Counted from the first letter of the whole stretch, positions 1-56,606 are shown. The stretch: 56,606 bases of DNA, filler included, from Sphacelaria rigidula (GCA_964200075.2; 7 parts of 7 records of this genome joined end to end with filler, not necessarily neighbours in it); one strand, 5' to 3'. Program-made: numbers and translations. Notes: generated by a model not told the origin, from the sequence alone.

Positions 1-3000
1 AAAAGACCCTCCCCACGCGGTACCGACAAGACCGGTCATGGCCTTCGTCGGAGGACGGGGAACGGAGGACTATACGACTATTGTTATAGTAGTTGGTTGT
101 ACTTCCATGAGGAGTTTCGACCTCGTGATATTCGTCAGTAGTCAGTATTCTTTTATCGTGTATCAGCCAAGTACACTGGAAACGACTTTTTGCTTGTAAA
201 AGTAGTCACCACTTTTATAGCTGTACTAGGCGGAATTGAGTCAGACTGCGATGGGAATGTAGCTTCAGATACATACTACAGCTGTGTACGAGTATCGCTT
301 TCGTTGAGATCTTACTGATCCTACCCTCTGTCCAATTATTTGACTCCGTCACGTCTTCATTTTCGGGGTGATGGTGAGAAACATGACACAAACTCCCGGT
401 GTAACACTGATAAAATTTGTTTTGCTGTGCTCCAAAGGGCAAAGGTTATGACAGTACGAGTATACATTGCACGCCGGTCGGTCATGACCTGCCCAAAGGG
501 TACGTATGGCATTGTTCAAGGGAAAAAAAACGAACACGCTAGTGCGCCGTGATTAGAACATGACGCAAGATACCCTCATCGGAATTGTAACTGTAACTTT
601 TCCCCGCGCCGGTGCCGGTACAAAAGATGCGGACGGTCTGCTTGGTTCAGACTGTTGGTGAACGTTCCAGCTGTATTCTGATACATGACATGCCTGATAC
701 AGCGCAGCAGTCGGGAAGTTTGCAGTAGTGAATAATTCGATACCGAGTGGCAGACATTTGTCCACACCACGCACTCATCGGCTGTTGTTTACATGAAACG
801 TACGAGTGGCTTGGTGGCCTGTTTGTCGTGTAATCGCGTGAATGTACTTCGTCTAGCAATAAACTACAATGGCGTGGTAACATCAGCAGTCGGGAAGAGA
901 TCGAGCAACGAGTCTTATCGGCGGCCAGCTCTCTTTTCCATGCTTCTGTAGAGGCTGCTGTTGTACCTATTTTCTTTAGGCTCTCGACCATCCTGCTACG
1001 TGAAGGAAATCGTGGAGAACCTGAGACTCTGGCGATAACTCACTTTACGTGCCTGCAGGCGTTCAGGTTGGGACTGAGGACAGCAGGGCAGAGCAACGGG
1101 ACGAAGGTGTAGGCCACAGACTCTTCGCTACTTGCAACATCCGTCCGTCTTTCACGAGGTCGCGAAGACTGGGTGCGGTACACGATCAAATAGTACCATG
1201 CAGTAGTGCTGCGGGTGCTGAACTGGTGGCCACGCCGCGTGTGCCACAGTACAGCATTTCTGAGCTTCAACCGCAACACTATCTTTCACCGCAGTCCGAG
1301 AGGTGTGCAGGGACGACCAGGACAAGGCATTCGCTCGGATCGAAGGCAAGACTTCAAATCCGTTGACAGCGAACTAGCCGGGCGTTGGTATCTCATCGAC
1401 TGATGTGACGGGTTCAATAGATAGGAGAATGCTGTAAAAACCGCGTCCTGCGGAATATCGGTGCTACACAGACGTGGAGCTACTACTGTCTGTGGGATTG
1501 GAATCGCCGCTCGACTGTCATCATGAGCGATGAACCCGTGAAGGTATGTTATAGCCCTAAACGTGCCCTGTTTACGGACTGGCATGAAGATTCCTGGAGT
1601 TTTCCGGCTGGTCATTTCTCACGTTACCTGGAATAGTTGGAACGCCAAATTTCGCCCACATGTCAGGCAGGGTCGCGGTCGCCATGGTTGATGCCTATTG
1701 AGTTTCGCTCGATGTCATGGGTTTCTGGGATTCTGGCGGCTTCCTGCGAAAGGGGCCCCTCAGGAATTGGTCAAAAACGCAGAAACTAGCAATCATCAAC
1801 ACTGGCAAACTTGTATTTGTCTTCAGGAACATGTGCGCGAATCGAGCTTGCCTAGATCTTGGCGACAGCGTCAGAAGTCGAGCAAACGTGAAACTGGTCC
1901 GAGGGTGCACTGTCCCCGTGCACTCGCGGGGGCTCGTGACCCGAAGAAGTCGGTCAATCCGTTTTATCCTTCGAAATGCTGGACGTTGACCACCTCCTGC
2001 TTGCTCGCGATAATGCGTGCGCAAAATTTCGCTCACAACTCTTGGAAGTGACGTGAAAATTAGCGCAAACGTAAAACGGTTCCGAGAATGCGGAGAGTAC
2101 AATAGTCGGGATCCCAGCAGACCGGTGAAACTAAATGGAGGGAAAAATGGAGAAACCGGCGACCTTGGGCTTTATTCAGGAGCATATGTGCGAAAGTGAC
2201 CCTTTCACTTCCGAACATGGCGTCGAGGAACGGAGCAAACGTGAAATTGTTCCGAGCATGTGGGACATGCAATCATGGGGGCCCCTAGGAACACCGGTGA
2301 AACCGAGCAAACCTCCTTGGCAAAAACACTGGTGATTTGGGCCTTCACTCGGTTACACCAATTTGTAATTTGATCCGTGCCTCCTGCAAAGGCCTTCGAA
2401 ACGCAGCAAACGGGAAAATCTTCCGAAATTATAGGATGACACAGGTTAGCTTCGAGAAATGACACACCTTTGGCTATACAATACGTGGCTCAACTTCTCC
2501 CACGTCGTCTCGGGATGTCTTTTCGATTTTTGTGTGGGCTACAACCGCGCTCCGCCCTTGCGGCGACTTTGCGCTAGATGCACACGACTGATCATGATGT
2601 CCTCACCCGTTGTACCTCCTGGCAATCGTCAAAGCGTGGAACGCTGCAATGTACGCCTAAAAGTACCCCTCTAGACATCAGTCCGGGCTTTGGTTGGAGC
2701 TAGGCATCTGCTTTCATTCCTGGAGAGTTTGTATATTCGCCAATTTGTGAAATTTGACTTTTCGGTCTGTCCTCGGGTACTAGCTGTGAATTGTTTTGTT
2801 ACCCGGATTCTTCGGCCATGTGTTGTTTCGGCACTGGTCTGGCATTCATGCTGCCGCGCCCCCCGTGATCTGATGGTACGACTTACACTGTCAAGTCAGG
2901 AAAATACGGGTTCGACTCCTTGTGGGTGCATTCGGCTTATTTCTCAAAAACGGATCTGATTTCCTCCGTTGAAAACATGAGAACATGGGCAGCAAGGAGA

Positions 3001-3204
3001 GTACATCGTATTTGACTAGGTGTCGACGTGATGCGCGAGTGGTGATGGTCATGATCCACCCTGAGATGTCAAATCGAAAGGCGCGTACCGGGGGAGATAT
3101 GGGTTGACCTCTTGAAACTAGGAGGGATTAAAAGTGTATCAGTATATCTATATCAATACATATACATATGTGTGGATAAATATGATTGAAAATGTCCTCC
3201 CTGC

Positions 3205-3310
3205 CCAACCATCGTGTCCTGTGGGTTCGTGACTCCACGCGAAACCGGGAGGTTGCCATATCAGCCTTAACGTTGAGTAGTTCACCTTGTCAAGTCTGAC
3301 TGACAACTAA
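3205..3310 (+). repeat. Dispersed repeat fragment; second partial copy at about 3979-4025
   Basis: AGCCTTAACGTTGAGTAGTTCACCTTGTCAAG..CTGACAA (3263-3306) recurs as AGCCTCAACGTTGAGTAATCCGCCTTGTTAACCCTGCTGACAA (3980-4022). Confidence 0.5.
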
Positions 3311-3524
3311 AGTACGACCTAGCTACAAGGGGTACCTTCGGCCGCATGTGCACTGTTTGATTGCACGACATTATTTGGATCTAGGAATGTTTTTTCCTTG
3401 TTCGCGAACTTCTAAACATGTCGAATTTTGAAAATGTTAAGGTCAATTTTGGGTAAATTTATTCGGCGGCAGCTAACACTTCTGGTCGTACCCCCCAGGT
3501 TTCCGTGCGGGGTGTCGTCCTCAG

Positions 3525-3852
3525 TAGACCTAAAGAAATGTTCGCACACAATGGTTGGTACTCGATTTTACTTGATATCAGAATGAAGAAAGTTCTGGGA
3601 AAATGTATATTTTGGGATAGGTGCGCTGTAGGCCCAGCTCGTTCAGAACGTGTTTCCGTTTATAATCGGCGCCTTGGCGTCGATATGAGCTCTGCCAACG
3701 CACACTTTGCCTAGGACATACCTTGCACCTCCCTTGCCCGAGGGTTCTCGTACGCGTCGGGCCGGGGTTAGGGTTAGGGTTAGGGGAAGCATTAGGGTTG
3801 ACGGCACCTCCATAGTACCAGCCATTGTGTACGAACATTTCGTCAGGTCCCC
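3525..3852. mobile_element. Inverted-repeat-bounded element that contains a TTAGGG-tailed repeat
   Basis: GACCTAAAGAAATGTTCGCACACAATGGTTGGTACT (about 3526-3562) is an imperfect reverse complement of AGTACCAGCCATTGTGTACGAACATTTCGTCAGGTC (about 3814-3849). Confidence 0.55.
3620..3798 (+). repeat. Family E copy 1: about 170-bp dispersed element with an internal hairpin and a telomere-like (TTAGGG)n tail
   Basis: Aligns by eye to 5112-5280 and 45770-45933; ends GGGGTTAGGGTTAGGGTTAGGGG; hairpin ATCGGCGCC-TT-GGCGTCGAT. Confidence 0.75.
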
Positions 3853-4409
3853 TCGTCGTTTTGGTAGTTTTTGGCTCAAATATGACGTAATGATGGGTAC
3901 AATGTTGCGACCACGTCGCGCAACCCGGGTCCGACACGAAATCGCGACGTCGCACACAACTTCCAGGCTACACAATTTTAGCCTCAACGTTGAGTAATCC
4001 GCCTTGTTAACCCTGCTGACAATCGCTCATGCCCAATGTACACAGGATTGATCCCTCTAGCAACGTGTGTAGCTTGCAACTTCTCAAAACGTCGGGCGTT
4101 CTATACTATTCTAGATCGATGTCGAAGCGAACAACACAACCGTGTTGCACTAGTAGATTTCTCCAACGCATTGCATGCTTGCAAATCTTTAGCTTTTCGT
4201 TGCTTCGTGTCTCTTGCGGGGGGTGACACACGGTGCGGATTTCCGTATCACCCTGTTATCTTAAGGGAGGGGCTGACACGTCGGCAACCGTTTGGAGCGC
4301 CCTGATCGAATTTCAGGTCCAACTGGGATTCCTTCGTCACATTTTTAACCCCTCCCCCTCCTCGGGGCGAGTCCGGGATTCGAAGATATCAGCTAATCTC
4401 TCTCGAGAT

Positions 4410-4482
4410 CGACGCCTTGCATTTTGGACTCGTGGATTGGATCATGACCAAAACTCTCGCATCACGTGGACTCTCGCCAAAA
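4410..4482 (+). repeat. Family C dispersed repeat (other copies on the minus strand at 12374-12445 and 15553-15622)
   Basis: GACGCCTTGCATT..CGTGGATTGGATCATGACCA..ACTCTCGCA..GACTCTCG matches the reverse complement of both contig-2 copies. Confidence 0.65.
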
Positions 4483-5111
4483 CACGCAGTTAAACCAACT
4501 GTTTTTGCTGCTTGCCTCGTAACACCTTCGATGACAAAAGTCATAGATATTTGCAAGAAATTTCCAAACTGCGCGCATCTGGCGGGAATTGAAGCCGCTT
4601 TCTAAGGACCTAACGGTGTTAGTCGTACCATTTTGATTCAGACTACCAGGCCAGCTGTGTTTGGAAAGCCCTGTCGTGAGTAGCTAGCTGGACGAGTTTT
4701 CTAATGCCATTGTATGTATCAACATTGGAATCGCCTTTCCGAAACGCAACAAATACCCGCGGTTGCTGTGTTTTTTCGAACGAAATCGCTATACACGGGT
4801 AAATGCTGAGACAGCAGGTGCTTTGGGAAGACGTCGGGATAATCCTGCTATGATAATATTCGGGCAGAGAAGTGATAACTAGCACTCAGTATTTCTCTGA
4901 ACACGTTGAGAACACCTATCCTACCTTCTTCCTAAACACCGCCAGTGTCACGGCTGTTCCGTGCTGCTCATCTTCCTCGCAGTACCATTTATTTGTCAAT
5001 CTAGGAGTAGACCTTACGCATCGGCTGGAAAATATGGCTGCTCACTTGGTTGATTACTTGATTTTGGAGTGAACGCAGATATTCGCATTATCGGAAGTGG
5101 CGATAGCCCCA

Positions 5112-5280
5112 GGTGCTCCTAGCTTACCCAGGACGTGCTTTTGTTCAAATCGGTTCCGCAGGCGCCGATTTGAGGTTTGCCAACGCACTCTATGTCTGAA
5201 GCTACCTTTACACCCCCCTTGACCGAGGGTTATCGCATGCCTTGGTCAGGGTTAGGGTCAGGGTAGGGTCAGGGTTAGCG
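5112..5280 (+). repeat. Family E copy 2 (degenerate TTAGGG/TCAGGG tail)
   Basis: GTGCTCCTAGC...AAATCGG..GGCGCCGATTTGAGG...GAGGGTTATCG...CAGGGTTAGGGTCAGGGTAGGGTCAGGGTTAG. Confidence 0.7.
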
Positions 5281-5609
5281 CCCGTTCAAAACCATAACAT
5301 TTTTTAGGTCACCCTGTCGACCAAAATTTTACGACCAATGCGTAAGCGCGGCTCCAAAATTGATTATCTTTTTATGGAGAATCCATGTCGGGACTCTCGG
5401 TTCCCGAATTCTCCGTTAACCCTTAGGGGAAGGGCATCTCCAGGTCTTCCGCCCCCGTATCGTGGAATAACTCGGCTTAGGTGATCAAGTCGTGCCAGGA
5501 ATGATAGGGTAGTATACCCGTACGTAGATCCCAGCCAATGCTACCGAAATGTCAAGGGTCCTAACCTCCACTTCCTCCGCCTTCCCGTGATCATTCGGTG
5601 ACTCTGAAG

Positions 5610-7478
5610 GCAAAGGAAAAAGATGCAAAGAGCGACACTCCAGCAACTGCGGCGGCAGAGGACCCTGTCGGGGGTACGAGCAAAACCACCGCGCCTGAGA
5701 AAAATGACAAGAAGCGCAAGGGGGATTCGTCTAAGGATAAGGAGAACAAGCGAAAAGAGGAAAAGTCTCAGAAATCGAGCAAGGAAGGTTCTTCGAAAAC
5801 CAAAGACGATCATTCCACGGGCAAGGACAATCACCCGAAAATCAAGGATGATTCTTCGAAAGTAACGGATGATTCTTCCAAAAGCACGGCCGATCCTTCC
5901 AAAAACAACGGGGACTCTGGAGGTGGGGCTGCCGGTGCTGCTGGAGATACCGGGGCTAATGGACGTCGCAAAAGTAAGAGCAAAAACTCCCAGACGACAG
6001 CGGCCGAAATTGGTGACGGCGGGAGTAGCGAACCCAGCCTTCCTGACCAACACGCGGGGGGCGACAAGAAGAAGAAGGACGGCACCGAGCGCATAAAAAG
6101 CGGAGGAGAGGGAGAGAAAGACTCGAAAAAAAAAGGCGAAACATCGAAAAATGACGGGAATAACAGTGGGGAACCGGGCCCGACTGGCCAATCAGCGAAG
6201 GAAGAAAAGAAAAAAGACGGCGCAGAGCGCAGAAGAAGTAGCGGGGGGGGAGATGAAGGCTCGAAAAAGAAGGGCGAAACATCAAAAGACGACGGGGCTA
6301 ATAATAGGGAACCGGACCCTGATGACCAAGAAGCGAACGGAAAGAAGACGAAGGATGGCACAGAGCGCGGAAAAAGCAGCGGACAGGAAGATGAAGGCTC
6401 GAAAAAGAAGGGTAAGACTGCCAAAGACGACGAGAATAATGGTAGCGAACCGGGCTCCGCTGACCAGCAGGCGAAGGGGGACAAGAAGAAGAAGGGTGGT
6501 ACTGAGCGCGAAACGAACAACAGAGAGGGAGACGGAAGCTCGAAAAAAAAAGGCGAAACATCGAAAAATGACGGGAATAACAGTGGGGAACCGGGCCCGA
6601 CTGGCCAATCAGCGAGAGAAGAAAAGAAAAAAGACGGCGCAGAGCGCAGAAGAAGTAGCGGGGGGGGAGATAAAGGCTCGAAAAAAAAGGGCGAAACATC
6701 AAAAGTTGACAGTGCTAATAATAGGGAACCGGACCCTGATGACCAAGAAGCGAACGGAGAGAAGAAGGATGGCACAGAGCGGGGAAAAAGCAGCGGACAG
6801 GGAGATGAAGGCTCGAAAAAGAAGGGTAAGACTGCCAAAGACGACGAGAATAATGATAGCGAACCGGGCTCCGCTGACCAGCAGGCGAAGGGAGACAAGA
6901 AGAAGGAGGGTGGTACTGAGCGCGAAACGAACAGAGAGGGAGACCAAAGCTCGAAAAAGGAGGGAGAAACGACCAAAGACGACGAGAGAGCTCGCTCGAG
7001 AGATGACGGTAACGGTACCAAATATGACGGCAGAAAAGTAGTCGATTCGCCGGCGGCAGCCGAAAACACAAAGGAAGCGGAGGGAAGCCAAAATCAAATG
7101 TCGGCACCACTAGCAACGGAAGCTGCCGTGGGGGCTGTACCCGAAACAGCGGAACAGGTCCGCGTGAGCAAGGCAGGATCTACACGAGAAGAACCACAAG
7201 AAAAAAGCCATAAAAACGGCGCAACAAAACAAAACCCTAGAAACGGCGAGTCAGCGGGTGGGAAGTACCGGGGCGCGGAAGCGACGGGAACGAGTGAAAC
7301 GACTGTAGGGGTGGTTGTTGTTGGCCAGCGGGATGGCGCACGGGCGAAAATGACGATGTCCCCTACCCCGCCCCGAGCGAGGGAAAATTCGGCCAGTTTG
7401 TCGCCCACCAAGGGAAGCAGAGGGGCCAAGCTTGCGATATCTATCGACGCTTCTTCGTTCTCTTCTGACGCCAGCAAG
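5610..7478 (+). CDS. Large internal exon (623 codons) of a Lys/Asp/Gly/Glu/Ser-rich, probably disordered repeat protein of unknown function
   Basis: Lies within the 631-aa ORF 5598-7493. A pyrimidine tract and AG end at 5609 and a donor AAG|GTGTGT starts at 7479, both in phase 0. Purine-rich coding bias; repeat indels keep the frame. Confidence 0.7.
6123..6985 (+). repeat. Coding higher-order tandem repeat: about 46-aa monomers grouped as a trimer of 417/411 bp, present twice
   Basis: TCGAAAAAAAAAGGCGAAACATCGAAAAATGACGGG at 6123 and 6540, with a third start at 6951. Monomer consensus SKKKGETSKxDxxNxxEPxxxxQxAxxxKKKxGxER. Confidence 0.9.
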
Positions 7479-7544
7479 GTGTGTAGTTTATGACATGTTC
7501 TACTATAGCGCCCCCCCCCCCACCCCACCCCAAAAGTCAGCCTG

Positions 7545-8002
7545 GTCCGGTAAGAACCCGGCGTGCTCCGTCCAGGCTTTGTAGGGGCGGACCCCCAATG
7601 GGGTTGGCGTCGGTTGGCGATGACGCTATGAAACACGCCACTCACTGCGTAAGCTAGGCAACCAGGTTACCGTTTGGTGTTGCGCACATACGTTTTTTTT
7701 GCGGTAAACATGATGGTTGTCGAGCTAGATCATGCTGTGCGGCGTGGGAGAACCTCAACTCCGCATAATGGGGATGATCGTACTGCGTAGTGTTTACATG
7801 GTGAGACATCCATCAGGCAGTGTGTGAGCTGTGGCTGTTTCTTGAAGTGGCGATACCAGACAATAAAGCAACTCATTATAGGCTGTCATCCAAATTCGAG
7901 ATAATTAGTGGGCTTCGGGCCGAACAATCTTGGTCAGATGCAGCTCACCCTTCATGCGAGTCGCCGAACACACCACGACGCTTCGCGCTTGGTGATTGAG
8001 TG
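7545..8002 (+). repeat. Family A high-copy dispersed repeat (about 0.5 kb), truncated by the contig end
   Basis: Colinear with 48635-49190, 49250-49770, 8103-8250 and, on the minus strand, 50808-51115 and 24131-24204. Confidence 0.85.
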
Positions 8003-8102
8003 NNNNNNNNNNNNNNNNNNNNNNNNNNNNNNNNNNNNNNNNNNNNTTAATTAATTAANNNNNNNNNNNNNNNNNNNNNNNNNNNNNNNNNNNNNNNNNN
8101 NN
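8003..8102. other. Artificial contig spacer (44 N + TTAATTAATTAA + 44 N)
   Basis: Identical 100-bp spacer with a six-frame stop linker, found six times in the window. Confidence 0.98.
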
Positions 8103-8250
8103 GGGTAAGCTGGGGCTACCAGGTTACCGTTTTTTTTCTGCGCGCTTGCGTTTTTTTTTTTTTTTTTCGGTAAGCAGGATGGTGTTCGAGCTAGATCATA
8201 TTGTGCGGGGTGGGAGACCCCAAATTCCAGATGATCATACTGCATTGACC
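8103..8250 (+). repeat. Family A partial copy at a contig start
   Basis: GTAAGCTGGGGCTACCAGGTTACCG...GAGCTAGATCAT..TGTGCGG.GTGGGAGA matches about 7649-7790. Confidence 0.75.
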
Positions 8251-8394
8251 ACGCATCCCTTGCGAGACGCGGCACTTATTACACCGGGAGGGCGGGGTAT
8301 CACAGTAGCTTGTGGACGTCACTCACCTGCGGGGAAATGCCAAATGCCTCCGATACACGTTTTCCGACCTCTCGCATGTCGGTGATTGGCGCAC

Positions 8395-8479
8395 CTGTTG
8401 TCCGGTCCTGAAGAGACACGAAAAATATTTCGCTGAACAAGCGGCGCTCCCTAGCGTACGAGCAGGCTTGAAGGGCCAC
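8395..8479 (-). CDS. CHAT-STAND gene, exon E (after Walker A): VALQACSYARERRLFSEIFFVSLQDRTT
   Basis: Acceptor TTTCTTGGACAG|GTG at 8480/8479 is in phase 0 with the previous exon. The donor is uncertain (GTGCGC at 8394 or GTCGGA near 8368). Confidence 0.7.
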
Positions 8480-9235
8480 CTGTCCAAGAAACGCAAGGGG
8501 GGGGGAAACAGGACAAACGTTACATATACAGGGAATTGAGGTACCGTAAGGGAATAAAGGCGATAAAAGAAGCGATGGTATTCCAGATATTTCAGGCACT
8601 GTGCCCCACCTCATAGGTTACGGGAAATAACACCCCCTCTTTTGATGAAGTTTCGCGAACCTTGTTTTCTCGGGAACCAAGGCCTGCACGGGATAATTCC
8701 AACGACACAGCTTTCGACCTTGTGGCAACCGCCGCTGTTGGTGACAAATTGGAGATTTAGAGATATTTGACACGAAGGTGTGATTTGGTACCTTGCAATC
8801 AAAACGACATACGTGATCTTCATATTCAAGTCGGAGCTCACGTGTAAAAACGGGGCACGATCCGAATGGGTCGTTTGCGAGCAATGCTTCATCTACAGTA
8901 AAGTTCGGGTGATCGCACATCTCCGCAGGAGAACTGTGGCCTCGAAACAGTACCAAACTACCGCCGTGGGTAACAGTCGAAGGTGGAGGTAGTCCCGAGG
9001 GGGCGGGGAGGTGCTATACGAGACAGTCCTTTTGATTGGGTAATATCTGTGCCTTGAAAAATAATTAAGTTGGTCAACACCGGGTGCGGTGCTCGGTAGG
9101 GTTGCTGTACTTATTAGGTCTGGTCTACCCTGCGATATACTGAACAAGCAGGTACTTTGAATTCGATGGTCGATACTCAATCTCTGCTGCTGCCAATATC
9201 GAAGGCGACCAAGTACTATAAAGTACAGTACCCAC

Positions 9236-9319
9236 CTCTGTCTTTCCGATACCCGCCAAGCCTTTGATGGTGATCACCTTGCTGTGCACCATGTGCGTGT
9301 AAACCTCCTGCACCAGAGC
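9236..9319 (-). CDS. CHAT-STAND gene, exon D with Walker A: ALVQEVYTHMVHSKVITIKGLAGIGKTE
   Basis: Acceptor CCCTCTCAG| and donor GAG|GTGGGT; 84 nt, phase 0-0; GxxGxGKT P-loop preceded by the hydrophobic strand VITI, as in NB-ARC/STAND NTPases. Confidence 0.85.
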
Positions 9320-10094
9320 CTGAGAGGGCGCACGATTAACGTACGTGGAGCGACACAGCAAAGAGCGGAGTTTGGCTCGCTTTCAAAAGACAGTCCTCAT
9401 ATACACAGATATGATGCCCACACCGCGGGACACGGCCAACAAAAAAAAGCATCGCAAATTCACGTAGGAGCTCTGAAAACTGGTGTTCTGTACATGACCG
9501 AGTGTAGCATCATACCGCAAAGACGCAATACAAGCACGGCGTCAAAACACCATCGTGGAATTCCTTGAGCATGTACCGAGGTTCGGATATTTTCCAAACG
9601 CAATGTGCTATAGTACAATATCATCATCCATGACTTCCAAACTAGACTTACACAAATCTGAGGATTTCGGCCTCTGTGAAGGAGGCCCGTGGTTTGAGAT
9701 TCGGACCCCAGTCCGTTGGGCAATGTTTCTCGGTCCAGAAACTCAATCCAAGGGCTGAACACGTCTCCACAGAGACTGAAATCCCAGATTGGTACAACTG
9801 CAAAATGAAAGCCATGAAGGTTGGTCTACAACACGGTAACTACACAGCTTTTCCCCGCGAAGGTTGTTACTGTACTCGTACCATTTGACAAGACCTCCGA
9901 GCAAAATTTGGAATGGCAACTCCTTCTCGATGCCAGTAGCACCGCGGTTGTCAACACGATTGCGTTCCACCAGTCGTCCGCTCTTCCGCACGTTCACACA
10001 GGATTTTCACGATACTCAAGGGTGTGACAAGCAACCCAACCTTCTTCTACCGGGTGACGACAGCAAGGTATTCTCAGCGCGGCGTGCCCAACCT

Positions 10095-10502
10095 CATAAT
10101 TTTCGAAGACGAACAACATGTTCGTGAGATCAGAAACGGATTTTTTTTCGGAAGGGGAGCTTCTTCGCAATATACACCAAGACGGTCCGATCGTCCGAAA
10201 CGGCCGTCACCCCCCTGAAAGCCCGTCATCTATCGGGAATGTGGGGAATAAGATTTCTCATCGACAGGGTTAGTGCGGAGTCATGAGGGAAAATGTGTAA
10301 AAAAAAAGAAGCACATTTTCGGCCGTATCTCATGGAAGGCGTCACCGATTAAAATCTGATTGCGCCAAAATTCCCGCCAGATCATGGGCTTTAGGGGCGT
10401 GACGGTCGTTTCGGACGATTCGACCGTCTTCGTGTAAATCACTAAAAAAATATCAATTACTAACCTCACGAACATTTTGTTGACTGTGGACGAAAACTAT
10501 TC
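10095..10502. mobile_element. Foldback/MITE-like element with long imperfect inverted arms
   Basis: ATGTTCGTGAG (about 10118) pairs with CTCACGAACAT (about 10465); TACACCAAGACGGTCCGATCGTCCGAAACGGCCGTCAC pairs with GTGACGGTCGTTTCGGACGATTCGACCGTCTTCGTGTA. Confidence 0.7.
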
Positions 10503-10954
10503 CCTGCCACCCCCCCCCCCCACACACACACACGTATTCGATACAGCCACACGGTCTACTGTTGGCTCAAAGGGGCGCGTGAACGTGTGGATCTACTACC
10601 ATGGACCAACGACATTTGCACAAATTAGCAATGTAAGACAGACAAAGGGAACACAAACCGCCTGCCGTTGCTACCACCGATCACCTACGGGAAAATCAGA
10701 GCAGCGGACGACGCATTCCCCGACAAGAGCCCGTTAATACATATTTGGAGAAGAGAACCACGCGTGGCTACAGTACCTCAAGGCACCAAGGTGCAAAGAG
10801 GCCATATGTGCGTTTTGTTCATGATATCTATCGTCGTGGTGTAGCTCATTTCGCAAGACATCACACACCCGACACTTCCTACGATAGCCACCGCCCAAAA
10901 AAGTGCATGGTTTTGCGAGGCAAAATCTTCACTTAAATCGAAATGAGAAAAGCC

Positions 10955-11120
10955 GAACACAACGAGCAGCTGGGAACTCCCACGCTTGGATTCGTTCTAG
11001 GCAATGTCGCCAATATGAGGCTTCATGCAGCCTGAAACCAAACATCAGGCGCTGTATGATCATTTTTGTCGTGACACTTTTGGGCTGGTTTTGGGGGGGG
11101 CTATCGTAGAAAGTGTCACC
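10955..11120 (+). repeat. Family D dispersed repeat (other copies 55540-55711 plus strand, 35980-36125 minus strand)
   Basis: Shared AACGAGC.GCTG..CCCACGCTTGG.TTCGTT.TAG...TATGAGGC..TTCATG.AG.CTGAAACCAAACAT.AGGCGC...ATCGTAGA.AGTGTCAC. Confidence 0.75.
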
Positions 11121-11204
11121 CGTTGGTTGATTTTTCAAGAGGTTCCCGAACATCATTTGATTCTAGAATGAGTGTGCGACCAGCGTCTCCTTCACCGTTC
11201 ATGA

Positions 11205-11266
11205 TACAGTAGTACTACAGGACAGTACAGTACAGTACAGTACAGCACAGTACAGTACAGTAGTAC
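11205..11266. repeat. (CAGTA)n microsatellite
   Basis: CAGTACAGTACAGTACAGTACAGCACAGTACAGTACAG read directly. Confidence 0.85.
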
Positions 11267-11409
11267 ACTTGATTTTGTGCAAGCTGCTATGTCATACTGT
11301 ACCATGCCGTCGTCCGTGTTGGTTAGTGCACGCGCCTGTACTTGCAATGCCCGCGGTCTCCGAAGTTGGGATGATCCCTGCTTGTAATGTAGCAACACAC
11401 AGTACTTAC

Positions 11410-11572
11410 CTCGCGGCCTAGGTAGTTGGGGGATCCCTGCTTGCAGTGCATTCTGGGCAACCTGGGCGTGACATTCACGAAGCTCCGGGGTTGAGCATCG
11501 TCGAAGGGGGAGACAGAGTGATCTCCGTTGTCGGGGAGCAGCACACAGCGTCCTCGTTCACTCTCGGGAAGG
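11410..11572 (-). CDS. CHAT-STAND gene, exon C (linker into the NTPase): LPESERGRCVLLPDNGDHSVSPFDDAQPRSFVNVTPRLPRMHCKQGSPNYLGRE
   Basis: Acceptor TTGCTGGCAG| is in phase 2, matching the upstream exon; canonical donor GAG|GTAAGT; ends in the (F/Y)xGRE motif that opens STAND NTPase domains. Confidence 0.8.
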
Positions 11573-13725
11573 CTGCCAGCAACCGGAATACGAAGAACAC
11601 AATGCTCGCAGGTGAGGTAGCAATTCCAAAAAAAAACACACGCTATTGGGCTGAATGGAAACTGACTTTTGTACTTATTCGTTTTCAAAGACCATGAGGC
11701 AAGCGGCCACGGCCAAACAACACAAGGGGAGAAAATGTCGCCACGAAGTCAAGTAGCACGAAACGAAAAGAAAGAAGTCTATCTTACAGCACAGAGTTGG
11801 AGCGGCCGGTTCGGGAGGAGTATGCGACGTTAGGAATACTGCGCCTGGAACAGTTGTGCTTCGCCTGTCTCACAAAAAGCTGTGGTTTGGGCAGAGCAGC
11901 AGCAGTGTTTTCACAAGCAGCACTGACAGTACAAACCAACTCTCCTCCCATTGCGCTGAGTGCAGGCTCAAACTCCCCCAACAAAGTGAAGGGGAGAACG
12001 AGGGTTACGGTACAGCGGTGGACTCGGTTTAGCGTCGCCTGCCTGATTTTCTGCCAAACGGATAAAGCGCCGATTTTTGGCTCTGCACCATTTTCGATGG
12101 ATTTTGTGCTGGTGTACCAAAACCGGCATAAAATGGGGCCAATATTCATGCGCGCGAGTTTAATCGATTCCACAAGTGCTCCTATGTGTGGCGAATGTCA
12201 CTCTGGTGACAAGTTCTCTGACGACGAGTCCTCATCCGCGTCATCTTGACTGGTGAAGGTGGAATCAACACGAGCTCGATTCCCGCTAGATAGATGGGTT
12301 AGGGCTTTTTGTTCAAAATACCTGATATTCGTCGTTGAAAGCGTCGACACGTGGGTAGCAAAAATATTTTATTTGACGAGAGTAGACCCGGTGCGAGAGT
12401 ACCGGTGGTCACGATCCAATCCGCGAGACCATAATGCAAGGCGTCACTTAATCCCTTGACAGGATGGACTCGTCCCGAGGAAAAGGGAGGGTTGAAAGGG
12501 TGACGAGAAAAACCAACAAGGATACGAAAAGTAAACCACCTCGTCCGCTCCGAAGTGCGCCACTCAACACGAAACGAGGGCAATGAGGCTGCCGTATCGC
12601 CGTCACGACTCCTTCACTCTGCTCGACCACGTCTTTCAACTACACAACTGGACATCCATCCGTTTGAACGTGCGGATCACACAACAATAATTATGTTTTT
12701 TTCCCCCATACTGCGCCCAACACCATTGTTCTTGCACGCCACCCACACTGTTGCACGGCCCATAGCACAGCACGTGCGAAGAAAGGCTCGGGTTCTGAAC
12801 GGGGGTACCAAGAGCACTCTACCTACGCCATGCGACAGGTCCGCTGGAGGCTACGTACCCCCATCGTCGGGCGCCGCATAACGTACTGACTGCTACTCTG
12901 AGGCGGACAGTGTGCTCTGCTAGAGGCAACTACTCATGACGCGCATTTCGACGTTGGTGTACAGGCGCTGAAGAGCAAATTGATGTTGTCATCTGAATCA
13001 GTGAAGTTAATCGAAACGGCGACTGCCGGAGGCAACAACTGCTTGAATTCCTGTTGGACGCTTGGTCTACACAGGGGCTCCCGCAAGGCGCAAAACAAGT
13101 GAACAATGTTGCCTCGAGCTTACTCAGTACACTTAGAGCGCCACTGCTGGCCGTAAACGAATGCTGTGTCACCCGAACGTCGAAATATAGCATTTGCTCG
13201 CTACTTCACGCTGTCGCAAACAAGCAACAATGTGGAGCTGCCCGAGACTTGACTGTATACAATCGAAATCAAGCACATGGCTCAGCAATGCCTCCACGTA
13301 GGCAGCAGCACAGAGGATCTGTTGCGATCTTCGAGAATTCCGAACATCCGAAGTACACAATACGAGCACACATTCTACTCCACACCGCGTTATCGGTAAC
13401 GGTGACTCCCTTTGCGGCTACTGAGTACGCTTCTACTTTTGCGGATAATATCCACGTTTATTTGGTATTTTCTTTTTTCCGACGTGAGCCGGAGGCCGTG
13501 TACGCTGTGTTTTCACCGCCTACACACATGAAAAAAGACTGGGCGCGCCATACGGCCCATAAAGTGTTTGTGGGTGTGTCTTCGTATCAATCAATCATGT
13601 ACTATATCTCACACTTTCAAAACCCCTCCCCTTCGGAAAGAGTCCGTAATCTCAAGAGATCTACCCGTCTCCTTCCCCCGGTATGCACGTGCATATTTTC
13701 CTCCGACAAAAGTTGGTAAACGCAC

Positions 13726-13858
13726 CGGGTCACGCCCGCATCGAAGGACTGTCGCAAAGTACGACCTTGGGCGAGGTAGTGATAGAACTTGCACATGAAG
13801 TCCAGCATCACACCATGATGGTCGTCGCTTGTATCGGCAGCCACCACGTGCGAGATGC
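13726..13858 (-). CDS. CHAT-STAND gene, exon B (C-terminal part of the CHAT-like domain): GISHVVAADTSDDHHGVMLDFMCKFYHYLAQGRTLRQSFDAGVT
   Basis: Acceptor TTTCGACAG| (phase 1) and donor CG|GTGCGT (phase 2); FMxxFYxxLxxGxTLxxSF is typical of the end of CHAT domains. Confidence 0.8.
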
Positions 13859-14789
13859 CTGTCGAAACCAAGGGGAAAGAGTGCGAGAGTTATTCTTGTT
13901 GCACTTTTCTCTCGCGTCTGTTGTTGATTGACTATTCTTGCTGTTTAATTACGCCTTCAATTTTGTTGTTCTCTTTTCTGGTTCAGGCTTATTTTCAAAA
14001 GCGTATATTCTGCTACGGTACCCGAATCCCCTCTCCCAGGTACTCTACGACCACGGTTCGAGGAGTCTGTTCGTGTCTGTGACTAATGTTGCTTGATTGA
14101 TTGATTGACGTACGTGAGCACAAACTGATCCACCACGTAACCGGACGCGCGTTGTAACGATCATTTTTACTTGAGTGGCCCTTGGGGTACTAATCAATCC
14201 CCACTAGACCGCACCGAAAGCGTTTAATCTCTGCTTGATTTGATCGTCGTAAACGCCAAAAATCGAGAGCCGCAACCCCTTGTTCCGAACCCAAACCTCG
14301 GAAAAAATCCCCTCCGGAGTGCTTTTGCGGCTAGGACCGCAAAGGCGTTCTCTCCGAGGGGACAGGACTCGCAGAAAAATGATCTTCCCCCAAAAACGTC
14401 CTTTTGCTCGCGAGGAGCTCCGGCGCCTAAAGGGTTGTAAATGCGACGACGCTCCAATTATATCTTGCAGGACACGAGAGATGATGAGCCATTTTCCGAA
14501 GGTGTTGCATCACTCCCACCGTCTCCGATTGGATCATGACTCGAAGAAAATACTGTACAACGCTAACCCATCGGACACAAAAGTTGATACGATGGGTCCC
14601 TCCATCGAGTGGTAGACAGGGAAAGACACAGTCCAGGCGCTGTTGGCTTGCACCGAGCAGCATGACGAGCACAACGCAACAACTGACCAAGGCCACGCAG
14701 CTTGTTCCAGCCTCCTGAAAAATTGTTTTCATGATAACTGAGAAAATTGTATTACACTAGTGTAGATGAAAGAACACACACTACAGTAC

Positions 14790-14862
14790 CTGCTCTGATA
14801 AACGCCCCTGCAACAACCTTCGCCGACGCGGCGCTGAGAACCACCACCTCTGGGAGAGTCTC
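14790..14862 (-). CDS. CHAT-STAND gene, exon A (catalytic-Cys strand, here VVLSAAS): ETLPEVVVLSAASAKVVAGAFIRA
   Basis: Long pyrimidine tract with acceptor GTGCAG| and donor CAG|GTACTG (phase 1); joins exon B to give AFIRAGISHVVA, the CHAT motif AFxxAGxxxVVA. Confidence 0.8.
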
Positions 14863-15062
14863 CTGCACCACACAGAGCAACAGGAAGAAGAAAAAGAAAA
14901 ACGCGGTTACTCCCTCATAATGTGTAACTTCAACCCAAAAAGTACACGAACCAAGCATTCAAACAAGTGAGCTTGGAATGCTACTCGAGCCAGACTTTAA
15001 ACTCGAACGTGCAGAAAAAACTCGTAACTCATATGTGGGGCACACCCATGGTTCGAAGCATG

Positions 15063-15145
15063 TTTGATTGATTTAATTGATTTGATTGATTGTCGCACTT
15101 TAAGTGACCTCCCCGGGGTCCAGCCGTGGTCTCATGATGGACGTA
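15063..15145 (-). mobile_element. Family B: 3' end of a SINE/LINE-like retroposon with an (AATC)n tail
   Basis: Minus strand reads TACGTCCATCATGAGACCACGGCTGGACCCCGGGGAGGTCACTTAAAGTGCGAC-(AATC)n. Similar copies at 34089-34161 (-), 42923-42975 (+) and a stub at 15850-15885 (-). Confidence 0.65.
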
Positions 15146-16065
15146 TTTAGCCTTTTTATTTACAATAACAAAAATAATGCAAAGTGGCGCGTTACAACAG
15201 AGGCGCAACAAATCGGTCGGCCGAGAAGCGTTCTACTTCCGCACAGAGTCCTTTTCTGTTGCCAATCGGGATCATCATTTTTTTCCCTTGAGTTTTTCAC
15301 TGAGAAGGAACCAACAATAACGCCAAAATTATACTCTCTTGGCCTGACTGTTTGCGACCAATATGCGTCTACAAGCTTGCCATCGCGCCGCGGTGTGTCT
15401 ATAATAACAGTACCCCTGATAGCATTAAATCGGGAAAAACAAGGCTTCGGTTCTCGGCATCGGCCTTTTTTTTTCCCTAGAAGTATCTGATTTACAACAA
15501 TACGTCGTTGAACACGTGAGAACGTCAGTACTACAGAGAAAAATACTTTAGCTGACGAGAGTCGACCCGGTGCGGGAGTATTTGGTCGTGATCCAATCGG
15601 CGATAGCAAATTGCAAGGCGTGTATCAGAAGAGAGATGAGTTGATCGCTTGAGACCACGGACCGTTCCCAAAGAACGGGGACTAGTTGCAAGTGTGCAAA
15701 AAATACAAACTAGGGCTGCCGAGCAAATCACGGACTGACGCAGCATCGTACAGCATACGGCCGTCTTTCTAGTCATACACTTCAACCCCGCCCCTTTCTC
15801 GGAGCGACTCCATCTGTCTCAAGGGATGAAGTCATCTCTCCCTCGGCTGTTTGATTTTGATTGATTGATTGTCGCACTTTAAGGGGACTGATTCCAGTAC
15901 AAGTAGGTCGCCTGTAGTTCAATCGGTCTCATACGGATCTTCCGTAGTGTGGGTGCCCTTTTATTCGTGTAGATGTTTTTGTTTCTTGCCTTCTTCTGCG
16001 GGCTGTTTGGGCTATGGTGCACTCTTTGACCACGGGTTCGAGAGATCGAGCTAGTGTGATGGATG

Positions 16066-16070
16066 TAATA

Positions 16071-16101
<31 letters not shown>

Positions 16102-16103
16102 TA
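16066..16103. repeat. (TAA)n microsatellite at a contig end
   Basis: Read directly. Confidence 0.9.
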
Positions 16104-16203
16104 NNNNNNNNNNNNNNNNNNNNNNNNNNNNNNNNNNNNNNNNNNNNTTAATTAATTAANNNNNNNNNNNNNNNNNNNNNNNNNNNNNNNNNNNNNNNNN
16201 NNN
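16104..16203. other. Artificial contig spacer
   Basis: 44 N + TTAATTAATTAA + 44 N. Confidence 0.98.
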
Positions 16204-18694
16204 CCCCGATGTTTTCAAAATCGGGGTCCAAAAAAATCGGGATTCGTTTGCCATAAAAGTAGGTCTAAGACGTGTTTGAGCGACCCGAAGGGCTGCCAAG
16301 CGTGAAGTGAGGTTTTGTGCCGTGAGATGTTTGAGCGCCAGAAGGGCTGCGGCGTGTGTAGTGAATATCGGACCTTCAACGTCCACGAGGACTGCAAGGA
16401 CCACAGGTACCGACCAGGCGATCCGTGATAGCGTTGTATCCTATTTAGGATCCACGACAGGTGGGCTTGAAGCTTGAACTGCGGATCGCAAGGTAAAAGA
16501 CGTGGGGGAGGTTACAAAATCACCTCGCCTACACAGAGATATATGGCGTGGCGCAACGTTGGGACTGTGGGCTAAAATCAACTTTCGGGAATCGATCAAT
16601 CAAGGGGTGACCCATCGGCATGAAGCTGACCGTAAAAAGGTCGGGTTTCTTTTGTTTCCATAAAGCTAGTACGTTCGGGCTCCTCGGTGCCTTAGAGGAG
16701 TACCATTTTGCACAATTTCGAGCGCCGTTTTTTCTTGTTCCCATGAGAATAGTTCGTTCCCGTTCTTCAGGAAATTCTGCTGTTACTCCTGTCGTCTGGC
16801 GACGCAACATCAATTTTCGGGTGCCGCAGGAAATGGCAGCTGCTTCAAAGACACGAAAGGTCACAAATCATCTCACCTACAAAAACGTAACGTTTTTTAC
16901 TCTTCAACGGTTGGTCACGAAACCGCTCATAACCCTTATTATACAAAAATCCATAATGCTCGCGTCGCTACATTTTCGACGACGGAAAACATACTCGTAC
17001 CGTACGTGTAATATTCTCAGCAAAATTCCAAATGCATCCGGAGAGATTTGTACCCATATTCTACTGACATAATTAGTTTTAGTTGTACCACTGGAACTTA
17101 GACTACCGGGACGCGGCAGCAACACATGCGCCAAGGAAATCTTGGTTGTCGCGTCCTCACGTTTACAAACGTAGTTAGTTACACGCACCAATGCGTCAGC
17201 GGAGGTAAAGGAGGTACAGCGGTTGGTCTAGGACAAGCCAAGTAAGTCCTGCGCGTATTTTTCCCTTGCCGGATGATGGCGGGGGATGGCAGCAGAAGAG
17301 TCAGGGCCAATATCACCCGTCGATTGGGGCAGGCGGGCAATGAACGATGTCACAGTATGCCTTGTCCATTGTCGAACGTCATGATCGCTCATACACCATA
17401 TTTTTCTCGCCCTTGAAGGGAAAAGTTTCACGAAGTCATTGCAAAAACAATGAATTTCAATCGTTTTCAGATAGGATTCGTTGTTGCCCATGAGTCATTA
17501 TCCAGTGGCCGCTTTTCGCTTCATGTCCGAGAATACATACATTCCCCACTATTTGCTGCTCAAAGGCGTGTCAGAAAAAATCATGGTTCGGCTGTACCTG
17601 TCGATGCTCCGGTATCCTGTACCAACTGTTCCATCAAGCTCATCAAAGGTACGCTTACTCCTTGTGTTGGAGGTCCGTACCCCTTCTCCCCTCCCGTTCC
17701 GATAATATATCCCCCCCCCCGCGCTCCCCAATGCACCAACAGTCAACCAACACAGTCAACCAACACATCGCCGTGATTGGACGCGAGGAGATGCCGGGAG
17801 GATGTGCGTGTCTGGGACAACACTGAAACAGCATGCTAACTTGAGCAAGAAACAAATCTAAAACATATGGATCGGTTGCACCAACACGCACACACAAGCA
17901 CACAAAGTGGAATGGGCGCACTACTTGCTGACTGTATACGTTTTCTCAAAACTCAATTTATCTTTTTTTGCTCCCTTCCTGAGGGGGGAGGAGCACGACT
18001 GAACCGTTCAAGTCGAAAAAAGCAACACACCCCGTTTCTCTACCATCTGAAAAGAAACACTCGCTACGGTGATGGATACCACCCTATACTTGTACAGACG
18101 GGATGTATCACCACCACAGTAGCAGTCTCCGTCGAGGGTACATGTCTGTATCTCCATTTCACATGGCCGACACCAAGATGTAACTCTAATTACTTGGTGA
18201 CCACAAGGGCGCGGGTTGGAATCCCGGCTCGATCACGGCAAAAAATGAAAAACCGACAGCAAAGCTAACGGGCAACAAGTGTAAACAAAAACGATCGGAA
18301 TCAAGCAAGCAGAGTCTACAGCCTCACGCACAACCCTTTTTCAGTTTAGGTTGTTGGCTTGGGCACCTAGCACAGGCCAAAGATACCCGAAGAAATGTAT
18401 GAAAAACATCCTCACAGCTGGCCAGCGAAAAACGCTCCCACTGCAAACATCTTCTCGTCACAATAATGCAGCACGATGAGACTCGTAAAAGGGGAAACCG
18501 TGATCTGGATATTACCCTGAAAAAGATGTAAACTCTCCCAACAAGCCTTTGCCGAGAGCACACCACGTTCTCACATCAACTAGAAACACCAGCACACATG
18601 AAGTCAACACACCCATCAACGCATGCCCGTTTTAAAGTTATACCGCTCGCGCACCACCACTCGAACGACACGCGTTGTCTGCTGTCGGAAAACA

Positions 18695-18817
18695 CTACGC
18701 CGCGCTTGCTGTCTGCGCCGCAGCAGCCTCCTCGGCCGCCTTGGGGCTGTACATTTGAAGCGAGTATACCGTGTTTCGCCTCACGTTATCCAGCAAGTCG
18801 CGGTATATCTCCCGCCC
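18695..18817 (-). CDS. secA: SecA terminal exon: GREIYRDLLDNVRRNTVYSLQMYSPKAAEEAAAAQTASAA*
   Basis: Acceptor ATTATTCCAG|GGG in phase 0; resembles the cyanobacterial/plastid SecA C-terminus (G..LF..M...IRRNVIYS...F.P); TAG stop. Confidence 0.85.
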   Translation of the reverse strand, partial: GREIYRDLLDNVRRNTVYSLQMYSPKAAEEAAAAQTASAA

Positions 18818-19094
18818 CTGGAATAATGTCATGTGCCACACGGGTCCGAAACGAGCAGCGAATCGGGGAGCAGAGTGAGCCGTTGATTCGCCAAACATTT
18901 CGCAGACTTGGAATCAAGTTTTCATTTGTCTCAAGAGGACCAAAAGCTCCCTTGCTCGTCTATGCCCAGCGCTGCGATCAATCTATACACCAACCGCTCC
19001 ACCGGTACACTATATAACGGTTGTATGACCTATCCTCTTCTTCTGAAATTTCGGCAGAAACATTCTCTGGGCCGTTGACTGGCAAGAATTTTCA

Positions 19095-19280
19095 TCTCCC
19101 GAGCCTTGACAGGCCACCCTTTCGTCTTCACTTGATTTGAGAGTGCGTTCTGTGTCCGTCAATGTCTTGAGCGCTGACAGGTCATATTTCGCCCCTACTT
19201 GGTTTTAGAGTGCGTTCTATATCTGCCAATGACTTGAGCGCTGACAGGCACATTTCGCTTGGCTGTTGAGCGCGTTCTGT
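19095..19280. repeat. Intronic minisatellite, about 67-bp period, 2-3 copies
   Basis: GAGTGCGTTCT..TC.G.CAATG.CTTGAGCGCTGACAGG.CA.ATTTCGC at 19141 and 19208. Confidence 0.7.
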
Positions 19281-22200
19281 TTTTACTTTGGGGTCAGCGC
19301 ATTTGCTTTCCGCGGTGTGTTGTGCATGGCGTTGCGGTGCGTTCCGTTCGATACCTTGAGTGCGTCTATTGCTTCGCTCGTCTCTGTTCTTCCGGTAACT
19401 AGACGTAGCTTAAGGCTTCCCTTTTTGGCTGCGCGCGGCACGAGCAGCATCTACTTTATGATACGAAAAAGAAAAATCCCGATTAGGAAGATTAGCCGTT
19501 AATCTGGCCATGATAATTGCGCGAGTAGGGAGAGAGCACCAAACAGCCCTACGCAACGCATTTACATATAATCGGAAGGCCGTAGGGTGTACAACAGAGC
19601 GTGATTGGGGCCCATTTCAAGCTCGGAGAGTAGAGCGCTCGTTAAGATAAAAAGGCATTGCCACCATGCATCGTGTACAGTACCGTACAGTATTTCGCTG
19701 TGGCCTGTCTACCAGTCTCGGGTTAACCATGACCGTTTTGACCCTTTGAACGCCGGAGGTGTCCATTTGTGAAATCGGCATCACTTTCATTCATTTTTCA
19801 AGTGAAGATGATATCGATTCCATGAACACCTCCGACCGTGCTCGTTATAACCCTTCGATTCCCAACCCCCCCGAAATGTGGACCCAGATGGACTGTGCCA
19901 CATGTGGAGTTCACAACAAGTGTTTTTCAACCGACACGCCTTTTCGCACAACATGTGAATCTTGGGCATATTCAAGTACATAGAAAAGAATCCCGGAGAA
20001 CCTGACCGGTTTTGAGCCACAAGTTCAAGCGCGTGAGCATGCTGAGTCAGTATAGACAGAAGGTACGTCTCCGCTGAGCAGTTTCAGTTTTCGTGGCGTA
20101 CTGTACATGCCTTTACAGCGTGTGAACGGTGCATAGTGGCAGCCGCCACTGCTGCGATATATGCAAACAACATACATCCTCTTCTCCCAGCTATGCTCTC
20201 GCAGCAGTCCTGGTACTGTTGGGGTAGAGCTGGCACACGATGCGCATGTTGTGATGCTGCACGCATGTCACACTGTCTCAACTGCACCTCCTCTTTTACT
20301 GCCTGTACCAAGTCCATACTGCTGCTACTTTCCCGTTCATACGTGTGGACGTGTTTCATTAGAGACTGAATACAGTGGTATGCCACTGTCAGCATGCCAT
20401 CGCACTCCTCCTCACGCAATGTACTGGTGGGGTAAGGCTAGCACATGGCACAGCCCGAGCGTGTTTTCGATCTAGCCTTACCCCAGCAGTGTCATCGTCT
20501 CAACTCTACTTATTTCTCTTGTCTCTGTATCGTTGATCGTATTAGTGCCGCTGCATCTGCTACTCTACCGTACATTCGATTTTTTCATCATCAGTGGCTG
20601 AGTAAAAAGGAAAGAAGCAGTCAGCGTGCCATTTGCTGATCAGTGAACACAGTCCACTGCACGCTGCTAATGTCTTCGCCACGTGTTCCATGACAACACT
20701 ACAGACAGTATGGAGCTATGCTGGCTACACCAGGGGGGTCAGGCAGGCGGCAAAGCCTACGAGGAGAGTAAAAAGCACGCCCTCTGTCCATGTTTTCTAT
20801 GGTTGAGCGGTCGTCACCAACATGGCCAAATACAGCTCCGCTGCCGCGTACTGTAGTCCACCTGTAGGGGAACAAAGTGCCCATTGTGACCAATCACAAC
20901 ATAACGATCAATATGGCCACTCCTGCCCTCTCGGGTCTCGTCTCCGGTATACCAAGTAGATTTTCCGGGGGAAACTTCCAAACACACATGATTGGCTTCG
21001 TGAGCTTCTCTGCTGTTCTGCGAACAGGCACTCTCCGCCCGGTCAAAAATCACTCCCGCGCGCCCCCCGTGCCCCGTGAAAACCCCCGGATGCTTCTGAG
21101 CTGTCAGCCGGCGGAACTGTCCCGAAGATAGGCTCGCAATCAAATGATGCCGATTCCACATATGGCTACCTCCGGCGGTCAAAGGGTCAACGCTCTCCTG
21201 TCGGGTCGTTGCCTCTCTACTCAGACTACTGTGCTGCGCTACATTCATCACTGATGTACTGTAGTGCTTTACGAGAACTGTCTACACACACGTGTGCTGT
21301 GCTTCATCTATCCCTACTGTAATTTCCGCGTGTACGAGAACTGCCACGGAAAGTCGAACGACCACGGGTTGGTCGGTGCGCTCAGGTATCGTTGTGTGTG
21401 TTTGCGTGTTGGTGCATATGTGGTGTTTCAACGACACGCTGCAGCCAATGCAGGACCGTACAGTCGTACACCATACGGTGTGGCGTCTGTAGCTGGATGT
21501 GTTTCCTGAAGAGTGTAGTAGGGTGTACTGTACGGTAACAGGATATTGCCGCATGCTAACCACAACTCATATGTACCTTGGTACAAGATTCATTGAGAGT
21601 GATGACGTAAGCCGCCGATACTCATATATATATATATATGTATATACATCTCACATGGGTTTGGGATAGATGGCTGACCACCCTTATGGGAAATCAGAAG
21701 CATTACTTACAACGGCCGGAAATGTCATGTCGACGTTTACCGCGAAAACCGACGACCTTGTTCAAGCGCTGTACACAAATAATAAGCCGACGCTACTGGA
21801 CCGGCAGTGCAGTACAGTACAAGAGTGCGAACCCCTTCTTTTCTATCGTGACCTTGAATGCCCTGCTTCGTCGGAATTTCAGTGTGTGCTTCGAAGTCCT
21901 GAAATGACAGCGCGGACATACCTTCCCCTCCCAGTTCGAAACACAATATGAGACTACAGTCGCGTAATGAAGCGTGGATGAAAAAAATTAACAAGTGAAA
22001 CGAGCGTGGTCACGTGTGCCCGGAAGTACGACCACAGTCCCGGAGGGTATTTCGGTCCGCGCTTTTCCTACTTTTGCTTAGCGCACCCACCTACTTATAT
22101 CATAAATCATTTCAACGCTGCTGCGAGCCGCACACATAGGAGGCAAAAACATACGACAAGTTGGAACAAGAAAGAAGGCAAGCGAGAAGGAATGATGATG

Positions 22201-22434
22201 ACAGGTATGTATCGCATTTTTCGCCAGAGTGATTGAACTCACCCCCGAGGCATTCAAGCCCCCCGTGTACCCCTTACTCCTTGAAAGACTTCGTGAAGCA
22301 ACAAGGCAATCTCAGGCGCTGCAAGCTGCCAATAGAGCATGCGCATGACTCAACATGACCCTCCCACCCCCGTTTTTCATGGACACAACACAAATATTGA
22401 AAAATGAAGGGCAAAAAAAGTAAACAAAATTGAA

Positions 22435-22475
22435 GGGAAAGGAACGGAAACGAAAGGAAACGAAAGGAAACGAAA
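22435..22475. repeat. (GAAAS)n pentanucleotide repeat just downstream of a SecA donor site
   Basis: GGAAAGGAACGGAAACGAAAGGAAACGAAAGGAAACGAAAG. Confidence 0.7.
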
Positions 22476-22514
22476 GCCAACGATGGCACACCGTGGCACC
22501 GTCGTCTTCGTCAC

Positions 22515-22691
22515 CTGTTCCTGGAACTCTTCCAAGGGATTCCTGCCCCTGTAGACCTCCATGGACACGCTCTCCTTCAGCAGGTTCATGTTCTCCAGGT
22601 GAGTGCACCACAGCGTGTCCATCTGCGTCAGCGCCAAGAATCTCGTCGCCTCGCTGCTCAAGTCAGCCTTATACTCCTCGATCTCGGCAAG
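22515..22691 (-). CDS. secA: SecA wing/scaffold (IRA1) exon: LAEIEEYKADLSSEATRFLALTQMDTLWCTHLENMNLLKESVSMEVYRGRNPLEEFQEQ
   Basis: Acceptor TGTGTCTAG| and donor CAG|GTGACG; 177 nt, phase 0-0; matches the SecA consensus ERxxxLxxIDxLWxxHLxxMxxLRxxVxLRxYxQxDPLxEY. Confidence 0.9.
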
Positions 22692-23171
22692 CTAGACACA
22701 CGCATCAACCGTATCGTGCCGTGTATTGATCCCCAGTCATCATTCAGCGCATACGGGTATTGGTTGGGCGGGGCGAGGGGTACAAATCGCGGGGCTTACG
22801 GAACAGGCGAGAAAATGTGGAGGCCGTGCGAGCTTGTCGGCGAAAACTCTTGCTTCCCTTCGAGAATAGTTCTCGTCGTGTCCCAAAGTTTCAACCGACA
22901 GCTGCAACATGTTGCCACTCACAAACCGGACCCACCGTAAGTGTTATTGCCTAGCCTCCAACATGTTGCCACGGTAACAGCTTGCACGGCAATACTGGTC
23001 ATGCTCGCGACCACCCGCGGGTCATGTCTACTGGTACAGTAGAGCAGGGTCCTGAATGAAACGGCTCTCGACAAAAAAACAATTCGAGGGGCGGGGGAGG
23101 GGGGGGGGAATAAAAGCGCTACAAAGAGGTGATGTATCACCAATCATGTACAGTACAAGGACGCATCGTAC

Positions 23172-23306
23172 CTTCTTCACGGTGGCCGTCTTCGCCTGGT
23201 CAAGGCAGTGTTGCAAGACCTTGCTCGCCCCACCCGATTCATACGCTGCCGCGAGTGCCGCCTCGGACAGGGAGGATGCCTCGGCCAAGGGGTAGAACTG
23301 TTGCAG
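23172..23306 (-). CDS. secA: SecA helical wing exon: LQQFYPLAEASSLSEAALAAAYESGGASKVLQHCLDQAKTATVKK
   Basis: Acceptor TTCTCTCTGCTAAG| (an alternative in-frame acceptor would start the exon at 23297); donor AAG|GTACGA, phase 0; the position fits the K(L/V)QQ(Y/F) wing segment of plastid-type SecA. Confidence 0.7.
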
Positions 23307-24130
23307 CTTAGCAGAGAGAACGGGTTTGGGAGACCCATCACCTAGCGTGTTTCTAGGATAGTCGTCGATACACATCGGGGCGTGGGCATGGGGGGGTGGG
23401 TGCGGGCGTTGTAATGGTAATCTGGCCGAAAACCCGATCCAACCTTCAGTTTTTTTTCACCATCGTGTTTAACGTTTTTGTTCAGACTCGCGTTCCGAAG
23501 ATTGAAAACTCCCGAAAAGCCATGCATGAAAGTACCACCCCCCCTCCATCTCGAAAGGGATGCGTGGTCAACGGTCACACGACTAAGGCAAGAAACAAAT
23601 CAGTACGCCCCCCCCCCCCGTGTTGGGGCGGCGGTATCATTCGTCATCAGTCATTCGTCATTGCAGTACCGAGCTGTACGCGATAGCAAAATGCCCTTCA
23701 AAAACAGACAACACTAGACAAAAAAAACGCATAGCACTCTTTTTACAGGAAATAGAATATGACTGATGAATAAGACGGTGCTGCTTTTGTCCGGGCCTGA
23801 TTTCCCCCGCTGCATTTCCTTCACCCGAATCCATCCCCGAATCCATGTCAAAAACGGTTACATCGTCGCAGCTGCTCACGTGTACCGAGGTCTTCGACAA
23901 CAACTTTGCTTGAACTCAAATGACTCAACTTATTATTTTTTACTGCTTCATTCTCGATTTTTCGAAACTTTGTGCGGTACGTTTCGACAAATCCACCGCG
24001 CATCTCATTCCATCGCGCCAAGTCTCTTGTGTGTCAAGGGATCAAAAGGGATTAAGCCATCGTTCTTACTGCGTATAATCGCTCTGCATGTATATCATCG
24101 AACACTGGATGATAACTATCCGATTCGATT

Positions 24131-24204
24131 GGGGGGGTGTACTCATGATCATGCCTGCCATAGTCATAAGACCATTGACCTCGCATCCCTACAAAGCCGG
24201 GACG
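24131..24204 (-). repeat. Family A 3' end at a contig end
   Basis: GGGGTGTACTCATGATCATGCC..ACCATTGACCTCGCATCCCTACAAAGCCGGGACG matches 50808-50882. Confidence 0.7.
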
Positions 24205-24304
24205 NNNNNNNNNNNNNNNNNNNNNNNNNNNNNNNNNNNNNNNNNNNNTTAATTAATTAANNNNNNNNNNNNNNNNNNNNNNNNNNNNNNNNNNNNNNNN
24301 NNNN
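24205..24304. other. Artificial contig spacer
   Basis: 44 N + TTAATTAATTAA + 44 N. Confidence 0.98.
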
Positions 24305-24599
24305 GCTATTGCAGAAAGTATGTTGGGCCTCGTGGAAGTGCATTTCGGAACTGAAACGATTCATTCACTTTTTCACGAAAACGCTGTTTACCGTAGCATC
24401 ACTCAAAATATTTCAGGCCGGTGTTGAAACACTTGACGCGGTTTCTGGCTTCCAAACAGGGATTATATCGCCATCTCATATCTTGGGACCATTCTGCATC
24501 ACGTCCACATTGTGCTCACGTGTTGCCATATCCAGGACGAGTACTACGCAGTTGTCGGGTCTTCACACAAGTCCCAGAGATATTTCATGGGAAAATACC

Positions 24600-24830
24600 A
24601 TTCCGGGCCATACCGGAGTGTCCGACACAGGGGCTCGATACCCTGCGGGACCATTTCAGAAATTTCGGTGCACATTCCAGTATGGTTCAGTATTACAAGC
24701 CATCATCCCTGACGCCCGAGTAGATCCTTCATAACACAATTTCGGAAGAAGGCAATTCTTCTGCGAAGGCTTCAACCTTCGTGGATGCAGATCACATGAT
24801 GAATTGCACGTTTGGTTACAAATGGGTAGA
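24600..24830 (+). pseudogene. Possible decayed 3' end of a LINE ORF2 (zinc-knuckle-like)
   Basis: Translation QKFRCTF...*...CEGFNLRGCRSHDELHVWLQM loosely resembles the RFRCS...C..C...DExHV pattern of LINE C-termini; it is interrupted by a stop. Confidence 0.25.
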
Positions 24831-25906
24831 GTCAGCTCATACTCTCGAAACATCGGGCCCTTCGGGGACGCCTCCCATTCGACCTACAGATGCCTCCATC
24901 AAGCACAAGATCATCCACGTGTCACACATGTCCGAAACAAGCTCGGGGAACCACCGTCCACACACGACGATTTCGTCTTCTTGTTTGTTGTTGTGGGGTT
25001 TGCCGAAGCGTACCCACTTTTTATTATTTTTTCATTTTTTTACCAACGTCGATCATACTACCAGTATACCGATTCCTCCTAGTTGAAAAGTACTTACTCC
25101 ACAATTTCCACCACCCAACACAGCCCCCGAGAAAAACTTGAGGCCCCATCCTCCTCCTTTTCCACTACGAAAAAAAACCTCCCCTTTGCGTTTTACAAAC
25201 TGCGACCCTCCTTACCAGAAAACAGCTACGGTTCGAGTCTTGGAACCCTTTTACCCATACAAAAAACGCCACGACAATTTTCACGAGAGCTCTCGACCTC
25301 CGACCTCTTGCTGTCATGGAGTTATCCTTCTTCGAAGAGCCATCGACACGCGCACAAATGCAGAAAAAGCTTGCTGTGCGAATCAGCAGATTTCTCCGCG
25401 TCCTACACCGGCAGCTAGCTTGTGGTTACCCAAGGTTTTCTCTCCACGGTGCAGACACGTACCCTGTGTGCTCTTTTCCGAGCCAAGGTACTTGTCGCAC
25501 GCGGGACACAAGATCTCTCACTCACCACCCATTTCTGCATCGCAGAACCATCTTACGCATTCAAATATCAAAAGCAAGGCGCTACCCGTTTACGCGCCGT
25601 CACACACAAAAAATCCAGCGTCATCATTCCACCGCGGATCGCCGCTCTCCTCTTCTCGGCGGCATTTTTCGAAAATCAATTACACCTTCCTTCTACTCAC
25701 TTCTTTCCCTGTGCTTCCTTCCGCACTAGCCTACTCGACGTCATCATTTTTATAATGTACATGCCCCCACAACTGACTCTCTCAGTGACAACGGGGGCGT
25801 GATTGCAGGGGCGAAGAAGCCCGAACGCACCCTCTAGGGTGAGTACCACTTTTGAGCAGCAGCATCAACCTAGCGCGATAGCATTCTTTCAAATCTTGCG
25901 TGAGAT

Positions 25907-27784
25907 TCACTTGTCCTTGTTTCCGTCATCCAAGGACAGGCTCTCCACACCTGCATTCATAACATCGCTATCGGCACCCGCGGCGCCTCCCGCCGCCGGG
26001 GCCACCACCATTACCTTAGTCCACAGCCTCTGACCGAACTTACGCTCATCACCGAAGGCGCGCCAGTATCCTTCGTACATGCCGGCCTGGTTCGGGGCGA
26101 TCAGATCCACCGAGATTTCGGCTTCTTCTCCTGGGGCAACGGCCCCCACCACGGCCGCCTCTGAAGGAGACGAGAGGTCCTGACATCCGCGGCTCACGGG
26201 CACCAGTGACACTTCTTCGGGCCACGGTGCAGATGAGTCGTTCCGCACCAGCCATGACTTCTTGAAGCTCTGGCCAGGGGTAACGTGGGCCACGTCCTCA
26301 CCGTGGGAAGGACTCCTGTGTTCCACGAACCTGACCATGGCCATTGACTGCCTCCCGCCCCTGCCGCCGCAGCCACGGGGACCGCCGCCTCCCCGGCCGC
26401 ACCAGCCACCACCTCGACCAAAGCCGTGACCGAAAGCGCCGCCGTAGAAGAACGCTTCAGGGGGAACAAACATTGCGGGGTGATGACCTTGCCAATAAGC
26501 CTCGTCGTCGTGCTCTTCTCCGTGAAGACCATCAGTTTCGTGGACGCGGTTCCTTCCACCGAACGAACGGGACTTGCGGTGCTCGGCCGCGGGGTCCGGA
26601 TGGCGCATGTGTCGGTGGCGGCGACCATGCTCACATGCACCCGGGGGTGCGAACATCATGTGTGGAGGACAGTGGGGCATGTGCATGTGTCCCGGCCGAG
26701 GGTGGTGGTGATCATGCTCGGCTGCCCCCGGAGGCAAACCCATCATGTGGGGAGAGGGGTGCATTCCCACGTGTCCCGGCGGAGGGTGGTGATGACCATG
26801 CTCCGCTGCTGCCAGAGGCCCGCCCACCATGTAGGGGGGAGAGTGGTGCATATCCATGTGGTGGAACGGAGGAGGGGATCTCTTGCCCCTGGGCCCGACA
26901 CGACCCCTTCCCCCCTTGCCTCGGCCGCCACGGCCACCGCCGCGACCGTGCCAGCCGCCGTCGAAGAAGTGGCCGTGAGCAGGTCCGCCAAAGCTACGTC
27001 CCTCCCGGGTGAACAGCTCTGCCACCTCAGCCTCATCCAAAAGTCCAAGCCTGACCATGCGGATGGGGCGAATGCGCAGGGCTTGCAGCATGGGGCCCAC
27101 TTCTTCTTCGGCCATCTGTACGCCGTTGAGCTCCAGCAGGCGCTGTACAGGGCTGGTGACGAGCGCGCGCTGACCACACACGTACACGCCCTTGCCACCA
27201 CGGCGCATGTCTTTTTTGTCAGCCGTGTTACCCTCCTCCTCATCGGAGGACATGCCGCTGGCATCGGTCGAAGAAGCGGCAGCACCGCTCGAGGGTTCCA
27301 GAGTTCGATGCGGGGCCAGCCCGTAGATGACCAATTGCCTGCCCTGAATCTGGAACAGGGCCATCACACGCCACAGTTGCGTGGGCGTGAGGTGAACACC
27401 GTAGCGCTTGGCAAGTCGGATGGAACCTTTCTGAAACAGCTTGCTGCCCTCCGGGTCCCGAGCTGCGGCAGCTTCCACATCAAATGCAGACGGGCCATCG
27501 ATTTCGACCGTATCCGGCTCCTTCACTGGAGGAACGCTAGCGGGATCCTCTTCCACCGTCACGTCCACCATGTCTTCATCGGTGGGGTCACCAGCTACCG
27601 AGCCCACGTTAGAGGCCAGGGCGTAGCCTTGAGTGGAGGGCACGTCGGGCGGGGTGGCCGTCGACACAGCGCTAGCGGTGGGCTGCTGCCGCTGCTGTTC
27701 ACGAGAACGTTGAACGATTATCTTGAGTGGCACCGGAGAGGTGCGGATGGCGAGGTCGAGCTCAGCGTCGGTGTCGAATCGAAC
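25907..27784 (-). CDS. NBR1-like protein, exon 2 (end of PB1, RGG and His-rich repeats, C-terminal FW/Ig-like domain)
   Basis: Acceptor GTGGTAG|GTT in phase 0 gives VRFDTDAELDLAIR, completing the PB1 OPCA motif. 625 codons are open to TGA. The FW domain reads PGQSFKKSWLVRNDSSAPWP...VAPGEEAEISVDLIAP..AGMYEGYWR....KFGQRLW. Confidence 0.92.
   Translation of the reverse strand, partial: VRFDTDAELDLAIRTSPVPLKIIVQRSREQQRQQPTASAVSTATPPDVPSTQGYALASNVGSVAGDPTDEDMVDVTVEEDPASVPPVKEPDTVEIDGPSAFDVEAAAARDPEGSKLFQKGSIRLAKRYGVHLTPTQLWRVMALFQIQGRQLVIYGLAPHRTLEPSSGAAASSTDASGMSSDEEEGNTADKKDMRRGGKGVYVCGQRALVTSPVQRLLELNGVQMAEEEVGPMLQALRIRPIRMVRLGLLDEAEVAELFTREGRSFGGPAHGHFFDGGWHGRGGGRGGRGKGGRGRVGPRGKRSPPPFHHMDMHHSPPYMVGGPLAAAEHGHHHPPPGHVGMHPSPHMMGLPPGAAEHDHHHPRPGHMHMPHCPPHMMFAPPGACEHGRRHRHMRHPDPAAEHRKSRSFGGRNRVHETDGLHGEEHDDEAYWQGHHPAMFVPPEAFFYGGAFGHGFGRGGGWCGRGGGGPRGCGGRGGRQSMAMVRFVEHRSPSHGEDVAHVTPGQSFKKSWLVRNDSSAPWPEEVSLVPVSRGCQDLSSPSEAAVVGAVAPGEEAEISVDLIAPNQAGMYEGYWRAFGDERKFGQRLWTKVMVVAPAAGGAAGADSDVMNAGVESLSLDDGNKDK
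26590..26860 (-). repeat. Coding His/Pro/Met-rich repeat, three units of about 28-30 aa
   Basis: HHSPPYMVGGPLAAAEHGHHHPPPGHVGM / HPSPHMMGLPPGAAEHDHHHPRPGHMHM / PHCPPHMMFAPPGACEHGRRHRHMRH. Confidence 0.85.
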
Positions 27785-27893
27785 CTACCACGTACGATTT
27801 TGATGGAAGCATCGAGTGAGAGGGCGCATCGGGCAAAGTGAAGTCAAGAGGTTGAATACTAACTTCAGGGGACGTTGGATATATACACGTGTA

Positions 27894-28806
27894 AACGTTG
27901 CACACCTCGGTCAACTCAACCAAAGCTACCACGAGTCGACTCTCCTCGGCATATCTTACCAGGGACTTATAGCAGAATCACTCACGGATGCGCATCCTGG
28001 CCAAGTGAGTTATAAAATTTATCTCAGTTATACATATCTCGGGCAGTTGAATCGTCATCTTTGACCCAGTTATGCGCATTCCGACCGGGTGAGTTATGAG
28101 CTCAACTCAGTTATGCACATTATGTGCCAGGTAACTCAGTTCTGCTTTTCCTAGCCAGGTGAGTTATAAAAGATAACTCATCGATGCATATATTCGCCAG
28201 GTGACTTGTAGAAGATAAATCAGGGTGCACATTCTGGCCGGGTGAGGTATAGAAGATAACTCATCGATGCATTTCTCTGACACGGAATGTATAGAAGCCA
28301 AATCAGCGGTGTACATTTTGGACGGGTGAGTTATGGGATGAAAAATCACGGGAGTAAAAAAAAGCTATATGGAGCTCCGTTATGAGTTCCGAGTTTCGAA
28401 ACAACTCTTTTTGTACACGAAATTTACCCTCTACCTCTGTGTTCAGAGTTTTGAGATAGCTCACCTCTACCCCTCAACTCAGTTATACGTATCTCGGGCA
28501 CGTGAGTTATAATCTAAAACTCAGTTATGCGCATTCCGGCCGGGTGAGTCATGATATATATCTCAGTAACGCACATTCTGGCTGGGCGAGTTGTCAAGTA
28601 TAATTCAGTTATGCACATTCCGGGCAGATATCTTGTATATAACGCAGGGACGCAACACTGGCCAGGTGAGTCAATAGTCTATAACTCAGTTATGCACATT
28701 CTGGTCGGGTGAGTTGTCAACTATAACTTAGTTCAACACATTCTAGTCAGGTGAGTTTTAGAGCATAACTGAGTTTACTCATGAGTTGTCCGGCGTGTGA
28801 AACGTT
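27894..28806. mobile_element. Intronic inverted-repeat-bounded element filled with about 41-bp hairpin-forming tandem units
   Basis: Arms 27894-27918 and 28782-28806 match at 21/25 as reverse complements. Internal units AACTCAGTTATGCACATTCTGGCCGGGTGAGTT(ATA) lie in two blocks (about 27980-28336 and 28476-28775). Confidence 0.75.
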
Positions 28807-28907
28807 GTCCAAGCTTTTCATCCTCGAGTTGAGGTATACTAGTCAGCTTCACGGGGGGGGGAAGTTTTATGTGGGAAATGAGTACATCGTAGCATTCGTG
28901 CTAGTAT

Positions 28908-29125
28908 ATCGTAATTGTGCGGGTCATCGCACACCCCCTGGACCGAATTTCAAAGCTCGATTACTCCATGACGAAGAGGGTGTCGATACCAAACGACGCG
29001 TTTTCGGACAGCTACCGACGAGATCTTTGTAGCGTCACCCTTTTCGGAATTGATGCTCTTGTTATGGAGTAATCGAGCTTTGAAATTCGGTCTATGGGGT
29101 GTGCGATGACTCGCATAATCACGGG
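28908..29125. mobile_element. MITE-like foldback element (about 70-bp inverted arms, TA-flanked)
   Basis: GTCATCGCACACCCC..GACCGAATTTCAAAGCTCGATTACTCCAT pairs with ATGGAGTAATCGAGCTTTGAAATTCGGTC..GGGGTGTGCGATGAC. Confidence 0.8.
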
Positions 29126-30034
29126 TAGGCAAACCAAGCTGGAAAAATGCCGGGTCTGATTTAATCAAAAATAACCAGCGATCACGTACGAGGTTGTCCC
29201 ACCAGGAAATACTGGCGAGGGCCACGCGAAGATTTTCATCCTACAAACGTCGACCCGTTAGCTACGATCCGTTCTATCGATACCAGTACAGTGCAGTGCA
29301 GCAGACCGCGTCATCGACACTGGGCATCACGCAACTGCAGCAAATTGCCACGACTACACTGGCTACCGCGAACGTTGGGTAAATACTATGGTTGTTCATA
29401 CTAGGTTCGTCGGATTTATTGTAGAGAACACAATGACACGTGCAAGAGTCAGTGGCTACAGATCAGACAGCTCTCTTTCGTAACATGTTTGTGTCAAGGA
29501 ATCATTTCCCGTTAGTGTTCGTGTCGGGTACCGGAATCACCGAACCCCGAGAACCGAAGGAACGTGCTCCTTGATCATTTGTAAAGAGACGTTAAAAACA
29601 TCGAAGACTCGAGAACAAACGTTGTAGACACCTGATCCTACGAAGTGAAACAAAAATGACCATACAGCGAGTCCATGGCCGCATCACATCGATTGCGACA
29701 AGTGTGGGTGCGTAACTGAGAGCAACAGTGCAGCTCTTTGCCAACGAAGCTTCAATACCGCGGTGCATCTGATGCACAGCACCCGGATTCGGCCTCTAGC
29801 CGTCCATTGTATCACTTCATAATCGAGACTGAACTGGTACTGTGCGAATACATGATTACAGTTCAGTGTAGGTGAAACAAGCTGGTTGAAGTCCCGATTT
29901 CGTTTGCGAATACCAGGAGACGGATACAATCAAGTACTTATCCAGGGAGTGAAGGTCTCATACACAAGTCAAACGCACACACTACCAGAGTCTGGAGACG
30001 ACACATCTTCTCCTGGGACTGCTAAGGGTCTCAC

Positions 30035-30202
30035 CTGATCACCGTCAGCATCCTCGTATGTGAACATCATGCCAGCATGTTCGGTCAAGGAATAAGCTGT
30101 GCTGGTCGCCTGGACGAGAGCGTCGAACCGGGGAGGGGAGGGCACCTCCAGCATTCGAAGGTCTCCGTTAAGCTTGACCTTCACCAAATGAGATGCAGCC
30201 AT
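30035..30202 (-). CDS. NBR1-like protein, exon 1 (PB1 domain N-terminal part)
   Basis: ATG in AAAAACATGG context after a CAA-rich leader; MAASHLVKVKLNGDLRML...FTYEDADGDQ carries the PB1 Lys and YxDxDGD motif; donor CAG|GTGAGA, phase 0. Confidence 0.92.
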
Positions 30203-31393
30203 GTTTTTATTCTCGTCGTTGTCGTTGATCTTGTTCTCCTCGCTGTCGTCGTTATTTTCTTGTTGCTTATGATGTTGGTGTTGGGTTGGGTGTAGTAATG
30301 ATAATGGGGGGAAGTTCAGTACGTCGATTCCGACATCTTCGACCGGGTTCTGGACGTGGGGAACAATGCTAAGAACGGTCTTTGGTCCCGCTTTCTTCTA
30401 GAACCCATACCCATGTGTATGGGATATAACACCCTCTAATGATGAATTCAATCCAAATACATATTTTCATTCGAGGAATGATTCATTGATGCTGATTGAT
30501 ATATTCAATAACTTCATTCTTTACGATTCGAAGCGAGTGATCAATGCTTAAACGCACGTTCCGGAATCTACAGACACTGGAATAAACATACCAAAAGGGT
30601 GTTATCCAGGATATCCTTATCCTTCCATCCAAGTTCCATCCCGTAAGCAGACCGGCCGAGAAAGCGGCATCTAAGCGGCATACTGCACCACAACAAGATT
30701 TTCGAAATGTGTGTGGTAGAGTGATAATTTACCGCAAGCTTCCGAATTGTCGAGGTCCCCGGTCGTCAAGGCTCACGCCTTAGCCGAGAACATGCAGGAC
30801 TGATTGTTGTCACGCTACACGACTCGTGCATGATGGCTGTATTGCTCTGCTGGGATTGCTCATCAGCTAGCTGTTGTTTTGACTCCTCTTTTACCCGTAG
30901 GATAGAGGCAGGATGGGACACTGCCTTAAAACTTTCGACGAGGTCGGCTTCCCGCCTGACATAGGCTAGGGGTATGAGGTAAGGTGGAACCCTACGATTG
31001 TGATCGGCAACAAGTGGGGTACGTCAGGTTCGCCAACGGTAGATAGTAACCGCTGTCGGTGGCAAAGATCGTATAACGTCGCACAGCCACAGGATCCACC
31101 CGCTGGCAGTTTAATCCATGTTGATTGATTGATTGATTATCTCACATCAGCTGATTGCAACAATCCTGCCCGTGGTCGTATATAACCCAGTCGGCCAGGC
31201 AGTCCTGGACACATTCAAGTCCTGTGTACAACTAGTGGAACAGATATAACTTCATGTCGCTGCTTTCGAGCTGTTGGTGTAAAACAGGTTTCTACTTGGG
31301 TGCGAGTAGCGTTATTCCTGCGCTACCAGTCATGCTTGTGAAACCTGATCAAGATGCCTTCTGACCTCCGGATGTACCACCGATGTCAGACAG

Positions 31394-31503
31394 CACTGGT
31401 GGCCACTGGGGTGCCTGCAACCTCAATTTTGGACCTTACAGACGTTGCACAAGATCTCTAATGTCCAAAATTGAGGTTACAGGCACCCCAGTGGCTACCC
31501 GTG
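31394..31503. mobile_element. 110-bp near-perfect hairpin element with CAC...GTG ends and a possible 2-bp AG target duplication
   Basis: 41-bp arms match at 38/41; AG flanks both sides. Confidence 0.7.
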
Positions 31504-31774
31504 AGGTATCTGGGTATACAATATGGTGCGTGCGCTGCGGCTGTTTGCGGAGACACCTTAGGGAGCAAATAGCTAACATCCGTCATATTCTTCAGGATGG
31601 CGAAGAGACATGCACTGCAGCTGAACGAGGGGCCGTCATCTCAAGACGCTCAAGAGGGATGCCACTAAACTACTGGAAAATTTACCTGGTGCACTTCGCT
31701 TGGTGTGTGCTCAGTTGAGAGTTACAGTAGATCGAGGTCAACCACTGTACTTATCGAGAAAACCGAGACGTCAT

Positions 31775-32305
31775 CCCGGCACGAGAGCAGCAGTGGACGC
31801 AGCGCTCGCCAAACGACGGGAGGCACGCCAACTGATGAAGCATCACCGGACTACAGCATCGTGGAAAGCACTCAGAACCGCGTGTAAGAACGTGCGTACA
31901 GCAATCGATGACGGCATCTATGCACATCTGGAAAGGTATGTGGAAAGGCTAGAAGTTATCTACAAGGACCGCGACATGAGAGGCCTGTACAAACACCTCA
32001 AGAGATCGGTGGGTCTTGGTGGAAGGCAATCCGGGGGGCAGCAGTTCATAAAGGATGAGAACGGCGTCCTACTGAGGAACAAAATTGCCATCCTTAAACG
32101 GTGGGCGAGATTTTTCCGCACCCTGCTCAACGCCAAATCGCTAACACTGAACCCAGCCATCGTCGAGGAGGTGAAGCAGCGACCGGCAGCGTCAACCACT
32201 GGGGATTCAGTACCGCTCGGGGCAGCACCAACACTGGAGGAAACTAGACGAGCAGTCCGGGGGATGCACAACTGGAAAGCGCCAGGACACGACTCCCTCC
32301 CGGTG
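31775..32305 (+). mobile_element. 5'-truncated non-LTR retrotransposon (LINE, RTE-like) ORF2, region just upstream of the RT domain; cut by the contig end
   Basis: Open frame with IKDENGVLL....ILKRWARFFRTLLN and PTLEETRRAVRGMHNWKAPGHDSLP, the conserved KAPGxDxLP pre-RT motif. Confidence 0.9.
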
Positions 32306-32405
32306 NNNNNNNNNNNNNNNNNNNNNNNNNNNNNNNNNNNNNNNNNNNNTTAATTAATTAANNNNNNNNNNNNNNNNNNNNNNNNNNNNNNNNNNNNNNN
32401 NNNNN
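32306..32405. other. Artificial contig spacer
   Basis: 44 N + TTAATTAATTAA + 44 N. Confidence 0.98.
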
Positions 32406-32439
32406 GTGCGGGTGTCTGTGGGCAGGTGGTGGGTTGGGT

Positions 32440-32483
<44 letters not shown>

Positions 32484-34088
32484 TGGCTTGCGTGCAGTGT
32501 TGTAGTGTGCGTGCTTCACGACTCCTGTGGGAAGCAAAACACAGCTTTGACGGTTTTCCCAATGCATGTTCTTGCGTAAAAAAACACACACACCGGATAT
32601 CGATGCTCATTGCTTGAAGTAGCAGATGCCGTTGTCTGTATGCCAACCAGAAGGCTTGTCGCGCTTTGGTGATTGCGTAGGTGTTGTCCTGACCGTTTCT
32701 TTTCTTGGGTGCGCGACTACGGTACTCCCTCGACCTTCAGGCTTTTCCTCATTTTGCGTGCTGTTGGTGTGCGGGGCGGGTTAAAGTTGGACACTTCTGC
32801 AAGAACACCGCACCCGGCGTTCGGAAACGAAGAGAGAGAGAAGTTGCCTGTGCAGTCGTGACACGGCGGGGTGTATCATTTTGTACCGTGAAGCCGCTTG
32901 GTCCCTTCTGAGTGAAAACAAAGTGTTTTTTCATAGGAAATTCATGGGGTGTTCCACGTTTTTTTTTTGTAGTTTTGACGTGTGTGGGTGCAGTCCGGTT
33001 GTTTTCTTTTGCACGCTGAATGCGGATAAGAAGGTTGAGTTTGAACGTCGATCAGTCGCATATCGATGTGTGGACCATGCCGTCCCACCTCGTCCTTTGA
33101 AGTAGGTCCCTGTCCTCGTTGAAGTCGTCGTCGGAGTTCAGGGTCATTTACATCTCAGCGTTTGTTGAGCAAGGCGGGCGGGCTGTGCTACCTATGTGTT
33201 GTGCTTTGAAGAAACCACGAGAAGAGTGGTGGATAGCGCATGCGCTGCATGATCGCACTGATGAAAATGCGAGATGCGTGTCACTTATTGTATGACTGGA
33301 GGTGTCGATTCATGGCCTCCAAGGCACCTCTAATACCTTTCTACTTTTGTGTTCGTCCATTATACCGTACGTGGCGTGTTTTTGTCTCTCCAGTGTGACG
33401 TGCAGCAGAGTTGAAGGCAGTCATATGGGATATGTTATGGGAGTTGTCGGTCTGCTGATTCTTCGGAATGATGAAAATTTGGGGATCGAAAATGCGTTGT
33501 GCTCGTCTGTTCTTCCGTAGTTCGGACGGTGTTTTTCATGGTTTATACCATGGACCATCGTTTTCGTTGAGCCCTCGCACATTGGACTGTGCTTGGCTAT
33601 TTAGTTATTGCTCGCACAGTGCAGTTGTGAGACCACGGACTCGTCCTAACGAAGCGAAATAAATGATGAAGCGACTCTGAGATAATGATCACATAAAAAG
33701 CGGAAAACCCGGTTCTTTCATTAGGTGGTCAACGCCTGTTCTCAGCGTTTTCCCTTCAACTTCACATTGATTACTCAACAATACCATCGCGAGTGAGAAT
33801 GCGTGCGATCACAGAGATCAAAATGCAGAATGCTACGTCTTTCCCACTTTGACGCCAAACGCCCGCAGAATGACTCAGTTTTTGCAGTCGCTGTCGAATT
33901 GTCTTCATGTACCGACGTCTTTGGAATGTATGATCGATGAGCTACAAACGCCACCGATTGCATGATACGCTTCGTAGCACAGTCGAAGTAGGTGACATGA
34001 GAAGAAAGTGACTGCACGCCTAGTATTGGTATCGTGGCAGCGAAGTACCCGGAACCTGATGAGTGAGCCGTAACAGTCGGCCGGTTAC

Positions 34089-34161
34089 TGATTGATTGAT
34101 TTTGATTGTCGCACTTTAACTGACGCCCCGGGGGTCCAGCCGTGATCTCATGATGGACGTA
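34089..34161 (-). mobile_element. Family B (AATC)n-tailed retroposon end
   Basis: Closely matches 15063-15145. Confidence 0.65.
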
Positions 34162-34248
34162 CCCAAGAAAAAAACAAACCAAAACACTCCCTGAAGAAAA
34201 GAAGGAACAGAGAAGAGGAAAGTCGGACAGAACGACACAGTAGACTAA

Positions 34249-34719
34249 GGCTCCTTCTTATGTATCAAATAATGAATCTTGTTGAAAAGTGCATTTTTGG
34301 CCCTTCTCCGTCGTTTTTCCCTCGAAAAGAGGGCTAGGCAGGCGGATGTTGACACTATGGAATGGCTTGCTCTACTCGCCGGGACGGTTCCAGAGTACCG
34401 TGGCGTTTCCCGTAGGTCACAGTTTCGCTCTTGGCCAAAATTGCATTTTTGATAACAAACGATCGAGTTAAAAAAAAAACAGGGGGAAAACTGCCAGTTT
34501 TTTGGTAACTTGACTGTTATTGAAAATGCAAGTGTGACCGAAAACGAAACCGTGACCTACGGAAAACGCAAAGGTGCTCTGGAACGGCCTCAGCGAGTAG
34601 AGCAAGTCATTCCAAGGTGTCAACATCTGCCTGACCCTCTTCTCGGGGGAAAAACGACGGATGAGGGCCAAAAATGCACTTTTCAATAAGTTTCATTTTT
34701 TTATACATAAGAAGCAGCC
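34249..34719. mobile_element. 471-bp foldback MITE, PIF/Harbinger (Tourist)-like, with TAA target-site duplication
   Basis: TAA|GGCTCCTTCTTATGTAT ... ATACATAAGAAGCAGCC|TAA; inverted arms of about 230 bp; a related copy lies at 47585-47853. Confidence 0.85.
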
Positions 34720-35979
34720 TAAGACGTAGCGAATACAGAATGATAACAAGTCAACGGAAGTGAAGCACGAAAAGAAACGGCCGATTCAGGCGCTCTTCCT
34801 CCGATCCGGAATCCTGTCGGTGCCCATCCTTCTTACCGAGCCGCAAATCGCAGATGCCGCAACAGTCTGACAGTGTCACCACGTGACGCGGTGCGGGCGT
34901 GTGTGTCGGCAAGATGTTCACACAACATGTCCGTTGGATCTTTGTGAGCTCCGGCACACAAGCGCTCTGTGTGCATCGTTGGATCTTCTGGGTCCTCGGG
35001 CCAATTATAGCAGGAGGCTACACTCTCTTGGTCGTTGGATTTTGGCTTTTTTTTGGTGGGAGAGTTATTCGACCGAAATGGCTATGATTGTGACTGCTCG
35101 GCGTATCTTCTGCTGGGCCGGCTGTACGGTCACCACTTCACAAACAAGGGTCGGCAGGTGAATAAAAAAGGTTGAGTGATCATTTTTGAGCAGAAGGCAG
35201 GGTGTACCCTCCTGGTTTGTTTACAAAAAAGGGTACTCTCACAGGTTCTCATTTTCGATGCCATAGTTCAGGCTAGTAATACTCATGAAATTGAAAAAAA
35301 ATGGCCAGGCATGCTGCCCAGACACCTTGGGCGTGGGACTGAGGCGCTAGAACGTGTTTTCGAGGTGTTCAGGCCGCGTGCAGCGCCGCGCCCCAAGGCG
35401 AAAAATACGTTACCCTTTTTTGTTCCAAAAGCCGCAGGGTATACCCCTTTATGTATATTTCCCAAATTTCGATCCTGAACAGGGAATTATGTACTACAGT
35501 ACCCCTGAGTGCTATTCTACATGCTTCATTTCGAGCAAGGTTCCCCAAATACCCTCACAATTGTCACAAATCATATCTGAAAGGAGTGTGCCAGCACTTT
35601 CGCTAGGCAATTCAGACCCCCTTTGGGACCTAGAGGAGAGGTTATTTCGAAAAACCATACGATTAACCCTGAGCATACTACTGTACTGCATTATTAGGAG
35701 GGTTTCGCAGGTAGTAGGCTCGCCAACCCGGTGGCGGGAGCTGCTACTACTGCGTGCAATGGTAGATGGAGCCGTGTCTCTCCCGCACACCTCCTACGAA
35801 ATGCTGAGCACTACTGCAAGAAAGCGGTAAAGCACATCTTCTGCGTAATATATATATACATAATTGTGCAAAGAGGTACGAAAATGACGGGGGGTGGGGG
35901 GTGGCTGTATGTGCTGGGTTTTTCGTTACCTCATCTGCGGGTTCTCAATAGAAAAAACGGGTCGCAACCACGCTGCCCG

Positions 35980-36125
35980 ATACGGCGACGCAGCCCACCC
36001 CGACACCAGGTCCCAACTCTGCCAGGAAGACAGTGACCATACAAGGCGTGATAGCTGGTTCAGACTGGATGAAGCACCTCTCATAGGCGCTACCGGCGAA
36101 ACAACCCCAAGCGTGGGAGTTTCCA
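35980..36125 (-). repeat. Family D copy (diverged)
   Basis: TTCAGACTGGATGAAGCACCTCTCATA...CCCCAAGCGTGGGAGTTTCC is the reverse complement of the family D core. Confidence 0.55.
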
Positions 36126-37077
36126 CCATCTCGTTGTGTGTGTGTGTCCAGTTTTATTTTTGTCCGTTTCACCCAACTGACTGTATTTTTTCCCGGGGTT
36201 GCCAGGAGCTTAGTAGACGTTAGACGTTACAGACGTGCGGTGGCTCACGCTCTTGTCTGCACAGCAGGCGAGTACCTTGCTGCTATATTTTTCCTTCTCT
36301 TCACTTCGAAAATATGCATGCGCGCAAACGGCCAGTACCGTACTTGCATCAGCGGCAGTTGCGCGACGGGGACATCGCCTTGTTACGTGTCCTGTAGCGC
36401 TCAGAGGCACGTCCTGTTAAAAGAATGCTGCACCATAACGGTGGTTTTTCTTTTGAACTGCTCATCATGCTTGCGCTGCCGTACAGAAACTTCTGGGTTA
36501 GGGTTACATGGCCGAAACTACTAACGTATCTCGAGCCTACTGGACGAAACAAATGAAATTTCCAAGGGCAGGTCGAGTAGAGTATACTCCATTGCGGGGT
36601 GTTTTGAAAGTCGTACTTAAAGTACACAAATTGCGGGTAGGGTATTAGGGATCACTTCCCAGTTAGTTTTTGGGTACGACTATTAACACTCTACCCTAAT
36701 TTGGGTAGCTCAAGTACGTCTTTCACAACACCCCGCAATTGAGAATACCCTACTCGACCTGCCCTTGGAAATTTCGATGGCGACTTCGGCCTCTCCCAAA
36801 TGATGAACCTCAAATTTGATTTCACGCTGTTGACCTGTGGCGCGTGTTTTGACCACCGAAAGTCGCTCAAACTGGCCCTTTTTCGCGGGGTGTCGATCCC
36901 GAAGCGCAAAAGCCTTCTCAAGATAATGGAAAACTTGCAACAGGAACCCGAACCACAAAAGCCTGTTAAAGGTCATGAAAAAATTCTAACATTATTACTT
37001 TTGGCCGGGTATTTTCCCCCTGTGTTTCTCTGTGTCGCGTTCTTGTTCATTTGAGAGCACGAACACACCGAACACTA

Positions 37078-37572
37078 TATTCGTGAGATTCAGAGTGTAA
37101 CATTGGATTCAGAGTGTAACATTGGATTCAGAGTGTAACATTGGATTCAGAGTGTAACATTGGATTCAGAGTGAGACCCGAAACAATGGACTTTCCCATC
37201 GATTTTGACATCGCCACAGTTCGAGGAATGATGCGCCCAGCTGGTGAAGCGGTAACTTCAATGAAAGCTGTCATCTACACGATCAGTTTGACACATCACT
37301 TGATCGCAACGACGAAGTCAGTCCATTGCAACAAAAGATCCCCTCTTTCAGGAAAAACCGATTCGTGCCTGAAACAGTTTCAAGCCGAAATGCCCCCCCC
37401 CAGGCGTAAAAATGCTTTGTGCGGTATTTCACTAACCAGACCGCCGAATTCCTCGAATGGGGTACCTGCATGCACAGGACGTGTGCTCAAGCAAAATAGA
37501 AGAAAGTCGCCAGTTAGGAACGCTAGAGCATCCACTCTGAATCCGATATTACGCTCTGAATCTCACGAATAT
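37078..37572. mobile_element. TIR element with 19-bp subterminal tandem repeats (GATTCAGAGTGTAACATTG)
   Basis: Four perfect units plus a partial one at 37087-37173; the inverted arm CACTCTGAATCCGATATTACGCTCTGAATCTCACGAATAT lies at 37533-37572. Confidence 0.75.
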
Positions 37573-40406
37573 GTTGTTATCGGTTATACCCTCAATGTCA
37601 CGAGAACATGAGAGCAAATCAGTTGAAACAAAAAGAAGATTGCCTTGGCCTTGGTCAGCAGCAAACGCAAGACCGTGCAATTGGCCGTTGGCGAGTTGAA
37701 TAAGGCACAGCAGCACGACAGAACAGGAATATTTTGCCGCATAAAACAATCACCCTATTTAAAAAATGGCCCGGTAATGTGCAAGCCACAGTGATGGACA
37801 AAGAACATGCCAAGAATGTTCCACGCATTCCAATCTTTCGCGAAGTATCTTTCGCTGTCATGTGTTTGTGGCACGAGAGCTACTCTACTTCTCACTCTGG
37901 CACCTCGGAAACACCACACATGCCCTACGCCGGCGGTGTTTCCGAACGACATCCGATAACACATGCGATGTTTTGTACACCCACGGATCACTACTGTACA
38001 TTGATATACAACAACCTCTCTTGACCATATGTTTTCGACTTGCGTCACCCCCGGGAGGCCCGTACCAACCTCCCGAAGGAGAACCTTGTACAGGTTATGG
38101 TTTACAGTATCTCGTCGTGTATGTGTGTGTGTGTGTGTGTGTGTGGTTTCAGTCCCCAGGAGACAGGTGTAACCTTTCACCATGCCCTTTGCTACTTATA
38201 GTTTTGTGCAGCGCATTCGAGTGCACTCCACCCGCCGTATATTTCGTACCCAACCCTTAGGCTAGGCAGTCATTGAGGGTCGGATGCATGGGTAGGCACC
38301 AAGGTGGGAGTGCCCCCCCACCCAGCTAGTCTCGGACTTGAAAGTATCCCTCTTCCTCATCTAAGTAGGGTCTTCCTCACCGAGCAAACCTCCTTCAATG
38401 TCCTCCAGCTCGACCCTGTACAAGAGTCACCCTACCCATCCGGGCGTAGGTCCTCAATCTCGTCGTGTCAAATGGCCACTAACGGAAGCGGCTTCGTACT
38501 TTTTTTTGGAAAAATGCAATGTTAGACCTTATTCAAAAGCAGCTAACCAAACAGACTCCAATGCAGACTGCAGATGAGCTCTGTCCCCAACATCGCTCTA
38601 GCACAACTGGAAAAGTACCATGTACGACCGTCACTGTGGACGGTGGGTCCGTCTCTTTGTGTCAGGCGTCGAACGTGAGTGTGGGTGCCCGGGCATGCGT
38701 TGAAACGTCGAGCATAAATTTCGAATGGCGACACATCCGAACCCTTTGATTCTTATCTGATTGATACTGTTGTAGTAGAAGTTGTTTGCGCCCTATCATA
38801 GCTGCAAAAGTCTAACATTGGTCAGCAGGACCAAACGAAGAAGCGAAAAACAAAGCAAGCACCCAAAAGCATGATGGTTGGTCGCTGAGCGCGATGATGT
38901 GGTGGTGATCAATCGATATGTCGCTTCAGGATGCTTGCTTGTGTCTCGCCTGTTTTCTTGGTTCCGCTGAGATCGGCCTTTGAACAGTGGATCCTGAAAA
39001 ATGGGGCCGAGTCTGAAAATGGGGTTGAAGCCACCTTGCGAAGACTCAAATTTTCCCCGAAAAAGTTTTGCAAAACGAAAGCATTTACCCATCTTTTGTT
39101 TCTATTGAAGTTAAGCAGGCGTAGCCAGGTGCAGTCGATGAATGTGGTGTACACGTGTGTCGATGACGATACTGCCGGAGGAGCAATGGCGGAGAGGAAG
39201 CTCCTCGCCCGTGTCCCTCGTGTGTCCTCGTTTGGCGATTCCCAATTGCTGGAGAAAAAGTACATACCCAATTCGCCATCGTCGGCACAAAAACTACGCG
39301 CGGTTTGCTGCACAGCCCTCCAAAGAAGATCCGGCTGCCCAGGGTTGCCGCATTTTGACTGATGTGATTGCCTCTTGTCTGTGACACTGACCAATGCAAA
39401 GATCGATTCCTCTCTGCCCCTCTTTTCAGACAGGACGTGCCTCTGTGCGCTATAGAACACGTCGTCGAAAAGCAGGGTGATGTTTCCGTCACCGCTACTG
39501 TTCTCTCTCACACACGTGCGAGCAAGGACGGTTGCGCCAAGATTCAATCGCATGTCGGGGGGGTGCGTTATGATTACCATCGTTGATATTGCCCGACGTT
39601 TGGAACAAGGACAGGAGTCTTACATATTCCAGTTGGGAGGATGTATGAGAGATCAAATACTCACGGACACCTTCTTGGAATGCGGAGTGAAAAATGATAC
39701 CTCTGTCTGGCGGTGACTTAGCTGTTGCTGGCGTGACCCAAACGGAGGCTGGAATACTGTAATCTATGAGCTTATCTGATGCCAATTGGTCGCGTGCTCA
39801 GGGGTGTGTGTGTGTTTCTTGAAAAAATCGACTCCGAGGAGGCCGCCACAAGCTGAGGCGAGATATCTAATATCAACAATTTCTCATTTCATTTATGACC
39901 CACGCCGCCAAGTGTTGACCAGAAAGGTCTTGTCTGAGGTACGTTGTTGAGCTAGCTTTCAAGCAGCTTAGTTATCGATGGCTCAAAGAAGCTAGCCCGA
40001 GCAGTTTCGGTGTCCCGCTGACTGCCTGTAGTAATTCGATCCTTTCAAGTGTATGATTACGAAAAGCTCTGATATTTAGGGCCTTTATTATCGACAAATA
40101 AACAAGATGGGAGAAGGTCTGAAATTTCGGCATTCGCCTTAATCTCATTCCATAGAATCAGAACGGCTGTAAAAAGCTGAAAACGTGCCCCTTCCTCGGC
40201 TCTCGCTAGGTGTAAGTAAAAACGATACCAAAGTCATTGCGAGCTCTACGGAACATCGCTGAGCACAGAGTTTTCTTCGAATGCAATTCCGCATTTTTCA
40301 ACTTGTGATGCGTCTTTTAGGAATTGATTTCTATCTCGAATATGAACGGATGCACTTCACTTGCGTGGGCTCTATACTAATCGCTCTATTCGTGATGTGA
40401 ACCCCC

Positions 40407-40506
40407 NNNNNNNNNNNNNNNNNNNNNNNNNNNNNNNNNNNNNNNNNNNNTTAATTAATTAANNNNNNNNNNNNNNNNNNNNNNNNNNNNNNNNNNNNNN
40501 NNNNNN
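40407..40506. other. Artificial contig spacer
   Basis: 44 N + TTAATTAATTAA + 44 N. Confidence 0.98.
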
Positions 40507-41283
40507 ACTGATTTGGGCGCTACAGCTGATTTCGGACTGCTACACGCCTCTCATGTGGGCGAGGTTGCTGCAAACGAGCCCAATAGTGGGATCGCGGCCG
40601 GTTCATTGGATGGTGCCGGTGCACTTTTGGTGGGGGGGCTATCTCGGCATTAGTCCGTTTGGATATTGCAACGTTGACAATCATCCTATTGTTGGCTTCG
40701 TTAGAGAGGTAAAGCGCAGACGAAGCTGATGGAGAAAAAAACGAGAAAATAAAAACTTGTTTTCATCACTGAAATTATGTCGAAATATACCCCCTTTTTG
40801 ACCCTTTTTGAACCATTTATACCCCATTTTTGACCGAGTTTGGACGTTTTCACGTCGAGCACTAGCAAGTGCATGCTAACAAAATGTTGGATGGGGCGTG
40901 CGTAGATTAACGTCGCGGGCGTATCCAAAATCAATGGTGGCTTCGCGATTCTCACATCTTCTGGCCCATTTTCCGGAATTTTTCGTGTTCCCGGGTCTCT
41001 CATGCTATTCTGGGAAAATGAGCGAAAATGGCCGTTTTTGGACCGACCTACTTTTTCTCGGCCGCGCGGCTGCATGGATCAAGCACCTACTTTGTAGAAA
41101 GAATGTTGATTTCAGCTAAAAAAACGCCGACGAATACAACAAAAAGATCGAAAATCAAATCTCATACCGTTAAGGTCTCGTACAACCATGAGTGCCTAGA
41201 CTCGAGAGACAGAGGAAGTACGCGTTTTCATCAAACCACGATATTTTCGCCACGGCTTCCGTGGAGTGTACATCAAGTCTCAC

Positions 41284-41754
41284 CGAGCAACGAGCATGTT
41301 CCTGACCGTGCCGCTAGTTGAACCAGCGTCAACCATCGCCGATCCGGCGTCGCATCTGTCAGGCAAACCCCGCGCAGCCCGCAAGAGCGCCGCCTCTACG
41401 GTGGTACTGTTATCAAATGCCTCTAGCCCGTCATTCAACAGCAGTACCTCTACACCATCTCCGTCCTCACTAAATGCCACACCTCGTCCATCACTGTAAG
41501 GTGACGATTGAGATGCAGCCGCTCCGCCGGGCAGCGCTCCCATAGCCACCAACCCGACCACCCCAACCCCGCGCTGGACGAATATTTCCCCGTCGATTCG
41601 ATTGCTCTTGTTACCGTGCGGCAACATCCAAAGATTCCCGTCGCCGACGTCGATGTAGACGGCAGCCGCCTCGGCGCCCAGATCAGCACGGATCCGTTCT
41701 GAAATCGTGCCGAAAACAGTTCCCGCGGCAGGATTTTCTTGCAGAGAACCGAGC
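41284..41754 (-). CDS. Internal exon encoding most of a GAF-like domain
   Basis: Acceptor TGCATTTAG| and donor CG|GTGAGA. ISERIRADLGAEAAAVYID...LW...GVGVVGLVAMG...LLLND...VRNMLVA follows the GAF pattern (LxAExxxxY, GxGxxGxVAxxG, xLND, xRxxLxxP). Confidence 0.7.
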
Positions 41755-41899
41755 CTAAATGCACATGCAGGATTTAGGAAAAATAGAGGTTTGAGTGCAG
41801 GTGTGCTTGTAAGTTTTCGAAGCAATGCGAAGAGCGGTCAATCGATAATTATGTGTTGCGCTGGGAAGCTGTGGAAGCAACGGATGGGGTTCTGCATGG

Positions 41900-41970
41900 A
41901 TTGTACGGAAGCCGTGCGACGGACGTTCGTCACGTCACCCGCAGTAGAGCCGGTTTGTTTGTTGACAAGC
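41900..41970 (-). CDS. Possible upstream exon of the GAF gene starting LVNKQTGSTAG
   Basis: Acceptor TTCCAG|CTTGTCAACAAA gives the (Q)LVNK motif typical of the last GAF strand; the donor is not determined. Confidence 0.3.
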
Positions 41971-42314
41971 TGGAACTGTGCCGAATACCACCACTGTACA
42001 ACCATCAGGTGATACATCGACTCATTCATTGAATGATTGTCGCACATAAACTGATCCGCGACGAACCCAGTCTTGATTACGGGATGTATGCACCCAAGAT
42101 GAATAAACGTAAATACTCGCTAAACGGAAGTCGATAAAAGAGGAGGGAAGGAGGAAGAAGAAATGATACGAACATAATGAACTGGTGCAGACGCTAAAGC
42201 ATACGAAGTATTAAAGATCATGGGGTGGGGGGGGGGGGGGGGAAAAACCTCAACGACCCCCGCACACACGGCGCGGGGGGGGGCAGGGACGGGGGGACGG
42301 CCTGAACCCGAGGA

Positions 42315-42324
42315 NNNNNNNNNN
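42315..42324. other. 10-N scaffold gap inside low-quality poly-G sequence
   Basis: Ten N flanked by long G runs (about 42222-42405). Confidence 0.9.
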
Positions 42325-42349
42325 GGCGGGGGGGTCGCGGGTGGTGGGT

Positions 42350-42386
<37 letters not shown>

Positions 42387-44257
42387 GCGGGGGTGGGGGG
42401 GGGGAGAGAGAACCCGACAGGTCCGTGCGACGGCTGCACCTAGACGGGCAGACAAGAGGCGAGGCCATAAAAGCAGGTTGACACTAAGCTACTCGAGGAC
42501 CGCACGATCAGGAAGGAGCTCTCCACGTCCACACTCAACGCAACGGCGCCAAAATGGACACGAAACGTTCCTCACTCCAGCGGCTTTCTTACGAATCACA
42601 AGCTGGTTCACTCATTGCCTTCTCGGTGTGCCTGCTACGCATCGCGGCTCTGGTGAGGTTTGGGGATTCGGCTGCAGATTTCAATGTGTTGGCTGCCAAC
42701 GTCGTGGCTCTTTTGCAAATGCTTCTGCAACATTCCACGTCCATGTCTACACCGAACGCAACGCCCCCTAAACAGTGACAGTGTGTCCTCGACTTCCATA
42801 CAGCTCCGGCACACCGCTTGCTTCGATCACTCGCTTCTCGGTGCAACCACTACGCACTTCGAAACTGGTGGTATTTTGCAGCCGCAGCAGCACACAAGCC
42901 AGTCGTGTTTCAATCCTTCACTTATGTGACCACGGCTGGATCCCTGGGAGGTCAGTTAAAGTGCGACAATCACTCAAGTCATCCAGTCAAAACTTGCCCA
43001 CGATCCACACCTGACGTAGCGGTATACCTACTACTACAGGCCGTGAAGCTTGAGAGACGTGTTGGTTGGTTGTACTGCAGTGCAGTGCAGTCTCTTGCAT
43101 GCACGACGCGGTGACCGCAGAAGCCACTACTGACCTGTACTGTGATGGGTGCATTTACAGCGTTGTGAATATAATCATGCAGCCGTGCACATATATAGCG
43201 GTGTTGAGAGAATCGTAACCTACCAGTACATCAGGGGGAAGGGGAAATGATACAGCCCTCCGGCAGCGAGCCGAAGTTCAGGCGCTTTCGGCGCGCAGCG
43301 CAGGGCCGAAATATTTTTCTGCGATCGGCGGCTTGCGTCAGTTTTGGGGGCCGCCGAATGTTGAGGCTGCTCATTCGGCGGGCTTGCTGGGCTAACATCG
43401 CGGCCGCAGATGTGTATACAGTGCAGATCATCGATGTATCAAGTACCTCACAGCGGATCTGACCGCCAACGATATTTGGATTTCGTGCCGACTCCAATAC
43501 CATTGTGAAGAGTGATATTTGTGTGGAAGTTCTGCACAAGAAAATACAAGAGTATTACAAGCTACATGTATTGGGCGTGAGTGCATCAAGTATGTGTTTA
43601 TCCTCATCTCGTATAACCCGATCTTCTTCGAGGGTTATCAATGCATCATATATGAAGATAACGTGGCACACAGTAGCGTGTCGCGTTCAAAACATGCTCC
43701 CTGCGGAGGCCCCTGCAGGGGGCTCGCTGCCGCCTCCTGCCGAATCGGCGCGGCGCGCTGTTCCGGCCGGGGGCTAACATCTTTCCCTGGTGTACATCAT
43801 TGCTGCACGGCAGGGTACTGGAGGCATGGTATTTGTGCACAGTGCGGTATCACACTGTACTGTAGTGTCGCGAGGAGTGCAGGCATGGGGTGCTTTACAG
43901 CATCTGACTTTGCACATTGGCTACACTGTTTTGTTAAGTGAGAACACGGGCGGCTCGTGTATGCGAATGCGTAGGGTACCGGAGCGCTTTTGGTGGCACC
44001 TCCCGGGTGTAGAGGAAGGCAACACCCTGTTCCCGACCTCGACTGTAGCGAAGGCGAGCGAGCAACCGATTTTGCTATCCCATCGTTGCAGTGCTCACAC
44101 TCTTAGATTCACCGTCCTGCCAACGACATTACATCACTTCCAACAACGTTGACTGATACAAAGGACTAATCTCTACTCCCGGCAGCGTCACATTGCGGTA
44201 CACAAAATAGCCAGTACTTTACGGTGCAGACAGTTACTATGGAACATGGAGAATTCC

Positions 44258-44882
44258 ATATATAGAGAGCATAATTTGTAAGTTTTCATTGCCAATATAA
44301 TGTTTTATTTCTTCAAGTTTTAGGCAATAATAGTAAATATAAAGAGTTATTTTTAACTATTATCTTTGAGGTAGAATAAAGGGCTTAAATAATTATGTCT
44401 ATTTTGATGTATATTTTTACATTTTTTTTTATTTACAAATGATTTTAAAATTATTAAAATTTTATTGTTTTTACAAAAAAAAGTTCAGTTGTTTACGTTA
44501 TTTGATAAGGTAAAAAAAGACAAATTCTTGTCAGATTTTTATGTTGATAGCTTTTATAGCATTAAAAATCAAGTTTTTCAGTCGTTTCTATATAAGCAAA
44601 GTATAAACAATGTTGATATTTTTCCTAATATGGTAGAACGTATGGTTTTTATAAAAACCATAAGGTTAGAAGTTCAAATCTTCTTGTTTTCTTTTTTAAT
44701 AGGTTATATTTAACTTTTCTTATACTTATTCTTTATTTTGTATTTTAGTGCGAAATGGATGCCTTGGGAGAAAATTTATAGGCGTTAATAACGAAAGAAT
44801 TAGGTGAGGTTACAGAGCTTGGGACCCTAATCATCCTAAAATGAAAAATTAAGGTTATAAAACCTATATATATATATATACA
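44258..44882 (+). other. AT-rich organelle-like insert (possible degenerate NUMT) with a tRNA-like remnant
   Basis: Abrupt switch to strongly AT-rich sequence. TGGTAGAACG is followed by a stem-loop and then AGAAG-TTCAAAT-CTTCT (T-arm-like) at 44631-44684. TA runs occur at both borders. Confidence 0.5.
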
Positions 44883-45769
44883 TAACGAATTCAATATACA
44901 TGACAAATTCTTCTTCATACATCACGCCGCCACGGGCAGAGGAGCGTAAAAAAACGAGTTCTTCGACACAGGGCTATCCGCCGCATTTTCGGGACACGGT
45001 ACCGCAACGCACATCGATCATCCTCGTCAATAACCTACAGCATGTCATTTTGACGGATACGGAGACGCACACTCTTCAATCTCTTGAACACCTTGACTTG
45101 GCGGGTACCGCGACGAACACACCTCGACCTCGGAAAGAAGACACCATGTCCTCAGGGACGAAGTCAGCCTGCCGCAGATACGTGCGCGTGTTTCACCCCT
45201 ACAAAAATTGAAGTATGTACCCCGAGCAGCTCACATGTCATCCACGATAAAGCCAAGCTCCGCGCGCAGCCACGAAGCTTCCGTAGATACTTCGTCCAGC
45301 TCACTCTGTTTCCGCACCAGGGCGCCACGCAAAGACCGGCCGGACTCCCGCTGACGCTGGCACAGCGCCCTCATCTCTGACGACCGATCCAGATCAAAAC
45401 AGGCACATGTTGATCACCTCAGTTCCGTGGGATATTACCTACTATTTAGACAAGGACAGCGACCCGCCACACACGTACTTTTACGACTCATTTAAGTTCC
45501 ATAGTACAATCAATTTCTGCACGCAATCTTGCTCCGTGCGGCGACTACAAGCGTCGTCTTACGCCAAAATAAAATAAACAGTATGATAAGTGAATGCCCG
45601 CACTTGGCAAAAAAATCATAGCACTTTTCAACAGCAACCTTGCTTGTGGATTTCCCCATCGCGGCTTGACTATCAGCCGTGAAACTTGCAGCAGAGTTTA
45701 CCGCTTGGTGGGTGTTGGATTCTAGTGTGGTATAAATCCGGATCTTTCACAGGGGTGCTGTGCTACTAG

Positions 45770-45933
45770 CGTGCTCCTAGCGTGCGCAGAACGCGCTCTC
45801 GTCTAAATCGGCGCCTGGGGTGCCGATTTGAGGTCTGGCGGCGCATGCTTTGCCTACGAAACACTTTGCACCCCCCTGGCCCGAGAGTTCTCGGTATGCC
45901 TTCGTTGGGGTCGGGGTTAGCGTTAGCGTTAGT
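45770..45933 (+). repeat. Family E copy 3 (tail degenerated to TTAGCG)
   Basis: GTGCTCCTAGC...AAATCGGCGCC-TGG-GGTGCCGATTT...GGGGTTAGCGTTAGCGTTAG. Confidence 0.75.
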
Positions 45934-47584
45934 GTTATTCGAAATCATAAATATCCGAGAAACTTTCCATACCTACGAAGTGGTAAACTAACCTCGAAAC
46001 TTGACGCACTAGTCGGATACTACACAGGCAACACGTGCACCAGTCGGCAGCACGTGTGTGCTGTGCTCAAAAACGAACGCAGCGACTAGCGATTTTGGGC
46101 AGTACCGCCCTCAAAACGGCTGTCCCGCAGCCCAAACTTCATCCGCCACCGTGAGTGCACGCATATCTGCACACGTTGGTACACTAAGTTCCGCATCTGG
46201 GCGGCTGCTGCGATGGTAACAACATCGATCTGTACCGGGACACCCTGTGGACAGTGATAATATGAAGAAAACTCATTTACATATCGTCTGTGGAGGCGGT
46301 CAGTTCGGGAGGCTCGGCCGTACGCGCGCTGTCGGCGCTGCAAACCGCTGAAACTCCGGCAAAATGTCTTGCGAACCACAGTCAACGGGTCCACGTCGCT
46401 GGAAATGGTTTGCGCGTGGCAGGAGTGCGCAGCGGCGTGAAACGAGGTCAGATTTGTTGCGCAAAAGAAGTGTGTTCTTGATTCTTTTGGCGCAAAACCA
46501 AAGCCCCTGAGGCCAACTTCAACGGGAGCCGTTCGAAAGTTTTTTGTTCAAAATATCATCGCGCTTTTTGCCTGCCGCGATCCTAAACGGGGACCAAAAA
46601 CACACTTTTATGGCCTAAAGTTGGCGTCGTACATGTATATTGAAGTTGGCGTGAATTAGGAGCTGTGCTCCCGCACAACAGCAGCCAGCAAAGACATGAC
46701 GGCTGCACACCCATTACGTGACTTGTCGAACTTTGTGTCAACGGCATTTGGTTCCCCCTCAAAATCTGTACAGACCGGGCCAGCAACAGTACAGTATCTC
46801 GGGCAATCTCGTGCGTAGATCAAACCGCGTTTGTAGGGTTCAAACGCACTACAGTCAATGCAACGACAAGCACAGCATAGAAATGATGGATGTGGGCACG
46901 AATCGCATTCTCCGTTTTACAAATGACACAACGCATTCAACGAACCATGATGGTGGCGCTTTCGGCGGTGTATAGACTTGTGCACCGAGCGGGGCACAAC
47001 AACACTGCAGCAGTTCAGCCCATCCTCAGCGCAGATCAAACCGTCTTTGCCGGGCATCACACTACCGTGCCAGCTACAGGACAGGAATGCTGGGTCTGCG
47101 CACAAAGACCTTGTTCGTTGCGAAAGACACAACATCCCACAAACACATACTGTGTTTTCAGCTTCGACGAGACAGCACTGCCTGCCAACTGCACTTGTTC
47201 GGAACACAACAGCACCACAGCAGTCCAGGTAAATCCGGCAGAGACCAGACAATTTTTTCAAGGTCTAAACACGCGACAGTGCAGTGACAGGTGCAGCACA
47301 TGAGAGAGCCGTGTGTGTGTGCTGCAGTGCAGTAAAACATGACGTGTCCCATTGTATTCGTTGTGCCAAATTTTGAGCAGGTCCTTGAGCGTTCAGGATC
47401 GTCTTCTGATTTTGAGCGCCTTGACGAAATTTAGGGCCCGTTCAAAATTTAGAGGGGGGGCACTTTGGTTTAAAAGTTGTCGCGATTTGTTCGATGGAAG
47501 TGGTTCTTGTTACCACCCGTCGAAAATTTTCGAAAATAAAATTTTGATTGGCTCCCTTCAGAGTCATCCTGAGGCCACTTCTTA

Positions 47585-47853
47585 GGCTACTTCTTATGTA
47601 CAAAAAAATAAACCCTGTTGAAGAGTGCATTTTTGACCCTTCCCCATCGTTTTTCGCCCGAAAAGAGGGCTACGCGGGCGTTGAAACCTTGGAATGACTT
47701 GCCATATATTTTTTTATAACTTGACCGTTTGTTATTGACAATGCAAGTCTGATCAAAAACGGAATTGTGACCAACGGAAAACGCAAAGGTGCTCTGGAAC
47801 GGTCTCGAAGAGTACAGTAAGTCATTCCAAGGTATCAACATCTGCCTAGCCCT
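47585..47853. mobile_element. Internally deleted and truncated copy of the 34249-34719 MITE
   Basis: TTA|GGCTACTTCTTATGTA...GTGCATTTTTGACCCTT and ACGGAAAACGCAAAGGTGCTCTGGAACGG...AAGTCATTCCAAGGT are shared. Confidence 0.8.
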
Positions 47854-48506
47854 TGTTTCGAGTAAAGTGTCGTACCGTGGGACCCTAGGGTAATGCGGTG
47901 CAGGACACTCCATCATTACAGTACATGATAATACCATGCGATAATACATGATGGCACAGTCGGTATTGCGAGAACAGTGAACAAACAGTGCGCGAGAAGA
48001 CTTCAGCAGTGCAGTGTCATATATTACCCTGCAAGTACAGCAAAAGTATAGTAGTCAGCATCAGAAGTTTTCAGAATTCGTATTTGTCTTTTTTTCTGAG
48101 CTTTTCTGGAGTGCCGTTCTTCTTGCTACTTGGAAGTGCTAGCGCCGGTAGATTTAGGGGAAAAGCGTAGGCCGCGCTCAAACTGCAGTGCTCACATTGG
48201 TGTTTTCGGGGCGATACGGACTTGATACCCCGTTTTTCAGGAGGGTGTCATTGACCGTTTTTGGTCCAATGTAAGCAGTTTTGCCGCTCTTCAGCGACGA
48301 AATGGTGAATATTCAGATAAAATAACACGTATAAAAATCTTCACAATAACGATCGAGATCGTGTTTCCCTCCTGTACTGCACAGACCTCAGTCTAGCATT
48401 TTCTGCGGATGGCCTATTTTCGTTTTTTTTTCGCGTAACATTTTCCATGAGCACTCGAAAGTGCTAGCGTCGATAGTTGTGGAAAAATAAGCAAACCGTG
48501 CTCACA

Positions 48507-48606
48507 NNNNNNNNNNNNNNNNNNNNNNNNNNNNNNNNNNNNNNNNNNNNTTAATTAATTAANNNNNNNNNNNNNNNNNNNNNNNNNNNNNNNNNNNNNN
48601 NNNNNN
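48507..48606. other. Artificial contig spacer
   Basis: 44 N + TTAATTAATTAA + 44 N. Confidence 0.98.
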
Positions 48607-49770
48607 CCCCCCCCCCTGTGAGGGCCTGATCCCACGAAAACCCGCCGTCCCTGTCCCGGCTTTGTAGAACCGGACCCCCTACGAGGTTTGGCGTCCGTGG
48701 GCAATGATGCTGCGGGACGTCACTTACTGCGTAAGCCAGGCACCAGAGTACCCATATTTTTTGGGCGCTCGTGTTTTTTTTGCGGTAACCATGATTATAG
48801 ACGAGCCAGGTCATATTGTGCCGGGTGGGAGAACCTCCATTCCGCGAACAGGGGATGATCATACAACGCGGTGTTTATATGGTGAGACACCCATGAGGCA
48901 GCGTGTAAGCCGTTACGGTCTCTGGAAGTGGCGATACCAGAAAATGGAGCAACTCATTGGAGGCTGTCATCCAAATGTAACATAAATCAGTACGCTTTGG
49001 GCCGAAAAATCTTGACAGGATGCAGCTCACCCATCATGCGACTCGCCGAACGCACCACGACACTTTGCGCTTGGTGACTGATTGCGAGCCTTGTCCGACG
49101 GAAACCCGGCGTGCTCCGTGTTGGCTTCGTAGGGGTACGAGGTCAGCAGTCAAGTGTCTATGGCATGCAACATCGTGAGTACACACCCTCTAAAGGTTGG
49201 CACCGGTTGGCAACCACACTGTGAAACAACATCACTCGCAGCTGAAGGCTGCCAGGTGATCGGCTTTTTTCATTCACGTTTTTTTGCCCTAACCATGATG
49301 GTGGCCGAGCTAGATTTCTTTGACCGCAGTAGGAGAACCTTAACTCCGCGCAGAAGGGATGACATTACTAGAGATATCTCAACCTCGAGGTCCCCGGTAT
49401 ATATCACAGCAATTCACAGTGAAGTATACCGGGAACCTCGAGTTTGAGACACCTGAAATGCTTGGTTTGTGAATGGTGAGACACCCATGAGGCAGTGTGT
49501 AGCCCGAGGCTGTCTCTAGTAGTGGGGGTACGAGAGAAAGAAGCAATTCATTTGAGACTGTCATCCGTATGCAAGATATTCAGTACGTTTTGGACCGAAC
49601 AATCGTGGCAGGATGCAACTCATGCTCCATGCGACTCGCCGAACACACCACGGCGCTTCGCGCTTGGTGATGGCGAGCCTGGTTCGGCGGAAACCCGGCG
49701 TGCTCCGTCTTGGCTTTGTAGGGATGCAAGTCTGATGGTCATATGGCCACGGCATGCAAGATCATGAACC
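48607..49770 (+). repeat. Two adjacent family A copies at a contig start
   Basis: The motif AAACCCGGCGTGCTCCGT..GGCTTTGTAGGG occurs near 48638, 49102 and 49691; CATGCGACTCGCCGAAC.CACCACG.C.CTT.GCGCTTGGTGA occurs at 49035 and 49628. Confidence 0.85.
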
Positions 49771-49827
49771 CTTCCACCTCCCGTCCCCCACCTGCCTCTC
49801 TTCCCCACTCCCTGTAAATTTCAATAG

Positions 49828-50043
49828 CATCACCGAAGAGGAATGAGCACGTCGAGCGTGGACATGGTAGGCGGGGAGACGGACAACTCCTCCAACCCCT
49901 CCACGGCGGCAACCGCACCAACAGTAGGCAGTGACAGTAACGCCTCCGTTGCAACATCCGATCCCACGTCGGATAATAACGACAGTAACAACGACGAGAA
50001 CAACGGCGGTGCTGTTTCAAGGGAGGCGTTGGCCGCTAACCAG
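49828..50043 (+). CDS. Penultimate exon of an unknown low-complexity (Ser/Asn/Thr-rich) protein
   Basis: Pyrimidine tract with acceptor TTCAATAG|CAT and donor CAG|GTAAGG, phase 0-0, compatible with the exon starting at 51325. Confidence 0.6.
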
Positions 50044-50807
50044 GTAAGGATCCTCATGAGGTCTGCTAGTTGAGTGGGGTGGTTGGAAACAGTCGGGGCG
50101 AGTCGAGCTGAAGTCGTACGGAAGGATTGGCTGCATACTTTTGACTGCATGCACGAGGCGGTGGTGTTCCACAAGTGCTCGCCAGTTGTGCCGGTGTCTT
50201 CGTCGGTAACCGCAAAATTGTGACGGTTGGAACACGGGTTCGGCTGTCGGTGCTTGAAACATGATCTGGGATTTCTTCTTACCTCATGCCCAACTGTGGA
50301 GAGCGACGACGTCGTGGGTACTCTCAAATTCGACTTGACGGACGACGCGGGAAAGGGATTGCCCAATCCTTCTCGTGATTCGAAGCAAGGTAAGCACCGC
50401 TAGAGGAAGGTGGAGTACTGAAAACAAAGTAAATAAATCTATGTCGACCTTCCTCCTGTGTAACCCTGGTTGATGCACACATATATACTGAAAATAGGTG
50501 TAGACTGGCGTCCAGAAAATACGAGATGGCGGCACACACGCACGCACGCACGCACACACACACGCCGTCTTTGAGTGTCCGTAGGTGGATCTCGGCGTCT
50601 CACGTCATGTGTGGTCGAAGTACAGGGTAGCACATGGTGATTCTGATTCAACAGATGAAACACACCCGGGCGTGTCAGAGGTTGAAGCAGAATCACCCCT
50701 AGTCGTGAGAGCTCCCATCTCCTTGTAGCATTACGGTGCGTGTGTGGTTTTACTCGTTCGTGCTTTTTGGGATATAGACGTTTGTAACAAAGCACACCTG
50801 GAAGGGG

Positions 50808-51115
50808 AGGGGTGTAGTCACATGATGTTGCATGCCGTCGTCATCTTACCATTGACCTCACATCCCTACGAAGCCGGGACGGAGCTCGCCGGGGTTTTGG
50901 CCGGACCGCGCTCGCGATCAATTACCACGCGCGAAGCGCCGTGGTGTGTTCGGCGAGTCGCATGAAGGAAGAACAGCATCCTGCCAATATTGTTCGGCCC
51001 AAAGCATACTGATCATGTTGCAGTTTGATGACTGTCTCCTATGATTTGCTCCATTTTCTGCTGTCACCACTCCCAGAGACAGTCATGACTTACACACTGC
51101 CTCATGGGTGTCTCA
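50808..51115 (-). repeat. Family A copy (inverted, intronic)
   Basis: GCGCGAAGCGCCGTGGTGTGTTCGGCGAGTCGCATGAAGG and CACACTGCCTCATGGGTGTCTCA are reverse complements of family A segments. Confidence 0.8.
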
Positions 51116-51324
51116 TGAGAGGCTTATAGGGGGAGGGGGAGGGCGGGGGGCGGGTGAATTTCACAGCCATCACAAAAATGACTTGCTTTAGCTTTTCGCT
51201 GAAGTTCGTTTTTTTTTCGGACCCAAACGATGCAAGATATATATTTTTTTAATTCTTGTTTTGCGCTCGCTGCACTCTTCGTGTGCATGTTGTGGACTCA
51301 CATTCCCCTCGTTTCCTATGACAG

Positions 51325-51921
51325 GGATCGTCATCACCGTCGTTATCATCCAAGAACACAACAGCAAACAGCTGCATGGCCAACCAGCGGCCAACAGTCG
51401 GCAGCGCCGCCGGCGCCCCGGTGGTTCCTCCGGTCTCCGTCAAGGACAACAATAATAACAGCAACAACGGAAGTCAGGTTTCCGCGACCGCGGATGCGGC
51501 GGCAATGCCTCCGCCTCGAACACCGAGTTCTCGTGGGCGGGAAGAGCTGGGGTTGGTTGAGCAGCTGACGAACATGGTGGAGGTGTTCGATATCTGCGAT
51601 CTGCTCCGTCGCGTGTCGACTTCCGGCCGACCCCTCGACAAGGAGGGGAACAAGCTGACGAGTCCCTTTGGGGGGAGTTCCGCGAGCAGCCGGCAGGGGT
51701 CCTCTCAGCACTTGAGGCAGATGAGCGTGGACACCGATGCGGGAGTTCCCGTGTCGCCTGCGGGTCGAGATGGGTCCACTGGTGGCTTGCCAAGTTTGGC
51801 GTCCATGGAGCTCATGCGAGACTCGAGTAGAGATTGGGATACGCTTATGGCCGGATCGGCTGATGTCAGTGACATCGGCAACACTATGGTTCAGAGCGTG
51901 GCCGAGTTTTTCTCCTTCTGA
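51325..51921 (+). CDS. Terminal exon of the unknown protein, ending DWDTLMAG...VQSVAEFFSF*
   Basis: Acceptor TTTCCTATGACAG|GGA in phase 0; 198 codons with GC3-rich coding bias; TGA is followed by pyrimidine-rich 3'UTR-like sequence. Confidence 0.7.
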   Translation, partial: GSSSPSLSSKNTTANSCMANQRPTVGSAAGAPVVPPVSVKDNNNNSNNGSQVSATADAAAMPPPRTPSSRGREELGLVEQLTNMVEVFDICDLLRRVSTSGRPLDKEGNKLTSPFGGSSASSRQGSSQHLRQMSVDTDAGVPVSPAGRDGSTGGLPSLASMELMRDSSRDWDTLMAGSADVSDIGNTMVQSVAEFFSF

Positions 51922-54900
51922 TTCTTTTCCTTGTACCCCCCCCGCTCCCCCTGCTTCGCCTTCTACGTGCTTTTTACTCTATTTCGGTCTGCTCTTTCGT
52001 CATCCGATTTTTCATTTCGAGTGGCGTTTGAGGTAAGACGAGGTCAGTTAAGTCGAGTTGAGTCCATGATGGATGCTGGTAGAGGCGCCACCTTTTTTTG
52101 TTCTTTTGCTCCTGATGTTGTCGGATTGTAGGATGGATTTTGGTTCTTCAGGGAGAGAGAGGGAAAGACGCACGGAATGCGCGCGCCACTGCTACTGTGC
52201 TGTGTTTGATGTGTGTCTGTTGGCTAATGTATGATGCTACAGGATCGACGGAGACGTGCCCAGAAAATTGTGCAAGGCCTCTGAAGAAAGGCGGGCAGGG
52301 GGAGGGGGGGGAAGCACAGAGAAGGCTGCTGTACGCGATTATTTTTTCACTTCTCCTCTTGACTTGACCCCCTTCTTTTCGTGAGGAGCATATCTTCCTT
52401 CGCGTCCATGTGTTCTGATTTTGTGTGGTTGGATACGAAACGGGTGTCTTGGTGAAGAACTGTCACCATGTGGAACATTCAGATGGAAGTGTAAAGTAAC
52501 AAGTGAGTAGAATACGCTCATGCAATGTTGTGGGCGTGGGCGGACATGATTCGTGCTTTTTCTTGTGGGCACTCGATGTGTGCTGTGCCTGTATGTCTAT
52601 GTACTTTGTATTGCCCCCCCCCCTCCCGCTCCCCTTCGTACCGTGTATACCCACCCTCGTCCCGTGATGCACGGTTTACCTCCTGGTACAGTCGGTCCGC
52701 AACGAGTTTGGTCGTTGCGTTCAGTGGCGGTTTGATTCACGCGACCGCCATTTTGAGTCATGAGTGGAGTGATGGATACGTCAAGTCAACAACCGTCGCA
52801 CTCGGGAGGGTGTTGGCAGTACCCGGGTACTCCAACGTACATTAGGGGGTATCGACTGCCGAAAACGCGGAGTATTTCAGGTTGTACCTGGGGTATGCGG
52901 GCCCCCCTCCCCCCTGAGTACCCGCGGAACATGTGGCCTCGGTTGACGGTACCCGTGCCTGATGTTGACTGCACCGTCACGTTCCACTCGCGTCGTGGAT
53001 GGTGTATGGATGATGGCCCTGTCGGCCATGTGACACCCGGCATCTCCTGTCTGAAGAGATCGGAACGGAGCGCGATTTGGCAACTTTTTCGCCGTTTATC
53101 TTCGCATTTTACGGATCTCACCCAAGAAGGCTGGAGCAAGACAGGAGGTGGGGCTGCAAACTGTCTTTGGGAAAATTTTCCTTTGGAAGCGTCATTGTTG
53201 AAAAAACCCCAGAAAGAACGTCGTGTTCAATTGAGGTGTGTGTCGTGAACTCTGATGGGCTGCAAACCACTTTTTTTTTTTGCTTTTTTTTGCTTTTTTT
53301 CGCTTCTTGTTTTTTGCCCATCCTTGTTGCTTTCTCTCTACTTGAATTATGTTCTTGATTTCCAGATACTTCTTGATAACTCTATGCGGTTCTGTGCTCG
53401 CTCCTCCCCCTATTTTTTTATTTCTCGAGACTGATCCGAGTTGGGCTGTTGACTTGGACTTGATGTCGCCTTGCTTTTTTTTTTGAAAATATTCTGGGCG
53501 GGGCGTGGCGGGGCGGGGCAAGAGGGGCAAGAGGGGGGCTGTGTGTTTACGTTTCTGTGTGTGAGTGCGAGCGTGTTCATGTATGTCATCGGTGTAGTGG
53601 CCTTTTGGGGTTCCCCGCTTTGTGGATATGTTTTTACCGCTGCACTTGTGCATGTGCAGTCAAAATTTGAACGTTGAATCCTGTCTCTTTTTCGCGCTCC
53701 ATAGAATCTTGTATGTTGTATGTTGTATCTTGGTACTGGTGAGTGCGTGTGCTGGTCCCGCCTGTAATGCTTAGTTGAGAACGAATTATGTGCTTCCATG
53801 ATGACTTGAGTTTGAACAAGGGACAAGGGTGCGCGGGGGCGGAGCGGGAAGGGGGGGGGAAGGAATGAAACATCCCAACCCCCTACGTTTGCGTACGTCC
53901 CGGAGGTGTCATCGTGTTTATTTTTTTTGCAAGGACTGATTACGAAATTGTCTGAGACTGCAGTTTTTTCGCGAAAAGGGGCGAGACGAATTAGGGCATG
54001 AGGGGGAGGAGGTGGCCTTGAGCAAGGGTGTCTCGAGGTGCACGTCGGGCTACGTGAGAACTGGGAGCAGACCGTTCATGTGCTTGGCTTGGTAGCTTCG
54101 GAGCGGTATGGCACATGCTGCAAGTTCTCCAATGGCAAGAAGAGAATGATGAGGGAAAGTTTTTCCCAGCAAGAAAAAACATCTTGCAAGCCAAGCTTCA
54201 CGTGCGTGCGACTTGCGGTATATTATCCACTTGTTTATTCTATGCTCAGGGCGCCAAAATAATAACATTTTTTTTCTGTTCCGTGGGTCATAACTATTTT
54301 TCCCTTCATTTCGCTGGCAAAATATATAAATATATATTTTTTTTTGGGGGGGGGGGAGGAGGGGGGGGCAAGGAAAAGGAGGAGTGAAAAAACGGGTGAA
54401 ATGCACTTTTTTTTCTACAACGTTTTAACTACTACTACCATGGTCCGTCTAAACTGTTCGTTGGTTGTTGTTGGAAATGTTTGTGAGGTTTGGTATCTTT
54501 CAAGCCGCTGTTGTTGCTCTCTACTCCATTTTCCCGAATAGTACTCCGGTACCTACTATGGTGGTGCGTTCCATGATGGTGTTGGTGTCAGTCGTGACAA
54601 CCACAGACATGCTCCACAAGCGTGCGCACTCTGTTGTCGACTTGTGTCGTTTGATCTAGTATCATGCGTATATTGCGCTTGTTCGGAGGGGGTTCGCTTG
54701 GTCAACGATAGCTCACGATACGAGCAGTCGAAGAATCACGGAAATAAAATTGTACAGAGTATTTTTTTATTTTGTAGATTGAGATGGTGGCGTTGGGAGG
54801 AAAAATAAAATAAAAAGAAACGGCAGGTGATACTGTCGAATGTATAAGTAGTTGAGTGGTGATGGCGTAGATGGCAAGCGAGTCTCAAGTCAAACAAATC

Positions 54901-55539
54901 CTGTTTTTCGAAGACTGATGCGTCGTGCTTTTAATAATAGGAAAATGAATATTGATTGATTTCTTCATTTGAGCTTTTTTATTTTATTATTCTCTCCTCT
55001 TTTCCGAGGCTGCTTGTCATTGTCCCCGGTACGTTTTTGCTTCGTGTGCTGTCGACGGAGATGGAGGGGGGGGGCGTGATTTTCTCGCACAAACCCTGCC
55101 GTGGCTACACCGAGCCCTCTCCCATGAAGATGTGATTTAAACCCCGGTTCGTTTCACCAGTACTATCTTACCTAACCCTAATTCTGTGGAGGGGAAGGAG
55201 AGGGGGGGAGGGGGGGGGGAGAATAACACTAGTTATTTTGTACACGGTTTTGATCAAAGAAAATTCGTCCGAAGGAAAGGAAAGCGGTCGACTGCCGTCC
55301 CTATTTCTTCGATTTTCGGGGAGCGGTCGAAGGCGCTTTTTTGCTTCATTTGAGCCAGAAACGTTCGGGGGAGTACGACTTTAGCTAACCCGTTCGCCGC
55401 CAGGGTGGGGATCCTCGGTTCAAATGGTATCACTTGCACATGACGCGTTCTGCGATAACCCCCCACCCGAAAAAGAAGGGTGACTGGTTTTGACTGGTTT
55501 TGGCAAGGCGAAATACACGTGAATCGGAATGAAGAAAGC

Positions 55540-55711
55540 CAAGCACAACGAGCTGCTGAGAAATCCCCCACGCTTGGGTTCGTTTTAGCCACTGTCGGCC
55601 GTATGAGGCGCTTCATGTAGGCTGAAACCAAACATGAGGCGCCGCATGACCCCTTTTCTCGTTACAGTTTGGGTTGGTTTTGGGAGGGGCGTCATCGTAG
55701 AGAGTGTCACG
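55540..55711 (+). repeat. Family D copy
   Basis: Colinear with 10955-11120. Confidence 0.75.
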
Positions 55712-56445
55712 TGAAGAATAATAACTGATACCCAGATCACGCACCTTGGTGGATCAAAGAGTTGAATGTGTACGTGCCGCTCGCGGCGAGTGTTTTTCTT
55801 CGGAAGATTGCGCAAATAGTCATCACGCCGGGATGTTTCGAGCCCTAGAAGAGTCTCGAGGACAGAGGGTTCTCCACGATTTTTTCCCCCCATATTCAGA
55901 CCTGTCGCACGTTTCCAGCAACGGATTTGTTTCCGAGACACGAACGGGTCAACTTCACCTACTGCAAACAGCATCCCCTCTTTCATTATTTTACGAGATG
56001 TCTGAAAAAACTCGGGCAGCATTGTCTTCACCACTGAGGGAAGCCGGGGACAACACGTTATTTCACTCAGGAACGCCCGTTTAAAAGCTAACGAAGGAGG
56101 AGATGAATTCCAGAATCATGTTGCCAAACAAGGAAACACTTTTGCCTGCAGTCACGATTAGTTCATTGTATGGGACTTGTAGACGGGTGCAACAGCATGC
56201 GCGATGAGCAAAAGGCAACTGAGCTGTTGGGTTAGGCGTGGCAAGGTGTTGAAGCGCGCGACAACACGGTCATAGGAATTTCACACAGGTATGTCACGAT
56301 AGTAGTCCGAAGAAAACGGGATCTTACAAATTGAGGATGGATCTTTTACGAGCTGGGCCAGCCTAGAGGCGGATTTGAAGTTTGCAGACCCATGCTCTTT
56401 TATACATTTAGAGTTGGGCCCTGAAATTTGGTATGGACAGAGCAT

Positions 56446-56597
56446 AGGGCATAAGAGAAAAAATTACTGAAGTACAAAACTTTTTTTTTTCATGAGTTAA
56501 GGGCAATAATCGGTTTTCAGGTATCACCAAAATGCCCTTAACTCATGAAAAAAAAAAAACTCTTTTGGTACTTCCGTCGTTTTTCTTCTTATGCCCT
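56446..56597. mobile_element. Foldback/MITE-like hairpin near the window end
   Basis: AGGGCATAAGA..GAAGTAC..TTTTTTTTTTCATGAGTTAAGGGCA pairs with TGCCCTTAACTCATGAAAAAAAAAA..GTACTTC..TCTTATGCCCT. Confidence 0.7.
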
Positions 56598-56606
56598 CTT
56601 TACTTT

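What the first reader, a model, noticed from the sequence alone, without database searches (positions are those of the whole stretch)
8395..14862. NLR-like gene: catalytically dead CHAT (caspase-like) domain fused to a STAND NTPase
Seen: five exons (14862-14790, 13858-13726, 11572-11410, 9319-9236, 8479-about 8395) splice with matching phases (1, 2, 0, 0) into VVVLSAASAKVVAGAFIRAGISHVVA...FMCKFYHYLAQGRTLRQSF...LLPDNGDH...YLGRE...VITIKGLAGIGKTEVALQAC...IFFV. Established: CHAT proteases use a His-Cys dyad with the Cys in (V/L)xLSAC, and GRE followed by GxxGxGKT opens STAND/NB-ARC domains, whose effector-NTPase layout underlies NLR and apoptosome signalling. Here the Cys position is Ala (codon GCG, 14829-14827), which differs from a Cys codon at all three positions and so is unlikely to be a base-call error. 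Walker A and the splice sites are intact. Inference: a pseudoprotease-STAND receptor acting as scaffold, decoy or regulator in algal immunity or cell death. This is the best candidate for an uncharacterised system in the window. Both gene ends and the catalytic His region were not found.
Basis: partly seen in the sequence, partly recalled or inferred. Interest (0 to 1): 0.72.

Follow-up and report, generated by a model that had tools for sequence, protein, structure and literature searches.

The report
Dead caspase-like domain on STAND NTPase
Five spliced, transcribed exons of a brown-alga gene encode the end of a caspase-like (CHAT) domain that has lost its catalytic cysteine, joined to the start of a STAND switch NTPase. 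This layout recalls immune and cell-death receptors.

Summary
Exons A-E (14862-14790, 13858-13726, 11572-11410, 9319-9236, 8479-8327, minus strand) join in phase into 606 nt (202 codons, no stop). Contigs of three runs guessed to be RNA carry all four joints with GT..AG ends. A DNA-like run of the same organism carries none.

The peptide belongs to a large protist family of CHAT-STAND NTPase proteins whose C-termini carry STAT-type SH2 or TPR. Pfam CHAT reaches its cut-off in 18 of 20 relatives tested. Of 115 aligned relatives, 106 have Cys where the window has Ala.

The nearest relative (Choristocarpus tenellus, 47% identity) lacks both His and Cys, yet its model has a CHAT/caspase fold. That species also has a dyad-intact paralogue. 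This points to an old brown-algal pseudoprotease lineage living beside an active twin.

The His exon, both gene ends and the C-terminal domain lie outside this 8-kb chunk. The interpretation (dead CHAT + STAND NTPase) is supported; the function (regulator or scaffold) remains inference. It is a new variant of a known kind, of moderate-to-good interest.

The parts
14790..14862 (-). Exon A (73 nt, 24 codons + 1 nt): last core strand of the CHAT/caspase-like domain and the former active-site motif, here VVVLSAAS
   Evidence: Sequence with AG before and GT after. Joint 13858/14790 stands in contigs of X6, X7 and X8 but not in X1. tblastn to P0002 residues 120-141.
14827..14829 (-). Codon GCG (Ala) at the position of the catalytic Cys
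   Evidence: In the alignment column, 106 of 115 relatives have Cys. No variant letter is listed at this place in the four runs.
13859..14789 (-). Intron A/B, 931 nt, GT..AG
   Evidence: The skip of 931 nt with CT..AC ends on the + strand is seen only in the RNA-like contigs.
13726..13858 (-). Exon B (133 nt): C-terminal strand and helix of the CHAT domain, keeping the family-conserved H, F, FY, L and G positions
   Evidence: P0001 contains it. An unnamed fragment, P0046, is 76% identical over it.
11573..13725 (-). Intron B/C, 2153 nt, GT..AG
   Evidence: Joint 11572/13726 in X6, X7 and X8.
11410..11572 (-). Exon C (163 nt): linker with the family's near-invariant LLP-x-H motif (here LLPDNGDH) and the G-R-E lead-in to the NTPase
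   Evidence: Conserved columns L 116/116, L 113/116, P 101/116, H 112/116.
9320..11409 (-). Intron C/D, 2090 nt, GT..AG. It holds a MITE-like inverted-repeat element and high-copy repeats.
   Evidence: Joint 9319/11410. Inverted repeats. Depth of the DNA-like run (table 2).
9236..9319 (-). Exon D (84 nt): first strand of the STAND NTPase and Walker A, GLAGIGKT (9262-9239)
   Evidence: On the exon alone Pfam gives NB-ARC, nSTAND3 and nSTAND6 at E about 0.1. On P0001 NB-ARC gives E = 0.0036.
8480..9235 (-). Intron D/E, 756 nt, GT..AG
   Evidence: Joint 8479/9236.
8327..8479 (-). Exon E (153 nt): helix after Walker A and the next strand of the NTPase.
   Evidence: Donor GT at 8326. RNA-like contig pieces end at 8326 (table 8). 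P0001. Unnamed fragments are 62% identical over it.

Best explanation
Piece 2 of the window holds five internal exons of a transcribed, spliced brown-alga gene. The database names the identical partial model as Sphacelaria rigidula.

The protein belongs to a widespread protist family with four parts:
- an N-terminal CHAT (caspase-fold, His/Cys) protease domain;
- a conserved linker;
- a STAND P-loop NTPase of the NB-ARC/NACHT kind;
- a variable C-terminus, which is STAT-type linker-SH2 in some members and TPR in others.

In the canonical members the likely mechanism is that of an apoptosome or inflammasome with the caspase built in. A signal read by the C-terminal domain allows nucleotide-dependent oligomerisation of the NTPase, and this brings the CHAT domains together to activate them.

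The window's gene sits in a brown-algal paralogue lineage that has lost the nucleophilic Cys (Ala here). The nearest relative has lost both Cys and His. The fold, the linker motif and Walker A are all kept. It is therefore a pseudoprotease-STAND protein. It most probably still switches and oligomerises through its NTPase, but uses the dead CHAT domain as a non-cleaving binding module. That module could regulate or act as a decoy for the dyad-intact paralogue (the caspase-8/cFLIP logic), or it could hold substrates.

Shown here: exons, splicing, transcription, family membership by homology, the Cys loss, the fold of the nearest relative, and co-existence of dead and active paralogues in one brown alga.

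Inferred: oligomerisation, the regulator/decoy role, and any link to immunity or cell death.
For: Splicing and transcription. Four joints with GT..AG ends stand in one contig each of X6, X7 and X8 (2,023, 2,054 and 4,558 nt; all three runs are from one study). None stands in the DNA-like run X1. The open frame is 202 codons.

Family. There are 314 hits at E <= 0.001. CHAT is at or above Pfam's cut-off in 10 of 10 and 8 of 10 relatives, and at E <= 1e-4 in 42 of 50 more. STAND models (NACHT, NB-ARC, AAA_16) match in the same proteins. SH2 is found in 18 of these 70 and TPR in 14 of 70. The family profile against PDB sequences gives AfsR 8e-19, a CHAT protein (8tl0) 9e-17, Dictyostelium STATa 3e-16 and Apaf-1 4e-12.

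Dyad. Cys is present in 106 of 115 relatives, and His in 94 of 101 rows that are filled at that column. The window has Ala. P0002 has Asn and Arg at the two positions.

Lineage. The window and P0002 (Choristocarpus tenellus) are sisters, with SH-aLRT 99. Choristocarpus also has P0015, with His and Cys intact, grouping with the Ectocarpus 'SH2 domain containing protein'.

Fold. The AlphaFold model of P0002 has pLDDT 86 and pTM 0.85. Its best fold matches are the SAVED-CHAT filament 8tl0 (E = 1.6e-9), then caspase-4, MALT1, Dronc and caspase-11.

Constraint. The window keeps 26 of the 35 columns that are at least 80% conserved, including all of Walker A and the LLP-x-H motif. In unnamed fragments from other assemblies, similarity of 62-76% stops at the exon ends.
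Against: - The window's own exons give no Pfam CHAT hit, and NB-ARC only reaches 17 bits, below its cut-off of 23.5. Membership therefore rests on homology to relatives.
- The His position, Walker B, the rest of the NTPase and the C-terminal domain are outside the window, so neither full inactivity nor an intact NTPase is shown.
- The window keeps fewer conserved columns (74%) than the median relative (94%). This would also fit decay.
- The RNA nature of X6-X8 is the tool's guess, and all three come from one study.
- Ala (window) and Arg (P0002) differ, so the two Cys losses could be independent.
- No experiment bears on function.
Confidence: 0.62

Rival explanations
1. The NTPase and the unseen C-terminal domain do the signalling alone. 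The CHAT domain is an inert structural relic and has no dealings with the active paralogue.
For: Walker A and the linker are well kept, while several conserved CHAT positions near the active site have changed: F8V, C12A, S14A and D39H. Relatives show that the C-terminus is the variable, presumably signal-reading part, carrying SH2, TPR, SAM or kinase domains.
Against: The CHAT fold is confidently predicted in the dyad-less nearest relative. Core positions of exon B are kept. A relic with no role would be expected to be lost or to decay further over the time since the split from the Choristocarpus lineage.
Confidence: 0.2
2. This is a transcribed but decaying gene: an expressed pseudogene, or a copy on its way out.
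For: It keeps fewer conserved columns than relatives, 26 of 35 against a median of 94%. Only an internal part of the gene can be read. The public gene model is partial and mis-bounded. STAND/NLR-like families are known for fast birth and death (Zambounis 2012, PMC3341825, passages read).
Against: The 202 codons span five exons without a stop, and all eight splice sites are canonical. Spliced contigs are present in three runs. Walker A and the linker motif are intact. The sister sequence in a distant brown alga is also dyad-less yet 47% identical, which requires long purifying selection.
Confidence: 0.1
3. The domain is still a protease that uses another nucleophile, for example the Ser next to the Ala, or a Cys supplied from elsewhere in the fold.
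For: Three of 115 relatives have Ser at the Cys column. The window has Ser at the position before the preceding Ala and at the position just after (VVVLSAAS).
Against: No member of clan CD is known to me to work without the Cys (recalled). The conserved Ser two places after the Cys is also lost here, changed to Ala. The nearest relative has lost the His as well.
Confidence: 0.05

Closest known systems
Choristocarpus tenellus CAM9422873.1 (P0002, 'unnamed protein product', 382 aa)
   Same: Nearest relative: 47% identity over 200 residues covering exons A-E, and sister in the tree with SH-aLRT 99. It has the same layout and also lacks the Cys.
   Different: It has Arg rather than Ala at the Cys position, and its His position is visible and changed to Asn. 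The model ends in what looks like intron read-through, so its C-terminus is unknown too.
Ectocarpus siliculosus CBN79812.1 'SH2 domain containing protein' (P0151), with relatives in Scytosiphon, Laminaria and Choristocarpus (P0015)
   Same: Same family: 39% identity over exons A-E, with CHAT, then a P-loop NTPase, and the same linker motif.
   Different: It belongs to a separate paralogue lineage that keeps the His/Cys dyad (seen in P0015 and P0163). It ends in a STAT-type SH2 with the FLVR arginine. The window's C-terminus is unseen.
CHAT-bearing NLR-like proteins of fungi and bacteria
   Same: A caspase-related CHAT protease physically joined to a STAND NTPase, 'the caspase is part of the receptor' (PMC10197012, passages read).
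   Different: Those are described as active proteases, some of which control gasdermins, with ANK, TPR or WD40 repeats. Here the nucleophile is missing, the host is a brown alga, and relatives carry SH2. No gasdermin link was looked for.
cFLIP(L), the human pseudo-caspase
   Same: Works alike, by inference: a caspase-fold paralogue without the catalytic Cys that lives beside an active paralogue and modulates it (PMC7586951, search listing and start of abstract only).
   Different: It is not a family member and has no NTPase. The similarity is one of logic, not descent. Binding between the algal paralogues is not shown.
Apaf-1 / CED-4 apoptosome and plant CNL resistosomes (NB-ARC STAND NTPases)
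   Same: The family profile matches their NTPase at 4e-12 and about 1e-10. The lead-in G-R-E plus Walker A resembles the NB-ARC start.
   Different: In those systems the caspase or effector is a separate protein or a CC/CARD domain. Here Pfam NACHT matches relatives more often than NB-ARC, 29 against 15 of 50, so the class is unresolved.
SAVED-CHAT of type III CRISPR systems (PDB 8tl0)
   Same: It is the best solved match, both by sequence profile (9e-17) and by fold (E = 1.6e-9), to the family's N-terminal domain.
   Different: It is bacterial, activated by a cyclic-oligonucleotide sensor (SAVED) rather than by a STAND NTPase, and is catalytically active.
Ectocarpus NB-ARC-TPR family (Zambounis et al. 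2012, PMC3341825)
   Same: Brown-alga STAND NTPase candidates for immunity. Some relatives of the window's gene carry TPR.
   Different: That paper's main text has no occurrence of CHAT, caspase or SH2. Whether the two families overlap was not tested, and its supplements could not be seen.

Membership tests
CHAT domain (Pfam PF12770; caspase-fold clan CD peptidases) | Significant match to the CHAT profile | tested here: inconclusive
   The window's exons A and B and the model P0001 give no CHAT hit. Only about 68 residues of the domain are in the window. Relatives that align over these residues reach the cut-off in 18 of 20 cases and reach E <= 1e-4 in 42 of 50.
CHAT domain (Pfam PF12770; caspase-fold clan CD peptidases) | Caspase-like alpha/beta fold | tested here: met
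   This was tested on the nearest relative P0002, not on the window's fragment. The model has pLDDT 86. The best Foldseek matches are SAVED-CHAT 8tl0 at E = 1.6e-9, then caspase-4, MALT1, Dronc and caspase-11.
CHAT domain (Pfam PF12770; caspase-fold clan CD peptidases) | Catalytic Cys after the central strand (S-A-C motif) | tested here: not met
   Ala (GCG, 14829-14827) stands where 106 of 115 relatives have Cys. The window's protein is therefore a member by descent and fold, but not an active member.
CHAT domain (Pfam PF12770; caspase-fold clan CD peptidases) | Catalytic His (H-x-x-G-H-G in this family) | not testable with these tools
   The exon lies outside the 8-kb piece. tblastn with P0002 residues 1-119 finds nothing in the window. 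The RNA-like contig of X8 runs on about 360 nt 5' of exon A, but its letters are not given.
STAND P-loop NTPase (NB-ARC PF00931 / NACHT PF05729) | Walker A G-x-x-G-x-G-K-T/S after a short lead-in helix | tested here: met
   GLAGIGKT lies at 9262-9239. The family columns G, G, G, K and T are kept.
STAND P-loop NTPase (NB-ARC PF00931 / NACHT PF05729) | Profile match at or above the curated cut-off | tested here: inconclusive
   On P0001, NB-ARC gives 17.0 bits against a cut-off of 23.5, at E = 0.0036. Only about 70 residues of the domain are in the window. Full-length relatives pass NACHT and/or NB-ARC, and the family profile matches AfsR and Apaf-1.
STAND P-loop NTPase (NB-ARC PF00931 / NACHT PF05729) | Walker B, sensor motifs and winged-helix module | not testable with these tools
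   These lie downstream of exon E, beyond the end of the piece at 8103. No such motif was found in any other piece of the window.
NLR-like tripartite receptor (effector - NOD - sensor) | C-terminal ligand-sensing repeats or domain | not testable with these tools
   The 3' part of the gene is outside the window; the X8 contig runs on about 3.6 kb. Of 70 relatives, 18 carry SH2 and 14 carry TPR.
STAT-type linker-SH2 proteins | SH2 domain with the FLVR arginine, best matched by STATs | not testable with these tools
   This is met in the Ectocarpus paralogue P0151 (Pfam SH2 1e-6; STATa and STAT6 are the best PDB matches and the GTFLVRFS motif aligns). It is unknown for the window's gene.

The most novel reading that the evidence does not exclude
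Since before their radiation, brown algae may have kept a two-gene module. One gene would be an active 'caspase built into the receptor', with the layout CHAT - STAND NTPase - STAT-type SH2. The other would be an ancient dyad-less twin, the window's gene, which co-assembles with the first and sets its threshold. That would be an independent invention of the caspase-8/cFLIP logic, coupled to phosphotyrosine-type recognition, in a lineage far from animals. My three searches aimed at this architecture or at pseudo-caspase NLRs turned up no description of the CHAT-STAND-SH2 layout.
Probability: 0.15. Interest if true: 0.8.

Novelty: new variant of a known kind. Interest (0 to 1): 0.58.

Why it matters
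Regulated cell death and innate immunity in brown algae are almost uncharted. The only STAND candidates discussed so far are NB-ARC-TPR genes.

This locus points to a second family, not described in the papers I could search, in which a caspase-fold protease sits on the STAND switch itself. Relatives end in a STAT-type SH2 domain.

The window's copy is a naturally 'dead' version that appears to have been kept for a very long time beside an active paralogue. If so, it offers a ready-made genetic handle (pseudoenzyme against enzyme) for asking how such built-in-caspase receptors are controlled. It is also a further case of protease pseudoenzymes arising repeatedly, with at least 5 to 8 losses in this family.

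If it is only a decaying copy, the value lies in the family it reveals and not in this gene.

Tried and rejected
- Pfam on the five exons one by one gave no CHAT hit. The only hits were NB-ARC, nSTAND3 and nSTAND6 at E about 0.1 on exon D; the exons are too short for more.
- NCBIfam on P0001 gave only weak P-loop matches.
- No whole genome is held for this window.
- The look-up of sequencing runs listed no RNA holder. The three runs laid are 'RNA?' by the tool's guess.
- A motif scan of all six frames of the window for Walker B, GLPL, RNBS-B, H-x-x-x-H-G and S-A-C-like motifs found no further exon of this gene. An in-frame LLFSAC at 12978-12961 lies inside intron B/C, which the RNA-like contigs skip, so I take it as chance.
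- tblastn with nine relatives found nothing upstream of exon A and no downstream exons in the other six pieces.
- The second listing of cluster members, on ten short exon-like hits, returned no names.
- The search for related loci in genome contigs failed with alignment A1, which has no stretch conserved enough. With the single protein P0006, 124 pattern matches were found but none was confirmed. This looks only for close relatives and says little about bacteria.
- Complex prediction of the Choristocarpus active CHAT domain (P0015 residues 1-260) with the dead one (P0002 residues 1-235) gave no verdict: score 0.10 against a mark of 0.34, with the alignments not used.
- Pfam found no family on a 240-codon open frame inside intron B/C on the + strand, on the 642-codon repetitive frame in piece 1, or on a 154-codon minus-strand frame upstream of exon A.
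- dN/dS could not be computed, because no DNA of any relative is available.
- A literature search for 'CHAT domain' + SH2 + NACHT found 0 papers. NB-ARC + 'SH2 domain' + algae found 1 paper, on Acanthamoeba, judged by its title only. 'SH2 domain' + Ectocarpus found 5 papers, none on this protein judged by titles and one passage.
- The main text of the Phaeoexplorer preprint has 0 occurrences of CHAT, SH2 or caspase. Its supplementary orthogroup tables, which may list this family, could not be seen.

Full report
**What the window is.** The 56,606-base window is not one stretch of genome. It is seven pieces of about 8,001 nt separated by N44-TTAATTAATTAA-N44 linkers. The finding lies wholly in piece 2 (8103-16103). 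No whole genome is held for the window, so anything beyond 8103 or 16103 cannot be read.

**The observation.** Each is preceded by AG and followed by GT.
- Exon A is 14862-14790.
- Exon B is 13858-13726.
- Exon C is 11572-11410.
- Exon D is 9319-9236.
- Exon E begins at 8479 but runs to 8327, not to about 8395, with its donor GT at 8326.

The lengths (73, 133, 163, 84 and 153 nt) give phases 1, 2, 0, 0. Joined by coordinates in a script they give 606 nt, 202 codons and no stop. The Ala codon GCG is at 14829-14827. Walker A (GLAGIGKT) is at 9262-9239.

**Transcription and splicing.** I laid four runs on the piece: three small runs of one study that the tool guesses to be RNA (X6, X7, X8), and one large run that holds 88% of the stretch's sampled words and covers all 30 depth bins (X1).
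- In each of X6, X7 and X8 a single long contig (2,023, 2,054 and 4,558 nt) carries all four joints: 8479/9236, 9319/11410, 11572/13726 and 13858/14790. The ends are CT..AC on the + strand, which is GT..AG on the gene's strand.
- X1 shows none of these joints, and its contigs run through the introns without a change of letter (tables 5 and 8).
- No variant letter is listed in exon A.
- The X8 contig continues about 360 nt 5' of exon A and about 3.6 kb 3' of exon E. The gene therefore goes on beyond both ends of the piece. The contig letters are not given, so those parts stay unread.

The support comes from one study, and the RNA label is a guess. Intron-less joints with canonical ends that are absent from the DNA-like run are what splicing predicts.

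**The database model.** A search with exon E returned one protein, P0001 (190 aa), which NCBI names 'unnamed protein product, partial [Sphacelaria rigidula]'. It is exons B-E spliced exactly as above. It starts a few codons inside intron A/B and reads through the exon E donor to the next stop. It misses exon A, and with it the active-site position. The organism is thus most probably the brown alga Sphacelaria rigidula.

**Which family.** The single exons are too short for Pfam. P0001 gives NB-ARC at E = 0.0036, below the cut-off, and no CHAT hit. A full phmmer scan of 1.84 billion representatives with P0001 gave 314 hits at E <= 0.001 and 60 at E <= 1e-10. Most of them align from the first residues of exon B through Walker A.

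The named relatives are all ochrophyte algae:
- Choristocarpus tenellus (P0002 and P0015);
- Ectocarpus (P0003 and P0151; P0151 is CBN79812.1, 'SH2 domain containing protein');
- Laminaria digitata and Scytosiphon promiscuus;
- Phaeothamnion confervicola and Chrysoparadoxa australica.

Others come from MMETSP, EukProt and unnamed assemblies.

Pfam results on relatives:
- CHAT is at or above its cut-off in 10 of 10 and 8 of 10 relatives. One is just below, at 23.3 against 24 bits, and one has no hit.
- CHAT is at E <= 1e-4 in 42 of 50 further relatives of at least 600 aa. Ten more such relatives were left out because of the tool's residue cap.
- The same proteins carry NACHT, NB-ARC or AAA_16 matches.
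- At the C-terminus, SH2 is found in 18 of the 70 (plus one STAT_linker) and TPR in 14 of 70. SAM, UBA, kinase and other domains occur in a few.

A profile of 60 members matched these PDB sequences: AfsR (8e-19), a CHAT protein 8tl0 (9e-17), Dictyostelium STATa (3e-16), further STATs over linker and SH2, Apaf-1 (4e-12), plant CNLs (about 1e-10) and NLRP5 (1e-8). The Ectocarpus protein on its own is best matched by STATs, and its GTFLVRFS motif aligns with the STAT SH2.

tblastn places the window's exons A-E colinearly on P0002 residues 120-322. Exons A-B lie on the stretch that Pfam calls CHAT in P0002, residues 112-186.

**The catalytic dyad.** I aligned the joined window peptide with the 115 relatives whose best match reaches exon A. 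These are 115 of 154 non-self hits; 39 were dropped because they do not cover exon A.
- The Cys column holds Cys in 106 of the 115 relatives, and Arg 3, Ser 3, Ala 1, Tyr 1 and Leu 1 in the other nine. The window has Ala.
- The His column (H-x-x-G-H-G) holds His in 94 of 101 filled rows.
- 90 relatives have both residues.
- P0002, the nearest relative, has Asn at the His position and Arg at the Cys position.
- The window keeps 26 of the 35 columns that are at least 80% conserved. The median relative keeps 94%, and P0002 keeps 27 of 35.
- The changes cluster around the former active site (F8V, C12A, S14A, D39H). Walker A and the LLP-x-H linker motif are intact.

**Lineage.** In a quick maximum-likelihood tree (186 columns, with the Cys column and its neighbours left out) the window and P0002 are sisters with SH-aLRT 99. 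They sit among the ochrophyte sequences. The Cys has been lost at least 5 times (forced by well-supported branches) and up to 8 times on the tree.

Choristocarpus tenellus has both kinds. P0002 is dyad-less. P0015 has His and Cys intact and groups with the Ectocarpus protein. The simplest reading is an old duplication in brown algae, followed by loss of the dyad in one copy that has been kept since. Independent losses (Ala against Arg) or long-branch effects are not excluded.

**Fold.** AlphaFold2 on P0002 with the family alignment gave pLDDT 86 and pTM 0.85. Foldseek against the PDB ranked the SAVED-CHAT filament 8tl0 first (E = 1.6e-9, probability 1.00), then caspase-4, MALT1, Dronc and caspase-11. 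Sugar kinases of similar topology also appear at about 1e-4. The dyad-less lineage therefore keeps a CHAT/caspase fold.

**How it probably works.**

Shown:
- a spliced, transcribed gene part;
- membership by descent in a CHAT-STAND family;
- loss of the nucleophile;
- an intact P-loop;
- a dyad-intact paralogue in a related alga.

Inferred from what is established for STAND NTPases (Apaf-1, NLRs) and for caspase-fold proteases activated by proximity:
- Canonical members would oligomerise on a signal read by the SH2 or TPR end and so activate their own CHAT domains.
- The window's protein cannot cleave. It would act as a non-catalytic partner, either a regulator or decoy of the active paralogue (as cFLIP is for caspase-8) or a substrate-holding scaffold.

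I put 0.62 on this package. Roughly 0.85 goes on 'CHAT-fold pseudoprotease on a STAND NTPase', and much less on the specific regulator role. The rivals are an inert relic domain with signalling through the rest of the protein (0.2), an expressed decaying copy (0.1), and a protease with another nucleophile (0.05).

**Comparison with what is known.** CHAT proteases joined to NLR-type NTPases are described in fungi and bacteria (PMC10197012, passages read). The kind is therefore known. New here are the brown-algal setting, the loss of the dyad in a lineage that seems long-lived, and STAT-type SH2 ends in the relatives.

On whether this is in print:
- 'CHAT domain' + SH2 + NACHT found 0 papers.
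- NB-ARC + 'SH2 domain' + algae found only the Acanthamoeba genome paper, seen as a listing.
- Zambounis et al. 2012 on Ectocarpus NB-ARC-TPR has no occurrence of CHAT, caspase or SH2 in its main text.
- The Phaeoexplorer preprint has none of CHAT, SH2 or caspase in its main text.
- Supplements of these papers could not be seen and may list the orthogroup.

**Verdict.** This is a new variant of a known kind, with interest 0.58.

Noticed in passing
window 8003-8102, 16104-16203, 24205-24304, 32306-32405, 40407-40506, 48507-48606: The window is a composite of seven pieces of about 8,001 nt, joined by N44-TTAATTAATTAA-N44 linkers (a stop in all six frames). Neighbouring pieces need not be neighbours in the genome. 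No exon of this gene was found in any other piece.
   Followed up: partly
window 10112-10481: Nested inverted repeats lie inside intron C/D: arms of 59 nt at 10161-10219 and 10390-10448, and arms of 37 nt at 10112-10148 and 10445-10481, each 81% complementary. This looks like a small MITE-like element.
   Followed up: no
window 8103-8369, 10773-11306, 12375-12641, 15045-15311, 15579-16103: These stretches of the introns and flanks have word depths about 500 to 9,000 times those of the unique parts in the DNA-like run, and high depth in the RNA-like runs too. They are dispersed high-copy repeats, and some are related to one another, for example 12360-12401 and 15539-15580.
   Followed up: no
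window 11200-11290 (minus strand): A short run of a five-base unit (tactg-like) lies in intron C/D. It was seen by eye.
   Followed up: no
window 5565-7493 (+), piece 1: A 642-codon stop-free frame rich in K, E, G, S and D has long internal repeats, and equally long open frames overlap it on the other strand. It has no Pfam family. It is either a low-complexity repeat protein or a compositional artefact.
   Followed up: partly
window 12997-13719 (+): A 240-codon stop-free frame lies antisense inside intron B/C. It has no Pfam family, and X6-X8 word depth is 0 or under 2 in the bins over its span. It is unexplained; a repeat or transposon remnant is possible.
   Followed up: partly
family alignment (relatives P0002-P0158); window exon C 11410-11572: A nearly invariant motif, K-F-x-L-L-P followed a few residues later by H and then F, sits between the CHAT core and the NTPase (L 116/116, H 112/116). 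A conserved His also sits in the strand after the active-site helix (112/116). Both are kept in the window, and their role is unknown.
   Followed up: no
relatives P0007, P0019, P0046 and other short hits (unnamed Logan/ENA assemblies): Exon-sized fragments 62-76% identical to single exons of this gene lose similarity exactly at the window's exon ends. This suggests orthologues with the same intron positions in other, unnamed algae.
   Followed up: partly
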